Source: Spirochaetia bacterium (GTDB lineage: Bacteria; Spirochaetota; Spirochaetia; DSM-2461). Taken from it: a stretch of DNA of 64,000 nucleotides. The notes under the pieces were generated by a model. It did not search any database. It was not told the origin of the DNA and saw only the letters and a program-made list of their open reading frames with translations. The first letter of the stretch is position 1. Every line of letters starts with the position of its first letter. This document shows positions 1 to 64,000 of this stretch, in pieces. The position numbers and the translations under genes are program-made. The stretch covers positions 1,472,001-1,536,000 of the forward strand of contig OY764216.1 of the NCBI GenBank assembly GCA_963668315.1, in the 5' to 3' direction.

Positions 1-656
1 AGATCCCAGTGGATCAGGCAGGGTTCGGTAACGGAATCGAGGCAGGCGGATCTCTTTCTTAGCTCTTCGCTGATTTTTTCCGGGCTCAGGGGGAAGGAGG
101 CACCGAATTCCTCCGCATCGGCAAGGATGTTGTCAATCAGCGCTGTAAAGGCTTCCTTCCATGTCGGATAAGCCTCTGCCTCCGGAGAAAAAAGGCCGAA
201 GGAGTCGCCTTTAATCAGATTAATAGATCTGTTGATCCGGCCCTTCTCCTCATCTATCTGCGCGGTAATCCCGGGGGAGAGATCGTTTCTTTTCGAGAGG
301 TAGGAGGACCCTTCCAGCTTTTCCATGATGAAATAATCCGATTCGATAATCCCATGGCTTTCATCTTCGAAGAGTACTTCGGGTGCGGGAATGTCGGCCT
401 GTTTATGGAAGAGCTTCAGGACGGCTATCTCCGTTTTGATGATATCCTTTTCGTACCTCAGGCAGGGAACGCTTTCGGGGGGAGCCGCCTTCAGGAATAC
501 CTCTCCCATACCGGAAAGAGTCAGAGAATAGAGGGCGTTGTACCATCCTTCCCGGTTCTCTTCGGCGGAAAGAAGTCTGGTATCACCGCCAAAGGCTTTT
601 TTTACCATTTTTTCCAGCTGAGCGTGATCCAGCCGCAGTTTTGATTTGCTTTCCAT
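1..656 (-). CDS. Aminoglycoside phosphotransferase (APH)/choline kinase-like protein, 3' end outside window
   Basis: Not in the ORF track. Manual translation from ATG at 656: MESKSKLRLDHAQLEKMVKKAFG...EGWYNALY...VFLKAAPP...YFIMEKLEG...PCLIHWDL; the HWDL catalytic-loop motif sits at the window edge. Confidence 0.75.
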   Translation of the reverse strand, partial: MESKSKLRLDHAQLEKMVKKAFGGDTRLLSAEENREGWYNALYSLTLSGMGEVFLKAAPPESVPCLRYEKDIIKTEIAVLKLFHKQADIPAPEVLFEDESHGIIESDYFIMEKLEGSSYLSKRNDLSPGITAQIDEEKGRINRSINLIKGDSFGLFSPEAEAYPTWKEAFTALIDNILADAEEFGASFPLSPEKISEELRKRSACLDSVTEPCLIHWD

Positions 657-870
657 TTTGTCCCTCCCTGTGTAAACAGAAGTTATTGTAATCCAGGTTT
701 TCTTTTCGGACAACAGTTTTATCTTGCGCGGATGGAACAGGTAGGGTAGTATAGGGGGGTAACAGACTCTGCCTGCCCGCGAGATGGGAAAATTAAGCGG
801 AAAGCCGGAGCTGGCACATCATAAAAAACTGAAGGGAAGGAGCTATCTGACCCAAAGGAGTTCTCAATTC

Positions 871-2289
871 ATGTACGATCCCAAATCGTCCAAGGCAGAG
901 GAATTTATTTCCCACGAAGAGGTTCTGCGTACTCTGAAGTACGGAGAAGAAAACAAGAATAATACCGATCTGATCGATGCCATTCTGGATAAGGCCCGCC
1001 AAAAAAAAGGGCTGACCCACAGGGAAGCGGCCGTTCTGCTGGACTGTGATATTCCGGAAAAGAACGAAGAGATTTTCGCTCTGGCCAATCAGATCAAGAA
1101 AGAGCTGTACGGCAATCGGATCGTGATGTTCGCTCCCCTTTATCTTTCCAACTACTGTGTCAACGGCTGCGTCTACTGTCCCTATCACCATAAGAACAAG
1201 CAGATCACCCGTAAGAAAATGAACAGGGAAGAGATTCAGCGGGAAGTTGTCGCCCTCCAGGACATGGGTCACAAGAGGCTGGCCATTGAAGCGGGGGAGG
1301 ATCCCCTCAATAATCCTATCGAGTATATACTGGACAGCATCGATGCCATCTATCAGGTGAAGCATAAGAACGGCTCGATCCGCCGGGTCAATGTCAATAT
1401 CGCCGCCACCACCGTGGAGAATTACCGGAAGCTGAAGGATGCGGGAATCGGTACGTATATTCTTTTTCAGGAGACCTACCATAAGGAGAGCTACGGCAAG
1501 CTCCACCCCACCGGACCCAAGCACGATTACGCCTACCATACGGAGGCCATGGATCGGGCTATGGAAGGGGGAATCGACGATGTGGGGCTGGGCGTTCTGT
1601 TCGGCCTGGAGCTGTACCGTTACGAATTCGCCGCCCTTCTCATGCATGGGGAACATCTCGAAGCGGCCTTCGGCGTGGGGCCCCATACCATCAGTGTGCC
1701 CCGCATCCGTCCGGCCGACGATGTGGATCCCGCCGCCTTTGACAACAGCATCAGCGACGATATCTTCGCCAAGCTCGTGGCCTGCATCAGGCTGGCCGTT
1801 CCTTACACGGGCATGATCGTTTCCACCAGGGAAAGCCAGGCCTGCCGGGAGAAAGTGCTCAATCTGGGAATATCCCAGGTCAGCGGCGCTTCGAAAACCA
1901 GCGTCGGCGGCTACAGCGAGCCTGAGAAGGAGGATGAGAACTCCGAACAGTTCGATATAAGCGATACAAGAACCCTGGACGAGATTATCCACTGGCTTAT
2001 GGAGATGGGCCATATCCCCAGCTTCTGTACGGCCTGCTACCGTGAAGGAAGAACCGGCGACCGTTTCATGAGTCTGGCCAAGACGGGACAGATTCAGAAC
2101 TGCTGCCATCCCAATGCTCTTCTGACGCTGAAGGAGTATCTGGAGGATTATGCCTCCCCCGGGACGAAGATAAGGGGGGACATCATGATTCAAAGCGAAC
2201 TGGGTAATATTCCCTCCGGGAAAGTCCGGGAAAAGGTGGAGAGCTTTCTGAGCGAAATTGAGCAGGGCCGCAGGGACTTCCGGTTCTGA
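871..2289 (+). CDS. hydG: [FeFe]-hydrogenase H-cluster radical SAM maturase HydG
   Basis: Radical SAM CVNGCVYC, FQETYH, and C-terminal CTAC-x22-C second-cluster motif. Start moved to ATG 871 after SD AAGGAG at 855-860. Confidence 0.92.
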   Translation: MYDPKSSKAEEFISHEEVLRTLKYGEENKNNTDLIDAILDKARQKKGLTHREAAVLLDCDIPEKNEEIFALANQIKKELYGNRIVMFAPLYLSNYCVNGCVYCPYHHKNKQITRKKMNREEIQREVVALQDMGHKRLAIEAGEDPLNNPIEYILDSIDAIYQVKHKNGSIRRVNVNIAATTVENYRKLKDAGIGTYILFQETYHKESYGKLHPTGPKHDYAYHTEAMDRAMEGGIDDVGLGVLFGLELYRYEFAALLMHGEHLEAAFGVGPHTISVPRIRPADDVDPAAFDNSISDDIFAKLVACIRLAVPYTGMIVSTRESQACREKVLNLGISQVSGASKTSVGGYSEPEKEDENSEQFDISDTRTLDEIIHWLMEMGHIPSFCTACYREGRTGDRFMSLAKTGQIQNCCHPNALLTLKEYLEDYASPGTKIRGDIMIQSELGNIPSGKVREKVESFLSEIEQGRRDFRF

Positions 2290-2293
2290 CGAG

Positions 2294-2310
2294 CCCGGCT
2301 CCGCGCCGGG
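2294..2310. terminator. GC hairpin between convergent hydG and AraC genes
   Basis: CCCGGC-tccgc-GCCGGG; no U-tract. Confidence 0.4.
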
Positions 2311-2311
2311 A

Positions 2312-3046
2312 TCAGGAAAGGGCGTCCTTGTGGAGGTCCCTGTACTTTCCCGGTGTAGTACCCGTCGAACGGCGGAACACTCCTATGAAATAGCTGACGT
2401 TATCATAACCCAGCTTGTCGGCAATCAACGAAAGGGATTCGTCCGTTTCGCTCAGAAGGAATCGGGCTTCTTCCATTTTTTTCTCCCGGATATAGGCCCC
2501 TACGGTCTGGGAGTATTCCCGGCGGAACTGGCGGGACAGATAGGAGGGGGTGTATTGCATCTCCCCGGCAAGCTTTGCCAGGCCGATTTTTTCGTCCAGA
2601 TGGGTGAGGATATACTCCGTAGCAGCCCTCACCGCCCGGCTGTGGTTATTCATCGAGTATTTCCGAACCGCTTCGCAGTAGGTGTCGATCATGCGGTTTC
2701 TCAGGGCGGACGTCTCCTCAAGGTCTTTCATCCTCTCTATCCGGCCGGCGAAATCGGAGGATATACCGTGAAGTATCATGGGGGGGAGACCGCCCTGTTC
2801 GGCGGAGAGACGGAGTATGGTATTCAGTACAACAAAGGCATTCTTGGCGGCGCGCAGCGTATTCAGCGGAAGCCGTTTGAGCATTTTATCGGCCAGGGGA
2901 TAGGTCTCGATCAGCCTTTTCGCCCCCTCCCTGTCACCCCGGGCAACGAGATCCCTCAAAGCCCGCTCCCGCAGGTAAGCCTCTTCTATCAGAGGCTTGT
3001 CCCTTCGGCTGGTTTCATCAAGAGCGGGATTATGGATCTCGTACAT
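2312..3046 (-). CDS. AraC-family transcriptional regulator
   Basis: C-terminal double HTH (YTPSYLSRQFRR...IADKLGYDNVSYFIGVFRRSTGTTPGKYR). Confidence 0.9.
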   Translation of the reverse strand: MYEIHNPALDETSRRDKPLIEEAYLRERALRDLVARGDREGAKRLIETYPLADKMLKRLPLNTLRAAKNAFVVLNTILRLSAEQGGLPPMILHGISSDFAGRIERMKDLEETSALRNRMIDTYCEAVRKYSMNNHSRAVRAATEYILTHLDEKIGLAKLAGEMQYTPSYLSRQFRREYSQTVGAYIREKKMEEARFLLSETDESLSLIADKLGYDNVSYFIGVFRRSTGTTPGKYRDLHKDALS

Positions 3047-3062
3047 GGGTAAAGATTATATC

Positions 3063-4898
3063 CTATCTGTCCGGCTTCTTCCATCCCAGATCGGGTATGG
3101 CTTCCCACCGCTCCTTCAGGGTGAAGACGGCCTGTTTCGGCTGCCGTTCCCGGGTGAAGAGTCCCTTTTTGTTGCCCTGAACTCTGATTATCCCCTGGGA
3201 TGTGGCAAAGTCGGCAAAGTTCCAGGCCTGTTCTCCCGCCACCTGGGGATAGCGGTCAAATACATCATGGTTAGCCTGGTAGTACCGGACCTGATACTCT
3301 TCGGTGAACATTACCGTCCCCGTATCGTGAAGGCCTGCGACCGTATCCGCTCCGTATTCTGTGAAGATAATCGGCTTATCCGGCAGAGTCTCATGCCAAT
3401 GGTCCAGTTCCTTCGCCAGATAGGTCATCGCCCTGTCCAGGCGGGCCCCTCCTGAGAAATACCAGCCGTAGTAACGGTTCAGGCAGAGTACATCGGTCAG
3501 GGGAGCCACAAGGTCTTCCCGGCCGCTTCTGTTCTGCATAAGCACGCAGGTGGCCGGTCTTCCCGCCGGGTCGATCTTACGGGCCAGATCCAGCAGGGGG
3601 CCGAAATACTCATCGGCTCCCTCTGTCCAGGACTCCGGTTCGTTACCCACGGACCACATGACCACGGAGGGATGATTTTTATCCCGGCTGATCATCTCTC
3701 CTATCACATCCCTGTGGTGGTCCGCCGTTTTCATAGCTTCCCAGGTCTTCGGCATCTTCTCCCTGTCTCCGGAATGCATGGCAGCGCCGAATCCGACCAT
3801 CAGGCCGACAGCGGGGACTTCGTCTATCACCACGATTCCTTCCCGGTCGCAAAGGCGCATATACTCTTCGGAGTAGCAGTAGTGGCTGGTGCGGAGGGAA
3901 TTGCCTCCCATCCATTTGATAAGACGGATATCCTTGAGATTCATGACCGGATCCACCGCCCGGCCCCTCACGGCCGAATCCTCATGCTTTCCGAACCCCT
4001 TGAAATAGAAGGGCCTGCCGTTTATGAGAAACTGGCCGTCCTTTACTTCCACCCGGCGTATTCCGAAGGACTCGTCATACACATCCCGGAGAACTCCCCC
4101 TTCCGTCAGGCGGACTCTCAGGGTGTACAGATAAGCCTTGCGGGGATTCCAGAGAGTGACCTTCCCAATGCGGAGGGACGACCGCTGTCCTGTCTGACTG
4201 GCGACAACCCGGCTCTCCTCATCAATGACCTCTACCAGCACGTCTCCCTTTGAGGATGTCAGATCCACATTGTAATCCACAATTCCCTGATCGCCCTCAA
4301 AGTCGGAGAGGATCGTTATATCGGTGATGCGGTTCCTGGGGACGCGGTAAATCAGTATGTGGCGCTGAAGCCCGGCATAATTGAAAAAATCAAAGTTGGG
4401 GCTGTTCTCCACCACTTTGCCCCATCCGGGAATTTCCTCCTCTTTGTAGTTTCCCACGGGAAGGGTGGAGAAGTCGAGGATATTGCACAGAGCGACGGTG
4501 AGACGGTTCGTCCCCTTCTTTACTCTGCCGGTTATATCCGCTTCAAAGGGTGTGAATCCTCCGGTATGCTCCGTTATCTGCTCTCCGTTAAGAAAAACCT
4601 TAGCCCTGTGGGTGGCGCTTCCGAATCTGAGAATCAGCGATTCATCATCCTTCGGCGGCGCCAGGGAAAACTCCCTTTCGTACCAGACCCAGCCGCAGAA
4701 TTCCCGGTCTTTCTGGTCCTCGAACATATCGTTCCAGGCCGAGGGGACCGGCATGGAGATCGTCTCTTTCAGAGGGGCGCGGTAGATCTCCTTTTCCAGG
4801 CCTTCCGAATCCCGGCCTTCCCTGGCGTCAAAGCAGAAGCGCCATAGGCCGTCCAGGGAGTGGATATTCCGTGTTTCCGTTTCCAGGGGATAGAGCAT
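3063..4898 (-). CDS. uidA: Beta-glucuronidase (GH2)
   Basis: Typical start MLYPLETETR; FDFFNYAG, GFGKHED, RTSHY, WSVGNEP, TEYGAD, WNFADF and the GUS-specific GNKKG motif. Confidence 0.92.
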   Translation of the reverse strand: MLYPLETETRNIHSLDGLWRFCFDAREGRDSEGLEKEIYRAPLKETISMPVPSAWNDMFEDQKDREFCGWVWYEREFSLAPPKDDESLILRFGSATHRAKVFLNGEQITEHTGGFTPFEADITGRVKKGTNRLTVALCNILDFSTLPVGNYKEEEIPGWGKVVENSPNFDFFNYAGLQRHILIYRVPRNRITDITILSDFEGDQGIVDYNVDLTSSKGDVLVEVIDEESRVVASQTGQRSSLRIGKVTLWNPRKAYLYTLRVRLTEGGVLRDVYDESFGIRRVEVKDGQFLINGRPFYFKGFGKHEDSAVRGRAVDPVMNLKDIRLIKWMGGNSLRTSHYCYSEEYMRLCDREGIVVIDEVPAVGLMVGFGAAMHSGDREKMPKTWEAMKTADHHRDVIGEMISRDKNHPSVVMWSVGNEPESWTEGADEYFGPLLDLARKIDPAGRPATCVLMQNRSGREDLVAPLTDVLCLNRYYGWYFSGGARLDRAMTYLAKELDHWHETLPDKPIIFTEYGADTVAGLHDTGTVMFTEEYQVRYYQANHDVFDRYPQVAGEQAWNFADFATSQGIIRVQGNKKGLFTRERQPKQAVFTLKERWEAIPDLGWKKPDR

Positions 4899-4960
4899 GT
4901 TTATCTTCCTTTGAATTGATCTGTTTCCATGGTAGGTCCAAAATAGAAACCGGGATAGTA

Positions 4961-4992
4961 AAAAAATGAACTGAATATTCAAAAACTGAACT
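4961..4992 (-). promoter_or_regulatory. Candidate AraC-type activator site upstream of uidA
   Basis: Direct repeat AAAAAATGAACT (4961-4972) / AAAAACTGAACT (4981-4992), 20 bp apart, just upstream of a weak -35; -10 TACCAT at 4929-4934 (minus). Confidence 0.4.
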
Positions 4993-5157
4993 TTTTCTTT
5001 CTGTTTTTTCTCTCCCCGTAATGGGATATAGTGAATTGGGGGCCCAAGTTTTCCTCCATAATCCTTCCGGAGACAGCATCATCTATAAGAAAGACGTCCC
5101 GGGATGTATATCTCATGATATAATGATCAATTGTATAGTCATGGGGAGGAGGATAGG

Positions 5158-5922
5158 ATGGATTTATTCAGTTTGAAGGACAACGTTGGATTCGTTACCG
5201 GCGCCGGCAGCGGCATAGGGCAGAGAATAGCAATCGGTCTGGCCGAAGCGGGAGCCCATGTGGCCTGTTTTGACAGAAATGACAGCGAAGGGTTGGAGAA
5301 GACGGTCAAGTCGATTGAAGCCCTGGATCGGAGGGCCCTCAAACTGATCGGCGACGTGACTCTGAAGGATTCACTGGAAGCGGCTCTCTCCCGGGTGGAC
5401 AAGGAGCTGGGAGCTCTTGATGCAGCGGTCAATTGCGCAGGCATCGCCAATGCCAATCCCGCCGAGGAGATGGGGGAGGAGCAGTGGGATACCATGATCA
5501 ATGTCAATCTGAAGGGGATATTTCTGAGCTGCCAGGCCGAGGCGAAAAGAATGCTGGCCAAAGGGTCCGGTTCTATTGTTAATATTGCTTCCATGTCCGG
5601 AGTGATCGTCAACAGGGGGCTGATGCAGGTCCACTACAACAGCGCCAAGGCGGGCGTGATCCATCTGACGAAAAGCTTTGCCATGGAGTGGATAGGGAGG
5701 GGCGTCAGGGTCAACGCCATCAGCCCCGGTTATATTGAAACCCCCATGAATCTGCGGCCGGAAATGAAGGATATCATGGCCGAGTTCGCCGCTTCCACCC
5801 CCATCCAGAGAATAGGGACGGTGGACGAACTGGTCGGACCCGCCGTTTTCCTCTCCAGCAGAGCCGCATCCTTTACCACGGGAGTGAATCTCCTGGTCGA
5901 CGGCGGATACTGCTGCTGGTAG
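5158..5922 (+). CDS. SDR-family oxidoreductase (polyol/sugar dehydrogenase type)
   Basis: TGAGSGIG, NCAG, ASMSG, YNSAK catalytic motif, VNAISPG; SD GGAGG upstream of ATG 5158. Confidence 0.9.
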   Translation: MDLFSLKDNVGFVTGAGSGIGQRIAIGLAEAGAHVACFDRNDSEGLEKTVKSIEALDRRALKLIGDVTLKDSLEAALSRVDKELGALDAAVNCAGIANANPAEEMGEEQWDTMINVNLKGIFLSCQAEAKRMLAKGSGSIVNIASMSGVIVNRGLMQVHYNSAKAGVIHLTKSFAMEWIGRGVRVNAISPGYIETPMNLRPEMKDIMAEFAASTPIQRIGTVDELVGPAVFLSSRAASFTTGVNLLVDGGYCCW

Positions 5923-5937
5923 ACTCTCCGGAGGGGC

Positions 5938-6900
5938 CTACTCTTTGACGCCTCCCGATGTCATGCCTCCGGTCAGATGTTTCTGGATGAGGAGGAACAG
6001 GACGACCACGGGCAGGGCCGTGAGCATGCTGGCCGCCATGATCCTGTCCCAGATGGCGTTCTTGGAGACGAAGAGTGACTTGAGGCCGATGCTCAGGGTG
6101 TAGATGTCCTTATAGGATTTAAGGAAGACCGAAGCGTAGAGATACTCGTTCCAGGCGATCATAAAAGCGTAGATATACACGGTGGCGATAGCCGAGATGC
6201 TCAGGGGGATTATGATTTTCCAGATGGTCTGGAAGTGATTGAGCCCTTCGATAAAGGCGGCTTCCTCAATGGAGAAGGGGATGGTGCGGAAGTAGTTCCC
6301 CAGCATATAGAGGCAGACCGGAAGGGTCTGGACCACATAGATGACGAGTATCGAGAAGACCGTCCCCCCCTGTGTCCCCGCCAGTCCCAGCGCCACGGAA
6401 ACCTTGTACAGGGGAATCAGCAGAAGAATTCCTCCGAACATGTAAACGAACAGAATCCCTCTCTGAATAACCTTGCGGCCCTTATACTCCATACGGGAGA
6501 AGGAATAGGCACCCAGAATGGCTATGACAAGGGATATAAGCGCCGATGTGGAGGCGAAGAGCAGGGAGTTGAGGAAGTACTCTCCGAAGAGGAATACATC
6601 TCCCGTATCCCGGTATTTGGCGATGATCGCCTCCCGCTGTTCCCTTGTCAGGTCGGGTGTTTCCTCCAGAAGGATCCGGACCGACTCGGGGAGATCTTTG
6701 AGATCCTGACCTATTCCCAGAAGTTCGCCGTAGGATTCCCAGTTCAGCTTGAGCGGAATAAGGGAGGGGTTGCCCCAGTCCCAGGGGTATTTCAGGCTGG
6801 TGGAGAGCATCTGAACGAAGGGAAATATGGCGAAGAGGACTATCGCCAGGATAAGGAGGGTGAAGAGTATGTTTTTTATGATTCTATGTTTGGTTACCAT
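5938..6900 (-). CDS. Carbohydrate ABC transporter permease (MalG/YcjP-like)
   Basis: True start MVTKHRII at 6900 overlapping the upstream stop; EAA loop IEEAAFIEG; C-terminal GGVKE. Confidence 0.9.
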   Translation of the reverse strand: MVTKHRIIKNILFTLLILAIVLFAIFPFVQMLSTSLKYPWDWGNPSLIPLKLNWESYGELLGIGQDLKDLPESVRILLEETPDLTREQREAIIAKYRDTGDVFLFGEYFLNSLLFASTSALISLVIAILGAYSFSRMEYKGRKVIQRGILFVYMFGGILLLIPLYKVSVALGLAGTQGGTVFSILVIYVVQTLPVCLYMLGNYFRTIPFSIEEAAFIEGLNHFQTIWKIIIPLSISAIATVYIYAFMIAWNEYLYASVFLKSYKDIYTLSIGLKSLFVSKNAIWDRIMAASMLTALPVVVLFLLIQKHLTGGMTSGGVKE

Positions 6901-7760
6901 TTGAGTACCTTCTTTACATAAAGGATGATGAAGGAGATGAGGATAGCGAACTGGATGATCGAAATGGCCGATCCCTGCCCCATGTCCAGAGCGCCGGTGA
7001 ACGCCTTGAAGTAGGTGTAGACGGGCAGGGTTTTCACGTTGTCCGTTAACAGGTAAATGTCCTCGAATTTGTTCATGTTCCAGATGATTCTCATGAGCAC
7101 GATGGAGCCCAGCACGAAGTAGATCTCGGGCAGGGTGATGTAGAAGAACTTCTTGATTCCCGTACAGCCGTCGATTTCGGCGGCTTCGTAGAGATTCTGG
7201 TCTATGGCCTGGAGCCGGGAGAGTATCATCAGATAGGTAAAGGGGAAGTTTTTCCATATGGAGAAGATGATGGCCACCCAGAGGGCGTAACGGGGGGAGC
7301 GGATCAGGTTGAACCGTTCCGGATAGATGGCCCACTGGTCCACCATGAGATGCATGAAGATGCCGTTGACAGGATCGAAGAAAAACTGCCAGGCGAAGAC
7401 GACCGATATGACCGGCGCGATATAGGGGAGAAGCAGAAGGCTGCGGACCAGCCCCTGCCCGGGGAATTCCTTGTTCATGGCCAGGGCGACGATCAGCCCG
7501 AAGAGGGTGGTTCCCGCGGTGGTGAAAAGGACGTAAAGGGCGGTGGTCAGGAAGGCCCGCCAGAATTCGATGTCCGTAATGACATCGGCATAGTTGGAAA
7601 GGCCTATATAGAGGCTCTCTCCCGAGAGTTTGACATCGTGGAAACTCAGGTAGAGATTATAGATGACCGGGTAGATGATGAGCAGACCGATAATAATTAC
7701 GGCCGGAGCGATAAGCCGGACCCCCAGCTTCGCCTGCTGTTGCTGAAGTGTTCCTTTCAT
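6894..7760 (-). CDS. Carbohydrate ABC transporter permease (MalF/YcjO-like)
   Basis: Six hydrophobic segments; EAA loop LYEAAEIDG. Confidence 0.9.
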   Translation of the reverse strand: MKGTLQQQQAKLGVRLIAPAVIIIGLLIIYPVIYNLYLSFHDVKLSGESLYIGLSNYADVITDIEFWRAFLTTALYVLFTTAGTTLFGLIVALAMNKEFPGQGLVRSLLLLPYIAPVISVVFAWQFFFDPVNGIFMHLMVDQWAIYPERFNLIRSPRYALWVAIIFSIWKNFPFTYLMILSRLQAIDQNLYEAAEIDGCTGIKKFFYITLPEIYFVLGSIVLMRIIWNMNKFEDIYLLTDNVKTLPVYTYFKAFTGALDMGQGSAISIIQFAILISFIILYVKKVLKW

Positions 7761-7778
7761 GGAAAGCTCCCTTTTTTA

Positions 7779-7877
7779 GAATGAAGAGTTAGGAATGAAG
7801 AGTTGAGAATGGGGAAACCATGGATTTCAAGGATATCCGCGCACATCCGTGCTTTCCCCATCCGTGCTGATCCGTGC
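7779..7877. repeat. Intercistronic heptamer-periodic tract, four ATCCG(C/T)GC repeats and a 16-bp stem-loop
   Basis: GAATGAA|GAGTTAG|GAATGAA|GAGTTGA|GAATGGG at 7779-7813; ATCCGYGC at 7835, 7845, 7860, 7870; stem 7810-7825 pairs with 7845-7860. Confidence 0.8.
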
Positions 7878-7879
7878 GT

Positions 7880-9247
7880 CTATTCGACTTTTTCCATTTC
7901 CTTTTCGGCCCAGTCCATGGCGCTGTCCACGTCCATTCCTTCCTGGGTGATTTTATAGATCATCTGGGGAATAATCTGCTGGGCGTAAACCTTGCTGGCC
8001 TTTTCAATTCTGTTTCCTTCCACAATGGAGAAGGTCTCAATGCTGTCCATCCCCTCGATAATTTCGGCCATTTTTTCGGCGCCGTAGTGCTTGAAAATAC
8101 CGTTGGGATCGTTCTGGAAACGGGGATTGGTGGAGATCTCCTTAAGGGCCGGGTTCATGCCGCCCGGTGCCATATGGAGGAACGTGATGTAGGCGTTCTG
8201 CGTATAGAGGTAGCGGAGGAATGCCTTGGCCGCATTGGTTACGGCGGGGTCTTCCTGTTTCAGGAGGGCCATGGAGACGACGGTTCCGTAGCCGGCGGGT
8301 TTCTTCCTGGTGATAAGGGAGGCCATCTTCGTGTTGTTGACCAGTTCGGGATCGAAGGTGGAGCCTTCCAGATCGGCAAAATTCTCCGCAGTCAGTGAAC
8401 CGGCGGCGGCGTCCTGGAGGGCCAGATCATCCATGATGTAGGTGGAGTAGAAGAACATGGCCATCTTGCCCTGGATATAGTAGTCGCGGGCACGCCAGGT
8501 CTGCGGTCCGGGAGGGTTGTATTTCGCCAGTTCGGCATAGTATTCCACGGTTTCCCGCATGGCGGGAGAGTTGAAGATCAGCTTGCCGTTTTTATCGTAG
8601 AGCTGGGCGCCGTTGGACAGGGCGAACTGGGTAAAGCACTGCTCCGTGTAGGCTTCGGCGGTGGTCCCCACCAGGATTCCGTACTGATTCTGGGCGGGCT
8701 TGTAGAAATATTCGGCGGCCTTGAGAATATTCTCCCAGGTATTGGGAGGCTCCAGCCCGGCTTTTTCAAACCAGTCGGCCCTGTACCAGATACCCTGGAC
8801 CCAGCCGTGGTAGGGAAGGGCGTAGTATTCCCCCGAACCGCTCTGAAGCAGTTTGAGGGTTCCCGCATAGAATTTATCCTTGCCGATTTCATTCAGAAGG
8901 GATTCGTTGGCTTTCGTATCCATAATCCCTTCGGCTCCGAAGGAGACGGCCGTTTCCGAACCGGCTTCGATGAGGGGAGGCAGATTTCCCGCGGCAGAGG
9001 CGGCCTGGATCTGCCCGGCCATATCGTTTTCATCTACGGGAATGACATTTATGGAAACATCCGGGTTGATGGCTGTATAAGTGTCTACCAGAACCTGTAT
9101 GGTGGCCAGCCTGTCCGACTGGGTCTCCGTTGTCCAGAATTCGAACTCCACCGGCCCGGCGGCGGTTTTGTCCTCTTCTCCCCCGTTGGCGAAGATAAAG
9201 GGAAGCGCCAGGGTCAACATAAAGGTCAGGATTAAGATCCGTTTCAT
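7880..9247 (-). CDS. Sugar ABC transporter substrate-binding protein (YcjN-like)
   Basis: Signal peptide MKRILILTFML...ANGGEE; WYRADWF...PNTWE motif; SD AAGGAG at 9254-9259. Confidence 0.88.
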   Translation of the reverse strand: MKRILILTFMLTLALPFIFANGGEEDKTAAGPVEFEFWTTETQSDRLATIQVLVDTYTAINPDVSINVIPVDENDMAGQIQAASAAGNLPPLIEAGSETAVSFGAEGIMDTKANESLLNEIGKDKFYAGTLKLLQSGSGEYYALPYHGWVQGIWYRADWFEKAGLEPPNTWENILKAAEYFYKPAQNQYGILVGTTAEAYTEQCFTQFALSNGAQLYDKNGKLIFNSPAMRETVEYYAELAKYNPPGPQTWRARDYYIQGKMAMFFYSTYIMDDLALQDAAAGSLTAENFADLEGSTFDPELVNNTKMASLITRKKPAGYGTVVSMALLKQEDPAVTNAAKAFLRYLYTQNAYITFLHMAPGGMNPALKEISTNPRFQNDPNGIFKHYGAEKMAEIIEGMDSIETFSIVEGNRIEKASKVYAQQIIPQMIYKITQEGMDVDSAMDWAEKEMEKVE

Positions 9248-9317
9248 AAACAACTCCTTAGAATATAGAATTATATTTTATTCTAGAAGTGATACCCGGG
9301 GGCGGGCAATATCAGGG

Positions 9318-9346
9318 AAGTACCGGAGAAGTACCAAAAAAGTACC
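9318..9346. promoter_or_regulatory. Three AAGTACC direct repeats with 11-bp period upstream of the binding-protein promoter
   Basis: AAGTACC at 9318, 9329 and 9340; candidate promoter TTGCCC (9304-9309) / TAGAAT (9280-9285) on the minus strand. Confidence 0.65.
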
Positions 9347-9362
9347 ATCGATGATCGGCAAA

Positions 9363-10070
9363 TCAGCTGTCCATCAGATGGTGGCACCACTCTTTCAGCC
9401 GGGGGTCGCCGGCGGCCTTCATGGCATTCATCCTGTCGTGGATATTCAGTTTCTCATAGATATGGGCGATATGGTTTTTTACCGTCTGGAGGGCGATGAA
9501 GAGGCGGTCGCTGATCTCCTGGTTGTCGTAGCCCCGGGAAAGCAGAAAGAGAACGTCCCTCTCCCTGCTCGAGAGAAGGTCCAGATCGTAACGGCGGTTA
9601 TCTCCTCCCCGTTCCTCCCCGGCCGTTTCCGCTGCGGTCTCTTCCCTGGGTGAGATCAGCTTGGCTATGAGGGAAGGGGTGATCAGGGCCTGGCCCATGT
9701 TCAGGGCTTTTATGGCTTGAATCAGATTCTCCGTCGAGGTGTTTTTAAGGATATACCCGGCGGCTCCCCCCGCCAGGGCGTCATGGACATAGATATCGTC
9801 GTCGAAGGTGGTAAGCATCATGATTTTGATATCCGGATACTTCCGGTGAATGAGAACGGTGGCTTCCACTCCGTCCATTTCGGGCATGCGCACATCCATG
9901 AGGATGATGTCGGGCTTCTCCCTTTCCACCTCTTCCAGGGCCTGCCTGCCGTTCTCGGCAATAGCTATGACGGAGAAAGAGGGATCGCTTATCTCCAGAA
10001 TGACTTTGAGATTCTCCACGAAAAGCTTCTGGTCGTCCACAAGCAGAAGCCGGATACTATCCGATGCCAT
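9363..10070 (-). CDS. NarL/LuxR-family response regulator
   Basis: Receiver LLVDD, DIILMDVRMP, LTTFDD; LuxR HTH LSSRERDVL...TVKNHIAHIYEKL. Start is 10070 (best SD spacing) or 10076. Confidence 0.92.
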   Translation of the reverse strand: MASDSIRLLLVDDQKLFVENLKVILEISDPSFSVIAIAENGRQALEEVEREKPDIILMDVRMPEMDGVEATVLIHRKYPDIKIMMLTTFDDDIYVHDALAGGAAGYILKNTSTENLIQAIKALNMGQALITPSLIAKLISPREETAAETAGEERGGDNRRYDLDLLSSRERDVLFLLSRGYDNQEISDRLFIALQTVKNHIAHIYEKLNIHDRMNAMKAAGDPRLKEWCHHLMDS

Positions 10071-11259
10071 TGCCATCCTCCCCGCTGTCCAGGGGGATAA
10101 AAGCCCTTACCTGGAAGCCTTCTATCCCGTTGCCGTACTCCACCGAACCGCCGATACTTTCGAGCCGCTCCCGCATTCCCGCCAGTCCGAGGCCTTCCTT
10201 CACCGAGGGGGCCCCCTTGCCGTTATCGCGGATGAGTACGGAAAGCTGATTGTCGTCCCGCCAGAACATGATATCTATCTTCCCCGCCATGCCGTGGCGG
10301 AAGGAGTTGGTCATGGCTTCCTGTATCGTTCTGTATACTATCTTATCAATTTCAGGGGGAAACTGGGAAGGGGCCTCTCCGAATTCCAGGCTCACCGCAA
10401 TGCCCGTGGATGATTCGAAGGCTCTGATGAGGCGGTTGATGGCAGTCAGTCCCCGGTAATCCGGTTCTTCCCGTCCCCTCAGTTCCCTCATGGCGATCCG
10501 GGTCTCCTCCAGACAGGTGCGGGTCTCCTCCATCGCCCTCAAAATCAGTTTCTTCGCTTCCTCCGGTCTTCGTTCAATCTGTATGGCCCCCGCTTCCAGC
10601 ATGACCCGTACATTGGTCAGGGCGTACCCTACCGAATCGTGTATTTCACGGGAAATCCTCCGCCGTTCTTCCTCCAGAGTTCTTGTCTCGAGCTGTTTGG
10701 CATAGTTCTGATATCCCAGATTGGCTTCGATAAGACGGGAGGCGGCCAGATCCAGACGGCGGTTCAGCTCCTGTTGTTCCGCCTGTTTCTGCTGCTGCTT
10801 TCTGATCAGGCAGGCCGTCTGGCCTGAAAGAAGGGGCAGGAAAAGGAGAATGAGCAGATCGGGGAAGGCGGCCCCCTGTACGGGGAGATGGAAGGCCGAG
10901 CGGTTCTGCTGGAAGAAGAGCAGGGGAAGGAGGACCGCCACGGAGAGAAAACGCCCCCAGGGCAGGGGGATAAACAGGGCCGACTCCACCGCCAGACCGA
11001 TCATGAGCATTGTGCCTATCCAGATATAGTGGCCCGTGGGATAGGCTATAAGGAGAATGAGAAGCAGCCGGAAGAGAATCAGGGGCAGCCGGTTCCTGGT
11101 GCGGATGATGAGCAGGGAGGCTGCCAGGGAGAGGCAGAGGAGTAGATGGAACTGCCAGAGAAATCCCCCGTAGATGATTTGCGGCGCCGAGCTGGTATGA
11201 AACTGGATCAGGGCCAGGCCGTGGAGGATGATCGTGAAGAGGGAAAGTGTCCTTTTCAT
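10057..11259 (-). CDS. Membrane sensor histidine kinase (HisKA_3 type)
   Basis: Polytopic N-terminus; ERRRISREIHDSVG H-box; QEAMTNSFRH, DNGKG, GLGLAGMRER. Confidence 0.92.
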   Translation of the reverse strand: MKRTLSLFTIILHGLALIQFHTSSAPQIIYGGFLWQFHLLLCLSLAASLLIIRTRNRLPLILFRLLLILLIAYPTGHYIWIGTMLMIGLAVESALFIPLPWGRFLSVAVLLPLLFFQQNRSAFHLPVQGAAFPDLLILLFLPLLSGQTACLIRKQQQKQAEQQELNRRLDLAASRLIEANLGYQNYAKQLETRTLEEERRRISREIHDSVGYALTNVRVMLEAGAIQIERRPEEAKKLILRAMEETRTCLEETRIAMRELRGREEPDYRGLTAINRLIRAFESSTGIAVSLEFGEAPSQFPPEIDKIVYRTIQEAMTNSFRHGMAGKIDIMFWRDDNQLSVLIRDNGKGAPSVKEGLGLAGMRERLESIGGSVEYGNGIEGFQVRAFIPLDSGEDGNGIG

Positions 11260-12194
11260 TCCTTGATCCCCTCGGAGAAGCCCCTGTCCAGATTTTTCTG
11301 GATGGACCAGAACAGGATGATGACGGGAAGAGCCGTCAGGACGGAGGCGGCCATGATCCTGTCCCAGACGGCGTTCTTGGAATAAAAGAGAAAGCGGATC
11401 CCCAGGGAGAGGGTATGCAGGCGGGGGTAGCTCCTCAAGAAGACGGAGGCGAAGAGGTAGTCGTTCCAGACGATGATGAAGCAGTAGATGAAAACGGTGA
11501 CCAGGGCGGTCCGCGAGAGGGGGACGATGATAAAGGCGAGAATGCCCAGCCGGCTCAGCCCGTCTATCCGGCCCGCGTCATCCAGAGTGGCGGGTATGGC
11601 CCTGATGTAATTGCCCAGGAGGTAGAGGGCCACGGGAATGACCTGGACGATGTAGATGGCCAGCAGGGTTATCATAGTTCCCGGAGGTGTGCGCAGGAGT
11701 CCGGCGGCGGTGCTCATCCTGTACAGGGGGACGACAAGAAGAACGCCCCCGAGAAGGTAGACGATAAGAACCGCCCGGTTGAAGAAACCCTTTTCAGGAA
11801 ATTTCAGCCGGCCCAGGGCATAGGCGCCCATCATGGCCAGACACATCGCCGTCAGGGCGGAGGTAAAGGCCAGGACGAAGGAATTCCGGAAATAGAGGCC
11901 GAAGGGAAAGATATCGGAAGCCTCCTTATAACGGTCGAGAATCCTTTTCTTCTGATGGCCGTTCAGGCCGGATTCCTCCAGGAGATGCTCCATGATGGGG
12001 TAGGGCTCCCTCACGTTTCTCTTCGGATTCAGAAGCTCCCCGTAGGCATCGGTATTGACGATGTCCGGAATCAGGCGGGGGTTTCCCCACTCCCAGGAGT
12101 ATTTGAAACTTACGGAGAGCATCTGGATAAAGGGGAGGAGGCAGAAAAGGAGAAGCAGAATGACCGACAGGGCGAACAGGATCTTTTTCACCAT
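11256..12194 (-). CDS. Carbohydrate ABC permease (MalG/YcjP-like), paralog of 5938-6900
   Basis: Shared motifs KY(P/S)W(D/E)WGNP and SKNA(I/V)WDRIMAAS; EAA loop reads LDDAGRIDG. Confidence 0.88.
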   Translation of the reverse strand: MVKKILFALSVILLLLFCLLPFIQMLSVSFKYSWEWGNPRLIPDIVNTDAYGELLNPKRNVREPYPIMEHLLEESGLNGHQKKRILDRYKEASDIFPFGLYFRNSFVLAFTSALTAMCLAMMGAYALGRLKFPEKGFFNRAVLIVYLLGGVLLVVPLYRMSTAAGLLRTPPGTMITLLAIYIVQVIPVALYLLGNYIRAIPATLDDAGRIDGLSRLGILAFIIVPLSRTALVTVFIYCFIIVWNDYLFASVFLRSYPRLHTLSLGIRFLFYSKNAVWDRIMAASVLTALPVIILFWSIQKNLDRGFSEGIKE

Positions 12195-13042
12195 CCCATG
12201 ACCCTTTTCACGTAGACCGATATATAGAGCGCCATTATCAGGAACTGAATGACGGCCAGGGCGGCGGCCGGTCCCATCTCCATGGCGCCGGTGAAAGCCG
12301 TATAGTATGTATGGATCGGCAGAGTCCTCAAGTGGGGCGCGAGCAGATAGATTTCGTCGAATTTACTGAAATTCCAGATAAAACGGATAAGGGAGAGAGC
12401 CGACGTGATGAAGAGGATCTCCGGTAAGGTGATATAGAGGAATTTATGCCAGGGACCTGCCCCGTCCACTCCCGCCGCGTCGTAAAGAGAGCGGTCGATA
12501 ACCTGGAGGCGGGAAAGAACGAGGAGGGCGGTGAAGGGGAAATTCCGCCAGATGCTGAAAAGGACGATAAAGAAGACAGGAGCCTCGGACATGAGGTTGA
12601 ACCGGGAAGGGAAGAGGCCTGTCCTCTCCACGAGGAAATCGATGAAGAGCCCGTTAACCGGATCGAAGAAGAACTGCCAGGAGTACACTTCCGAGATAAG
12701 GGGAGAGGCATAGGGGAGAAGGACCACGGCCAGAACCAGGCGTCGTCCGGGAAAAGGCCTGTTCAGCTGCAGGGCCACCGCCACTCCGAAGAGGGTTGTT
12801 CCCAGGGTGGTTCCCGCCGTATAGAGAAGAGTCACTCCCAGGGAGCGCCAGAAAACCCCGTCGGCCAAAAGGTACGCCATGTTGTCCAGCCCCGTGAAGC
12901 TGTCTTTTCCGGAGAGGGACACATCAAAAAAAGAGAGATAAAGGGTATAGAGGACAGGGTAGAGAGAAAGGAGGGATATGATAATCAGGGAAGGAAGAAT
13001 AAAGAGACGGCCTGTCCTGGCTTCCCTTTCCGGAATGGTCAT
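12188..13042 (-). CDS. Carbohydrate ABC permease (MalF/YcjO-like), paralog of 6894-7760
   Basis: Shared WQFFFDPVNG, FSIW(K/R)NFPFT, AFTGA; EAA loop LYDAAGVDG. Start ATG 13042 lies 6 nt after TATAAT. Confidence 0.88.
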   Translation of the reverse strand: MTIPEREARTGRLFILPSLIIISLLSLYPVLYTLYLSFFDVSLSGKDSFTGLDNMAYLLADGVFWRSLGVTLLYTAGTTLGTTLFGVAVALQLNRPFPGRRLVLAVVLLPYASPLISEVYSWQFFFDPVNGLFIDFLVERTGLFPSRFNLMSEAPVFFIVLFSIWRNFPFTALLVLSRLQVIDRSLYDAAGVDGAGPWHKFLYITLPEILFITSALSLIRFIWNFSKFDEIYLLAPHLRTLPIHTYYTAFTGAMEMGPAAALAVIQFLIMALYISVYVKRVMGW

Positions 13043-13115
13043 ACTTTCATTATAGGGGGAATTCACCACAAGGCAAGGAAAAAAGAAAACGCCTATTCCC
13101 CTTATCGCAGACGAC

Positions 13116-13136
13116 GGGGCGGTTCATGACCGCCCC
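13116..13136 (-). terminator. Stem-loop downstream of the MCP gene
   Basis: GGGGCGGT-tcatg-ACCGCCCC, 7 nt past the MCP stop codon. Confidence 0.55.
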
Positions 13137-13143
13137 TTTACCG

Positions 13144-15348
13144 TCACTCCGTTTTAAACTGGCCGAAATTGCGTTTGAGATCGGCGACGATTTCGGTGAG
13201 TTTTTCTATCTGATCCACCATATGCTGCATGGATTTGTTGATCTCCCTGACTCCCGCGGTGGATTCGGTCATCCCCGTGGTCACCACATTGGAAATATCC
13301 TTGACCGTTGAGGAGTTCTCCAGGATAAGGCGCGTCCCTTCCTTGATCTCCTTGGAGCCGTTCCTGATGCTTATGGTCACATTGTTGATCTGGGTGGTGG
13401 ATTCCAGAATCTGTTTTCCCCCCTGGTTGAGTTCCGCCACGGATTGTTCTATCTCGGAGAAGGCATTCACCGTATCATTGACTTCCAGGACAATCTTCTC
13501 GAACGCTTGTGAGGTGACTTCCACGTTTCTGTCCGTTTCCGCTACCGAAGCTGTCACATCCTTGATCACCTGGGTTATTCTTTTTGACGACTCTCCCGAG
13601 GAATCGGCCAGCTTCCGGATCTCCTCGGCCACTACGGCGAATCCCCGCCCGGCGTCGCCCGCATGGGCCGCCTCGATGGCGGCATTCATGGACAGGAGGT
13701 TCGTCCGGGCGGCTATGCCGGAAATCGTCGAAGCCATATCCTGTATCTGTTTGATATTCTCCACCACCGTCTTGAAGGCTTCCGAGGTGGAGGATATCTT
13801 CTCCTTTCCCTCCTGGGCCACACTGGTCAGGGCTTTGGTCGTTTCCCTCTTGTTCTGGGCAACGGCGTTGACATTGTTCAGGGAGGCTATCATCTGAGTG
13901 ATGGCCGCTGTCGATTCCTCCACCATGGCGGACTGATCGAGAATCTGGTCATCCATGGAGCCGATATTGCCCGTCATCTGCTCCAGGGCCGAGGCGCTTT
14001 CCGAAAGGCTGTCATCCAGGGAGACCATCTGCTTCTTGATGGATTCCAGATTGGCGCCGATCTGCTCTACCGAACTGGAGGTCTCTTCCGTGGAGGCGGC
14101 GACGTCCTGACGGACTTCATCGGTTTCATCTATGACTTTTTTCACATCCTCCATAAGGAGCCGGAGCTTATTGACAAATTCATTAAAGGAGGAGGCCACC
14201 TGGCCTATCTCATTCTGCGATCTTACCGGGATGGATACGGTCAGGTCCGCATCGGCCGCCGCCAGATCGCCCAGTTTCGTACCTACCGCCGTCAGAGGCT
14301 TGATGATGATCCGGTTGTAGATGAAGAATACGGCCAGCTGCATGATCAGAAACATGGAGATAAATACGATGAAAGGCGGGAAAATACTGTTTCTTATCCT
14401 CCGGTATATTTCCGCCCGTGAGGAGCCCACAATGATTCCCCAGCGCGTATTTCCGATCTGCTGTGACTGAAGCATGGCGGTGCCGGCATAGGAGTTCCCC
14501 AGGAAGAAATACTCGCGGTTCTTCGCCAGAGCCTCTATGACTTCCGGATAGGTCTCCTCATCATAGCCGAGGTCTGCGGCCAGGTCTTCCAGAAGCACCT
14601 GTTTATCGGGATCGAAGAAATAATCCCCCTCCGGTGAGGGATTCCAGATAAGGTACCGGCCCTGTCGGTCGTACATGGTAATTCGCACCTGGTACTCATC
14701 TATCAGTTCCCTCATTATGGCAACGATGGGATCCAGGACATAGTTCAGGCAGATCACCCCCGAGGGATAGCCGTTTTCGTCCCTGACGGCCATGGCAGCG
14801 GTTATGACTATTTTCGGTTCGGCAGTCTGCTCCGCCGAGATTCGCGGATCGCTTATGACCACACTCCCCACATCGGCCAGGGCGGCCTTATAGTAGTCCC
14901 TTCCTCTCACATCGAAGCCTTCGGCCAGCTGAACGTCCCGCCCCAGAAGCAGGCCCCCCGTATCCCTGGCGGCGGCGAAGACCAGATCGGCGCTGGTATT
15001 TTTCGAAACCAGGGACATGAGGTCCCGAACCCTTTCCGCACCCTCAAGAGCCAGAAAGTCATCATTATCCAGACCGTCGGGAAGGGTATCCATCAGTTTC
15101 ACGAGGGAGATGAGTTCCGGATTGACCGAAAGATTTCGGAGGATTTCAAAACTTTCCGATAACTCCAGGGATATCTGAGCCTGAATATTGTGGGAATCGG
15201 AGAGGAGCTGCGTCTGCTCCTTCTCATATAACATGCCCGACTGGGAGTAGGCTATATAGACGGTGAAAAGACAGGTGATCACCAGCGGTACTATTACCGA
15301 GAACAGTATGATTTTCCCCTTGACGGATTCTTTGTTTTGCTGTGCCAT
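13144..15348 (-). CDS. Methyl-accepting chemotaxis protein (Cache-like sensor, HAMP, signalling domain)
   Basis: Two TM segments; signalling tip [37 protein letters not shown]. Confidence 0.95.
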
Positions 15349-15533
15349 GATTAAAGTCCTTTTATGAAATGATTCTAGTTCTATTGTAGTTTAACACGGC
15401 CGGGGAAGCAAATTTTGCTTATGCCCTTTCTTTCTGGCATCGGATGTTTTATAATTAATTATGGAGAGGCCCTGATAAGTGCCTTGCCGAGACGCATCAG
15501 GCCTCCCCCAGTTTTACCTGATAGGAGGCACCC

Positions 15534-16358
15534 ATGAGTATTATTACCATTTCCAGGATTCCCGGTTCCGGCGGGAATGAAGTGGCCCGGCAGTTGGCAG
15601 ACAGAATGAATCTGAATCTTATGGACCGAATGGCTATCGACAATTATATTCAGAACCATCCTGAGTATCCCGGCTGGGTCAAAAGATTGGATGAGCACTC
15701 GCCCGGCTTGTTTGAAAGGGGTAGTGACAGACGTTCCGGCTACCTGGACATTCTCAAGCTGGTCGTTTACGAGACGGCCCTCAAGGGTGATGCTCTCATT
15801 TTGGGGCGGGGGGGACAGTTCCTTCTCAAGGATATCCCCGGCGTTTTTCATGTACGGCTTATCTGCTCGGAAGAGAGAGGCAAAGACAGGATCGCCCTTC
15901 TGCTGGAGGACAAGGATGCGCCCATCGATAAGATCTACAGAAGGATGATCAGCGACAGGGAGGGATTCCACAAGTATTTCTTCCATGCCGACGGTCATGA
16001 GCCCACCTATTACGATATGGTCATCAATACGGATAATATTTCCCAGGAGAGGGTTCTCGACCTTATCGCCTACAGCATGGAGCACAGCTTTGCTTCGGAC
16101 ACGGCCTCCGAGGGTCACCGGGCCATTCAGGACCGCTATCTGGCCCAGAAGATCCATAACCGCATCATCTATGAGAGACAGCTTTCGGTCAATATGCTGG
16201 AAGTGACCGTGGCAAGCGGCAAAGTCACCCTGTCCGGATCGGTCGTATCCGATAAGATCACCGACACCTGCATCAATATCGCTCGGGAGGAGGAGGGGGT
16301 TACCCAGGTAGAATCTCTGCTTTACCTGTACATACCCGGACGTTACGGTCTATATTAG
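15534..16358 (+). CDS. Cytidylate kinase-like family protein with C-terminal BON domain
   Basis: IITISRIPGSGG P-loop, GRGGQFLL, YDMVINT; C-terminal VTVASGKVTLSGSV...GVTQVES is BON-like. Confidence 0.78.
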   Translation: MSIITISRIPGSGGNEVARQLADRMNLNLMDRMAIDNYIQNHPEYPGWVKRLDEHSPGLFERGSDRRSGYLDILKLVVYETALKGDALILGRGGQFLLKDIPGVFHVRLICSEERGKDRIALLLEDKDAPIDKIYRRMISDREGFHKYFFHADGHEPTYYDMVINTDNISQERVLDLIAYSMEHSFASDTASEGHRAIQDRYLAQKIHNRIIYERQLSVNMLEVTVASGKVTLSGSVVSDKITDTCINIAREEEGVTQVESLLYLYIPGRYGLY

Positions 16359-16363
16359 ACTGC

Positions 16364-18922
16364 ATGGAGCAGAAAGAAATAATATACCGTAAGGATTATC
16401 AAAAACCGGATTTTCTGGTTCCCCGTATCGAGCTTTATTTTGATATCGGGGATGAATACATTACCGTTTCCGCCGCCCTGACCGTTCTATTCGACGGGAA
16501 GGGTAAAGCGGCGGAAAGCACCCCCTTTATTTTAGACGGGGAGGATATGGAGCTTCTGTCCGTGGAACTGGACGGAAAGCCCCTGTCCCCGGAAGACTAC
16601 CAGTACAGAAACAGCAAACTCGTCATTACCGGTCTGGGAGAAGAAAGCACCCTGAAGACCGTGGTCAAAATAGATCCCTACAACAACACACAGCTGATGG
16701 GGATTTACCGGTCGGGAGATATCCTATGCTCCCAGTGCGAAGCGGAGGGATTCAGGCGCATCACCCCCTTTCCCGATCACCCGGATATTCTGACACGCTA
16801 CCGGGTGACTATCGAAGGAACCCAGCCCGTCCTGCTGTCCAACGGGAACCTGGTGGCCGAGGAGAAGAGGGGTGACCGGAGAATTGTTACCTGGGAGGAT
16901 CCCTTTCCCAAGCCCAGTTACCTCTTCGCCCTGGTCGCTGGAGATCTGGGCCATATCGAAGACAGTTTTGTTACCTGCTCGGGTAAAACGGTCCCCCTGA
17001 GGATATATACGGACAGGGGAAATGAGAAGCGGGCCCACCATGCCATGGATTCATTGAAAAAGGCTATGAAATGGGATGAGGAGGCCTACGGACTGGAGTA
17101 CGATCTGGACCTTTTCATGATCGTGGCGGTGGATGCCTTTAATTTCGGAGCCATGGAGAACAAGGGACTGAATATTTTCAACTCCTCCTGCGTCCTGGCC
17201 GACAAGGACATCACCACCGACGCCGGCCTCGACCGGATTTCCGGGATCGTGGCCCATGAGTATTTCCATAACTGGACAGGAGACCGCATTACCTGTCGGG
17301 ACTGGTTTCAGCTTACCCTGAAGGAGGGGCTGACCGTCTTCCGGGATCAGTCCTTTACGGCGGATACCACCAGTTACGGGGTCAGCCGGGTGGAGCAGGC
17401 CATCTATCTGAAGCAGATTCAGTTCCCCCAGGATTCCGGTCCGAACAGCCATCCCATCCGCCCCGAGTCCTACCGGGAAATCGACAATTTCTACACGCCC
17501 ACCGTTTACCGCAAAGGGGCTGCCGTCATCCGCATGATCCAGACTCTGGCGGGCAAAGAGGGATTCAGGAAGGGCATCGACGAGTATTTCCGCCGTCACG
17601 ACGGTCAGGCCGTTACCTGTGAGGATTTCCTTTTGTCCATGGAAGCCGGGGGCGGTGTCGACCTGTCTCAGTTCCGCCGGTGGTACAGCCAGGCCGGGAC
17701 TCCCCGGGTGAAGGGGCGGACCGAATGGGACGGCAGGGATACTTTGAAGCTGACCGTGACTCAGGACACGCCGCCCTCCGCTGACGGCAGTCCAAAGGAA
17801 CCTTTTCTCTTTCCCCTGAACGGCGCTCTCTGGTATCCCGACGGTACTCTGGTGAAGGAAGAATCCCTTATCGTCAAGGAGAGGGAGCAGTCCTTTGTCT
17901 TTTCAGGGCTTCGGGAAAAACCGGTTCTCTCCCTGCTCAGGGATTTCAGCGCTCCGGTTATTATGAGCTATGAGCCGCCCGTGGAGGATCTTCTTTTTAT
18001 CCTGGAAAGGGAGACCGATGCCTTCGCAAGGTTCAACGCCTCACGGGAACTCTTTCTGGGCGTTCTCAAAGGGGTATGGGATGAGACTGTTCTGACCGCC
18101 CCCTTTCTGTCCCTTCTGAAAAATGAGAAGGCCGACAGGGAACTGACCGCCTGGCTGATGACACTGCCGACCATAGACGACGCGGCCGACCTCTCTTCTC
18201 CTCTGGATTTTGAAAAAGCCCGTAGCGGACGGAACAGGGTGAAAAGCGCTCTCGGTAAAGGTCTGGAAGGGAAGATCCTTCCCCTCTATCAAAGCCTGGG
18301 AGAGGGCGCCTATGTCTATGATCGTGCCGGTGTAGGGAACAGAGCTCTCAGAGGGGTGCTTCTGGATTATCTGGTAAGTGCCGACAGAACGCATCTGTCT
18401 CTGGCGGAGAAGCAGTATTACGGAAGCGATAATATGACCGACTCCTCAACGGCCCTGAGGTGCCTCTGCCGGTTTCCCGGAGAGGAAAAGGAGAGGGCTC
18501 TGGCCCATTACCTGGAGCGCTGGAAGGATCAGTTCCTTCCCCTGACCCAATGGTTCTCCTACTATTCGGGAGCGGAAGAGGGGGATGTCCTGGCCGATGT
18601 CGCCCGCCTGGAAGGGCATGAGCTTTTCAGAAAGGATAATCCCAATATGGTTCGCGCCCTCTTCGGCGGTTTCGCCGGCAACAGGGCGCAATTCCACAGG
18701 CCCGACGGTCAGGGATACCGGTTTATCGCGGATAAAATCAGGGAACTGGACAGGATCAACCCCGGTGTCGCCGCCGGCCTGGGCGGCTCCTTCTACCGTT
18801 ATTCCCAGCTGGATGGCGGACTGAAAAAGGAGATGGGCCGGGCTTTGGAATCCATACTCTCCGGCGGCCGCCCTTCGGCGGGCGTTCTGGAAATCGTGGA
18901 GAATACTCTGAAGAGTTCCTAA
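16364..18922 (+). CDS. pepN: Aminopeptidase N (M1)
   Basis: SQCEAEGFRRIT, GAMENKGLNIFN, HEYFHNWTG...LKEG zinc motif, NPNMVRAL. Confidence 0.95.
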   Translation: MEQKEIIYRKDYQKPDFLVPRIELYFDIGDEYITVSAALTVLFDGKGKAAESTPFILDGEDMELLSVELDGKPLSPEDYQYRNSKLVITGLGEESTLKTVVKIDPYNNTQLMGIYRSGDILCSQCEAEGFRRITPFPDHPDILTRYRVTIEGTQPVLLSNGNLVAEEKRGDRRIVTWEDPFPKPSYLFALVAGDLGHIEDSFVTCSGKTVPLRIYTDRGNEKRAHHAMDSLKKAMKWDEEAYGLEYDLDLFMIVAVDAFNFGAMENKGLNIFNSSCVLADKDITTDAGLDRISGIVAHEYFHNWTGDRITCRDWFQLTLKEGLTVFRDQSFTADTTSYGVSRVEQAIYLKQIQFPQDSGPNSHPIRPESYREIDNFYTPTVYRKGAAVIRMIQTLAGKEGFRKGIDEYFRRHDGQAVTCEDFLLSMEAGGGVDLSQFRRWYSQAGTPRVKGRTEWDGRDTLKLTVTQDTPPSADGSPKEPFLFPLNGALWYPDGTLVKEESLIVKEREQSFVFSGLREKPVLSLLRDFSAPVIMSYEPPVEDLLFILERETDAFARFNASRELFLGVLKGVWDETVLTAPFLSLLKNEKADRELTAWLMTLPTIDDAADLSSPLDFEKARSGRNRVKSALGKGLEGKILPLYQSLGEGAYVYDRAGVGNRALRGVLLDYLVSADRTHLSLAEKQYYGSDNMTDSSTALRCLCRFPGEEKERALAHYLERWKDQFLPLTQWFSYYSGAEEGDVLADVARLEGHELFRKDNPNMVRALFGGFAGNRAQFHRPDGQGYRFIADKIRELDRINPGVAAGLGGSFYRYSQLDGGLKKEMGRALESILSGGRPSAGVLEIVENTLKSS

Positions 18923-19857
18923 TCCTTCGTCAGATCCTCCGGACTTCCGAGGAGAAAGCCTGCCAGAAGCGGGCTGTGGTCCGAGGGGAAAGAACCGTTT
19001 CCCCGCACGGTAAGGGTTCCAGCCCGGATCCGGCGGGATGAAAGGGCGGGGGTAGCGAGCATGTGATCCAGCTGGCAGGGAGTACCTTCATAGGTGTATG
19101 TCGGGGTTTCCACGAGGCTGTTCAACCCGTAGGGCCCCAGGGTGAGGGCGGTGAGGGTTTTTGTCCGGGGTTCATCGTTAAAGTCCCCCGTGAGAAGGAT
19201 CAGCGCCCTTTTCTCTCTCTCAAGAATTTTCCCTATTTCCCGGGATAGGGCCTTCGCCTGGCCGAGTCTCGTCCGGCTGGCTTGTTCTCCTCCCAGCCGG
19301 GACGTGAGATGGACATTGATAAGGTAGATGGTCTTTCCCCCATAGTCGAAGGTGAGGACGAGCGGTTTCCGGCAGAATTCAAAGGCCCGGTCATTCCACC
19401 TGACCGCCGGGGCAGCCGGACGGACCCGGGAGCTGTCGTAAAGGAATCCCGTACGGATATTGGCGCCCGGTTTTCCACCGTCCATGCCGTTCTCGGGTGG
19501 CAGGGTGGCAAATTCGTAGGGCTTCCCCGAGACTTCGGTCAGCCTGTCGGCCAGGGAGGCAAAATTCTCCCCGGCTTTGACGGTTCCGTCATCCTGAATC
19601 CCCGAATCGTCCATAATCTCCTGGAGCGCTATGATATCGGGGCATGACAGATCTTCGGCTAGGATGCCGATTATCCCGTCCCTCTTACGAATATTCTCCT
19701 CTTCCTTCCGTCCGGAAAAACGAAGGGAGTAATTCTCTATGTTCCAGTCGGCAACCCAGAGAATATCCTCCCCGCCGGTTTCTGCCGCCGGCCATTCCTG
19801 TCCGCAGCCGGAGAGAAGGAGTAGGAGAATCGCTAACAAGGGGAAATATGTCTTCAT
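18919..19857 (-). CDS. Endonuclease/exonuclease/phosphatase-family lipoprotein
   Basis: Lipobox LLSGC; WNIEN, IALQEI, GDFND, LDH, SDH catalytic motifs. Start MKTYF at 19857. Confidence 0.85.
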   Translation of the reverse strand: MKTYFPLLAILLLLLSGCGQEWPAAETGGEDILWVADWNIENYSLRFSGRKEEENIRKRDGIIGILAEDLSCPDIIALQEIMDDSGIQDDGTVKAGENFASLADRLTEVSGKPYEFATLPPENGMDGGKPGANIRTGFLYDSSRVRPAAPAVRWNDRAFEFCRKPLVLTFDYGGKTIYLINVHLTSRLGGEQASRTRLGQAKALSREIGKILEREKRALILLTGDFNDEPRTKTLTALTLGPYGLNSLVETPTYTYEGTPCQLDHMLATPALSSRRIRAGTLTVRGNGSFPSDHSPLLAGFLLGSPEDLTKD

Positions 19858-20080
19858 AGAAGCCTCCTTTGCTTCCGGGGCGCAGAAAAAATCTCCCCTG
19901 ACCCGGAATATCCCTTTGACACTGAAAAAAAACCGTGTTAACTTATTCTTCTGTCCATAGAGCTTCCTCCAGCTGAGGATTTTTTTCCCGATACTGTTAA
20001 CCCCCTGCGAAGCTGCCGCTTTCAATGAAACAGGGTTCCATACCCTCAGTAATCTTTTCATTCAGAAAGGAGGATTACCC

Positions 20081-20893
20081 ATGCCCGGAATAGAAGTCCG
20101 TGATCTGGTGAAAACTTACCGGATCGCCGAGAAAGAATCAGGTCTGGCCGGATCGGTGCGCGGTCTCTTCAGGCGCCGCTATCGAGAAATCCGTGCCCTT
20201 GACGGTATTTCCCTCTCCATAGGCCGGGGGGAGCTGGTGGGATACATCGGGCCCAACGGCGCCGGGAAAAGTACCACCGTAAAGGTTTTATCGGGAATAC
20301 TGGTTCCCGACAGCGGTACCTGCCGTGTCAACGGAAGGGTCCCCTGGGAAAACCGGAGGGACCACGTGGCCCGGATAGGCACGGTATTCGGCCAGAAGAC
20401 CCAGCTCTGGTGGGATCTGCCGGTAAAGGAGTCCTTTGATCTACTCAGGGATATCTACCGTGTCTCCCGGGACGAGTACGAAAGAACCCTGGGGGAGATG
20501 TCGGAAATCTTTGAGCTCCGGGAACTTTACCGGATTCCGGTCCGCCAGCTGAGCCTGGGCCAGAGAATGCGCTGCGACATGGCCGCCGCCCTGCTGCATA
20601 ATCCGGATACCCTGTTTCTCGACGAGCCGACCATAGGGCTGGACGCGGTGGCCAAGCTGACTTTGAGGGAGCTGATCAGCAGGATAAACAGGGAGAAGGG
20701 CGTCACGGTTATCCTGACAACCCATGACATGGACGATGTGGAAGCTTTGTGCCACCGGGTTCTCCTTATCGGCCACGGGAGAATCCTGCGGGACGGAACC
20801 GTTCCGAGCCTGAGGCAGGCCTACGAAGACGGGAACAGCGTGGAATTGGAAGAAGTCGTCCGCCGGCTCTACCGCGAGGAGGCTCTGCGATGA
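20081..20893 (+). CDS. ABC-2 exporter ATP-binding protein
   Basis: GPNGAGKST, FGQKTQLWWDLP, LSLGQRMR, FLDEPTIGLD. Confidence 0.92.
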   Translation: MPGIEVRDLVKTYRIAEKESGLAGSVRGLFRRRYREIRALDGISLSIGRGELVGYIGPNGAGKSTTVKVLSGILVPDSGTCRVNGRVPWENRRDHVARIGTVFGQKTQLWWDLPVKESFDLLRDIYRVSRDEYERTLGEMSEIFELRELYRIPVRQLSLGQRMRCDMAAALLHNPDTLFLDEPTIGLDAVAKLTLRELISRINREKGVTVILTTHDMDDVEALCHRVLLIGHGRILRDGTVPSLRQAYEDGNSVELEEVVRRLYREEALR

Positions 20894-21726
20894 CCCGGGC
20901 CGGAACGCTGTGGCGCCCCTACGGGAGCTTTCTCTCCGTCAGGCTTCAGTCCCTTCTGCAGTACCGGGCGGCGGCCTGGGCGGGCATTGTCTGCCAGTTC
21001 TTCTGGGGGCTGATAATGATTATGGCCCTTGAGGCATTCTACCGCTCCTCCCGGGCCGTGCCGCCCATGCCCCTGGAGAGGGCCGTGGGATATATCTGGC
21101 TGGGACAGGCTTTTCTGGGAATGCTCCCCTGGAATGTGGACTGGGACATGGACAGGATGGTGAGGGACGGCTCCCTCTGCTACGAGCTCCTCAAACCGCT
21201 GGATCTTCATCTGTACTGGTTTATACGCTCCTTCAGCTGGCGTTTCTCCACCATGATCCTGCGGGTGGTTCCCCAGTTGATTTTTGCCTCTCTTATCCTT
21301 CCCCTGCTGGGTAAACGGGAGTGGGCCCTTCTCCTTCCCGCCGATCCTCTGGTATACCCTTTCTGGTTTGTCTCCGTTGTCCTGGCCCTGTTTCTGAGCG
21401 CTTCCATCACAACCCTGGTGAATATCACGCTGATCTGGAGTATTTCCGGAACGGGGACAAGCCAGCTGACCGGAGCGCTGGTGACTCTTTTCTCCGGAAT
21501 GGTTATTCCCTTGCCGTTCTATCCCGACCGCTGGCAGCTTTTCCTGACCTTTCAGCCCTTTCATGGTCTGGTAGACGGGCCCAACCGGATTTTTACCGGG
21601 GACATCCCTCCCGGCCGGGTTCCGGGAGAGCTCCTCCTGCAGGTCTTCTGGACAGCATTTTTCTTCCTGGCGGGACGTCTCCTTCTGGAAGCGGGAAGGA
21701 AAAAACTTACGGTGCAGGGGGGGTGA
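20890..21726 (+). CDS. ABC-2 family permease (DUF990-like)
   Basis: Start MTRAG overlaps the ATPase stop (ATGA); LQYR, DGSLCYELLKP, C-terminal VQGG. Confidence 0.85.
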   Translation: MTRAGTLWRPYGSFLSVRLQSLLQYRAAAWAGIVCQFFWGLIMIMALEAFYRSSRAVPPMPLERAVGYIWLGQAFLGMLPWNVDWDMDRMVRDGSLCYELLKPLDLHLYWFIRSFSWRFSTMILRVVPQLIFASLILPLLGKREWALLLPADPLVYPFWFVSVVLALFLSASITTLVNITLIWSISGTGTSQLTGALVTLFSGMVIPLPFYPDRWQLFLTFQPFHGLVDGPNRIFTGDIPPGRVPGELLLQVFWTAFFFLAGRLLLEAGRKKLTVQGG

Positions 21727-21727
21727 T

Positions 21728-22528
21728 ATGAACAGCATCAGATTATACGCAGCCTATGCGGCTCAATCCTTCAAATCGCAGATGGAGTACCGCTCTTCCC
21801 TTATCATGCAGATTATCGGGCAGTTTCTCATTAATATTATTGAATTCACCGCTCTGTGGGCCCTGTTCGACCGTTTCGGAAATCTCAAGGGATGGACCCT
21901 CCCTGAAGCGGCGTTCTGTTACGGTCTGGTGGGTACGGTTTTCGGGGCGGCGGAATTTTTCACCCGGGGATTCGACGTTACGGGAAACCTCATACAGTCA
22001 GGGGAATTCGACCGGTATCTCCTGCGTCCCCGGTCTCTTGTCCTTCAGCTGTTCGGGTACGAATTGACCCTGAGGCGCATGGGAAGACTGGGGCAGGGGC
22101 TGCTGATTCTTGTCTGGGCCGTATGCGGCTTATCCCTGGAGTGGACGGTGGGGAAAGTTCTGCTGCTGGCGTACACCATTCCCTGCGGCGTGGCCTTCTT
22201 TACAGCCCTTCTTGTTTTCCAGTCCTCCTTCTCCATCAAGGCCGTGAAGTCTCTGGAGTTTATGAATGTTCTTACCTACGGCGGTGTTCAGACCGCCCAG
22301 TATCCCCTGTCGGTTTATACGGATTTCTTCAGGCGGTTCTTTACCTTCGTCATACCTCTGGGGTGTGTGACCTACTATCCCTCTCTGGTAATACTGGGAA
22401 AAGAGGATGAGCTGATATCCTGGAGCGGATTCGGATGGGTCGCCCCGCTGGCAGGGCCGGTTTTTCTGGTATTGGCTCTGATCCTGTTTAAGCGGGCCCT
22501 GACATGGTACGCTTCAACAGGATCGTAG
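21728..22528 (+). CDS. ABC-2 family permease (DUF990-like)
   Basis: MEYR, GWTLPE, GEFDRYLLRP, YPLSVY, C-terminal YASTGS. Confidence 0.88.
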   Translation: MNSIRLYAAYAAQSFKSQMEYRSSLIMQIIGQFLINIIEFTALWALFDRFGNLKGWTLPEAAFCYGLVGTVFGAAEFFTRGFDVTGNLIQSGEFDRYLLRPRSLVLQLFGYELTLRRMGRLGQGLLILVWAVCGLSLEWTVGKVLLLAYTIPCGVAFFTALLVFQSSFSIKAVKSLEFMNVLTYGGVQTAQYPLSVYTDFFRRFFTFVIPLGCVTYYPSLVILGKEDELISWSGFGWVAPLAGPVFLVLALILFKRALTWYASTGS

Positions 22529-22537
22529 GGATAGGGA

Positions 22538-22804
22538 TCAGGCGGAGATTTTCTTGGCCAGGATTTCCTTAAGGGCCATGGTCAGCTGATCGGGGCAGGA
22601 GGTGACTTTCTTGCCGCAGGTGGTACCTTCGAGAAGTTCAATGACTTCGGAAGCCCTCATGCCGGGGGTCAGCCGGGAAATTCCCGCCGTATTACCGGGG
22701 CAGCCTCCGGTGAAAACAATCTCTTCTATCCGGTCATCATCGGTTAATTTAATGTCTATCTGTTTGGAGCATACGCCCATGGGAATGTAGGTATGTTTTT
22801 TCAT
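22538..22804 (-). CDS. TIGR03905-family TSCPD domain protein
   Basis: GVCSK, FTGGCPGN, TCG..TSCPDQL motifs. Confidence 0.88.
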   Translation of the reverse strand: MKKHTYIPMGVCSKQIDIKLTDDDRIEEIVFTGGCPGNTAGISRLTPGMRASEVIELLEGTTCGKKVTSCPDQLTMALKEILAKKISA

Positions 22805-22857
22805 AGGGTAAACATAGGAATAAATTGTAAAAAAGTCAATTCCTGACAGGACGGGTA

Positions 22858-23910
22858 TTAACGATCCGGTTCCAGTATCTCTGTCGGAACGGTAACGACC
22901 GGGTCTTTCTGTCCGCCCAGAAGGGAGGTAACGGCCTGACGGCCCATCTCTGTCAAATGCTGGTCAATGGTCGTCAGAGGGATGTAGGTGGTCGTTTTAT
23001 CGGTCATATTGCCGTAGCCCAGAATATGGGTGTCCTTTCCGGGAAGACGGCCCTGCTCGACAAGGGCCCCCATGACCCCGATGGCTTCGTAGTCATTGGC
23101 GCAGATGATACCGTCCACATCCGGTACATCCCTGAGAAAGTCCCGGGTGACCGTATAGCCGCTGTAGGCATCAAAATCGCTGGCCCTGAAGGAGAGCCGG
23201 CCTCCCGATGAGGTAAAACTTTCTTCCAGCCTTCTTAATCCCCGCAATTTACGGGAGGCGTTATACTGCTGCTCCCTGCCCTTGAGAACAAGGATGTTCC
23301 GGCAGTTCAGGGACTCCATATATTTCAATGCCGTCTCTCCCGATCTCTCGTAATCGTTGACGATCGATGCGCCGCCGTTCATGACCCACTCCACCGAAAC
23401 AAAGGGTACCGCCCGGGCCACGGTTTCGCACTTCTCCCTGACGGCGCCGAAGGGCTCCTCAATGAAGATAATGCCGTTCCCCTCATCGGCGGCTTTCTCC
23501 AGCTGCTCCATGGTCGTTTCATTCCAGAGAAGTTTGTCCGTATTCAGGCTGTGAATATCCACATCGATGTTTCGTGACTGCGCCTCTCCGTAAACACCGC
23601 TGAGAATCAGGGTATAGAAACTCAGGCCGGAATGGGGCAGGAAGAGGGAGATGCGGGACAGGTCATTCTGTCTGCGGTCCAGAACAAAATAACCCTCTCC
23701 CGGACGGGATTCTATATACCCCTCACGGCGCAGTTCTCCCAGGGCTCTCTGCGCCGTCGCCATGGACACTCCAGCGGAGGAGACAATCTCCCTGACCGAA
23801 GGAATCGACTGGCCCGGAAGGACTTCGCCGTTCATGATCGCGGTTTTGAGAAGGGACTTGATCTGCTTGTAGGGGGGGATATGCAAATCCCGATTAATCG
23901 TCAGTTTCAT
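22858..23910 (-). CDS. GntR-family regulator with LacI-type sugar-binding domain
   Basis: N-terminal YKQI...PSVREI...TAQRAL...GEGYFV HTH; C-terminal IICAND, LTTIDQ. Confidence 0.88.
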   Translation of the reverse strand: MKLTINRDLHIPPYKQIKSLLKTAIMNGEVLPGQSIPSVREIVSSAGVSMATAQRALGELRREGYIESRPGEGYFVLDRRQNDLSRISLFLPHSGLSFYTLILSGVYGEAQSRNIDVDIHSLNTDKLLWNETTMEQLEKAADEGNGIIFIEEPFGAVREKCETVARAVPFVSVEWVMNGGASIVNDYERSGETALKYMESLNCRNILVLKGREQQYNASRKLRGLRRLEESFTSSGGRLSFRASDFDAYSGYTVTRDFLRDVPDVDGIICANDYEAIGVMGALVEQGRLPGKDTHILGYGNMTDKTTTYIPLTTIDQHLTEMGRQAVTSLLGGQKDPVVTVPTEILEPDR

Positions 23911-23926
23911 GGAGTGTCCCGGCCTG

Positions 23927-24358
23927 TCAGCAGGGCGTTACCCCTTTCTTCAGGATGATGTTACCGTATTTGGCCGTTTCTCCCGTGATGACGACGGCAT
24001 AGGCTTTTTTAGCCTGTTCGTAAAAGGCAAAGCGCTCCACCCGCTCCGTGGCGGGGCAGCCGGGATAGTATTTCTCTATGACTTTACGGTAGCTCTCCTC
24101 AACCTTGGGGTCCAGCGTGTCACCCGAGGTGGCTTCCATCATGAAGACAGGGGAGGGTACATAGCTGTCCAGTTCAAAAAGGGGAAGGAGGGCGTCGAGC
24201 AGTTCGGGCACTTTGATCCCGTCGGCGCGGATAACACGGCATCCGAAGGTATCGGCAGGGAAGTGGGCATCGGAAAGAACGATCTCATCGCCGTGACCCA
24301 TGCGGCACAGTTCTGCCAGCAGGTCGGGACTGAGCAGGGGGGAAATTCCTTTAAGCAT
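23927..24358 (-). CDS. fucU: L-fucose mutarotase (RbsD/FucU family)
   Basis: [11 protein letters not shown]...[38 protein letters not shown]. Confidence 0.9.
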
Positions 24359-24387
24359 AGAAAACTCCTTTTATCATTATATGTTTT

Positions 24388-24416
24388 AGTGTACTAGAAC
24401 ACGTTTCAGCTGTCAA
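24388..24416 (-). promoter_or_regulatory. fucU-gntR promoter with overlapping palindromic operator
   Basis: TTGACA (24411-24416) -17- TACACT (24388-24393); near-palindrome GTGTACTAGAACAC at 24389-24402. Confidence 0.6.
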
Positions 24417-24485
24417 GGTAAGGGTTCGTATCCCTTTGGGGTGAATAAATTTGAATGGCCCGGCCGGGACGAGTCAAATTCTAAG

Positions 24486-24522
24486 GTAAACGATTGCGTA
24501 AACGATTAAATAAGGCTATACT
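24486..24522 (+). promoter_or_regulatory. Promoter with tandem LacI-like boxes
   Basis: GTAAACGATT at 24486 and 24498 overlapping TTGCGT (24494-24499) -17- TATACT (24517-24522). Confidence 0.55.
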
Positions 24523-24559
24523 GGCTTCAGGAATCGTTACAGCTCTCAAGGAGATATTT

Positions 24560-25570
24560 ATGGAAAAAATGAAAGCGGCCGTTATCATGGGAAAAAACAC
24601 CCTGACCACCGAGGAAAGGGACATCCCCCGTCCCAGGGGGAATGAGGTTCTGATTCAGGTTTACGCCAGCGGAATCTGCGGAACGGATCTGCATATCTAC
24701 CAGGGTGATTATAAAGGAACCTATCCCATCGTTCCCGGCCATGAGTTCTCCGGCAAAATCATCGAGACAGGTCCGGAGGTCAGGAACTTCAAAGCCGGAG
24801 ACCGGGTGGCTGTGGAGCCGAATCTCTCCTGCGGAGTCTGTTATGACTGCCTCAGCAACAGGCAGCATTTCTGCGAGAATACCGAAGCGGTAGGTGTCAC
24901 TCTTCCCGGAGGCATGGCGGAGTACGTGGTAGCTCCGGAGCCAGCTGTATTTCCCATCGGAGATCTGAGCTATGAGGAAGCCGCGTTCATGGAGCCTCTC
25001 TCCTGCGTCCTGCACGGGGTGGAGAGAATCAAGCCTGAGCTGGCGGACAGAGTTCTTCTTATCGGAGCCGGACCTATCGGTCTTCTTCTGCTCCAGAGCC
25101 TCCGAGCCAGGGGCTGCGGCGTAATCGACGTGGTGGACAGGGACCCGTCCCGTCTGGAAATTGCCGGGAAAATGGGAGCGTCTGCAACAACGGACAGCCT
25201 GATTTCTCTGAAGCAGGAGCATTATCATATCGTCTGCGATGCCACCGGCGTTGCCTCCCTCATGGAAGAGACCATCAATTATGTGAGACCTTCGGGCAGA
25301 ATCCTCTGGTTCGGAGTTCCCCATAAGGATGCCGCGGTGACGCTGCCCCCCTTCAGGCTTTTCGAAAAGGAGATATCCATTTTCTCCTCCTATACCTCCC
25401 TTCGCAACTCATGGCAGGCCCTGGAGATGATGAAAGAGGGAAGAATCAATGTGAAGGAACTCATATCACACCGTCTTTCCATTGAGGAATTCGGGAAGGG
25501 GCTGAGTATTCTGGAGAGTCATTCCGAACCGGCGATGAAGATTCTTATTATGCCCCGCGGGACAGAGTGA
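24560..25570 (+). CDS. Zinc-dependent (MDR) alcohol/polyol dehydrogenase
   Basis: GICGTD, GHEFSG, structural Zn site CGVCYDC...C, GAGPIG. Confidence 0.9.
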   Translation: MEKMKAAVIMGKNTLTTEERDIPRPRGNEVLIQVYASGICGTDLHIYQGDYKGTYPIVPGHEFSGKIIETGPEVRNFKAGDRVAVEPNLSCGVCYDCLSNRQHFCENTEAVGVTLPGGMAEYVVAPEPAVFPIGDLSYEEAAFMEPLSCVLHGVERIKPELADRVLLIGAGPIGLLLLQSLRARGCGVIDVVDRDPSRLEIAGKMGASATTDSLISLKQEHYHIVCDATGVASLMEETINYVRPSGRILWFGVPHKDAAVTLPPFRLFEKEISIFSSYTSLRNSWQALEMMKEGRINVKELISHRLSIEEFGKGLSILESHSEPAMKILIMPRGTE

Positions 25571-25579
25571 ATCCATCCT

Positions 25580-25608
25580 CCCGCCTCTTCCGAGGGGCGG
25601 ATCCTTTT
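25580..25608 (+). terminator. Probable intrinsic terminator after the Zn-dehydrogenase gene
   Basis: CCGCCTCT-tccg-AGGGGCGG followed by ATCCTTTT. Confidence 0.55.
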
Positions 25609-25718
25609 ATAAAAAAGCGCTTGACTTTATAGGGTAAATCCCATGACAATATGCTGCCCCCGAGAGAGAAAAGTCCTCTTTTTCGGGGCCGCATATTTGT
25701 AAAATACCGAGGGTTTTC

Positions 25719-25922
25719 ATGGCTGAGTGTGAGTATGTAGGGGACTGTCCCTTCTATAACGGGGACAACGATGAAGAAGTAAAAAACAAGTACTGCAGGG
25801 GCAATAATCTTAATTGCGCCTGTTATATGATCTATAGCTCCTGCGGGAAAGATAAGATTCCCGCCGATTTACAGCCTGATCAGAAAACCGAAGCCTATCT
25901 GATCATCGCCCAGGAATCCTAG
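25719..25922 (+). CDS. Small cysteine-rich hypothetical protein (67 aa)
   Basis: C-x5-CPFY...YC-x6-CAC...IPADLQP pattern; GAGG SD; own promoter-like TTGACT at 25621. Confidence 0.7.
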   Translation: MAECEYVGDCPFYNGDNDEEVKNKYCRGNNLNCACYMIYSSCGKDKIPADLQPDQKTEAYLIIAQES

Positions 25923-25939
25923 GCGCATAACCTTTCTGT

Positions 25940-26254
25940 CTACTCCAGTCGGAAAACTTCCCTTAAAGGTATGGTCACCGGTGAATTATCCTCGTTCGTA
26001 TCCATGATGTCGGCCATATAAGCCCACCATTTCTGCACGATGGGGTCTGTCCCCAGGTCCTGGGAACCGGCATCCCCGGCAATCTTCTGAACACCGAAGA
26101 GGGTGTTCGTTTCTTCATCCAGAAAAATCGAGTAATCGGATACGCCGGATTTCTTGATCAGGGCGGATAATTCCGGCCAGATCTCATCGTGCCGTTTCTG
26201 GTACTCATCGGCATATCCCGGCTTCAGTTTCATTTTAAAGGCAAATCTTTTCAT
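25940..26254 (-). CDS. rhaM: L-rhamnose mutarotase
   Basis: EYQKRHDEIWPEL, YSIFLD, QKWWAYMADIM, NSPV...LREVF. Confidence 0.93.
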   Translation of the reverse strand: MKRFAFKMKLKPGYADEYQKRHDEIWPELSALIKKSGVSDYSIFLDEETNTLFGVQKIAGDAGSQDLGTDPIVQKWWAYMADIMDTNEDNSPVTIPLREVFRLE

Positions 26255-26288
26255 TTCTCTCTCCCTAAGGCACGGATGCTGATTCCTG

Positions 26289-26329
26289 TAAAAAAAACAC
26301 CCGCGGAATCCTGCAGGAGGTTCCGCGGG
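26289..26329 (-). terminator. Intrinsic terminator-like hairpin between rhaQ and rhaM
   Basis: CCCGCGGAA...TTCCGCGGG (26300-26329) followed by a T8 tract on the minus strand. Confidence 0.65.
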
Positions 26330-26337
26330 CGGGAGAA

Positions 26338-27375
26338 TCAGGTCCTCTGCTGCTTTTTCAGTTTACGCCAGGATTTGAGCATGTTCAACAGCTCCGGGAT
26401 CAATACGGCCCCGATAAGGAGGAATCCGGTCGTAATGATCATGATCTTGGCCGAAAGGTTAAGAAGACCCATGCCGAACTTGAGGTAGCCGAGGAGGAAC
26501 ACGGCAATAATGACACCTACGATATTTCCCTTTCCTCCGGTAATGGAAACACCGCCCAGAACGACAAGGGTGATGGCTTCCATTTCATAACCGGTGGCGA
26601 TATTGGGTCTGGTACTGCCGATGCGCGATGTCAGAAGGACGGCCGCTATTCCGGCGAAGAGTCCGTTCAGAGCCATGTTGATAAACCGGATCTTGCTGAC
26701 GGGAACACCGGAAAACCGGGCGGCGGTAATACTGTTGCCCACGGCATAGACCTTGCGCCCGTAAGTGGTCTTGTGAAGGACAAATCCCATGATGACCGCC
26801 AGGATGAGGAAGAGAACCAGCTCGAAGGGAATAAGGGTCTCCCCCACGTATCCCTGCCCGAAATAGCCGAAACTTTCCGGGTAGTGAGTGAAAGCCTGGT
26901 CTTCCAGAATCGCCTGGGAAATCCCCCTGAAAAGGGAGGAGCTTCCCAGAGTCACGGCAATGGCGGGTATTTTAAGGCCCGTCACCATTAAACCGTTGAT
27001 AATGCCGCACAGCAGACCAACGGCCAGGCCGATCAATACGATGGCCGGGGTATCGGCGCCGTGGGAGGAGGCAAAGCCCATGGAGAAGGAGGAGAGGGCT
27101 AAAATCGATGCTACGGAGATATCGATATCGCCGCACATGATGACGAAGATCATGGGCAGGGCCAGAATAGCCTTCTCCATAAAATTGAAGGTGGTGTTCA
27201 TCATGTTGAAGTAATCCAGAAAATAGGGGCTGGCATTCGAGAAAAAGACCGCCACTGCTAAAAAAAGGATGACCAGAATGAATTCCCACCGGGTAACCAG
27301 GTCAATAATCCGTTCCTTAAGACTTGTTTCGTTGATCAGCCGTTTCTGACTGACATGTTCCATTGAACTGCTCAT
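26338..27375 (-). CDS. rhaQ: Rhamnose ABC transporter permease
   Basis: RbsC-type GDIDISV, TTYGRKVYAVG, STRPNIATGYE, VVLGGVSITGG; operon context. Confidence 0.8.
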   Translation of the reverse strand: MSSSMEHVSQKRLINETSLKERIIDLVTRWEFILVILFLAVAVFFSNASPYFLDYFNMMNTTFNFMEKAILALPMIFVIMCGDIDISVASILALSSFSMGFASSHGADTPAIVLIGLAVGLLCGIINGLMVTGLKIPAIAVTLGSSSLFRGISQAILEDQAFTHYPESFGYFGQGYVGETLIPFELVLFLILAVIMGFVLHKTTYGRKVYAVGNSITAARFSGVPVSKIRFINMALNGLFAGIAAVLLTSRIGSTRPNIATGYEMEAITLVVLGGVSITGGKGNIVGVIIAVFLLGYLKFGMGLLNLSAKIMIITTGFLLIGAVLIPELLNMLKSWRKLKKQQRT

Positions 27376-28361
27376 TAGCCTCTCCTCGCTGCCAGTAATT
27401 TTCTATCGTTGCGCTGTTCCATCAAGGCGTTGGCCGTAATGGCGGCCAGAACGACGAATCCCTGTATTCCCACCTGAAAGAAAGGGGAAAGGTTGACTAC
27501 GGGCAGGGCGTTGTTGATAATGCCCAGGAAAAGAGCTCCCAGAAGCACGCCGGTAAGGGTTCCGGCGCCGCCGGCCAGGCTGACTCCCCCCAGTACGCAG
27601 GCGGCTACGGTCTGGAGCTCGAAACCGGTGGCCGTTTCATTTACCGCCGCCGCATAACGGGCCGTCCACATGACGCCGGCCAGACCGCAGAGAGCACCGC
27701 AGATGGTGAATACCATGAAATTGACCTTCTTTTCGCTTACGCCCACAAAGTGGGCGGCCGTCTTGTTGCCGCCTATGGCGTAAATCTCCCGTCCGGACCT
27801 TGTGTAGCGGATGAAGTAATACATGATGGCGAATACCACAATCGCCCATACTGTCAGGTTGGGGATGAGAAGCAGACGTCCCTTGGGAATATTCATGTAA
27901 GCTTCGGTCATCTCATGGGCGGTGACCCACTGCCCCTTGCTCATGACGAAGGTAAAACCCCTGAAAATGCTCATGGTACCCAGAGTCGTAATGACCGGGG
28001 GAACCTTTCCGAAGGCCACACAGGCGCCGTTGAAAGCTCCCAGCAGGGTGCCGATCAGTATGCCCGAGAGGATCAGGATGAAGATGGGGATGCTCGGGTT
28101 GTACTGATTCATCATGGATACGGCCATGCCGGAAAAGGCAATGGTGGAGCCCACGGAGAGGTCGATGCCTCCCGTCAGGATAACCAGGAGCTGTCCCGAG
28201 GCAACCATGATCAGAATCGCCGTATCGTTGATAATTCGTTCTATGTTCTTCGGGGCCAGGAAAGAGGGGGCCCTGAGGGTGACGATGATCAGAAGCACCA
28301 CCGTCAACATGACCAGGTTCATCTCCCGGTTCTGAAGGATTTTTTTGACTTTCTCATTCAT
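27375..28361 (-). CDS. rhaP: Rhamnose ABC transporter permease
   Basis: GGIDLSVGS, GQWVTAHEM, GREIYAIGGN, AACVLGGVS; operon context. Confidence 0.8.
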   Translation of the reverse strand: MNEKVKKILQNREMNLVMLTVVLLIIVTLRAPSFLAPKNIERIINDTAILIMVASGQLLVILTGGIDLSVGSTIAFSGMAVSMMNQYNPSIPIFILILSGILIGTLLGAFNGACVAFGKVPPVITTLGTMSIFRGFTFVMSKGQWVTAHEMTEAYMNIPKGRLLLIPNLTVWAIVVFAIMYYFIRYTRSGREIYAIGGNKTAAHFVGVSEKKVNFMVFTICGALCGLAGVMWTARYAAAVNETATGFELQTVAACVLGGVSLAGGAGTLTGVLLGALFLGIINNALPVVNLSPFFQVGIQGFVVLAAITANALMEQRNDRKLLAARRG

Positions 28362-29857
28362 GCTGTTTCTCCATGACCGGTAGCGGCCAGAATGATCTTA
28401 TCGCTGTCCGCGTCATCCCTGTTGATAATGGCCGTGACGCTTCCCTCGTGCATAACCACGATCCGGTCCGACATTCCCAGAATCTCGGGAAGTTCGGAGG
28501 ATACCATGATGACGGCCAGGCCCCGGGAGGCCATTTCGGAAATAAACTCGTGGACCGCGGCTTTGGTGGCCACATCAATACCCTTGGTCGGCTCGTCGAG
28601 AATCAGGATATCCGGATCCGTGGCCAGCCATTTGGCCAGTACCACCTTCTGCTGGTTACCGCCGGAGAGGGTATTGGCATTCACTTTCCAGCTTGCCGCT
28701 TTGATTTCCATTTTATTCCCGAACTCCTCGGTCACTTCCTTTTCCTTGCGGGAATTGAGAACACCGAAGGCGCTGAGTCCGTCGATCTGGGGCAGTGTGA
28801 TATTGTGGGAAAGGCTCATTTCCAGAATGGCCCCCTGTTCCTGCCTGTCCTCGGGGACATAGGCGATTCCGTTTCTCATGGCCAGTCCGGGGGAACTGAT
28901 CTCCATGGTTTCCCCTTTCAGCTTAATCGTTCCCGCCGATTTTTTGTCTATGCCGAATATGGTCCGCATCACCTCTGACCGTCCGGCTCCCACCAGCCCG
29001 AAAAATCCCAGGATCTCCCCCTTGTGAAGGTTAAAGGAGACATTGCTGAAGTATCCGGGGGAAGCCAGATTTTCCACTTCCAGGATGGATTCTTTGATGT
29101 GGGAATCTTTTTTGGGATACATCTGATTGAGGGAGCGGCCCACCATCATTTTCACGATTTCGTCTATGGAGGACTGGGGTACTTCCCCCTCGCCGATATA
29201 CTGGCCGTCCCGGAAGACGGTGAAGTAATCGCATATCTCAAAAATCTCTTCAAATTTATGGGAAATAAAAACGATGGCTTTTCCGTCGTTTTTCAACTGT
29301 CTGATGATTTTATACAGCTCTTCCACCTCTTTCAGGGAAAGGGCCGATGTGGGTTCGTCCATAATCACCACTTCCGCATCGACCGAAAGGGCTTTGGCTA
29401 TCTCCACCATGTGCCTCTGGGCAGTTCCCAGGTTTTTTATCAGGGAATCGGGGGAAAAATCGAGTTCCAGTCTTTTCAGAAGCTCCTCGGTGTGGTCCCG
29501 CATGGCTTTCCAGTCCAGCATGCCCGATTTTTTCTTCAGATGGTGGCCCATGAAAATGTTTTCCGTAACGGTCAGTTCGGCGAACATGGAGGCTTCCTGA
29601 TGTATGGCTACGACACCGGCGGACTGTGCTTCATGGGATGTTTTAAACTGCACCGGTTCCCCGTTTCTCAATATGGTGCCCTTGGTAGGCTGATAGACGC
29701 CGGTCATTATCTTGACCAGAGTGGACTTACCCGCTCCGTTTTCACCGATCAGGGCATGAACTTCTCCCGTCCGGATTGTGAAATCCACATTATCCAGAGC
29801 TTTGATGCCGGGGAAGTATTTGGCTATGTCTTTTAATTCAAGTACTGTTTTTTTCAA
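28358..29857 (-). CDS. rhaT: Rhamnose ABC transporter ATP-binding protein (fused double ATPase)
   Basis: GENGAGKST, MDEPTS, LSGGNQQK, LDEPTKGIDV; TTG start. Confidence 0.85.
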   Translation of the reverse strand: MKKTVLELKDIAKYFPGIKALDNVDFTIRTGEVHALIGENGAGKSTLVKIMTGVYQPTKGTILRNGEPVQFKTSHEAQSAGVVAIHQEASMFAELTVTENIFMGHHLKKKSGMLDWKAMRDHTEELLKRLELDFSPDSLIKNLGTAQRHMVEIAKALSVDAEVVIMDEPTSALSLKEVEELYKIIRQLKNDGKAIVFISHKFEEIFEICDYFTVFRDGQYIGEGEVPQSSIDEIVKMMVGRSLNQMYPKKDSHIKESILEVENLASPGYFSNVSFNLHKGEILGFFGLVGAGRSEVMRTIFGIDKKSAGTIKLKGETMEISSPGLAMRNGIAYVPEDRQEQGAILEMSLSHNITLPQIDGLSAFGVLNSRKEKEVTEEFGNKMEIKAASWKVNANTLSGGNQQKVVLAKWLATDPDILILDEPTKGIDVATKAAVHEFISEMASRGLAVIMVSSELPEILGMSDRIVVMHEGSVTAIINRDDADSDKIILAATGHGETA

Positions 29858-29918
29858 AACATTATTCTCCCTGTGTTCCAGGTTTTTTCCGTAGATAGAT
29901 AGTATTGGGAAGGTAAAA

Positions 29919-29942
29919 CCGGGGAAGGCTCACCTTCCCCGG
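29919..29942 (-). terminator. Intercistronic stem-loop after the rhamnose binding-protein gene
   Basis: CCGGGGAAGG-ctca-CCTTCCCCGG, flanked by AAAA on both sides on the plus strand. Confidence 0.65.
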
Positions 29943-29955
29943 AAAAGGAAATAAC

Positions 29956-30972
29956 TTAGAAGATGCTCGCGTACTGAGCGATATTGTCTTTATTGAATAC
30001 GAAGGGTTCGCCCATGATGGTTTCACCGTCGGGACCGATGGTGATGGTTCCCATTCTTCCGGCGTCAACTTTGTCACCGGCTTTTCCGTCGATATCGCCG
30101 GCGATCATTCTGGCCAGGATATAGGTGGAGGAGTAGCCCAGGTCAACGGGATTCCAGAGAGCCATCTGGCCGCAGGTTCCGTTTTCGATGTAGTGCTGCA
30201 TTTCGGAGGGGAGGCCCAGACCTGTGATCTGAACTTTGCCCTTGAGGCCTTCGTCTTCGATAGCCTTGGAGGCTGCCAGAACGCCTACCGTGGTGGGGGA
30301 GATGATACCGGCAAGGTCGGGGTATTTCTCGAAGAGACCGACGGCCTCGCGGTAGCTCTTGTCAGCGGCGTCATCGCCGTAAACTACGTCCACCAGTTCC
30401 ATGTCTTTGTACTCGGGGGCCTTGATGGCTTCTTTCATCACGGCGATCCAGGCATTCTGGTTGGTAGCCTGTGCTGTGGCGGAAAGAATGGCAATCTTGC
30501 CTTTGTAGTCGCAGAGTTCGGCGATCAGTTTGATCTGCTGGGAACCGATCAGGTTTGTATCGGAAGGAGCCAGAGCCACTTCGCGGCCGCCGGTTGAGAT
30601 ATTGGAGTCAAAGGACATTACCCGGATACCGGCCTTCATGGCTTTTTTGGTTACCGGAATAAGAGCGTCGGGATCGTTGGCGGAAATGGCGATACCATCC
30701 ACTTTCTGAGCGATCAGGGTTTCGATAATTTCGATCTGGCCCTCTGCCGTGGCGGAACTGGGGCCCATATAGATGGATTCTACATTACCGAGCTCTTCAG
30801 CTGCTTCCACGCCACCGTCTGCCACGGCTTCAAAAAATCCGTTTCCCAGACTCTTTACCAGCAGGACGATCTTGGTTTTGCCTTCGTCAGCCGAATCGTT
30901 TGATCCGTTGGCGAAAGAAAAACCAGTAACCAGAGCCAAAAGCAGCATGGTAATGATAACTTTGTTTTTCAT
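29956..30972 (-). CDS. rhaS: Rhamnose ABC transporter substrate-binding protein
   Basis: VKSLGNGFF, ISANDPDAL, QATNQNAWI, KSYREA, TGLGLPSEM, LWNPVDLGY; next to rhaM. The symbol refers to the binding protein, not the E. coli regulator. Confidence 0.85.
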   Translation of the reverse strand: MKNKVIITMLLLALVTGFSFANGSNDSADEGKTKIVLLVKSLGNGFFEAVADGGVEAAEELGNVESIYMGPSSATAEGQIEIIETLIAQKVDGIAISANDPDALIPVTKKAMKAGIRVMSFDSNISTGGREVALAPSDTNLIGSQQIKLIAELCDYKGKIAILSATAQATNQNAWIAVMKEAIKAPEYKDMELVDVVYGDDAADKSYREAVGLFEKYPDLAGIISPTTVGVLAASKAIEDEGLKGKVQITGLGLPSEMQHYIENGTCGQMALWNPVDLGYSSTYILARMIAGDIDGKAGDKVDAGRMGTITIGPDGETIMGEPFVFNKDNIAQYASIF

Positions 30973-31041
30973 AAAAAAAACTCCTTAAAGAATTAATCTA
31001 AATTCAGCATAGCACTGATTTTTCCAAGGACCCTAGGGAGA

Positions 31042-31071
31042 AAAACTATGAAAAGGGGCGGAAAACTACGA
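31042..31071 (-). promoter_or_regulatory. Candidate binding site for the AraC-type response regulator
   Basis: AAAACTATGA (31042) / AAAACTACGA (31062), 20 bp apart, upstream of extended -10 TGcTATGCT (hexamer 31006-31011) that lacks a consensus -35. Confidence 0.45.
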
Positions 31072-31836
31072 TCGGTATCGTTTCATGTAATCGGTGGGGC
31101 TTATTCCCGTTTCCTGACGGAACAGACCGGAGAAATAGCGGCTGCTGCTGTATCCCACCCGGGCGGCTATCTCCTTGACCGTCATGGCGCTTACCGAGAG
31201 CAGAGCCTTGGCTTTCTGGATGCGCAGATCGGTCAGGTAGCGGGTGAATTTCATGCCCGTCTGCTCATGGAATACGGTGCTCAGGTAGTTGGGCGTCACC
31301 CGGAGCTGATCGGCTACCTGGGCTATGCCTATCTCCCTGTCGTACTGCTCCTCTATGAGTTTTTTCGCCCTCTCGGCCAGGAGGGCGGAGCGGTTGTCCA
31401 CGCTGTTGTCCCTTTCATCCGGTTCGAAGGGAAGGGTCTCCCCGCTGTCCCTGCTTTTTCTTTCTCCGGCTAACTGAACCAGAGCCTGTTCCAGGGCATC
31501 CTGCAGCTCCTCGGGGGAGGGGGGCTTGAGAAGATAGTCAAGCACGTTCAGGCGGAGGGCCTTCCGTGCGTAGTTGAAATCGGAATGGCCGGTCAGGATT
31601 ATCCAGACCGAGTCTTCCCTCTCCCCGGCCAGTTCCTCCAGGGCTTCCAGGCCGCTTATCCCCGGCATGCGTATATCGGCCAGGACAATCTGGGGGGCGT
31701 CCCGGCGGAAGCGGGCCATGAGTTCCGTCCCGTTTTCCGCCTCGATCACCTCATCAATGGGAAGGGAGAATTCGGATATCATGTCCTTAACGGTAAAGCG
31801 GATCAACTCTTCGTCATCGGCAATGAGCAGGGTCAT
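31066..31836 (-). CDS. YesN-like response regulator (receiver plus AraC HTH)
   Basis: LIADDE, ADIRMPG, LTGHSDFNYA, PNYLS..F, YFSGLFRQETGISP. Confidence 0.92.
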   Translation of the reverse strand: MTLLIADDEELIRFTVKDMISEFSLPIDEVIEAENGTELMARFRRDAPQIVLADIRMPGISGLEALEELAGEREDSVWIILTGHSDFNYARKALRLNVLDYLLKPPSPEELQDALEQALVQLAGERKSRDSGETLPFEPDERDNSVDNRSALLAERAKKLIEEQYDREIGIAQVADQLRVTPNYLSTVFHEQTGMKFTRYLTDLRIQKAKALLSVSAMTVKEIAARVGYSSSRYFSGLFRQETGISPTDYMKRYRS

Positions 31837-33710
31837 AGGTCTTCCTTTTCAATCAGGGTTATGATTATGGATGTTCCCTTTCCCGGCGAGCTGTTCAGCA
31901 CCAGGTCGGAACCGGGGAAGGTCATCTTGAGCCTTTCCGTCACATTCCTGAGGCCTACGTGAGATTCGGTTTTTTTCGGATCAAACCCGACGCCCCCGTC
32001 GGTCAGGGTCAGGATAATTCTGCGGCGCCCGTCCCGGTAGTAGACTTCGCCCTTGAGGCTCACTTCCCCCCCCTCTTCACAGGGCTCGAGGCCGTGGACG
32101 ATGGCGTTCTCCACCAGGGGCTGCAGCAGGAGACGGGGAAGATGGACATTCCTCAGCTCCCCGGGAATGGAAAAGTCGTACCGGAGCCGGTTTCCGAAAC
32201 GGATTTTCTGCAGTTCGCAGTAGGTAATAAGAAAATCCGTTTCCTCCCCCAGGGTGGACCATTTTTCCTGATGGGTCACATAGCGGAGCATCTCCCGCAG
32301 GGAGAGAATCGCCTTCTCCAGCTGTTTCTGATCCCCCATGCGGTTCAGGCCGACGAAGCCGTTAAGAACGTTATAGATAAAATGGGGCTGAACCTGGGAC
32401 TGGAGCGCATTATATTCGGCATCCCTCTTTTCCAGGACTTCCCGGTATTTCGTATGGTTATCCAGCGCCAGGGAGACATAATCGGCAAAATTATTCATAC
32501 GGATGACGGACAGGTCGGAGAACTGTTTATCCCGGTCATCGATGACGGACATGAGAAGCCCGATAAGGGAACCATCAATGAGAAGGGGCAGAATGATTCT
32601 TTTCAGCGGCAGGGAGGAGGGCAGGGGATTTCCCCTGCGCAGCAGGGCGTACTCTTCTTCGGACAGGGGGAGAATCTCCTCCGTCGGATGGTCTCCCCCT
32701 TTGTGTACCTTGAGCACCATCTGGTGATTAATGGGCTCGTAAAGATAAACAGCCGCCCTGTCCGCCATGGTGTCATTGATGATCGTATCCGCCACCAGTT
32801 CCAGGACCTCCTCCCGGGAGGATCCTTCCACAAGGGACGTGCCCATATCACGGGTCAGATTCAGAATACCGTCGATATTGGCCTTCAAATCGGCGGAAAG
32901 GCTGTTGACGCTGACCAGCAGCCCGGTAAGTTCATCCTTGTCGTTTTTTTCTGAGGTATAGGTGAAATCTCCCCGGGCAATCCGGGAGAAGGCCTGGTTC
33001 ACCCGGGATATTTTCCTGATAATCTCCATGGAGAGGAGCCGGGCGTAAACAATGGACAGGCTGCCGGCGAAGAGACTGAACACGATGAAAGTCAGAAAGA
33101 GATTCCGCTCCAGCCTGAGGCTTTTCTCCCTGAAGGAGGAGAAAAAGTGGTTCATGTAACTTTCAAAGGTATTGGTAAAGTAATAGGAGGTATCCCGGAA
33201 TTCCTGGAAGAAGGGGTTCAGATCGGCATCAACCTGCATGGCCCGGTAAAGATTCTCTCCCTCCAGATCCATACCCTGAATGACCAGGAGAATGGAGGAC
33301 ATGGTATCGAGCCGTTTCAGGGCGCGCTCATTCAGAGTCAGGGCCGTATCGTAGCTGTCCTGAAGCTCATCCTCCTGAAAGATATCCATCTCCCTGTCGT
33401 CGAGGAAATCATCAAAGGTTTTCTGGTACTCCCTGACGGCCTTTTCCCAGGTCCTGAAGGTTACCAGAGAACGGGGAGAGTAGGTAAGGGAGCGTATCTG
33501 ACCGTATACCTGCGGGGCGAAAAGGTCGAAAACCAGATCCTTCATAAGCCCCATGACGCGCTGGGACTGGTTCAGGAGCTCCTGACCCAGAAATATGGTC
33601 TGATTCAGACGCTGAACCCTGTTGCCGTTCCAGAGGGACAGTCCCGTTATGGAAAGGAGGGAGAAAATCATGAGGCCGTTCAGAATGAGCAGTTTCCGCC
33701 GGATTTTCAT
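31833..33710 (-). CDS. YesM-like sensor histidine kinase (periplasmic sensor, HAMP, GAF-like insert)
   Basis: ALQSQVQPHFIYNVL, LQPLVENAIVHG, DGGVG, HVGLRNV. Confidence 0.9.
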   Translation of the reverse strand: MKIRRKLLILNGLMIFSLLSITGLSLWNGNRVQRLNQTIFLGQELLNQSQRVMGLMKDLVFDLFAPQVYGQIRSLTYSPRSLVTFRTWEKAVREYQKTFDDFLDDREMDIFQEDELQDSYDTALTLNERALKRLDTMSSILLVIQGMDLEGENLYRAMQVDADLNPFFQEFRDTSYYFTNTFESYMNHFFSSFREKSLRLERNLFLTFIVFSLFAGSLSIVYARLLSMEIIRKISRVNQAFSRIARGDFTYTSEKNDKDELTGLLVSVNSLSADLKANIDGILNLTRDMGTSLVEGSSREEVLELVADTIINDTMADRAAVYLYEPINHQMVLKVHKGGDHPTEEILPLSEEEYALLRRGNPLPSSLPLKRIILPLLIDGSLIGLLMSVIDDRDKQFSDLSVIRMNNFADYVSLALDNHTKYREVLEKRDAEYNALQSQVQPHFIYNVLNGFVGLNRMGDQKQLEKAILSLREMLRYVTHQEKWSTLGEETDFLITYCELQKIRFGNRLRYDFSIPGELRNVHLPRLLLQPLVENAIVHGLEPCEEGGEVSLKGEVYYRDGRRRIILTLTDGGVGFDPKKTESHVGLRNVTERLKMTFPGSDLVLNSSPGKGTSIIITLIEKEDL

Positions 33711-33837
33711 AGTCCACCCTATCATAACATATATTCAGCCATTGACCAGCTCTTTTTAAGCCGTCCCGCCGGGCAATATCCGTGAGGGAGAAGGAGGGTA
33801 TCGTTTTTTTATTTGGATGGGAAGGTTGAAAATTCAG

Positions 33838-33884
33838 TAAAAAAACGGCGGTCCCGGTCGGTCCATCACCGGCCGCGGCCGCCG
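33838..33884 (-). terminator. Intrinsic terminator of the CBS-EIIA-NhaD operon
   Basis: Long GC-rich imperfect stem at 33846-33884 followed by a T7 tract on the minus strand, 8 nt after the stop codon. Confidence 0.75.
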
Positions 33885-33892
33885 CAAAGGGG

Positions 33893-35167
33893 TCAATAGT
33901 AACGTATCATTATATAGGCGAAGCTTATGCCCAGACTCAGAAGAGTGATGGGAACGCCGTATTTCAGATAGCTTCCGAAAGAGAGGGACACGTTGTTTTT
34001 CTTGGCAAAGCCGAACATGATGACGTTGGCGGAAGCTCCGACGAGAGTTCCGTTGCCGCCCAGACAGGCGCCCAGGGAGAGGCTCCACCAGAGGGGGCCC
34101 AGTTCCGCGGCTGCATGACCGGTTCCCACCAGCTTGACCACGGGAATGAAGGTGGCCACCAGGGGAATATTATCGAGGATACCGGAGAAAATACCCGAGA
34201 AGAAGAGAAGAAGGCTGCTTGTCGCCTGCATCTCCCCCTGCGTCAGGTGGATCATCCATTCGGCCAGACTGTCAATGATTCCGGCGTATTCCAGAACGCC
34301 AACCATGATGAAAAGGCCGATGAAGAAGAGAATCGTATCCCATTCCACTTTCTTGAGCAGCTCCTCTATGTCGTTTTCAGACCAGATGATGAGAGCGCAG
34401 GCCCCGATGAGGGCGATGATGCTCGGCTCCGTTTCCAGGGCGCCGTGGAGGATGAACCCCAGAAGAACGAATCCCAGAACGACTAGGGATTTTTTCATCA
34501 GCTTCGGATTATGGATCATCTTCTTCTCATCCATTCTGAGAATGCGGTCCTTATTTTCCTGGGTTATGGTCAGGTACTTCCTGAAAATCAGCAGTAGCAC
34601 GAGAACGGTCACGACCGAAATTATCAGGACGACCGGCGCCACATTGGTGATGAAGGCCATAAAAGAGAGCTGGGCGGCCGATCCGATCATGATATTGGGG
34701 GGATCTCCGATCAGCGTGGCCGTACCGCCTATGTTGGACGCCAGAATCTCCGTGATGATGAAGGGGAGGGCATTAATCTCCATCTGGGTCGTCAGCAGCA
34801 GGGTAACGGGGGAGATCAGGAGGACCGTGGTGACATTATCGAGGAGGGCGGAGAAAATCGCCGTAATGAAAAAGAGAACCACGAGAAAGCTGACCGGATT
34901 GGCCTTTACCGCCTTGGCCGCCTTGATGGCAACAAATTCGAATACGCCGCACTGTTCGGTGATTTTCACAATCAGCATCATGCCCATGAGAAGGAAAATA
35001 ACGTTGGTATCGATATGTTCCACCGCTTCATGGAAGGGGATGAAGTGGAAGACCAAGTAAATACAGGCTCCCAGAAGCACGGCAATGGCTTTGTTTATCT
35101 TTTCCGTTACGAATAGTGTGTAAATGAGAATGAAAATTCCCAAAGCTAAAATGGTATGTATGTTCAT
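33893..35167 (-). CDS. ArsB/NhaD-family (ion transporter superfamily) permease
   Basis: SALLDNVTTVLL, ASNIGGTATLIGDPPNIMIG, VEWDTILFF, SLGACLGGNGTLVGASAN. Confidence 0.9.
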   Translation of the reverse strand: MNIHTILALGIFILIYTLFVTEKINKAIAVLLGACIYLVFHFIPFHEAVEHIDTNVIFLLMGMMLIVKITEQCGVFEFVAIKAAKAVKANPVSFLVVLFFITAIFSALLDNVTTVLLISPVTLLLTTQMEINALPFIITEILASNIGGTATLIGDPPNIMIGSAAQLSFMAFITNVAPVVLIISVVTVLVLLLIFRKYLTITQENKDRILRMDEKKMIHNPKLMKKSLVVLGFVLLGFILHGALETEPSIIALIGACALIIWSENDIEELLKKVEWDTILFFIGLFIMVGVLEYAGIIDSLAEWMIHLTQGEMQATSSLLLFFSGIFSGILDNIPLVATFIPVVKLVGTGHAAAELGPLWWSLSLGACLGGNGTLVGASANVIMFGFAKKNNVSLSFGSYLKYGVPITLLSLGISFAYIMIRYY

Positions 35168-36063
35168 TAAGGCCTCAGCATTTTATCTATAATCTGATTG
35201 GGATGTATAATTCCCTTAAGGTTATCCATGGGGTCCATAACAAGGAGATGGCGCCGGTTGCCCTTTATCATAAGAAAGAATATCTCGGGATAGCTGGCGT
35301 CGCTGCGGACAATATAGGGACGGTAATCCCGTTTGAACTCGCTGACCTTCAGCTCATTTTCCCGGCTCCAGAAAAACTTTACCGGCTTGAAATCCTGTAT
35401 GAGTGAGAGATCGCTCAGGCTGAAGACGTAATCGGGAAAGCCCGCCTTCAGGAGATCCACCAGATCGAGAACGCCGCAGAGCTTATTCGTACTGCGGGAC
35501 AGGATGGGAAGAAGGTAGACCGAGTGCTGTTTCATGAGGTCAAGAGCTCTTCCCACCGTATCGTCTTCATAAACGGTGGGCCACTTCTTCGCCAGGTCGG
35601 AAGCCTTGAGAGGCATTCCGGTGATATGGGTCGATTCGCTGATGACGCTCAGAATATCTTCCGGTTTCGAACTGCGGTTGAGGCGATCGGCCTCCTCTTT
35701 CATCAGTTTTCCGATATCCTGCAGAATGGCAAGATAGGCGTTTCCCTCGTTGCCGGAGGTCAGGATGGAAATAATGTAACGGATGCTGTTTCCATCGGGC
35801 AGGAGAAGGGGCTTTTTACAGCGGATAAACAGGATGTGGATCCCTTCTACCAGAGGACTGTGGTTATGGGGCATGACCGTATCGGCTCCGATCCAGGTGG
35901 ATCCGATTTTCTCACGCTGCTGTAAAAGGTCCAGCACTTTGTCCTTTCCCAGGGATGTGGATTCCCCGAATTGTTCCGCCAGGAAGAGAAGAGCCTCCTC
36001 CCAGTCTGAAAAATGTTTGTCCAGGAAAACTTTTTCCCGGGATAGGTACTTGCTAAACGGCAT
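35167..36063 (-). CDS. PTS EIIA-type domain fused to a CBS pair
   Basis: REKIGSTWIGADTVMPH matches the EIIA phospho-His motif; C-terminal DTVGRALDLM...LLPI...GVLDLVDLL is CBS-like. Confidence 0.8.
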   Translation of the reverse strand: MPFSKYLSREKVFLDKHFSDWEEALLFLAEQFGESTSLGKDKVLDLLQQREKIGSTWIGADTVMPHNHSPLVEGIHILFIRCKKPLLLPDGNSIRYIISILTSGNEGNAYLAILQDIGKLMKEEADRLNRSSKPEDILSVISESTHITGMPLKASDLAKKWPTVYEDDTVGRALDLMKQHSVYLLPILSRSTNKLCGVLDLVDLLKAGFPDYVFSLSDLSLIQDFKPVKFFWSRENELKVSEFKRDYRPYIVRSDASYPEIFFLMIKGNRRHLLVMDPMDNLKGIIHPNQIIDKMLRP

Positions 36064-36511
36064 AAAGGCGCTCCCTGTTGCCTACGGGCAGTATTTTAAG
36101 AAGGCTGTCGACGGAAACTTCGCCGAGGAGGCAGCCTTTCTTGTCCAAAAGAGGCAGATAGTTCTGATCGCTTTCCACGAAAAGAGCCAGGGCTTCGGCC
36201 ATGCTCTGGCCGGGCGTCAGGTAGGGAAAACGGCTATCCATAAGGTCAATGACCCGGATCTTGTCCAGCCTGTCATCCAGTTCGGGATCGAAGGCGATAC
36301 TTTCGAGGGTACAGTAGAGAGGAGCCAGAAATTCAAGAATCTTCGTCTTCTTTATGACTCCCTGAAGCTGTTCCTGGCAGTCTACGATATAAAAATTGTT
36401 AATTTTCCAGTTAGCCATAAAGGGGTGGAGAATGTCTTTTAATGTGGCGTTTACGGGAAAGAATACCGGTCCCCGGCTGTCTGTTATTTCTGATACTGTG
36501 ATATTTTTCAT
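36053..36511 (-). CDS. Stand-alone CBS-pair protein
   Basis: YIVD...LQGVI and EALALFVE...LPLLDKKGCLLGEVS repeats; SD AAGGA 6 nt upstream. Confidence 0.8.
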   Translation of the reverse strand: MKNITVSEITDSRGPVFFPVNATLKDILHPFMANWKINNFYIVDCQEQLQGVIKKTKILEFLAPLYCTLESIAFDPELDDRLDKIRVIDLMDSRFPYLTPGQSMAEALALFVESDQNYLPLLDKKGCLLGEVSVDSLLKILPVGNRERLYAV

Positions 36512-36563
36512 TTTAATTCCTTATCCTTCTGTAATTAAGAGTTTTTTCTTTGTGCGGTGAAAA

Positions 36564-36923
36564 TCAGATAAGGACGGGGGGAGCTCTCAGATGAAGAAAC
36601 TGCAGATGGGAGGAGGAGGCATGACCCAGAGACCGGAAAATCTTGAGCCTGTGCTTGACGCCATGGGTGTGGTGGATGGCCGCCAGGGCCAGGGCCAGGG
36701 CCAGGTTGTGGGGCGCCGATTCCCTGCTGCTTTCTTCGTTCTCTTCAGATCCGACGTTTTCTTCCCCTTCCAGCAGAACCAGGTCATCCAGGGGTAAATT
36801 TTCCCCGGCTCTGGAAAAATAGGCATATCCCGTATCGGATATCTCTTCCAGGTGAAGAGGAGCTGCCTCCCAGGCAAGGAGGAAGGCGGGAAGTAAAAGA
36901 AAGGTGAAAAGAATCTTTCTCAT
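36564..36923 (-). CDS. Putative RAPP-type ribosome-arrest leader protein (119 aa)
   Basis: Signal-like MRKILFTFLLLPAFLLA, acidic linker, LALALALAAI segment, His-rich stretch, ends LRAPPVLI*. Promoter TTGACT (36953-36958) -17- TACACT (36930-36935). Confidence 0.65.
   Translation of the reverse strand: MRKILFTFLLLPAFLLAWEAAPLHLEEISDTGYAYFSRAGENLPLDDLVLLEGEENVGSEENEESSRESAPHNLALALALAAIHHTHGVKHRLKIFRSLGHASSSHLQFLHLRAPPVLI
36682..36705. repeat. (GCCAGG)4 in-frame hexamer repeat
   Basis: Four perfect copies encoding the Leu-Ala run on the minus strand. Confidence 0.9.
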
Positions 36924-37002
36924 ACTGGCAGTGTAGGCAAATCGGGGGGAGAAGTCAAGAGAATCAACGGACAAAATAGGACAATAACGGACAAAGTTCG
37001 AA

Positions 37003-37521
37003 TCACTGGTATTCAAGGGGGCGGGGAAAAAAGGTGGTAAATGTGAGGAAAAGAGCCTCTACCCCCTTCTTCGGGGAGTTTTTCTCCATCTGGACCAGTT
37101 TCCCGTTGAAAAAGAAGCCGAAATCGGCCCGGCTGCGTCTCGGCAGTCCGCGGGACATCATACTATCCTCTTCGGAACGGTGATAATCGTAGATCCGGTA
37201 GTTCAATGCCGTCAGATCGTCAAAGGAAAAAAGCTGTTCCCGGTAGAGAAAAATCAGCCCCTTTCTAATGCGGCAAATCTCCTCTTTCCTGTCAAAGCTT
37301 ACCGAGTACCGGTACATGCACCCCAGAAAAAGAAGGAGGGGCATGAGAAAGGTATTGATCTTCCCCGCCAGGGACGCCTTCGAGAAATCCTCTCCGCTCA
37401 TGTTTGTGGCAAAGGTCAGAAGAACGGAGAGAAAGAGAAAAATCAGAATTCCCCGCAGGAAGGGATTCATGGAGAAGCTGAGAGTGTCTTTCCTGATTAT
37501 GCGGGCCGAATAGAACGTCAT
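37003..37521 (-). CDS. Hypothetical membrane protein (two TM), last gene of the peptide ABC operon
   Basis: Starts 3 nt after the oppF-like stop; two hydrophobic segments then a soluble tail. Confidence 0.7.
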   Translation of the reverse strand: MTFYSARIIRKDTLSFSMNPFLRGILIFLFLSVLLTFATNMSGEDFSKASLAGKINTFLMPLLLFLGCMYRYSVSFDRKEEICRIRKGLIFLYREQLFSFDDLTALNYRIYDYHRSEEDSMMSRGLPRRSRADFGFFFNGKLVQMEKNSPKKGVEALFLTFTTFFPRPLEYQ

Positions 37522-37524
37522 GGC

Positions 37525-38601
37525 CTACTCGTAAAGCCAGCAGGCGACTTTGTGATTCGGACCGATCTCCTTCAGGGGGGGCATCTCCTTTTTACACTTC
37601 TCCATGCATTGGGCACAGCGCGGGTGGAAGTGGCAGCCCGACGGGGGATTGATGGGGGAGGGGACATCCCCTTCCAGCAGAATCCGTTTCCTCTTCGTTT
37701 CCGGATCGGGCACGGGCACGGCGGATATAAGCGCTTTCGTATAGGGGTGGTACCGGTTCTCGTAGAGAGATTTCCGGTCGGCGATCTCCACGATTCTTCC
37801 CAGATACATGACCGCCACGCTGTCGGAAAAGTACTCCACCACGCTCAGATCGTGGGCGATGAAAAGGTAGGTCAGATCCAGTTTTGATTTCAGATCGTTT
37901 AACAGTTCCAGAATCTGCACCTGTATGGAAACGTCCAAGGCGGACACGGGCTCATCAAGCACGAGCAGTTTGGGTTCCAGGGCCAGGGCGCGGGCGATCC
38001 CGATCCTCTGCCTCTGGCCGCCGGAAAACTCGTGGGGATAGCGGTTGATGTAGGAGGGGTCGAGACCGGTGGCCTCCATCAGGTACTCCACCCGTTCCCT
38101 TCTGAGGCGGCTGTCCTTGAATACTCGATGGATATCGAGCCCTTCGGCGATTATGTCTCCCACGGGAATACGGGGATTAAGAGAGCCGAAGGGATCCTGG
38201 AACATCATCTGGAAATCGCTTCTGGCCGCCCTCAGGTCCTTTTTATTGAAGGAGTAATGGTCATACTGATTTTTAAGGTGTTTCCACTCTTCCTCATTTT
38301 CCCGGTTGCCCTCTTTGATCTGGGCTTCCAGTTCTTTCATGCGGGCGATGATTTCCGGCTCCACATCAAAGAACATCTCCCCTTCCGTGGGCTGGTACAG
38401 GGCGATCAGAGTCCGCCCGGCCGTGGTTTTCCCGCAGCCCGATTCCCCCACCAGGCCGAAGGTTTTGCCCCGCTCTATGGTGAAGCTGATGCCGTCCACC
38501 GCCTTCACATGGCCCACCGTTTTTCGAAAGATGCCCGCTTTGACGGGAAAGTATTTTTTCAGATTGTATACTTCCAGCAGATTTTTATTCTTTTCCGCCA
38601 T
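37525..38601 (-). CDS. oppF: Oligopeptide/dipeptide ABC ATP-binding protein (OppF/DppF)
   Basis: GESGCGKTT, YPHEFSGGQRQRI, DEPVSALD, PSPINPPSGCHFHPRC. Confidence 0.88.
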   Translation of the reverse strand: MAEKNKNLLEVYNLKKYFPVKAGIFRKTVGHVKAVDGISFTIERGKTFGLVGESGCGKTTAGRTLIALYQPTEGEMFFDVEPEIIARMKELEAQIKEGNRENEEEWKHLKNQYDHYSFNKKDLRAARSDFQMMFQDPFGSLNPRIPVGDIIAEGLDIHRVFKDSRLRRERVEYLMEATGLDPSYINRYPHEFSGGQRQRIGIARALALEPKLLVLDEPVSALDVSIQVQILELLNDLKSKLDLTYLFIAHDLSVVEYFSDSVAVMYLGRIVEIADRKSLYENRYHPYTKALISAVPVPDPETKRKRILLEGDVPSPINPPSGCHFHPRCAQCMEKCKKEMPPLKEIGPNHKVACWLYE

Positions 38602-38602
38602 A

Positions 38603-39589
38603 TTATTCCTTACTCCCACCGGTGTAGAGAAGACATCGGCAGAGATGGTTCTCTCCGACGGACGTCAATTCCGGTTTATTCGTTTTGCAGATGTCCATGG
38701 CCTCCCGGCAGCGGTTGGCAAAGGGGCACCCCTCTATCTCTTCCATGAGATTGGGAACCCGTCCGGGGATGGCTTCTATTTTTTTATCCGTATGGCCCAG
38801 AACGGGTATGGAGTTGAGAAGAGCCCTGGTATAGGGATGGCGCGGATTCCGGTAAATCTCCCTGACCGGGGCGTTTTCCACGATTTCTCCGGCGTACATG
38901 ACCACAACCCGGTCCACCGATTCGGCCACCACCGCCAGGTCGTGGGTAATCAGGATAATCGCCATGCCCAGCTTTTTCTGTAGTTCCTTCATCAGCTCCA
39001 GTATCTGAGCCTGGATGGTCACGTCCAGCGCCGTGGTAGGCTCGTCGGCGATGAGCAGGCTGGGATTGCAGCTCAGGGCAATGGCTATCATCACCCTCTG
39101 CCTCATGCCTCCCGACAGCTCGTGGGGGTAGGCGTTCATCCGCTTTTCCGGTGCGGGGATGCCCACCAGGGTCAGAAGTTCCAGAATGCGGTTCTCCTGT
39201 TCCTGACGGTTCATTTTAGTGTGGATTGCCAGGGCTTCGCGGATCTGGTCGCCGCAGGTCATGATAGGGTTCAGGGCCGTCATGGGCTCCTGGAAGATCA
39301 TGGCGATCTCCTTTCCCCGTATGGCGGAAATTTCCCTGTCGTTCATGGAAAGGAGGTTCTTTCCGCGGTAGAGAATCTCCCCGCCGTGAATCTTCCCGGG
39401 GGGCATTTCCACCAGTCCCATGATGGAGTAGGAACTGACCGATTTCCCGCAGCCCGATTCGCCCACTATGCCCAGGGTCTCCCCCTCATTCAGGCTGTAG
39501 GAGACGCCGTCCACCGCACGGACGATGCCCTCTTCCGTATGGAAATAGGTTTTAAGGTCTTTTACTTCCAGCAGTATATTGTTATCCAT
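38603..39589 (-). CDS. oppD: Oligopeptide/dipeptide ABC ATP-binding protein (OppD/DppD)
   Basis: [36 protein letters not shown]. Confidence 0.9.
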
Positions 39590-39597
39590 GCTCTCTC

Positions 39598-40488
39598 CTA
39601 AAGTACGTTTTTCAGCTTCGGGTCGAGAGCATCCCTGAGGGCGTCTCCGAAGATATTCAGGGCGACAAGGAAGAGGAACATGAAAAGTGTCGGGGCGATC
39701 ATATTCTGCCAGTTCCCCGCCATGATCTCCGTTTTGGAGAGGTCTATCATATTGCCCCAGGAGGGAACGCCGATGATGGAGAGCCCCACGTAGGCCAGGG
39801 TGACTTCCGACTTGATGACGCTGACAAAATTCAGGACGAACCGCACGATGACGAAGTGGGTGACGTTGGGGACGATATGGCGGAAGATGATCCGGGCGTC
39901 GCTGGCCCCCAGGTTTTTCGCTGCCAGAACGTATTCGTATTCCCGGGCCTGGATAAAGGCTCCGCGGATGACACGGCCCAGGCCCACCCAGCCGGTAACG
40001 CCGAAGGCGAAGGCGATGACCAGGAAGCTGGCCCCCATCACCTGAACCAGGCTCATGATAATGAGGAGTCCCGGAATAGAGTAGATCACCGTCATGACAT
40101 AGGTGATGATATCATCCACCCAGCCGCCGTAGTAGCCCGCCAGGGCTCCCAGGATAATGGCCAGGGGAATCATAATCAGTCCTGTGGAAAATCCGAGAAA
40201 CAGGGCGATGCGGGTCCCGATTATCGTCCTTGAGAGAACATCCCGTCCGAAACTGTCCGTTCCGAAGGGGTGGGTGAAGCTGACGAAGGGCTTGATGAAG
40301 CGGTTGTCCAGATTAAAGGTCACGGCCTTATCCTGCAATCCGCCTATGTTGGTAAAGCTGACCAGGGCGAGGAAGATGTAAATGATAACCACGGCGAAGC
40401 ATACCATGGCCCCTTTGTTGCGTTTCAGCCGCATCATGGAGAGCTGCAGGGGAGTCTTGCCCACGTATTTTTTTTTGATATCCGACAT
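39598..40488 (-). CDS. oppC: Peptide ABC permease (OppC/DppC)
   Basis: Start MSDIKKKY at 40488 after AGGAG; HPFGTDSFGRD, EYVLAAKNLGAS, GDALRDALDP. Confidence 0.88.
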   Translation of the reverse strand: MSDIKKKYVGKTPLQLSMMRLKRNKGAMVCFAVVIIYIFLALVSFTNIGGLQDKAVTFNLDNRFIKPFVSFTHPFGTDSFGRDVLSRTIIGTRIALFLGFSTGLIMIPLAIILGALAGYYGGWVDDIITYVMTVIYSIPGLLIIMSLVQVMGASFLVIAFAFGVTGWVGLGRVIRGAFIQAREYEYVLAAKNLGASDARIIFRHIVPNVTHFVIVRFVLNFVSVIKSEVTLAYVGLSIIGVPSWGNMIDLSKTEIMAGNWQNMIAPTLFMFLFLVALNIFGDALRDALDPKLKNVL

Positions 40489-40496
40489 AAAGACTC

Positions 40497-41438
40497 CTAA
40501 CTCAGCCGGACCCGGGGGTCGACGACGGCGTACAGTATATCCGTTATGAGGGAGAAGATCACGAAGAACAGGGTGTAGATCATAATCATCGCCTTGAGAA
40601 CGGGCAGATCGTAACTGGTTATGGCCTGGATGGTCAGGTCTCCTATGCCGGGAATACTGAAAAAACGCTCCAGAAGGAGGGAACCGGTCAGAAGGAAGGG
40701 TATCTGAATGACCACGGCGGTCAGGATGGGGATCAGGGCGTTGCGCAGGACATGGTTGAACATGATCTGCCGGTTGTTGACCCCCTTGGCCCGGGCCGTT
40801 CGCACGTAATCCTTGTGGACCTCTTCCAGAAGGGCGGTACGGAAAAAACGGATGTCGTACCCTACCGAAACGGTGACCCAGAGGATCCAGGGAAGGATCA
40901 GGTACTTGATGGCGCCGAACCCCTTCTGCCAGCCGGAAATGGGGAAAAGGCCCCACCGGTAGGCCAGAAGATTCTGTCCCAGGATGATGAGAACCAGCAT
41001 GGAGACCGACATGCCGATAACCGAGAAGACCGTAAAGAATCTATCGATAAACCGCCCCCGGTAATAGGCGCAGAGGCAGGAGATGATCAGTGATATGGCT
41101 ATTTCGAAAAAGAAGGCGGGAAAGGTAAGGGCCGCCGAATTGGGAACATGGCGCTTGATGAGCCGGGAGACGGGCAGTTTCCGCGATTCGGAACGGCCGA
41201 AGTCCAGGGTCACCATCTGCTTGACCATGTCGGTGTACTGGAAAAACAGAGGTTTGTCCAGGCCGTACTTGTGGCGGTAGAACTCTATCTGCTCGGCGGT
41301 CCGGGCTTTTTTGGGAAGCATGTTGTAGAGGAACTTCTCGTTACCTCCGACGACATTGAAAATGAGAAAAAAGATGAGAGCCACTCCCAGAAGGGTGGGG
41401 ACAAGGTACAGCATCCTTCGGATAATATAATTTAACAC
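40497..41438 (-). CDS. oppB: Peptide ABC permease (OppB/DppB)
   Basis: GTG start; GLDKPL, DYVRTARAKG, HVLRNALIP, DPRVR. Confidence 0.9.
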   Translation of the reverse strand: MLNYIIRRMLYLVPTLLGVALIFFLIFNVVGGNEKFLYNMLPKKARTAEQIEFYRHKYGLDKPLFFQYTDMVKQMVTLDFGRSESRKLPVSRLIKRHVPNSAALTFPAFFFEIAISLIISCLCAYYRGRFIDRFFTVFSVIGMSVSMLVLIILGQNLLAYRWGLFPISGWQKGFGAIKYLILPWILWVTVSVGYDIRFFRTALLEEVHKDYVRTARAKGVNNRQIMFNHVLRNALIPILTAVVIQIPFLLTGSLLLERFFSIPGIGDLTIQAITSYDLPVLKAMIMIYTLFFVIFSLITDILYAVVDPRVRLS

Positions 41439-41484
41439 AGCGTATACAGCTCCTGATAATTTTACATAAAGCTTTAGGGAAGGG

Positions 41485-41516
41485 GGGAAGAAAGCTCCGA
41501 GAGAAGCTTTCTTCCC
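41485..41516 (-). terminator. Intercistronic stem-loop after oppA
   Basis: GGGAAGAAAGCT-N8-AGCTTTCTTCCC, a 12-bp perfect stem. Confidence 0.7.
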
Positions 41517-41531
41517 GTAAAATCGATGTAA

Positions 41532-43313
41532 CTAGTTGCCGGCTTTCTCGTTCCTCTCGGCTACATCCACGTCAAGGTACTTGGAATATCCCGAGCCGAT
41601 ATCCCTGAAAACCCGGGTCTTCAGCCAGGGTTGTTCCAGGTAGTAGGACAGGCGGTGAACACCCATGATCCAGGCCACGTCCTCGGCGGAAAGCTGGGCG
41701 GCTTCTGAATAGATGGCGTCCCGCTCGGGGCTCTGCTGCATGTAGGCTCCCTGTTCGTAAAGGGCGTCGAAGGCGGAGTTCTTGTAATTCCCGTTGTTGG
41801 GACCGGGGGCTTCGTTGGGGCCGTAGTTCAGCTGGAGGAAGTTCTGGGCATCGGGATAATCGGCACCCCAGGCAAGCCCCCCCATCTCTATGTTATGGTT
41901 GTCGATGGCTTCTATAAAGGTGGGCCAGTCGCCGGGAACCGCTTCAACGGTGATGCCGATGGCGGCCATGTTCTCAATGAAGAATTCCACCATCTGCTTG
42001 TGGGTGGTGGAGGTATTGGAATACATCTGGTACTTGATGACCGGAAGGCCTTTTCCCCCGGGGAATCCCGCTTCGGCCAGAAGTTTTTTCGCCTTATCCA
42101 CATCATAGCGGGCGTAGGGGTTTTTGTAATCCGGATCGTAACCGCCCAGGCCCGGGGGAAGCAGAGTCTGCGCCGGGATGGCGCGGTTGTTGTAGAAGAT
42201 CTCTTCCACCTTGGGGTTGTTGTAGGCCAGGGACATGGCCTGACGCATCTTCGGGTTGTCCCGGAAAAGGGGCATGTCCATGTTAAAAAAGTGGTAGGTC
42301 ACGTCCAGGGTTCCGTTCACATCCATGGTTATGCCCTTGTCTATCATCTCCTGGGTCAGTTCCCCGTTGATCACGGTAGACTCATAGTTATCCTTGGGAA
42401 TTCCGGAATAATCCAGCTCCCCGTTCAGGAATTTCAGCCAGAGCACACTGTCTTCCTCAATCACATACCAGACAACCTTGTCACAGAAGGGAAGGGCTTT
42501 TCCCTCATACGCGGAAAGGACATCCGCGCCCAGTTTGGCTTTCACCAGGGGGCCCGCTTCGCTGGCGGCGGGAAAGGTCTTTCCGTGCCAGGAGGGGTTG
42601 GCCCGGAGCACATGCTGAGACCCGGGGATGGATTCCTCATAGTCGTAGTAGTAGGCACCCGTACCGATGGGATAGTTGGCGAACTCTTCCGTTCCGTAGT
42701 AGTCAATGGCTTCCTGCGCGACGGGGAAGGTATAGGACATGGCCAGGGTGTAGAGAATCTGGGGATAGGCGGCGGTCAGGGTCATCTGGATGGTGTAATC
42801 GTCAAGAGCCTTGAATCCTTCCACTGTCTGACTGTAGTCGGCGCCCGCGTCGGCCCATTCGTTCAAGCCCTTGATCCAGCCGTCGAAGAGCCACCAGCCG
42901 TTGGCTTCGTTATCCGGATCGGCCAGTCTTTTTACGGAGAGGACGAAGTCGTGTGCATTGACTGCCCGGCCCTTGCCCTTGGGAAATACTTCCTGAAGGG
43001 GATCGTAAAAATAGGCGTCCTTTCTCAGCTTTATGGTGTAGACCAGTCCGTCGGCGGATACTTCCGGCATGGATTCGGCGATAACCGGCTCCAGCTGGTA
43101 GGTATCGGCGGTATACTTATACTCATAGAGATTCTCCATGATATCCCCCAGCACCTGGTGGGTATAGAGGTCTCCGATCTGAGCCGGGTCGAAGGGGGTC
43201 AGCTTGGCCACTACATAGCGGTTCAGTGTCTTTTCTTCCGTCTCCGTGCCGCCGGCCGCATACAGTCCGAAGATCATGAACGCAGCGAGCAGAACAACAA
43301 GTACTCTTTTCAT
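41532..43313 (-). CDS. oppA: Peptide ABC substrate-binding protein (family 5)
   Basis: Signal MKRVLVVLL; FDPA, VSADGLVYTIKLR, PIGTG, WGADYPDA. Promoter TTGCTT-17-TACAAT at 43369-43397. Confidence 0.88.
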   Translation of the reverse strand: MKRVLVVLLAAFMIFGLYAAGGTETEEKTLNRYVVAKLTPFDPAQIGDLYTHQVLGDIMENLYEYKYTADTYQLEPVIAESMPEVSADGLVYTIKLRKDAYFYDPLQEVFPKGKGRAVNAHDFVLSVKRLADPDNEANGWWLFDGWIKGLNEWADAGADYSQTVEGFKALDDYTIQMTLTAAYPQILYTLAMSYTFPVAQEAIDYYGTEEFANYPIGTGAYYYDYEESIPGSQHVLRANPSWHGKTFPAASEAGPLVKAKLGADVLSAYEGKALPFCDKVVWYVIEEDSVLWLKFLNGELDYSGIPKDNYESTVINGELTQEMIDKGITMDVNGTLDVTYHFFNMDMPLFRDNPKMRQAMSLAYNNPKVEEIFYNNRAIPAQTLLPPGLGGYDPDYKNPYARYDVDKAKKLLAEAGFPGGKGLPVIKYQMYSNTSTTHKQMVEFFIENMAAIGITVEAVPGDWPTFIEAIDNHNIEMGGLAWGADYPDAQNFLQLNYGPNEAPGPNNGNYKNSAFDALYEQGAYMQQSPERDAIYSEAAQLSAEDVAWIMGVHRLSYYLEQPWLKTRVFRDIGSGYSKYLDVDVAERNEKAGN

Positions 43314-43416
43314 AACTCTCTCCTTTTCTGACGGAGAGATGATCTCCCGCCAGTTTTTCCATGAGTCAATTGTACTTGGAAAATCTGCATGAAGCAAGAT
43401 TCATTGTCGGAAAGAT

Positions 43417-45228
43417 TTACTCCGGTCTTACCGGCCTTGCCAGCAGGTACCCCTGATACTCCCGGCATCCCAGGGAGTTGAGGAGATCCCACTGCTCCTC
43501 CTGTTCCACTCCCTCGGCGACGGTTATATAGCCGTATTTGTGAAAATGGGTCATGAGAGACGCACAGAGATCACGTTTCTGCGGTTCTCTCAGGATACCC
43601 TGGATAAAGGATTTGTCGAATTTGATCTTCTTAATGGGCAGTTCAAGGATCTGGGTAATATTGGAGTAGCCCGTTCCGAAGTCGTCCAGTGCTATGACAT
43701 AACCCTTATCCCTGAGTTTCTCAATAAGATGAATGCTCTCCTGCCTATCCTTGAGAATGGTCGATTCGGTGACTTCAACGCCTAATCTGTCCGTCTCGAT
43801 ACTTCTGTCTTTAATGATCTGAGTCATCCTGTCAAAATCAAATCCCCCGTTGATCAACTCAGGGGAAAGATTGATGAAGACTCGGTTGTTTCCGAAGTAC
43901 CGGGGGAAGCTTTTCATATCGTCCAGGACTTTCTCAAACATTTTGAAGAAAAAATCGGCCATCAGACCCGACTGTTCCAGGAAGGGGATAAAAATGTCAG
44001 GCGAGATTCCTGTGCCGTCATGGCGCGTCCAGCGGGTAAGGGATTCGAAGGCGACAACCTCCCGTTTCTCATTATATATTGCCTGATAAACGGGGTAGCA
44101 GTTCCCCTCCAGGAAAGAAGTGCCCAGCTCATGGATCAGGTTCATATCCTTCTGAACCGCATACTCTTCCTCATCGGTGAAGAAAATCCGCCTTTTATTA
44201 TCCATGCTTGCTTTCTTCAGGCCTCTCAAGCCCCTATCCAGAAGGGCCTGAGGATTTTTACTGATCTTCTTTGATCTGGTCAGACAGGATCTCAGATAGA
44301 CCTGCACACTGAGTTCGCCTATGAGGACGGGGGTTTTTATCTGTTCCATTACCCGGTCAATTTCCATTTCCGACGGAGTCAGGGGATCTTTTTTAATGAC
44401 GGCCAGAGTACTTCCATTTATCTGATAGCACGTGTTCTGATGTTCCGTTTCGAGGAGCCGGGCCGTTTTTTTAATCAAGGCCGCCGTGGTCCACTCGCCC
44501 AGGCGGAGACGCAGATCGTTCAGGTTTTCGACACGGTAGAAAACCAGATCCATGTATTTTTCCAGACGGGAGATCTTTTTCACGGCCGTGATCATGCTTC
44601 TTCCGTTGGGAATGCCCGTATCTCTGTCATAATCCATCTGGAACATTATTTCCGATAGGCTGTCATAGAGAAGGGTGTGAATGAGAAACCCGATGATGAT
44701 TTCTATGAGCAGAATGATTACGGCGCCGATGGCATTAGATAGGTAGGGGGACGATATCTCCTTCATCGGCAGATAAATACGCAAGAATAGAAAAGCGAGC
44801 TCCACACCGAGAGCGATAATGCCCCCGAAGAGAATCTGCCCCCGTCTGTGAGTCAGCAGGGTCAGGTAGACGATTCCGGCCGATTGGATCAGGGTGACGA
44901 AATAAACCGTTTCTCGGGTCACCGGCTCCGCGTTGAAGGCAATCTGTACAAGGGGAGTAAGAAAAGAGATATAGGAGAGCCAGAGGGCTACGTCGTATCT
45001 TCCCCGAAAAAGGAGATATATGGCAAACAGGAGAAGGGGAATATAATGGGTAAGGGTGAAAACCCCCTGTTTATTGGGAAAAGAGAAGAGGAACGCCAAT
45101 ACAGTAAAACACAGCATGGCGCAGATTAGGGATAGCAGCACAAAATAGAATGCCTGGACTTTGCGGTTTATCAGAAGATCAGTTCCGGCATAGGTATTTT
45201 TCAGCAATTCCAGCGACATAAGTCTCAT
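43417..45228 (-). CDS. Membrane EAL phosphodiesterase with degenerate GGDEF domain
   Basis: About six TM; DRDTGIPN then no GGDEF motif; FESLTRW, INLSP, EVTES, DDFGTGYS, AEGVE, YQGY. Confidence 0.88.
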   Translation of the reverse strand: MRLMSLELLKNTYAGTDLLINRKVQAFYFVLLSLICAMLCFTVLAFLFSFPNKQGVFTLTHYIPLLLFAIYLLFRGRYDVALWLSYISFLTPLVQIAFNAEPVTRETVYFVTLIQSAGIVYLTLLTHRRGQILFGGIIALGVELAFLFLRIYLPMKEISSPYLSNAIGAVIILLIEIIIGFLIHTLLYDSLSEIMFQMDYDRDTGIPNGRSMITAVKKISRLEKYMDLVFYRVENLNDLRLRLGEWTTAALIKKTARLLETEHQNTCYQINGSTLAVIKKDPLTPSEMEIDRVMEQIKTPVLIGELSVQVYLRSCLTRSKKISKNPQALLDRGLRGLKKASMDNKRRIFFTDEEEYAVQKDMNLIHELGTSFLEGNCYPVYQAIYNEKREVVAFESLTRWTRHDGTGISPDIFIPFLEQSGLMADFFFKMFEKVLDDMKSFPRYFGNNRVFINLSPELINGGFDFDRMTQIIKDRSIETDRLGVEVTESTILKDRQESIHLIEKLRDKGYVIALDDFGTGYSNITQILELPIKKIKFDKSFIQGILREPQKRDLCASLMTHFHKYGYITVAEGVEQEEQWDLLNSLGCREYQGYLLARPVRPE

Positions 45229-45285
45229 GGGGATATTATAGGGGATTACGGGACGTATGGAAACTCCTTTTTTCTTTTGGAAAAA

Positions 45286-48129
45286 TTAATGAAAAAGAGC
45301 TACTTCCGGATGCTTCTCGTAAAGTGAAAGCCTTTCCCTGGTCTCCCGCGGAACGGGTTCCAGGACCCTTTCCCTCTCCTCTGCCCTCATCCCGGCGAGT
45401 GCGGCAGCCAGAACGCGCATCTGGGCATCCCGGAAGCCGGCGGCTTTAAGGCTGATTCCTTCCTTGTCTGCGGCCCGATAGTCTTCGTTCACGGCGGAGA
45501 ACATGATGTCCCTGAGGATTGTATTCCATAATTCCGTTGTTTCCGGCGATTCCTCCCGGGAGAGAATCTCCTTGATCCGCCGGCGGAATTCGGGCATGAT
45601 GCGGCAGTCCATTACGCTGTCGTCAAAGGAACGGCCGTAGATCTTTTCCGCCTCGTACCGGCCTCTGTCCCAGAGGTTTCTCAGCCATTCGAAATAGGAG
45701 GCCGTCACACCGGCCGAATTGGCCAGAAAATCATAAACAACGAGTACCCCGTTCTTTTGGAGTATCTCCTCCGCCTTGGAACTGTTCGACCCGTTACTGC
45801 CGCAGATCTCGATTCTGGCCCTGATTTTCGGGGCGTTTTCTTCGGTCACCGCGTTTTCCAGAGCGGCGGGGAAGAGCAGGTCGCACTCCCTTTCCAGTAT
45901 GGAGGAGCCCTCGGCCGATCCGTAGATTACTTCGGCCGCACCGGCGTAATTGACGACAGACGCCCTGAGTTCTCTCTCTTCCCTGTTCCTGGAGTCTTCC
46001 ACGGCCCTGAGCAGGGCTTCCCCGTCAAGGTCCTCCCCGATCACGGCGCCTCCCGCATCGGAAACGGCAATCAGATTCACCCCGTAGCGGGTCATTTCCC
46101 TTATGACGGAACTGCCCACTTTTCCCGATCCCTGGACGATCATCCTTTTCCCGCGAAGGAGTCTGGGGTAGATCTCATCTCTGAGGCGCACCCATTTCTC
46201 ATCGTCCAGAACCTTCCCCTCGGGGCTTTTCAGAAGGGAGGCGGAGGTCATGGCGGCTGTTTCCCTCAGGAGGGCTGTCTCTTCCTCATTCAGCTCTTCC
46301 GCCGCTTCCCACTTCCCCGAGAGGTACAGATTGGTAACGGCGGCCAGGGCGGCGTAACTGAGGCCCCGGCCCGTGGCACCCGTTCGGGCTTCAATGCCCA
46401 TGCGGGGCTTTCCCGTTATCTGGGCGGCTACGACCAGCTCCAGGTAATCCTGATTGCTTCCCAGCTCCTTGAGGATCTTCTTGTCGTTATAATCGATATC
46501 GAAGGCATCCCTGAGTATCATCCGGGCTTCCTCCAGCGAGATTATCTGGTCCCCGATCATCGTTACGTTGTGGCGTATCCCATAAACCATCAGGGCCAGA
46601 TCGCGCAGGGCCGACTTGAACCCTTCGAACATGCGCCCTATTTCCTGGGCTCCGCATCCCACGTCTCCGGCGGGCACATCCCGGGATGGGCCGGTAACCA
46701 GAAAGAGGGAGCGGCCGAAATTGCTCAGGGCGTCAAAGAAGTCCATGCTCCTCGGGTCGTACTCCCTCGGATTGAGCATCAGACCCCCCTTGGCGCCTCC
46801 GAAAAGAATCCGGCTGCGGGCGCTTTTCCAGGTCATCATGAAGGAGAGGGCGGCCACTTCGCAGAAACTGACGATGTCGTCAATGCGGAGTCCTCCTTTG
46901 GACGCGCCCCTCAGGGTGCTGTGCTTGATGCGGTAGCCGGGGCGGTTTGTTATCCTGCCGTCGTGGGGACAGGGTACGTAGAACTCGTCGAACTTTTCAA
47001 ATCCCAGGAGTATTCCCAGCAGTTCGGGGCTTCTGTCCAGACCGGTCATTTCGGCGGCGGCCATAAAGTCGGAGACGCTGTTCAGATAAAAATTGCCCAG
47101 CTCCTCCCCGGGTTCCCGGTTCTTCCGGCAGAGCACCTTGAGCTCGTTCAGGGCGAGAATCAGTTTATCCCGGCTGGATGGGGAGGAGATCCGGCGGATG
47201 ATATTCTCCAGCCGGCTGTCCAGAGATGTCACCCGGCTTTCATCATCTCCCCAGGTGGATTCCAGACTCTTTTTCAGTTCCCTCTCGTATTCCCTGTAGT
47301 CTCTGTCCTGTTCCTTTATGTAAAAGGAGAATATTCCCACCCGGCACTGCTCCCCTTCGAAAAGGTCGTAGTAGCAGCGCTCCAGATTAATCCGCTGACG
47401 CCGGAAATAGTCCAGGGCCCGGGGAATGAAATCTTCCGTGGGATTGTAGACCCCTACGGAGAGGCGGAGGATATGGTCAACGACATCACTCTCCATGGAA
47501 AGTTTTCTTGATTTAACGGTTTTTTCGAAAAGATTCAGATGGCGGAATATGCGGGTGGGGTAGGTCTGAACGGAGAGCTCTTCCTTCAGATAGCGGTTCC
47601 CCAGAGTCTTCAGAAAGTCCTCCGTATGGGAAAGTCTGTTCTCCCCGGCATAGCTCCGTATGCGTTCCTTCAGTATCTGCGCCCCCTCCCGTTCCTCCGG
47701 GGAGAGTTTAGCAATGTGCTCTCCCCGTTTCTCTATGGTCACGATGCGGAGGCCGCTGGCCGTGCCTTCAAAATCGATGGTAACGATATCCATGGCGCGA
47801 TTCTGCTCCACTATATGGGCAAGACGTCCCGGATAGTCCCGGCCCACATTAATAAAGTAGGTCCGCGAGATATTATCCTTGCCGCTGTGGAAGAGAATGT
47901 CGCTGTTGGCGTTGAGAAAGTGGGTCAGCATGTAGATATGGTGGGCTATGATGAGGGGGGTGTTGCTGTAGAAATACCACCTGGGCAGATATCCCTCGGA
48001 GAAGTACTCTTCAAGAATCTTCTCCTTTGTGTTGATGTCCACACGGAAACGGTCTTCCAGAATTTTTCCCGTTTCCCGATATATTTCCTTCAGGTAATCT
48101 TCCCTATGGCCCATGTTGAATTCAGACAT
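45286..48129 (-). CDS. Glu/Leu/Phe/Val dehydrogenase with a large N-terminal extension (~947 aa)
   Basis: GASKGGLR, MMTWKSA, GGAKGG, DVPAGDVG, ITGKP, ATGRG, VQGSGKVG, DFLANSAGVTASYFEW. Confidence 0.82.
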   Translation of the reverse strand: MSEFNMGHREDYLKEIYRETGKILEDRFRVDINTKEKILEEYFSEGYLPRWYFYSNTPLIIAHHIYMLTHFLNANSDILFHSGKDNISRTYFINVGRDYPGRLAHIVEQNRAMDIVTIDFEGTASGLRIVTIEKRGEHIAKLSPEEREGAQILKERIRSYAGENRLSHTEDFLKTLGNRYLKEELSVQTYPTRIFRHLNLFEKTVKSRKLSMESDVVDHILRLSVGVYNPTEDFIPRALDYFRRQRINLERCYYDLFEGEQCRVGIFSFYIKEQDRDYREYERELKKSLESTWGDDESRVTSLDSRLENIIRRISSPSSRDKLILALNELKVLCRKNREPGEELGNFYLNSVSDFMAAAEMTGLDRSPELLGILLGFEKFDEFYVPCPHDGRITNRPGYRIKHSTLRGASKGGLRIDDIVSFCEVAALSFMMTWKSARSRILFGGAKGGLMLNPREYDPRSMDFFDALSNFGRSLFLVTGPSRDVPAGDVGCGAQEIGRMFEGFKSALRDLALMVYGIRHNVTMIGDQIISLEEARMILRDAFDIDYNDKKILKELGSNQDYLELVVAAQITGKPRMGIEARTGATGRGLSYAALAAVTNLYLSGKWEAAEELNEEETALLRETAAMTSASLLKSPEGKVLDDEKWVRLRDEIYPRLLRGKRMIVQGSGKVGSSVIREMTRYGVNLIAVSDAGGAVIGEDLDGEALLRAVEDSRNREERELRASVVNYAGAAEVIYGSAEGSSILERECDLLFPAALENAVTEENAPKIRARIEICGSNGSNSSKAEEILQKNGVLVVYDFLANSAGVTASYFEWLRNLWDRGRYEAEKIYGRSFDDSVMDCRIMPEFRRRIKEILSREESPETTELWNTILRDIMFSAVNEDYRAADKEGISLKAAGFRDAQMRVLAAALAGMRAEERERVLEPVPRETRERLSLYEKHPEVALFH

Positions 48130-48277
48130 TTTCAACCTCCCTCAGATATATCGGTCCGGAACCGTCAATACAGAAACAACCGTCTCTTCTTTGTATTATT
48201 GCACATTAAGGGTATATTGCAAGGAAATATTACGAAAAACGGAATTATGCGCCGCTATGTTTGAGGAAAACCCCGAT

Positions 48278-49672
48278 TTAGAGTTTCCTCAGACAGTTTC
48301 GTCCTTCCTCTTTCGCTTTGTAGAGGGCCTTATCCGCCAGATCCAGGAGACTTTCCATGCAGTCCGAGGCGTTGGGGTAGAGGGTGGCCTGTCCGATGCT
48401 CAGGGTCACGTAGGGTGCCACCGGCGATGAGGGGTGGGGGAGCCTGGTTTTATTCATGATTTCGAGGATGATTTCCCCGACAGCCCGGGCCTGATTTTCG
48501 TCACTGCCGGGAAGAAGCACGCCGAACTCCTCTCCTCCCATCCTGGTGAGAATATCCGTATGCCTGTTGATGGAGCTCTGGAGAAGCTGGCTCACCTTTC
48601 TCAGGCAGCAGTCCCCCTCCGGGTGTCCCAGGGTATCGTTGAACTGTTTGAATTTATCAATATCCAGCATGAGAAAGCTTATGGGTTTTCTTTCCCTGAC
48701 GCACATCCACCAGCTGAAATCCAGTTTCTGGTTGAACATTCTCCTGTTTCCCAGGCCGGTAAGCTCGTCAATCATGGTCAGAGCTTCCAGTTCGCTGTTC
48801 TGCCTTTTCAGCTTGCCGGACATGTCGTTGATAGTTATGGCCAGGGAGTTCAGCTCTTTGATTTTGTACGGGGGAAGACGGAAGTCATAATCCCCGTTGC
48901 TGATGTTGGAAAGGGCGCTCTCCATCTTGCGGAATGTGGCCGTAACATTTCTTATGAAAAGGAAGCTTATGAAGAACAGAAGCAGAAGGGCGAAGATAAT
49001 ATACAGGGCGGCGCGGCTTGTAATACCCGCCCGAAAATCCTTTGTCAGCTCATAGGCCTGGGAGACGCTGGTCACCCCGATCAGTTCATCCCTGACGTAA
49101 AGGGGGAGGGCCTGGTAGATCATCTTCTCTCCGGTTTTCTCGTCTTTGCGCACGGACAGGCCTCTGCCTTCCTGCACGGCTTCAATGAATTCCGACGTGA
49201 CATGCCTTTCCTTATCAATCTGGTTAAAGGATAAACCGCTGTCAAAATTAACGTACGCCAGGGGCGAGAAGACGGTGAACCGGGTATCCGTCAGATCGCA
49301 GGCGATTCGGATCCTCTCCTCCATGACTTTGAGAACGTCGAATCTCCCGTAATAGGAGGGAGCCTGATAGTCATAGTGAAAAAAACTGTCATAGGGACCG
49401 GAAGAGTTCGGGGCGTCTTTTTCATCGGGTTGCGTCGGATGGGGAAGGGGGAAATCGGATGATGGCTCATCCCTGCCAAAAGCTTCCATAAGGGTCAGCT
49501 GGAGAATGATATTTCTCTTCTCCATCTCCTTGCCGATCTGCCTGAGGGTCTCCTGCCTTATGGTGATCAGCATCGTCAGTGCGGTGATGAGAAAAAAGAG
49601 CACAAGAAAGGAGATCTGGCTTATCTGCAGAATCCAGAAGAGCTTGATCGTTTTTGTATTACTTCCCGGCAT
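48278..49672 (-). CDS. Membrane diguanylate cyclase (periplasmic domain, HAMP, GGEEF)
   Basis: DELTGLGNRR, DIDKFKQFND, I-site RHTD, RMGGEEF. Confidence 0.92.
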   Translation of the reverse strand: MPGSNTKTIKLFWILQISQISFLVLFFLITALTMLITIRQETLRQIGKEMEKRNIILQLTLMEAFGRDEPSSDFPLPHPTQPDEKDAPNSSGPYDSFFHYDYQAPSYYGRFDVLKVMEERIRIACDLTDTRFTVFSPLAYVNFDSGLSFNQIDKERHVTSEFIEAVQEGRGLSVRKDEKTGEKMIYQALPLYVRDELIGVTSVSQAYELTKDFRAGITSRAALYIIFALLLLFFISFLFIRNVTATFRKMESALSNISNGDYDFRLPPYKIKELNSLAITINDMSGKLKRQNSELEALTMIDELTGLGNRRMFNQKLDFSWWMCVRERKPISFLMLDIDKFKQFNDTLGHPEGDCCLRKVSQLLQSSINRHTDILTRMGGEEFGVLLPGSDENQARAVGEIILEIMNKTRLPHPSSPVAPYVTLSIGQATLYPNASDCMESLLDLADKALYKAKEEGRNCLRKL

Positions 49673-49858
49673 ATAAGAAGATTATGAAGCAGAGTCAGCA
49701 ATATTTCAATTCGATTTTCAAAAAAAACGTTCCCGCAGGGCAACGGCGGCATCCTCCTTTCAGCAGAGGGCTTAACATCGGCCGATTTTTTCCCGGCTCA
49801 TCCGATTGCCGATGAATCTTATTCTTGGCCATAATTCAGATTGGTGCTATGCTGAGTT

Positions 49859-52800
49859 ATGATTCTTGACGCCTTCCATCCCCTGGTCAGAGAGTGGTTC
49901 CTTGAAAAATTCGGAAATCCCACCGATATCCAGGAGAAAGGGTGGCGGGAGATTTCCTCCCGCTCCCATGTTCTGATGACCGCTCCCACGGGCAGCGGGA
50001 AAACTCTGGCCGCCTTCCTCTGGTCTTTGAATCAGCTTATCTCAGGCGAGTGGCCCGGGGGAATGGTACGGGTTCTGTATGTGTCTCCCCTGAAGGCTCT
50101 CAACAATGACGTGCGGCGCAACCTGACCGAACCTCTCGAGGAGCTGAGCCGGTTCTTTGAAGAGAGGGGAGAAGCGTTTCCCGTCATCCGGGTCCTGACC
50201 CGCTCGGGGGATACCAGTTCCTCGGACCGGCAGAAAATGATGCGCCGCCCCCCCGAGATACTCATCATAACCCCCGAAAGCCTCAACCTTATGCTCACGT
50301 CGGGAGCGGCCCGCTCCCTCCTGGCCGGTCTGACCACGGTCATTCTGGACGAGATACACGGCGTGGCCGATGATAAGCGGGGCGTCCATCTTTTCTCCGC
50401 CGTGGAAAGGCTGACCCGCATCAACGGGGATTTCCAGCGGATCGGACTCTCCGCCACGGTGAATCCCCTCTCCCTCGTGGCTTCCCTCATGGGAGGGTAT
50501 TATCCAAGAACAAACCCCGAAGAAGAGCCCCGTCCCCGGGCGGTGCGGATTATCCGGTCGGATATAAAAAAGGAGTACCGGCTGGATCTCCTCTTTCCCG
50601 AAAGCCCCGCCGGAGAGGAGACACGTTGGGCCGGGGTAATCCCCTCCTTCGTGGAGAAAATCAGGAAAAACCGTTCCACCCTGATCTTCTGCAACAGCCG
50701 GAGGCAGACCGAGAAAGTTACCCGCTTTATCAACGATTATGCCGGTGAGACCCTGGCCTTCGCCCATCACGGCTCCCTCTCCCGGGAAATAAGGACCTTT
50801 GTGGAAGGGCAGATGAAAAAGGGCGGCCTGAAGGCGATTGTCGCCACCAGTTCCCTGGAGATGGGAATCGATATAGGCAGCATTGACGAAGTGCTGATGA
50901 TCCAGTCCCCCTACGCCGTCTCCTCGGCCATCCAGAGGATCGGACGGGCGGGCCACCGGGTGGGCGATGTGAGCCGGGCCTCCCTCTATCCCATGCACGG
51001 GACCGATCTCATAGGCTGCGCGGTAGCGGGCCGGGCGGTTCTGGAAGGACAGATCGAGGAGCTCCACGTTCCGGTCAATCCCCTTGACGTCCTGGCTCAG
51101 GTTATTCTCTCCATGGTCTGCACCGAGGAGTGGAACCTCGATGACCTGTATCTGTTCATCACTTCCGTCTGGCACTGGCACACCCTGCCGCGCCGCCATT
51201 TCGACCTGGTGGTGCAGATGCTTAACGGGCGGTACAGCGATACGAGAATCGGGGAACTGAAGCCCCGGATCAATATTGACCCGGTCAGAAATACCTGCGC
51301 CGCCCGGGACGGGGCCCAGCGCGTACTCTATCTGTCGGGCGGGACCATTCCCGACCGGGGCTATTATGAGCTGCGCGGCAGGGACGGTACGCTTATAGGG
51401 GAACTGGACGAGGAGTTCGTCTGGGAACGGTCCACCGGGGATTTCTTTACCCTGGGAACCCAGACCTGGCGGGTCGACAATATCACCGACCGGGCGGTGG
51501 AGGTGAGTCCGGCCGATGCGGGCGGGGCCATGAGCCCCTTCTGGAAAGCCGATCCCAACGGACGGGATTTTTTCTACTCCTCCCTGATCCTGGATTTTCT
51601 GGAGAAGGGAGAGCATCTCCTTTCCGAGAAGCGGAAAGGCGGGGTGGAGACGTTCCTTTCGGAACTGACCGCCGACTATCACATGGATGAAGAGGGGGGA
51701 CATGCCCTGGTGGAGTTTCTGCAGAGGCAGCGGTCCCATACGGAGAGCGCTCTTCCCCACCGGCACCATCTGCTTATCGAGCATTTCAACGATCCCCTAA
51801 ACAAGACGGACTGTCACCAGATCATCCTCCACACCCTGTGGGGCGGAAAGCTGAATTTTCCCTATTCCGAGGCTCTGGCCCAGGCCTGGGAGAATAAAGA
51901 GGGTTATCCCCTGCAGGTTTTCTGCGATGATGACGCGGTGATACTGGATCTGCCCCACCGGTTCAGCGTTCAGGATGTTCTGTCCCTGGTTTCGGGGGAT
52001 AATCTGGAAGCTCTCCTCAGGCAGAGGCTGGAATCAACCCCGTTTTTCGGCGGGAGGTTCCGGCAGAACTGTTCCCGGGCTCTTCTTCTCCCGAGGAAGT
52101 CCTTCAAGCAGCGTACGCCCCTCTGGCTGAACCGGCTCCGATCCAAGAAACTGCTTCAGGCCGTCAGCCGCTACGAAGATTTCCCCATCCTTACGGAAAC
52201 CTGGCGGACCTGCCTCTATGACGAATTCGACCTGCCCGTGCTTTCCTCCCTCCTCGATGAGATCCGGGAGGGGCGGATCGAAGTTTCCGAGGCTGTGACC
52301 CGGACCGCTTCCCCCTTTTCTTCGAGCATCGTCTACAGCCATACAAATCAGCGGATGTACGAGGATGATACTCCCCTGGGCGGGGCCTCCCATCTAAAGG
52401 ACGATCTGATCAAGGGCATCGTCCACCAGTCGGGGCTGCGTCCCATGCTGCCTGCCCGTCTGGCAGAGGAATTTACGGCGAAACTGCAGAGGACCTGGCC
52501 GGAATACGCCCCGCGCACGGCCGAGGATCTTTTCGACTGGGTGGAGGAGAGAATCTTTCTGCCCCTGAGCGAGTGGGAGGAGCTGAAAAGGGCCCTGTCC
52601 CGGGATCTGGGAGAGGAGGAAGCCCAGTCTCTTATCGAGAAGACGGAGGAGAAGCTTCTCATCCAGGAGAGGGAGAGTGCCGCCGAACCTCTGGTCCTTT
52701 CCCGAACCTACGGGAAGAAATATACCGGGGCTGTTATCATGGATGAGGGGGAAGAGCTCTTCTCCCGCTGGATCACCTTTTACGGCCCGGTTCAGACCGG

Positions 52801-54247
52801 CTATATCTCGGACCGCTATCCCGCCCCGGAGAAGGAGATCCTCGCCTGGCTGGAAACGCTCAGGGAGTCGGAATATCTCATCATCGACCGGCTGACCGAA
52901 GAGAGCGAAGGGGACCAGATCTGTACGGCGGAAAATCTGGAGATCCTGTTCCGCCTGAAAAGACGGCGGGGAAAGAGCGATTTCAAAGCTCTTCCCAAGG
53001 AGATGCTGAGTCTATTTCTTGCCGGCCACCAGGGGCTGACGGGGTGGGACTCTTCCGGCGAATCCTCCTCCGGGAACCGGGCCGAGAAGAGCGACCTGCA
53101 GGAAGCCCTGGAGAAGCTGGTCGCTTACGGGGCGAAAGCCTCCCTCTGGGAAACGGATATCCTGCCGGCGCGATTATATCCCTACTACCCCCCCTGGCTG
53201 GACACGCTGTTTCAGGAGAGTCCCCTCCTCTGGTACGGAGCGGGCAAGGAGAAGATCGCCTTCTGCTTCGAAGAGGAGCAGTCCCTTTTTATCAAGAGGG
53301 GAAAGAACCCTGTTCTTCCTCCGGATCTGCTCCCCGACGGAAGGGGGAGTTTCTCTTTCTGGGATCTGAAGGATCACACGGGCCTTCCCTCGGGGGAGCT
53401 CATGGATCTCCTCTGGAAGTCCTGCTGGTCCGGAGCCCTCAGCAACGACCGGTTCGCCTCGGTCCGCCGGGGCATCCTGACGAAGTTCAAATCGGAAAGC
53501 TTCCGGGAGATGGAAGACCGATCAGGGGGACGGATCCGGCGGGGAGGATTCAACCGTTGGGCCAACAGCCGGACACTGGAGGGCCGATGGTTTCTGACGG
53601 AGCCGATAGGGGAGCAGGAAGATCCCATAGAGAAGGATGAGCGGATGCGGGAAGTAATACGCCAGCTTTTTCTGCGCTATGGCGTCCTTTTCCGTACCCT
53701 TTTGGAGAGGGAAGCCCCCCATCAGAACTGGTCCGCCCTTTTCCGGACCCTCAGGCTTATGGAACTCTCCGGGGAGTGCGTCTCCGGGCGCTTCTTCGAG
53801 GGAATCCGGGGGCTTCAGTTCGCCAGTTGGGAGGCTTTGAGGGAGTTGAACCAGGGGCTGGATGAAACGAGGCTTTACTGGATGAACTGCACCGATCCGG
53901 CGTCGCTCTGCGGATTGAAAGAGGATGATTTCAAGGGCAACTATCCCTCCCGGCTGGCTACGAGCCACATGGTTTTCCGGGGTTCGCGCCTTCTGCTCGT
54001 TTCACGCAGAAACGGAAAGGAACTGGATTTTCATGTGCCCCCGGAAGCGGAAGATGCCGGAATCGCTCTGGGACTCTTCTCCCTGCTTCTGGGCCGGGAG
54101 ACCGATCCGCTTAAATCGGTCCGGGTCGAGACGGTCAACGGAGAGGGGGTAAGCGAGAGCTCCTACGGCCCCGTTCTGAAAGCGGCCGGGTTCCGGGATA
54201 ACTTCTCCTGCTATATTTTGAATGGGCCGGTGAACCGGGGGCTTTAA
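49859..54247 (+). CDS. lhr: Full-length Lhr-family SF2 helicase
   Basis: APTGSGKT, SPLKAL, DEIH, SAT, HHGSLS, QRIGRAGH, GGTIPDRG, GELDEEFVWE; C-terminal RYGV...GRFFEG..GLQF...DPA region. Confidence 0.9.
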   Translation: MILDAFHPLVREWFLEKFGNPTDIQEKGWREISSRSHVLMTAPTGSGKTLAAFLWSLNQLISGEWPGGMVRVLYVSPLKALNNDVRRNLTEPLEELSRFFEERGEAFPVIRVLTRSGDTSSSDRQKMMRRPPEILIITPESLNLMLTSGAARSLLAGLTTVILDEIHGVADDKRGVHLFSAVERLTRINGDFQRIGLSATVNPLSLVASLMGGYYPRTNPEEEPRPRAVRIIRSDIKKEYRLDLLFPESPAGEETRWAGVIPSFVEKIRKNRSTLIFCNSRRQTEKVTRFINDYAGETLAFAHHGSLSREIRTFVEGQMKKGGLKAIVATSSLEMGIDIGSIDEVLMIQSPYAVSSAIQRIGRAGHRVGDVSRASLYPMHGTDLIGCAVAGRAVLEGQIEELHVPVNPLDVLAQVILSMVCTEEWNLDDLYLFITSVWHWHTLPRRHFDLVVQMLNGRYSDTRIGELKPRINIDPVRNTCAARDGAQRVLYLSGGTIPDRGYYELRGRDGTLIGELDEEFVWERSTGDFFTLGTQTWRVDNITDRAVEVSPADAGGAMSPFWKADPNGRDFFYSSLILDFLEKGEHLLSEKRKGGVETFLSELTADYHMDEEGGHALVEFLQRQRSHTESALPHRHHLLIEHFNDPLNKTDCHQIILHTLWGGKLNFPYSEALAQAWENKEGYPLQVFCDDDAVILDLPHRFSVQDVLSLVSGDNLEALLRQRLESTPFFGGRFRQNCSRALLLPRKSFKQRTPLWLNRLRSKKLLQAVSRYEDFPILTETWRTCLYDEFDLPVLSSLLDEIREGRIEVSEAVTRTASPFSSSIVYSHTNQRMYEDDTPLGGASHLKDDLIKGIVHQSGLRPMLPARLAEEFTAKLQRTWPEYAPRTAEDLFDWVEERIFLPLSEWEELKRALSRDLGEEEAQSLIEKTEEKLLIQERESAAEPLVLSRTYGKKYTGAVIMDEGEELFSRWITFYGPVQTGYISDRYPAPEKEILAWLETLRESEYLIIDRLTEESEGDQICTAENLEILFRLKRRRGKSDFKALPKEMLSLFLAGHQGLTGWDSSGESSSGNRAEKSDLQEALEKLVAYGAKASLWETDILPARLYPYYPPWLDTLFQESPLLWYGAGKEKIAFCFEEEQSLFIKRGKNPVLPPDLLPDGRGSFSFWDLKDHTGLPSGELMDLLWKSCWSGALSNDRFASVRRGILTKFKSESFREMEDRSGGRIRRGGFNRWANSRTLEGRWFLTEPIGEQEDPIEKDERMREVIRQLFLRYGVLFRTLLEREAPHQNWSALFRTLRLMELSGECVSGRFFEGIRGLQFASWEALRELNQGLDETRLYWMNCTDPASLCGLKEDDFKGNYPSRLATSHMVFRGSRLLLVSRRNGKELDFHVPPEAEDAGIALGLFSLLLGRETDPLKSVRVETVNGEGVSESSYGPVLKAAGFRDNFSCYILNGPVNRGL

Positions 54248-54391
54248 CCTCATTGGCAATCGGCTCCTTTTGTGATAGAAAATAGGAAGCCTGTTGTTAT
54301 TTAAGAATAGATGAAATGAGGGAATGTTTTATTTCCCGGGCCGATGGGTGAACCTATCACCCCGCAGCCCATGCGTCCCAAGGAGTAACGC

Positions 54392-55552
54392 ATGGTAAAT
54401 TTTCAGTTTTACGCACCCACGAAAATCGAATTCGGCCGCGGCGCCGAGCTTAAGGCGGGAGCCTATGTTAAGGAGTACGGGAAAACCGTTCTCCTCCATT
54501 ACGGCAAAGGTCATATCATCAATACCGGTCTTTACGATAAGATCAAACAGCAGCTCGAATCGGAGGGGTTGACCGTGGTGGAACTCGGCGGTGTAAAAGC
54601 CAACCCCGAAGTCGGTCTTGTCCGCGAGGGTATAGAACTGTGCCGGGCCGAAGGGGTGGATTTTATTCTGGCCGTGGGAGGGGGAAGCGTTATCGACTCC
54701 TCCAAAGCCATCGCCCTGGGCGTTCCCTGGGAGGGGGATGTCTGGGATATCTGGTTCAACGGCGGGGTCCCCGTGAAAGCCCTGCCCCTGGGGGTAATTC
54801 TCACCATTCCCGCGGCGGGCAGCGAAATGAGCCAATTCAGCGTCATAACCAACGGCAGGTACAAAGTCGGCTATCATAACGATCTGATCCGCCCCCGGTT
54901 CGCGGCGCTGAATCCGGAACTGACCTTTTCCCTGAGCCCCTGGCAGACTGCCTCGGGCGTAGTGGATATCATGGCCCATGTGATGGAGCGCTATTTTACC
55001 GAAGAGGGCCATGTGGATTTTTCCGACGGGATGTGCGAGGGCCTCTTGCGGGCCATGATCAAGAACGGCCCCCGGGTTCTGGCCGATCCCGAAGACTATG
55101 ACGCCCGGGCTGAGGTCATGTGGGCCGGATGCATCGCCCACAACGGGCTTCTTGGGATGGGTCGGATAGAAGACTGGGCCTCCCACCGCATCCAGATGCC
55201 CCTGAGCGCCCTCTATGACATAACCCACGGGGCGGGGCTGGCCGTCATATTTCCCGCCTGGATCAGATACGTGTCGCGCAGGAAACCGGAACCTTTTATT
55301 AAGTTCTTCACCCGCGTTTTCGACATCCCCTATGATTTTGACTGTCCCGAAAGGGTTATTGAAAGGGGGCTTGTCCTTCTGGAAAATTTCTACCGTTCCC
55401 TGGAGATGCCAGTCCGCCTGAAAGAGATGGGCATCGACGATTCCCGCTTCGAGGAACTGGCCGACATCGTTACCGTGAAGGGGCCGACGGGGAATCTGGT
55501 AAAACTCGCTAAAGATGATGTCCTGGCCATCTATCGTCTCGCACTGGAATAG
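54392..55552 (+). CDS. Iron-containing alcohol dehydrogenase (butanol dehydrogenase type)
   Basis: AVGGGSVIDSSK, AAGSEM, DIMAHVMERYF, DWASH, THGAGLA. Confidence 0.92.
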   Translation: MVNFQFYAPTKIEFGRGAELKAGAYVKEYGKTVLLHYGKGHIINTGLYDKIKQQLESEGLTVVELGGVKANPEVGLVREGIELCRAEGVDFILAVGGGSVIDSSKAIALGVPWEGDVWDIWFNGGVPVKALPLGVILTIPAAGSEMSQFSVITNGRYKVGYHNDLIRPRFAALNPELTFSLSPWQTASGVVDIMAHVMERYFTEEGHVDFSDGMCEGLLRAMIKNGPRVLADPEDYDARAEVMWAGCIAHNGLLGMGRIEDWASHRIQMPLSALYDITHGAGLAVIFPAWIRYVSRRKPEPFIKFFTRVFDIPYDFDCPERVIERGLVLLENFYRSLEMPVRLKEMGIDDSRFEELADIVTVKGPTGNLVKLAKDDVLAIYRLALE

Positions 55553-55558
55553 GTGGTT

Positions 55559-57049
55559 ATGGAGAGAGATAATCAGCATCCCGACTATAAACCCTACCGA
55601 AAAAGGACGATTGCCATTATCACAAAGGGGCTTTCGTTTTTTATTATCGCCGGTTTCTTTATAAACGGCCTCTGGTTTTTCTGGGACTCTTTCAGAAAAA
55701 TCCTCGCCCAGGAAATATTCCTTCTCCTCCTCTATCTGTTTACCCTTCTTATTAACTATATTGTCAATAAGAAGGAGTGGGAACTGGGGGCTTTGCGCCT
55801 CTACTCGGTGGCGGGAATCGTGACGGGCATGTTTTTTATCTTCTCCACGGGGGATGACTATCTCTTCGTCGGTCTCATCATTCTGGCCCTTTTCTCACTC
55901 ATCTCCATTTTTTCCCTGAACAGGCGGGAATCGGGACTCTGGAATATTCTGTGCCTCGTCGCCGGGGCCGCCGCTCTTTATCTTCGATATTCCTATTCTC
56001 CCGTGCATACACAATACAGCCGGGATGAACTGATACAGATTTCCCTTTTTATGGTGCTCATGTCTTCCCTTCTTCTTTTTCTCGGATACTCCACGGAAGG
56101 GATCGTCAAGGAGTATATCAACCGTCTCTGGATGCAGTCTAAAAAGATGGAGCTGCTCCTGGGCCGGGAGAAGATCCTCCGCGACAAATACCAGCTGGTC
56201 TTCTCCATGATTCCCGATATCCTCATCATGATGGACGGGTCGGGGCGGATTTATGATGTAAACCGGACCATGGTGCTCTATACAGGACTGAGCCGGGAGA
56301 CGCTCACGGCCCGGAATGTTCTGGACTTTCTGCCCGGGGTGGACCGGGAGTTTCTGGAAACGACGACAAGCCGGGTTTCCGGTGGAAGAATACAGGACGG
56401 GCTGGAAGTCCTGGTATCAGGAAGGGAGGAGGACAGGATTTTTGAGATCAGTCTCAGTTCCCTCGATGAAGAGAGCGGGGAAGAACGTTTTATTATTCTG
56501 GCCCGGGACATAACGGAAAGGAAGAAAACGGAACAGTCAGAGCGTTCCCGGGCGGAGGAACTGTACATACGATCCATTACCGATCCTCTTACCGGGCTGA
56601 GCAACCGGCTGAAACTGGATGACTTTCTCAAGGGGGAGATCAATAAGTCCGCCCGCTACGGGTCGCCCTTCTCCCTTATCATCTGCGATATCGACCATTT
56701 CAAAATGGTTAATGATACCTACGGCCACAGCACGGGCGACCGGGTCCTGAAAAATCTGGCGGCCCTTCTAAAGGAGAGCGTGAGAAATACCGACCTGAGC
56801 GGACGCTGGGGCGGAGAGGAATTTCTCGTTGTCTGCCCCGAGACGGAACTGGAGGACGGTTATTCTCTCGCAGAGAAAATCCGGGTAGCCGTGAGGGACA
56901 TGTCCGTCCCCAGGGAAGAGAAAATCACCCTCAGCTTCGGGGTTACCCAGTTCCGGGAGGGCGATGATATGGAGGGCCTGCTGGCCCGCGCCGATAAGGC
57001 TCTTTACAGAGCGAAGGAGACCGGGCGGGACCGGACGGTCAAGCTTTAA
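55559..57049 (+). CDS. Membrane PAS-GGDEF diguanylate cyclase
   Basis: About six TM; PAS ending DITERK; DPLTGLSNR, I-site RNTD, RWGGEEF. Confidence 0.92.
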   Translation: MERDNQHPDYKPYRKRTIAIITKGLSFFIIAGFFINGLWFFWDSFRKILAQEIFLLLLYLFTLLINYIVNKKEWELGALRLYSVAGIVTGMFFIFSTGDDYLFVGLIILALFSLISIFSLNRRESGLWNILCLVAGAAALYLRYSYSPVHTQYSRDELIQISLFMVLMSSLLLFLGYSTEGIVKEYINRLWMQSKKMELLLGREKILRDKYQLVFSMIPDILIMMDGSGRIYDVNRTMVLYTGLSRETLTARNVLDFLPGVDREFLETTTSRVSGGRIQDGLEVLVSGREEDRIFEISLSSLDEESGEERFIILARDITERKKTEQSERSRAEELYIRSITDPLTGLSNRLKLDDFLKGEINKSARYGSPFSLIICDIDHFKMVNDTYGHSTGDRVLKNLAALLKESVRNTDLSGRWGGEEFLVVCPETELEDGYSLAEKIRVAVRDMSVPREEKITLSFGVTQFREGDDMEGLLARADKALYRAKETGRDRTVKL

Positions 57050-57954
57050 TTTTTCCCTGCTGCGATCCGGCGGCTTTCGGCCAGAATAGCCTCTCCGTAG
57101 TCGGGGAGGGCTCCGGGCTGGGATACGACTCTGTCCGCCACGCTCTGGGCAAACCGGGCGGAACGGGGAATATCACCCGTATGAAAGTAGCAGAAACAGA
57201 AAGCCCCCGAGTAGGAGTCACCCGCCCCCACCGTATCGATGACGGGAACATCGCTCTCAATGGGAAAATACTGCCGTCCCTCCGGCGTGATAATATCGGC
57301 TCCCTCGGGGCCTTTGGTCAGGATAAGAAGCTCCAGCCCGGGGTATGCTTCCTTCATACGGGAAAAGAGTTCTTCCGGGGAATAGACCGCTCCGAAGATC
57401 AGCTCCGAAAGGAGGGGGAGCTCTTCGTCATTCAATTTGAGAATCGTTGTATGGGCAAGGGATTTTTCCATTACTTCCTTTGAATAGTAGTGCTGCCGGA
57501 TATTCACATCGAAAAAGACAATCCTGGCCCTGAGGGAGGGAAAAATCCTTTCATGAAGCAGGGAAAGATTGGCTTCGGAGCGCTGGGCGAGGGAGCCTAT
57601 ATAAAAGAGATCCCACTCTCTGTCCCGCAGCTGCGCCAGATTCTCCCCGCTGAGGCTAATGTTATCCCATGCCGTGCCGGTAACAATTTCGTATGAGGGA
57701 ATACCCTTCTCCATGGTTACTTCCACCACACCCGTAGGCTGGGGCACCTCTGATATAAAATCGGTTTTAACATTTACCCTGCTCACTTCCGTGAGGGTTT
57801 TGGCTCCAAGATCATCCTGGCCGACGGCGCTGATGATATAACCGTTAGAACCGAACTGGGCGGAATGGGCCGCAAAATTCAGGGGGGCTCCTCCCAGATG
57901 GTATTCCTTCTCAATATGGTCCCACAGGACCTCTCCGAAACACAATACATTCAT
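57046..57954 (-). CDS. PfkB-family carbohydrate kinase (fructokinase-like)
   Basis: Start MNVLCFGEVLWD; GGAPLNFA, DVNIR, KLNDEE, DTVGAGDS. Confidence 0.92.
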   Translation of the reverse strand: MNVLCFGEVLWDHIEKEYHLGGAPLNFAAHSAQFGSNGYIISAVGQDDLGAKTLTEVSRVNVKTDFISEVPQPTGVVEVTMEKGIPSYEIVTGTAWDNISLSGENLAQLRDREWDLFYIGSLAQRSEANLSLLHERIFPSLRARIVFFDVNIRQHYYSKEVMEKSLAHTTILKLNDEELPLLSELIFGAVYSPEELFSRMKEAYPGLELLILTKGPEGADIITPEGRQYFPIESDVPVIDTVGAGDSYSGAFCFCYFHTGDIPRSARFAQSVADRVVSQPGALPDYGEAILAESRRIAAGKN

Positions 57955-58079
57955 GGAGGCAGTGTACTCTGAATCATCCATACACGCAATATATTCCGTC
58001 AGAGGGAAAATCGGGTAAATTTTTTTTGGACTTTGCATTAATGGGCGACTGCCTATATAATTTGAAGGATGAGGTTGCT

Positions 58080-61000
58080 TTGTTATTGAAGAAATTTCCT
58101 ATCCAGAGAAAACTTCTGCTCTCTTTTACGGGGCTTTTTATCCTGATTATCATGCTGACTCTTATGGCCGTGAGCTTTCTGATTTACCGGGAGAGGCGCA
58201 AGGACGTGAAGCGGGAGCTGGAAAATATTACGAAGACCGTGGCGGAACTGGTCATGTCCCACCTTGAGCTCATGCATGAGTTCAAGCTGGAGGAGGAGGT
58301 CGAATCGGCGAAGTCGGTCCTCGGGTATCTCTATGAGAAGGGGCATCAGGACGGCCGTTCCGACGAGGATATTCGGGATCTAGCCGCGAGCTATCTTTCC
58401 CGGGTCAAGGTAGGCGATTCGGGGTATTTTTTCGTTATCGATTCCAGCGGGAATGTGCAGATTCATCCCCATCCGGAACTGGTGGGACAATCTCTTCTTG
58501 AATATGAATTTGTCCGAACCCAAATCGCTGCCCGTGAGGGGTTCCTGGAGTATCTCTGGAAGAATCCCGATGAGGACGAGTACAGAGAGAAGGCCCTTTA
58601 TATGACATATTTTGAGCCTTTCGACTGGATTATCTCCGCCTCAACTTACAATGAAGATTTCTTTTCCCTCTTTTCCGTTGAGAAGATCAAGGAGAGTCTT
58701 GAAAATATCCCCGTGGGAAATGAGGGATATGTTTTCATTCTCGACGGGGACGGAAAGCTCCTTATTCATCCCCAGTACGAGGGAATGAATGTCGGTAATC
58801 TGAATATCGAAGGTTTCGACTCCTCTTTTCTTATGGATATCATGGCGGAGAAGAACGGGAGTATGTCCTATCAGTGGACCGATAAAGAATCGGGCAGGAA
58901 AGCGGAGAGATTTCTTCTGTTCCGGGAAATTCCCGAGATCGGATGGATCATCGGTTCGGTCGTCCCCTTTGGGGAGTACACCAGCTTCATTGTCCGTATC
59001 TATCTCTTTACGGCGCTGATTTTCGCCGTTGCCTTTCTGCTATTTTATCTGATGAGTCACCGCATCTCCCTGATGTTTGCCCGTCCTCTCATAGGAATTA
59101 TGGATTTTCTTGAGAGGACCTGCTATTCCGAATTGTCTCAAAGGCTGGATGAATCGGGGCGTGACGAATTCTCTCAGCTGAGCCGGCGGATAAACGAATT
59201 TCTCGATGCCGTAGAAGAAGAGAAAAACAACAGGCTTATCGCCGAGGAGGAGAACCGGATTCTGGCGCAGTTCACCAACGGGAATCCCTATCCCGTTATG
59301 CGGGTGGACAGCAACGGGTATATCCTCTATGTCAACAGGGCGTCCATAGAGCTGATGAAATTCTGGGAAATCGCCTTTGATACGAAACTGCCGGCAGATC
59401 TGACCCTCATGATCAGGGAACGGGATTCGGAGCTCGTGGATATTGAATACAAGCGGAAGAACCGCATCTATAATATCATGCTCTCCTTTTTTGAAGACCA
59501 GGACTCCTGCTATCTTCTCATTTCCGATATCACCGAGAGAAAGGAGGATGAGTATCTCCTCATGATGTCGGAAAGTGTTTTTTCCCACACCATGGAAGGG
59601 ATCATCATAACCAATCCGGACGGAACCATCGTACGGGTCAATCCGGCATTCTGTCAGATCAGCGGGTATTCCGAAGAGGAGGTGATCGGTGCGAATCCCA
59701 GACTGCTCCGCTCGGATCATCACGGGAAGGATTTTTTCAGCGCCCTGTGGTCGGCTCTTCTGGAAAACGGAACCTGGACGGGAGAGATATGGAACAGGAG
59801 AAAGAATGGAGAAGCCTTTCCCGAATGGCTGACCATCAACAGCATCAAGGACGACTCGGGAAAACTTGTTCATTACGTGGGTATTTTCAAAGATATATCC
59901 GATATCAAGGAGAGCGAGGAGAAGCTCCGATATCAGGTGTCCCACGACGCTCTTACGGGGCTTCCCAACCGCATCCTCTTCGAAGACCGGCTGAACCGGG
60001 CCATCGCCCGGGCCGGCAGGAACAGGTATAACCTGGCAGTCCTGTTCCTGGATATGGACAATTTCAAAAACATCAACGATACCCTGGGCCATCAGGCGGG
60101 AGATGATTTCCTGAAAATAATCGGGGAGCGGCTCGTCCAGTCCTGCCGGGAGGAAGATACGGTAGCCCGCCTGGGCGGTGACGAATTCGTCATTCTGATC
60201 CCGGAGCTTACGGAGCAGCATAATCTTATCGAAATAACGAGCCGGATACAGATTACGGTGGGGAAGTCTCTGCTCTTCAATACACACGAGCTCCATCCCT
60301 CGGTAAGTATCGGTGTCACCATTTTCCCCGACGACGGAGACACCCCCGCCCTCTTGATGAAGAATGCCGATCTGGCCATGTATAAGGCCAAGGACAGCGG
60401 AAAGGGAACCTATTCCCTTTTCAATAAAGAGATGAACCGTCAGGTGAAGAAAAGAATGGAACTGGAGGGGCAGCTTAAGAAGTCTCTTCAGAGAAAAGAG
60501 ATGTATCTTCTCTATCAGCCCAAGGTCTCGGTTCGCAGCGGGAAGATTACCGGCCTTGAGGCTCTTGTGCGTTGGGAGAATAAAAAGCTGGGGCTAATCT
60601 CACCGGTGGATTTTATTCCTCTGGCAGAGGAGTCCGGCTTCATTCATGCTCTGGGAGACTGGGTGCTCGAAACAGCTCTGGACGCCCTGTCGGAGATCAA
60701 TAGCAGGGGAGAACTCGGCTGGGAAATGGCCGTCAATCTGTCCACCCGTCAGTTCAGGGATATCAACCTGACAGCAAGGATCGAGAGTATCATACGCCGT
60801 TCCGGGATTGATCCGTCTCACATCAATCTGGAGATAACCGAGCATGCCGCGATGGAGGAGTCGGGAGAATCGCTGGAGATCGTATCCCGTCTGAAACAGC
60901 TGGGCGTCCGTATTTCCATTGACGATTTCGGCACGGGATACTCTTCCTACGGGTATCTGAAGCAGTTCGAAGTGCAATGCCTGAAAATAGACAAGTCCTT

Positions 61001-61214
61001 TATTGATGAGGTTCCCCACGAGAAGAAGACTTCCGCCATATTACGGAATATTATCGATCTGGGGCATACGCTCAATATGGAAGTCGTTGCCGAAGGGGTG
61101 GAAAAAGAGGATCAGCGGGAATTCCTGGAACGGAACGGATGCGATGTCATTCAGGGATATTTTTATTACAAGCCGATGCGGCTGGAGGAGCTGCTCAAGC
61201 TTCTCTCCGATTAA
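58080..61214 (+). CDS. Cache-HAMP-PAS-GGDEF-EAL signalling protein
   Basis: Two Cache-like repeats (GYFFVID...IHP; GYVFILD...IHP), PAS domains, intact RLGGDEF, EAL, DDFGTGYS. TTG start inferred from GAGG at 58071. Confidence 0.9.
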   Translation: MLLKKFPIQRKLLLSFTGLFILIIMLTLMAVSFLIYRERRKDVKRELENITKTVAELVMSHLELMHEFKLEEEVESAKSVLGYLYEKGHQDGRSDEDIRDLAASYLSRVKVGDSGYFFVIDSSGNVQIHPHPELVGQSLLEYEFVRTQIAAREGFLEYLWKNPDEDEYREKALYMTYFEPFDWIISASTYNEDFFSLFSVEKIKESLENIPVGNEGYVFILDGDGKLLIHPQYEGMNVGNLNIEGFDSSFLMDIMAEKNGSMSYQWTDKESGRKAERFLLFREIPEIGWIIGSVVPFGEYTSFIVRIYLFTALIFAVAFLLFYLMSHRISLMFARPLIGIMDFLERTCYSELSQRLDESGRDEFSQLSRRINEFLDAVEEEKNNRLIAEEENRILAQFTNGNPYPVMRVDSNGYILYVNRASIELMKFWEIAFDTKLPADLTLMIRERDSELVDIEYKRKNRIYNIMLSFFEDQDSCYLLISDITERKEDEYLLMMSESVFSHTMEGIIITNPDGTIVRVNPAFCQISGYSEEEVIGANPRLLRSDHHGKDFFSALWSALLENGTWTGEIWNRRKNGEAFPEWLTINSIKDDSGKLVHYVGIFKDISDIKESEEKLRYQVSHDALTGLPNRILFEDRLNRAIARAGRNRYNLAVLFLDMDNFKNINDTLGHQAGDDFLKIIGERLVQSCREEDTVARLGGDEFVILIPELTEQHNLIEITSRIQITVGKSLLFNTHELHPSVSIGVTIFPDDGDTPALLMKNADLAMYKAKDSGKGTYSLFNKEMNRQVKKRMELEGQLKKSLQRKEMYLLYQPKVSVRSGKITGLEALVRWENKKLGLISPVDFIPLAEESGFIHALGDWVLETALDALSEINSRGELGWEMAVNLSTRQFRDINLTARIESIIRRSGIDPSHINLEITEHAAMEESGESLEIVSRLKQLGVRISIDDFGTGYSSYGYLKQFEVQCLKIDKSFIDEVPHEKKTSAILRNIIDLGHTLNMEVVAEGVEKEDQREFLERNGCDVIQGYFYYKPMRLEELLKLLSD

Positions 61215-63505
61215 TTCTCCCCGTCGGAGCTTTTTTCCCTGACGGTCATCTCTTCTTCCGGGATCGGCCTGGAGTAGAGATAGCCCTGGGCATAGGGCAC
61301 ATTCATGGAGAGCAGGAGCTCGTGCTCTTCCTCCTCTTCCACACCTTCGGCGATAAGTGTCGTTCCCAGGACATTGTTCAAACTGATCAGACTCTCCATG
61401 ATCCCTATCTGCCGGCTGTTCTCCTGGAGATGACTGACAAAAAGCCTGTCCAGCTTCAGGGTATCAAAAGCTTCGGACTGCAGCCTTCCCAGGGAGGACT
61501 CACCCGTACCGAAGTCGTCCATAACCAGAAGATATCCCGCCTCTACGAGTTTTCTCAGGCTGTCCCAGAAGAAGACCGCTCCCTTCCCGGCATAGGTCTC
61601 GGTTATCTCCAGCTTCAGACGCTTTTTCCCGATTCCGTACTCTTCCACCAGTCCGTCCAGCCTGGCAAGAAAATCGGAGTCCAGAAACTGTACGGGGCTG
61701 ACGTTGACGGAGATGAACCAGGATTTCTCCCGGCCCAGGGTACTGAGTATTCTCAGCGCCTCCCGTATTACGAACCATCCGATTTCGATGATATGGCCGT
61801 TCTCTTCGGCCAGGGGGATAAAACGGTCGGGGGGGATAAGCATCCCCTTTTTCGCGCTCATCCAGCGAACCAGGGCTTCATAGCCCATAACCCTCCTGTC
61901 CCGGAGCCTGACGATGGGCTGGTAATAGACCAGAAGTTCTTCCAGAAAATCGGAACTTCCCATAGCCGTTTCCAGTTCCATTCTTTCTGTCCGTTTTCTG
62001 TTCAGTTCATCGTCGTATCTGATAACCCGGCTGTAGCGGTAGGAGGGATCTCCGATTCCCTCGGTCAGGGTCATACCCGCCTGGCTGATCAGCTGATCCA
62101 TGCTGACCGCTTCACGGAAGGGAATGATGCTTATCCTCAGGCGGGGCCTGACCTCCTTACCTTTGTGACTGATCGTCCTGCGGAACCTCTCCAGGTAACT
62201 ATGGGCTGTGATTTCCGCCTCTTTCTCATCCATATTTTCGAAGAGAAGAAAGAAAATAAAACCGTTTCCCCGGAAGATCCTGGCTCCGGGGGGACAACTG
62301 TCTTTCAGCTTTACTGCGAAGGCGTGGAGCAGGCTGTCGATAAAATCTTCATCCAGGACATAGGAGAGCTCCCGTATGTTATCCAGCGAGACCTGCATGA
62401 GCTGCCGCCTGTCCCGGGCCCCTTCGGGGGGGGAGACCTTTTCCTTGAGGGCGCGCAGATTTTCCAGCCCCGTGACGGAATCATGAAAGGCCAGGTACTG
62501 GAGCTGGGCTTCGGTCCTCTTCCGTATCTCAATTTCATCCTTGAGAGCCACATTCTCCTGGCTGAGCTGGCGGTTCTTGCTCCTATGGCGGCTGTTGCTG
62601 GCCATGAAGGCGTGCCAGATAAGGAATGACATTCCGAAGATAAGGGTGATAAAAAAACTGATACGGGTCTGCCGCAGCTCTTTGATAAAATCTCCCGGCC
62701 CCATGGTTCCGAACAGAATAAAGGGAGAGTTCTCGCTTTCCGCAGTGAAGAGAAAGGGATTGTTCTTGCTCACTTGGAGATAGGCATGGATGCTGCTGCT
62801 CGACGGAATCTTTCCCTCGTGCCCGTGGACATAGATGGGCTGCCCCTGCCGGTCGGAAAGGTAGATGCTGTCAAAGCTCTCGAAATCGAACTGATCCAGG
62901 AAGTGGGCCAGGCGCGGGACAATGATGTCGGCTGTGACAACGCCCTGGAAACTGCCGTTTCTGAAAAAAGGCCCTCCGAAGGTAATATAGGTATAGTCCC
63001 CCCCGTCGTAAGGGGGGATAACGGTGATTTCCCCCTTCTTCAGAGCCGCCAGGGTCTTATACCACTCCCTGCCGGGATAATCGTATTCGCGGCTATTCCA
63101 TTCGTAGGTCAGCGACCAGGTTTCGGCGGCCGGTTCATCCCTCCGTACGTAGGGGCCGTACAGAGCCGTCTCCGGCTCAAAGCATCCCGGAGCGTACCAT
63201 ATTCCCACTCCGTAGAGGAGTTCCGACTGGGAGGACGAGAATATCCCTTTCAAAAAGTTTTCATGACTCTCCCGTATAAGGGGAAGGTGACCCACCAGTT
63301 CCGTCGTTGTGGCTATGGTCTGGTAGAAGGAGGAGAACTGGATCTCCATATCATTAAGAATACCTGTCAGGCTTTCGTCTCTTTTCTCTATAATCGTCTG
63401 TTTTTCCCTGACACCGGTTACGGCTGTGATTCCCAGACCGATGAGAAGTATGACGACGAGCATCAGTATAAGTGAATTCTGCTGTGGCTTGGACCCTTCT
63501 GCCAT
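61211..63505 (-). CDS. Cache-domain EAL phosphodiesterase with degenerate GGDEF domain
   Basis: YGPY...WYK...GVVTADI Cache motif; GGDEF position reads RGNGFIF; YEALVRW, DDFGTGES, AEGVE. Confidence 0.88.
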   Translation of the reverse strand: MAEGSKPQQNSLILMLVVILLIGLGITAVTGVREKQTIIEKRDESLTGILNDMEIQFSSFYQTIATTTELVGHLPLIRESHENFLKGIFSSSQSELLYGVGIWYAPGCFEPETALYGPYVRRDEPAAETWSLTYEWNSREYDYPGREWYKTLAALKKGEITVIPPYDGGDYTYITFGGPFFRNGSFQGVVTADIIVPRLAHFLDQFDFESFDSIYLSDRQGQPIYVHGHEGKIPSSSSIHAYLQVSKNNPFLFTAESENSPFILFGTMGPGDFIKELRQTRISFFITLIFGMSFLIWHAFMASNSRHRSKNRQLSQENVALKDEIEIRKRTEAQLQYLAFHDSVTGLENLRALKEKVSPPEGARDRRQLMQVSLDNIRELSYVLDEDFIDSLLHAFAVKLKDSCPPGARIFRGNGFIFFLLFENMDEKEAEITAHSYLERFRRTISHKGKEVRPRLRISIIPFREAVSMDQLISQAGMTLTEGIGDPSYRYSRVIRYDDELNRKRTERMELETAMGSSDFLEELLVYYQPIVRLRDRRVMGYEALVRWMSAKKGMLIPPDRFIPLAEENGHIIEIGWFVIREALRILSTLGREKSWFISVNVSPVQFLDSDFLARLDGLVEEYGIGKKRLKLEITETYAGKGAVFFWDSLRKLVEAGYLLVMDDFGTGESSLGRLQSEAFDTLKLDRLFVSHLQENSRQIGIMESLISLNNVLGTTLIAEGVEEEEEHELLLSMNVPYAQGYLYSRPIPEEEMTVREKSSDGEN

Positions 63506-63592
63506 GATTGATGATTATATGGGTATAAGGGAAAAATATCAAAAACATTTCCCCCTCTTCTTGAAAAAAACAGTCTCCGGGTCTATGTTTGA

Positions 63593-63615
63593 AACATACC
63601 TACCGTAGGTATGTT
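63593..63615. promoter_or_regulatory. Perfect palindromic TetR operator
   Basis: AACATACCTAC-c-GTAGGTATGTT overlapping TTGAAA (63589-63594), upstream of the TetR gene. Confidence 0.8.
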
Positions 63616-63634
63616 ATTTTTAATGGGGCATAAA

Positions 63635-64000
63635 ATGAAGGATACAAAGGAAAAAATCATCGGACAGGCGCTTATCTACTTTTTCGAAAACGATTATGAG
63701 GGTGCCTCTCTGAACGACATCGCCGGGGCTCTGGGCGTGACGAAAGGGGCAATCTATCACTACTTCGGAAGTAAGGATGAACTGTTCAAGGCCGCCGTCT
63801 ATCATATGGTGGAGGAGCTGGGAAAACAGATGTCCGGAATGTGGTGCGGTTCGGACGGACTCTCCTTCAAGGATACGATGGCCCTCTGGTTCAATTTCGG
63901 AGCCATGATGAGTGAAACCAATGAACTGGCGGGGACGGATCTTTTCCGGGACTACGCCAACGTTATCTATCTCATGTTTACGGCAATCAAAAAGTTTCCC
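63635..64000 (+). CDS. TetR/AcrR-family regulator, 3' end outside window
   Basis: Manual translation: MKDTKEKII...ASLNDIAGALGVTKGAIYHYFGSKDELF. Confidence 0.9.
   Translation, partial: MKDTKEKIIGQALIYFFENDYEGASLNDIAGALGVTKGAIYHYFGSKDELFKAAVYHMVEELGKQMSGMWCGSDGLSFKDTMALWFNFGAMMSETNELAGTDLFRDYANVIYLMFTAIKKFP

Follow-up and report, generated by a model that had tools for sequence, protein, structure and literature searches.

What does a short open reading frame that ends in the arrest motif R-A-P-P do directly upstream of an operon for ion transport in a spirochaete? The question is raised by the window, as we call the whole 64,000-nucleotide stretch of a Spirochaetia bacterium (contig OY764216.1) analysed here, for which a sequence-only reading had proposed a leader peptide that stalls its own ribosome and thereby switches on the genes behind it. 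Congruent with this proposal, we consider it likely that the leader is a force-released arrest peptide, and that a ribosome stalled on it would melt a predicted helix over a CBS gene's Shine-Dalgarno (SD) sequence, inducing the operon when the export force falls.

The leader, its promoter, the helix and the genes behind them are all encoded on the minus strand. The predicted arrest peptide is a 119-aa ORF (36564..36923) with the R-A-P-P codons, aa 113-116, at 36576..36587, followed directly by V-L-I and the stop codon; these coordinates are as originally claimed (36923-36564, with RAPP at 36587-36576). With the stall register borrowed from ApdA/ApdP (PMC10951233), Pro115 (36581-36579) would occupy the P site and Pro116 the A site. 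The N-terminus is signal-like as described, MRK being followed by hydrophobic residues 4-17 (36861..36923; 11-residue hydropathy 2.5), and a basic and hydrophobic N-terminus is found in all 17 aligned leaders by hydropathy, a measure that does not tell cleaved from anchored forms. The second hydrophobic run pointed out in the sequence-only reading is present, but no role or conservation could be attached to it: LALALALAAI, aa 74-83 (36675..36704), lies 29 residues before the Arg, is encoded by a short tandem repeat, and is missing in the 73%-identical homolog P0002 and in the other leaders. We do not regard it as functional, and a transmembrane sensor was rejected on the same grounds, with 19-residue hydropathy at or below 0.7.

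A sigma70-type promoter, TTGACT-17-TACACT (36930..36958), ends 6 nt before the leader ATG, confirming that the ORF has a promoter-like site of its own (36958-36930). Taken alone, neither promoter nor motif is exceptional. The window holds 7 promoter-like sites versus 4.5+/-1.8 in shuffles, and a six-frame scan of the genome gives 11 ORFs of at least 40 aa ending in RAPP, similar to scrambled words. Both rise above chance because they are conserved in relatives, all 17 leaders having a TTGA hexamer 34-37 nt ahead of the ATG. The leader mRNA is likely leaderless judging from this spacing, and all 17 leaders have the same layout. As a special trait of the leader the layout was dismissed, since it is frequent in this genome, where 110 ORFs carry TTGA..-16/18-TA...T 6-7 nt before the ATG, versus 5-25 at four other offsets.

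Directly upstream of the -35 element, three phased TTGTCC hexamers with a 10-nt period (36969..36994, minus strand) form a likely, sequence-based candidate for a transcription-factor site. A loose pattern picks up the triple repeat at 9 of 15 leader loci; the strict pattern has two matches in the genome, as does the reversed control. The second strict site (G000:C1:1135391-1135416) precedes EIIA and Na+/H+-exchanger-CBS genes, and is found before the same genes in two further genomes (G001 and G022). Written as WWGTCY with a 10-nt period, the repeat heads both the leader operon and this separate EIIA and Na+/H+-exchanger-CBS operon, and it recurs in L091 and L093. The shared repeat suggests that the two operons may form one regulon, and its occurrence before both is a new observation. 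Candidate binders are HTH_17-EIIA fusions, which lie in the operon in L039, L050 and L053 and are present in two copies in the genome of the window; the HTH_17 family binds head-to-tail repeats. One of the two copies (G000:C1:32612-33301) lies directly behind genes which we take to be look-alikes of F-type ATP synthase beta/epsilon, a further hint of ion-motive-force control. Between an oligopeptide ABC operon and the leader, a 172-aa ORF (37003-37521) without a Pfam family is found, at the same place also in three genomes of the same genus (55-59% identity).

The first gene after the leader starts at 36511, 52 nt past the leader, and encodes a stand-alone CBS-pair protein of 152 aa (36053..36511; PF00571, E 6e-14), presumably the gene directly controlled by the leader. 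Overlapping it by 11 nt is a PTS EIIA-CBS fusion of 298 aa (35167..36063; PF00359, E 2e-19; PF00571, E 3e-13), followed by a 424-aa CitMHS/ArsB/NhaD-like permease of the ion-transporter superfamily (33893..35167; PF03600, 288 bits). The permease had been called NhaD-type, a label that is too specific because all nine of its NCBIfam matches fall under their cut-offs, including NhaD itself (TIGR00775, 76.3 bits versus 577.1), NF038006 (43.8 versus 80) and the best of them, MamN (207 versus 500). The best solved relative is ArsB (E 9e-13). At aa 110 and 332, the places taken by S-N-T in DASS carriers, the permease shows D-N motifs, which would agree better with coupling to protons or cations than with the binding of carboxylates. 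EIIA and Na+/H+-exchanger-CBS genes are found inside the leader operon in L039, L041 and L043, and the targets look like cation-handling genes by sequence. The CBS proteins might be controlled by c-di-AMP: a DAC domain is present in the genome, yet the stand-alone CBS protein scores 31 bits against CbpB, under the cut-off of 125.

Database searches placed the leader in no known family. No Pfam family matched at E<=0.1, DUF2946 included, and NCBIfam returned only two matches at E 0.02-0.06, far under cut-off; Rfam over 33000-38000 gave a single match (E 0.91, 17.9 bits versus a gathering score of 174.8) and thus no known riboswitch or cis-regulatory RNA. A single-sequence search found only the leader itself and P0002, and tblastn recovered none of the related leaders, which were located by position before the operon. 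In the ESM Atlas the leader falls with unnamed clusters of 117-122 aa at 0.95; CzcI/DUF6769, at 0.94, shares few features and serves as a lead only.

We then turned to the operon in other spirochaetes. The transporter was matched in 27 of 61 relatives and in 26 of 401 genomes sampled from the phylum, with relatives at 70-86% identity in Spirochaetaceae, Spirochaetales, Oceanispirochaeta and Sphaerochaetaceae. The 55 loci compared comprise the window, 26 relatives, 20 of 23 further phylum matches (G266, G155 and G133 left out), 3 of 9 named loci (six being repeats of earlier stretches) and 5 metagenome loci. A stand-alone CBS gene is present in 21 of them, one with too little upstream DNA, and a leader precedes it in all 20 evaluable operons (10 RAPP, 1 RGPP, 8 KAPP and 1 HSPP); the CBS genes of L101 and L102 and the contig-cut L101 leader were read by hand rather than from automatic labels. 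Among the 34 loci without the gene, 3 are too short, and a leader was found in only 2 of the other 31 (L043 and L079). The upstream ORFs of homologous operons keep the hydrophobic N-terminus and the C-terminal motif, RAPP or RGPP in 11 of the 20 CBS-headed cases.

Besides the window, homologous leaders are found in 21 loci. They are only 13-45% identical to that of the window; 16 of 17 are 111-122 aa long, and in the alignment of 17 only M1, P115 and P116 are invariant, conservation of A114 reaching 90% or more. The mature region lacks the kind of conservation seen in a folded domain. The source data of PMC12992588 show a strong avoidance of RAPP by the proteomes of Spirochaetota (mean bias 0.11), so its retention in the leaders points to selection. 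A family profile covers 27 leader clusters at 50% identity, and 18 of its matches without an exact copy among the 17 leaders all end in RAPP, RGPP or KAPP and carry the acidic patch described below; they were not counted as independent because the profile selects both traits and some are seeds or near-copies.

In a FastTree of 54 transporters the loci with a leader are spread over at least three separate clades, and one locus, L031, lacks both the leader and the CBS gene while its sister L033 has both. Judging from these loci, leader and CBS gene behave as a cassette, of which L031 is a natural deletion control. The operon there (L031:4000-4950) begins at EIIA-CBS; by eye, it has repeats of a similar kind, a site resembling a promoter and a small 5' hairpin. 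In L043 (2382-2594) a 71-aa HTH_17 ORF that lacks the EIIA part comes next after the leader; CBS gene and helix are both missing, and the locus is possibly a decayed cassette. The L084 leader (3730-4083) combines a signal, an acidic patch and HSPP, and a CBS gene follows it at about 200 nt.

The helix proposed to mask the SD is formed by a 5' arm at 36566..36574, +8 to +16 from the first P-site base and with the leader stop codon in or beside it, and a 3' arm at 36518..36526, which contains the SD UAAGGA 6 nt before the AUG of the CBS gene. As stated in the sequence-only reading, UCCUUAUC (36574-36567) is complementary at every position to GAUAAGGA (36525-36518), and a ninth base pair, U36566.G36526, is present in the MFE structure. 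Folding agreed in four of five windows holding both arms (pair probability 0.75-1.0); in the fifth (36490-36650) the SD is contested by the upstream stretch UCCUCCUCCC, and the helix probability falls to about 0.23. When a stalled ribosome was modelled as blocking P-12 to P+15, in one fixed register, the predicted cost of opening the SD in the window fell from 7.5 to 1.8 kcal/mol, a gain of 5.7. The gain drops to 0.5 kcal/mol with 30 nt of upstream mRNA free, because UCCUCCUCCC can capture the SD, and the switch model needs this stretch covered or beyond reach. As a conserved alternative anti-SD UCCUCCUCCC is doubtful, a relative about 90% identical differing at 36612, 36618 and 36619.

Across the family, a footprint gain of at least 3 kcal/mol is predicted for 15 of 21 leaders versus 15 of 243 control pairs of genes lying 40-80 nt apart, the latter being drawn from rough gene calls in the genome of the window alone. 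The first set gave 14 of 15, with the count reaching 15 of 21 after six later loci (L084 is left out); by motif, the gain is seen in 10 of 13 RAPP/RGPP and 5 of 8 KAPP leaders. The six without it are L043, L067, L079 and L101-L103, and the leaders not followed by a CBS gene show none (L043 0.0, L079 0.4). The helix is re-formed with different letters and registers between loci, with the RAPP codons themselves sometimes paired, and plain DNA alignment is uninformative for covariation because the register shifts; partner permutation was used instead. Own anti-SD/SD duplexes average -13.2 kcal/mol versus -9.6+/-0.6 with permuted partners (15 loci, whose relatedness inflates the significance), while per-locus shuffles are weak, with p=0.07 in the window and p<0.05 in 5 of 15 loci. 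In the relative about 90% identical, none of the 40 substitutions covered, out of 93, lies in the helix arms, the one in RAPP is synonymous and indels are confined to the loop.

The locus displays several features by which RAPP arrest leaders are recognised: the ORF is below 300 aa with RAPP near its C-terminus, it lies directly before a co-directional gene and keeps the motif while the rest diverges, and a predicted SD-masking stem has its 5' arm under the stalled ribosome. It departs from strict monitoring substrates of Sec or YidC in its downstream genes, which encode CBS, EIIA-CBS and permease rather than a protein-localisation component. From the ORF, the motif, the complementarity and their conservation, which are read directly from the sequences, we infer arrest, release, induction and a signal as follows. 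The leaderless mRNA would be translated and the leader signal would engage SecYEG; the ribosome would stall with Pro115 in the P site, cover +8 to +16 and hence the 5' arm, and free the SD of the CBS gene, with the EIIA-CBS and permease genes following via overlap coupling. Once the chain is pulled, the stall would end, termination would occur three codons on and the helix would re-form. A drop in ion-motive force should then raise the operon, under either of the force sources considered below.

The case for this model is that leaders as divergent as 13-45% keep motif, N-terminus and an SD-masking helix under the predicted footprint, and every comparative analysis run here agreed with the proposed switch, with the second hydrophobic run removed from the mechanism. 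All seven RAPP/RGPP leaders of S. lividans examined in PMC12992588 (section 14) arrested; RAPP alone is insufficient, arrest being context- and ribosome-dependent (sections 14-15). For sensing through export force VemP sets a precedent, with Na+ as the condition (PMC5449182). The case against includes the six leaders without gain, the weak per-locus shuffles, the possible capture of the SD by UCCUCCUCCC, the eight KAPP loci, an acidic centroid somewhat past the model peak and the roughness of the control set. On balance, the leader is real and well conserved, and probably a functional arrest leader.

The KAPP leaders (L033, L063, L064, L066 and L101-L104, with profile members P0009, P0012, P0023, P0025, P0027 and P0029) form one subclade on the transporter tree (support 0.8), which includes L031. 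Lys is preceded by Asn in every KAPP leader seen, whereas RAPP is mostly preceded by Leu, and the N-KAPP pairing holds across leaders only 23-88% identical to one another. As Arg is irreplaceable in ApcA, ApdA and ApdP (PMC12992588, section 7), N-KAPP either still arrests through some compensation or has decayed into a polyproline pause; the helix loss in L101-L103 fits decay there. No report of KAPP stalling was found in a literature search conducted largely without subscription journals, and the N-KAPP clade is new relative to the catalogued RAPP/RGPP leaders.

The sequence-only reading had linked the switch to ion-motive force, for which an acidic patch not described in it offers a concrete but unproven handle. 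In the window the patch spans E52-E68 (36720..36770), 48-64 residues before the A-site Pro, and is a candidate for a voltage-pulled segment. Averaged over 17 leaders, net charge is lowest 46-60 residues before the Arg and near zero in the last 45. At least five D/E in a 12-mer within aa 45-76 are found in 22 of 24 leaders versus 88 of 622 signal-bearing proteins of the genome, and in 23 of 24 a distance of 50-60 residues separates the acidic centroid from the A-site Pro. L079 has no patch. What is kept of the patch is its composition and its spacing to the stall site rather than its sequence; it is new relative both to the earlier reading and to the catalogued class.

With a five-Asp segment, force peaks at L+n of about 50 in a manner that depends on membrane potential, in experiment and simulation (bioRxiv 10.1101/310698); the leader patch overlaps this distance but is centred 0-10 residues further out. 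By analogy, its position suggests a voltage gauge, in which the potential pulls acidic residues through SecY. Tentatively, we ascribe the pull to the membrane potential, which would act on the patch during its passage through SecY; the general export force of SecA/SecDF is about as likely to provide it. More speculative is the broader idea that the leaders are natural voltage gauges, in which the potential would pull the patch and cancel the RAPP arrest so that depolarisation switches the operon on, that the same applies to Asp-rich RAPP leaders before CBS genes elsewhere, and that N-KAPP is an Arg-free arrest chemistry. By eye, many leaders before CBS genes in the table of Fujiwara 2025 have Asp-rich clusters about 38-49 residues before the motif; with three rows counted, this is an impression rather than a test. 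The literature search, largely without subscription journals, retrieved engineered constructs only and no natural voltage-sensing leader.

Not every arrangement of these features requires sensing. Any ribosome finishing the leader might open the helix by plain translational coupling, since translation of the leader ends in or next to the 5' arm, and transient opening of the stem is assumed even for a mutant of another leader that does not arrest (PMC10987492). RAPP or KAPP would then only prolong the dwell at a fixed level, with KAPP and HSPP perhaps ordinary polyproline pauses and regulation left to the candidate transcription-factor site at the triple repeat. Coupling gives no reason why the signal segment is retained, why length hardly varies (111-122 aa in 16 of 17) or why the acidic patch keeps its position, and we find it improbable.

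Slightly less credible still is an arrest switch released by a ligand, with the patch binding Na+, K+, Mg2+ or Ca2+ or becoming protonated in the periplasm, as proposed with copper for CruR. The Glu-rich patch is indeed the sole conserved internal feature of the leaders, the downstream targets resemble cation-handling genes, and metal-sensing RAPP leaders are described in sections 13-15 of PMC12992588. Invariant ligand positions are however absent, composition and distance being all that is kept, and the 17 aligned leaders contain no conserved Cys or His column. Finally, an ordinary small exported protein or a non-gene with coincidental motif and helix is already strongly disfavoured and very improbable. 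The chance occurrence of short RAPP-ending ORFs, the non-significant single-locus duplex and an ESM Atlas recognition (2211) under the usual level for known families would speak for it. Against it, relatives only 13-45% identical repeat an open frame that keeps its length, promoter spacing, N-terminus and C-terminal motif and that heads the operon in every case, around a mature region not conserved like a folded domain.

The force-released arrest leader remains the likeliest reading. Its cassette of leader, helix and CBS gene is a compact test case, offering losses (L031, L043 and L079), variants (RGPP, N-KAPP and HSPP) and one positioned acidic patch that predicts the force source. If membrane potential is that source, the cell would read its own voltage via a translating ribosome and translate it into ion-transporter levels; if not, the leader is one more well-supported member of a catalogued class.

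How, then, does it compare with known systems? The claim that no arrest peptide was known for this type of target did not hold, as Fujiwara 2025, a study reporting small RAPP/RGPP proteins ahead of genes of many kinds, lists RAPP leaders before both CBS and cation:proton antiporter genes in its data. In the source data of Fig. 4B (PMC12992588), "CBS domain-containing protein" has 266 RAPP versus 94 AAPP (11.1-fold) and "cation:proton antiporter" 75 versus 81 (3.6-fold), both top-30 classes. Row 792 of the list (EXM22_RS02315) is P0005, matched by our family profile at E 4e-15. We examined 60 of 143 CBS and 30 of 90 antiporter rows, and nearly all other CBS rows among the 60 precede CBS genes of about 185-200 aa, versus 152 aa here. 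The words CBS and antiporter are absent from the main text of that paper, and its Discussion leaves open whether non-Sec RAPP leaders regulate downstream genes and what gives the pulling force. Neither a tested arrest peptide on an ion transporter nor any arrest peptide of a spirochaete was found in our search, again largely without subscription journals.

With the RAPP/RGPP uORFs of Fujiwara 2025 (EMBO J) the leader shares a length below 300 aa, a putative localisation signal, a C-terminal RAPP and a co-directional CBS gene behind it, while sections 7 and 13-15 of that paper hold no test of the CBS or antiporter classes and no analysis of operon, helix, patch or KAPP. The leader family is thus a new spirochaete family inside a catalogued but untested class. 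The CruR/DUF2946 leaders also carry a C-terminal RAPP before a non-Sec transport gene, with arrest shown in vitro (PMC12992588, section 14); here, on the other hand, there is no DUF2946 match, no conserved Cys or His, and no TonB-dependent or copper gene downstream. ApdA, ApdP and SecM (PMC10951233, PMC10987492) share the predicted stall, with RAP occupying the P site and Pro the A site, a signal-like N-terminus and an SD-masking stem, but they precede sec or yidC genes, no sequence likeness is expected or found beyond the motif, and one clade of the leaders here has N-KAPP. VemP, which controls secDF2 in Vibrio alginolyticus (PMC5449182), resembles the proposed switch in its exported leader, its SD-masking stem and its response to an ion condition, low Na+, via lost pulling force; it uses a different arrest sequence, senses through SecDF1 activity and induces a Sec component, whereas here the target is an ion-transport operon and the force may act on acidic residues. 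Closest to that last feature are the engineered SecM force sensors with a five-Asp segment (bioRxiv 10.1101/310698), laboratory constructs in which, as predicted for the leader, an acidic run lies about 50 residues from the arrest site and downstream of a Sec-targeting segment, the leader patch being the longer of the two and, as noted, lying somewhat further out.
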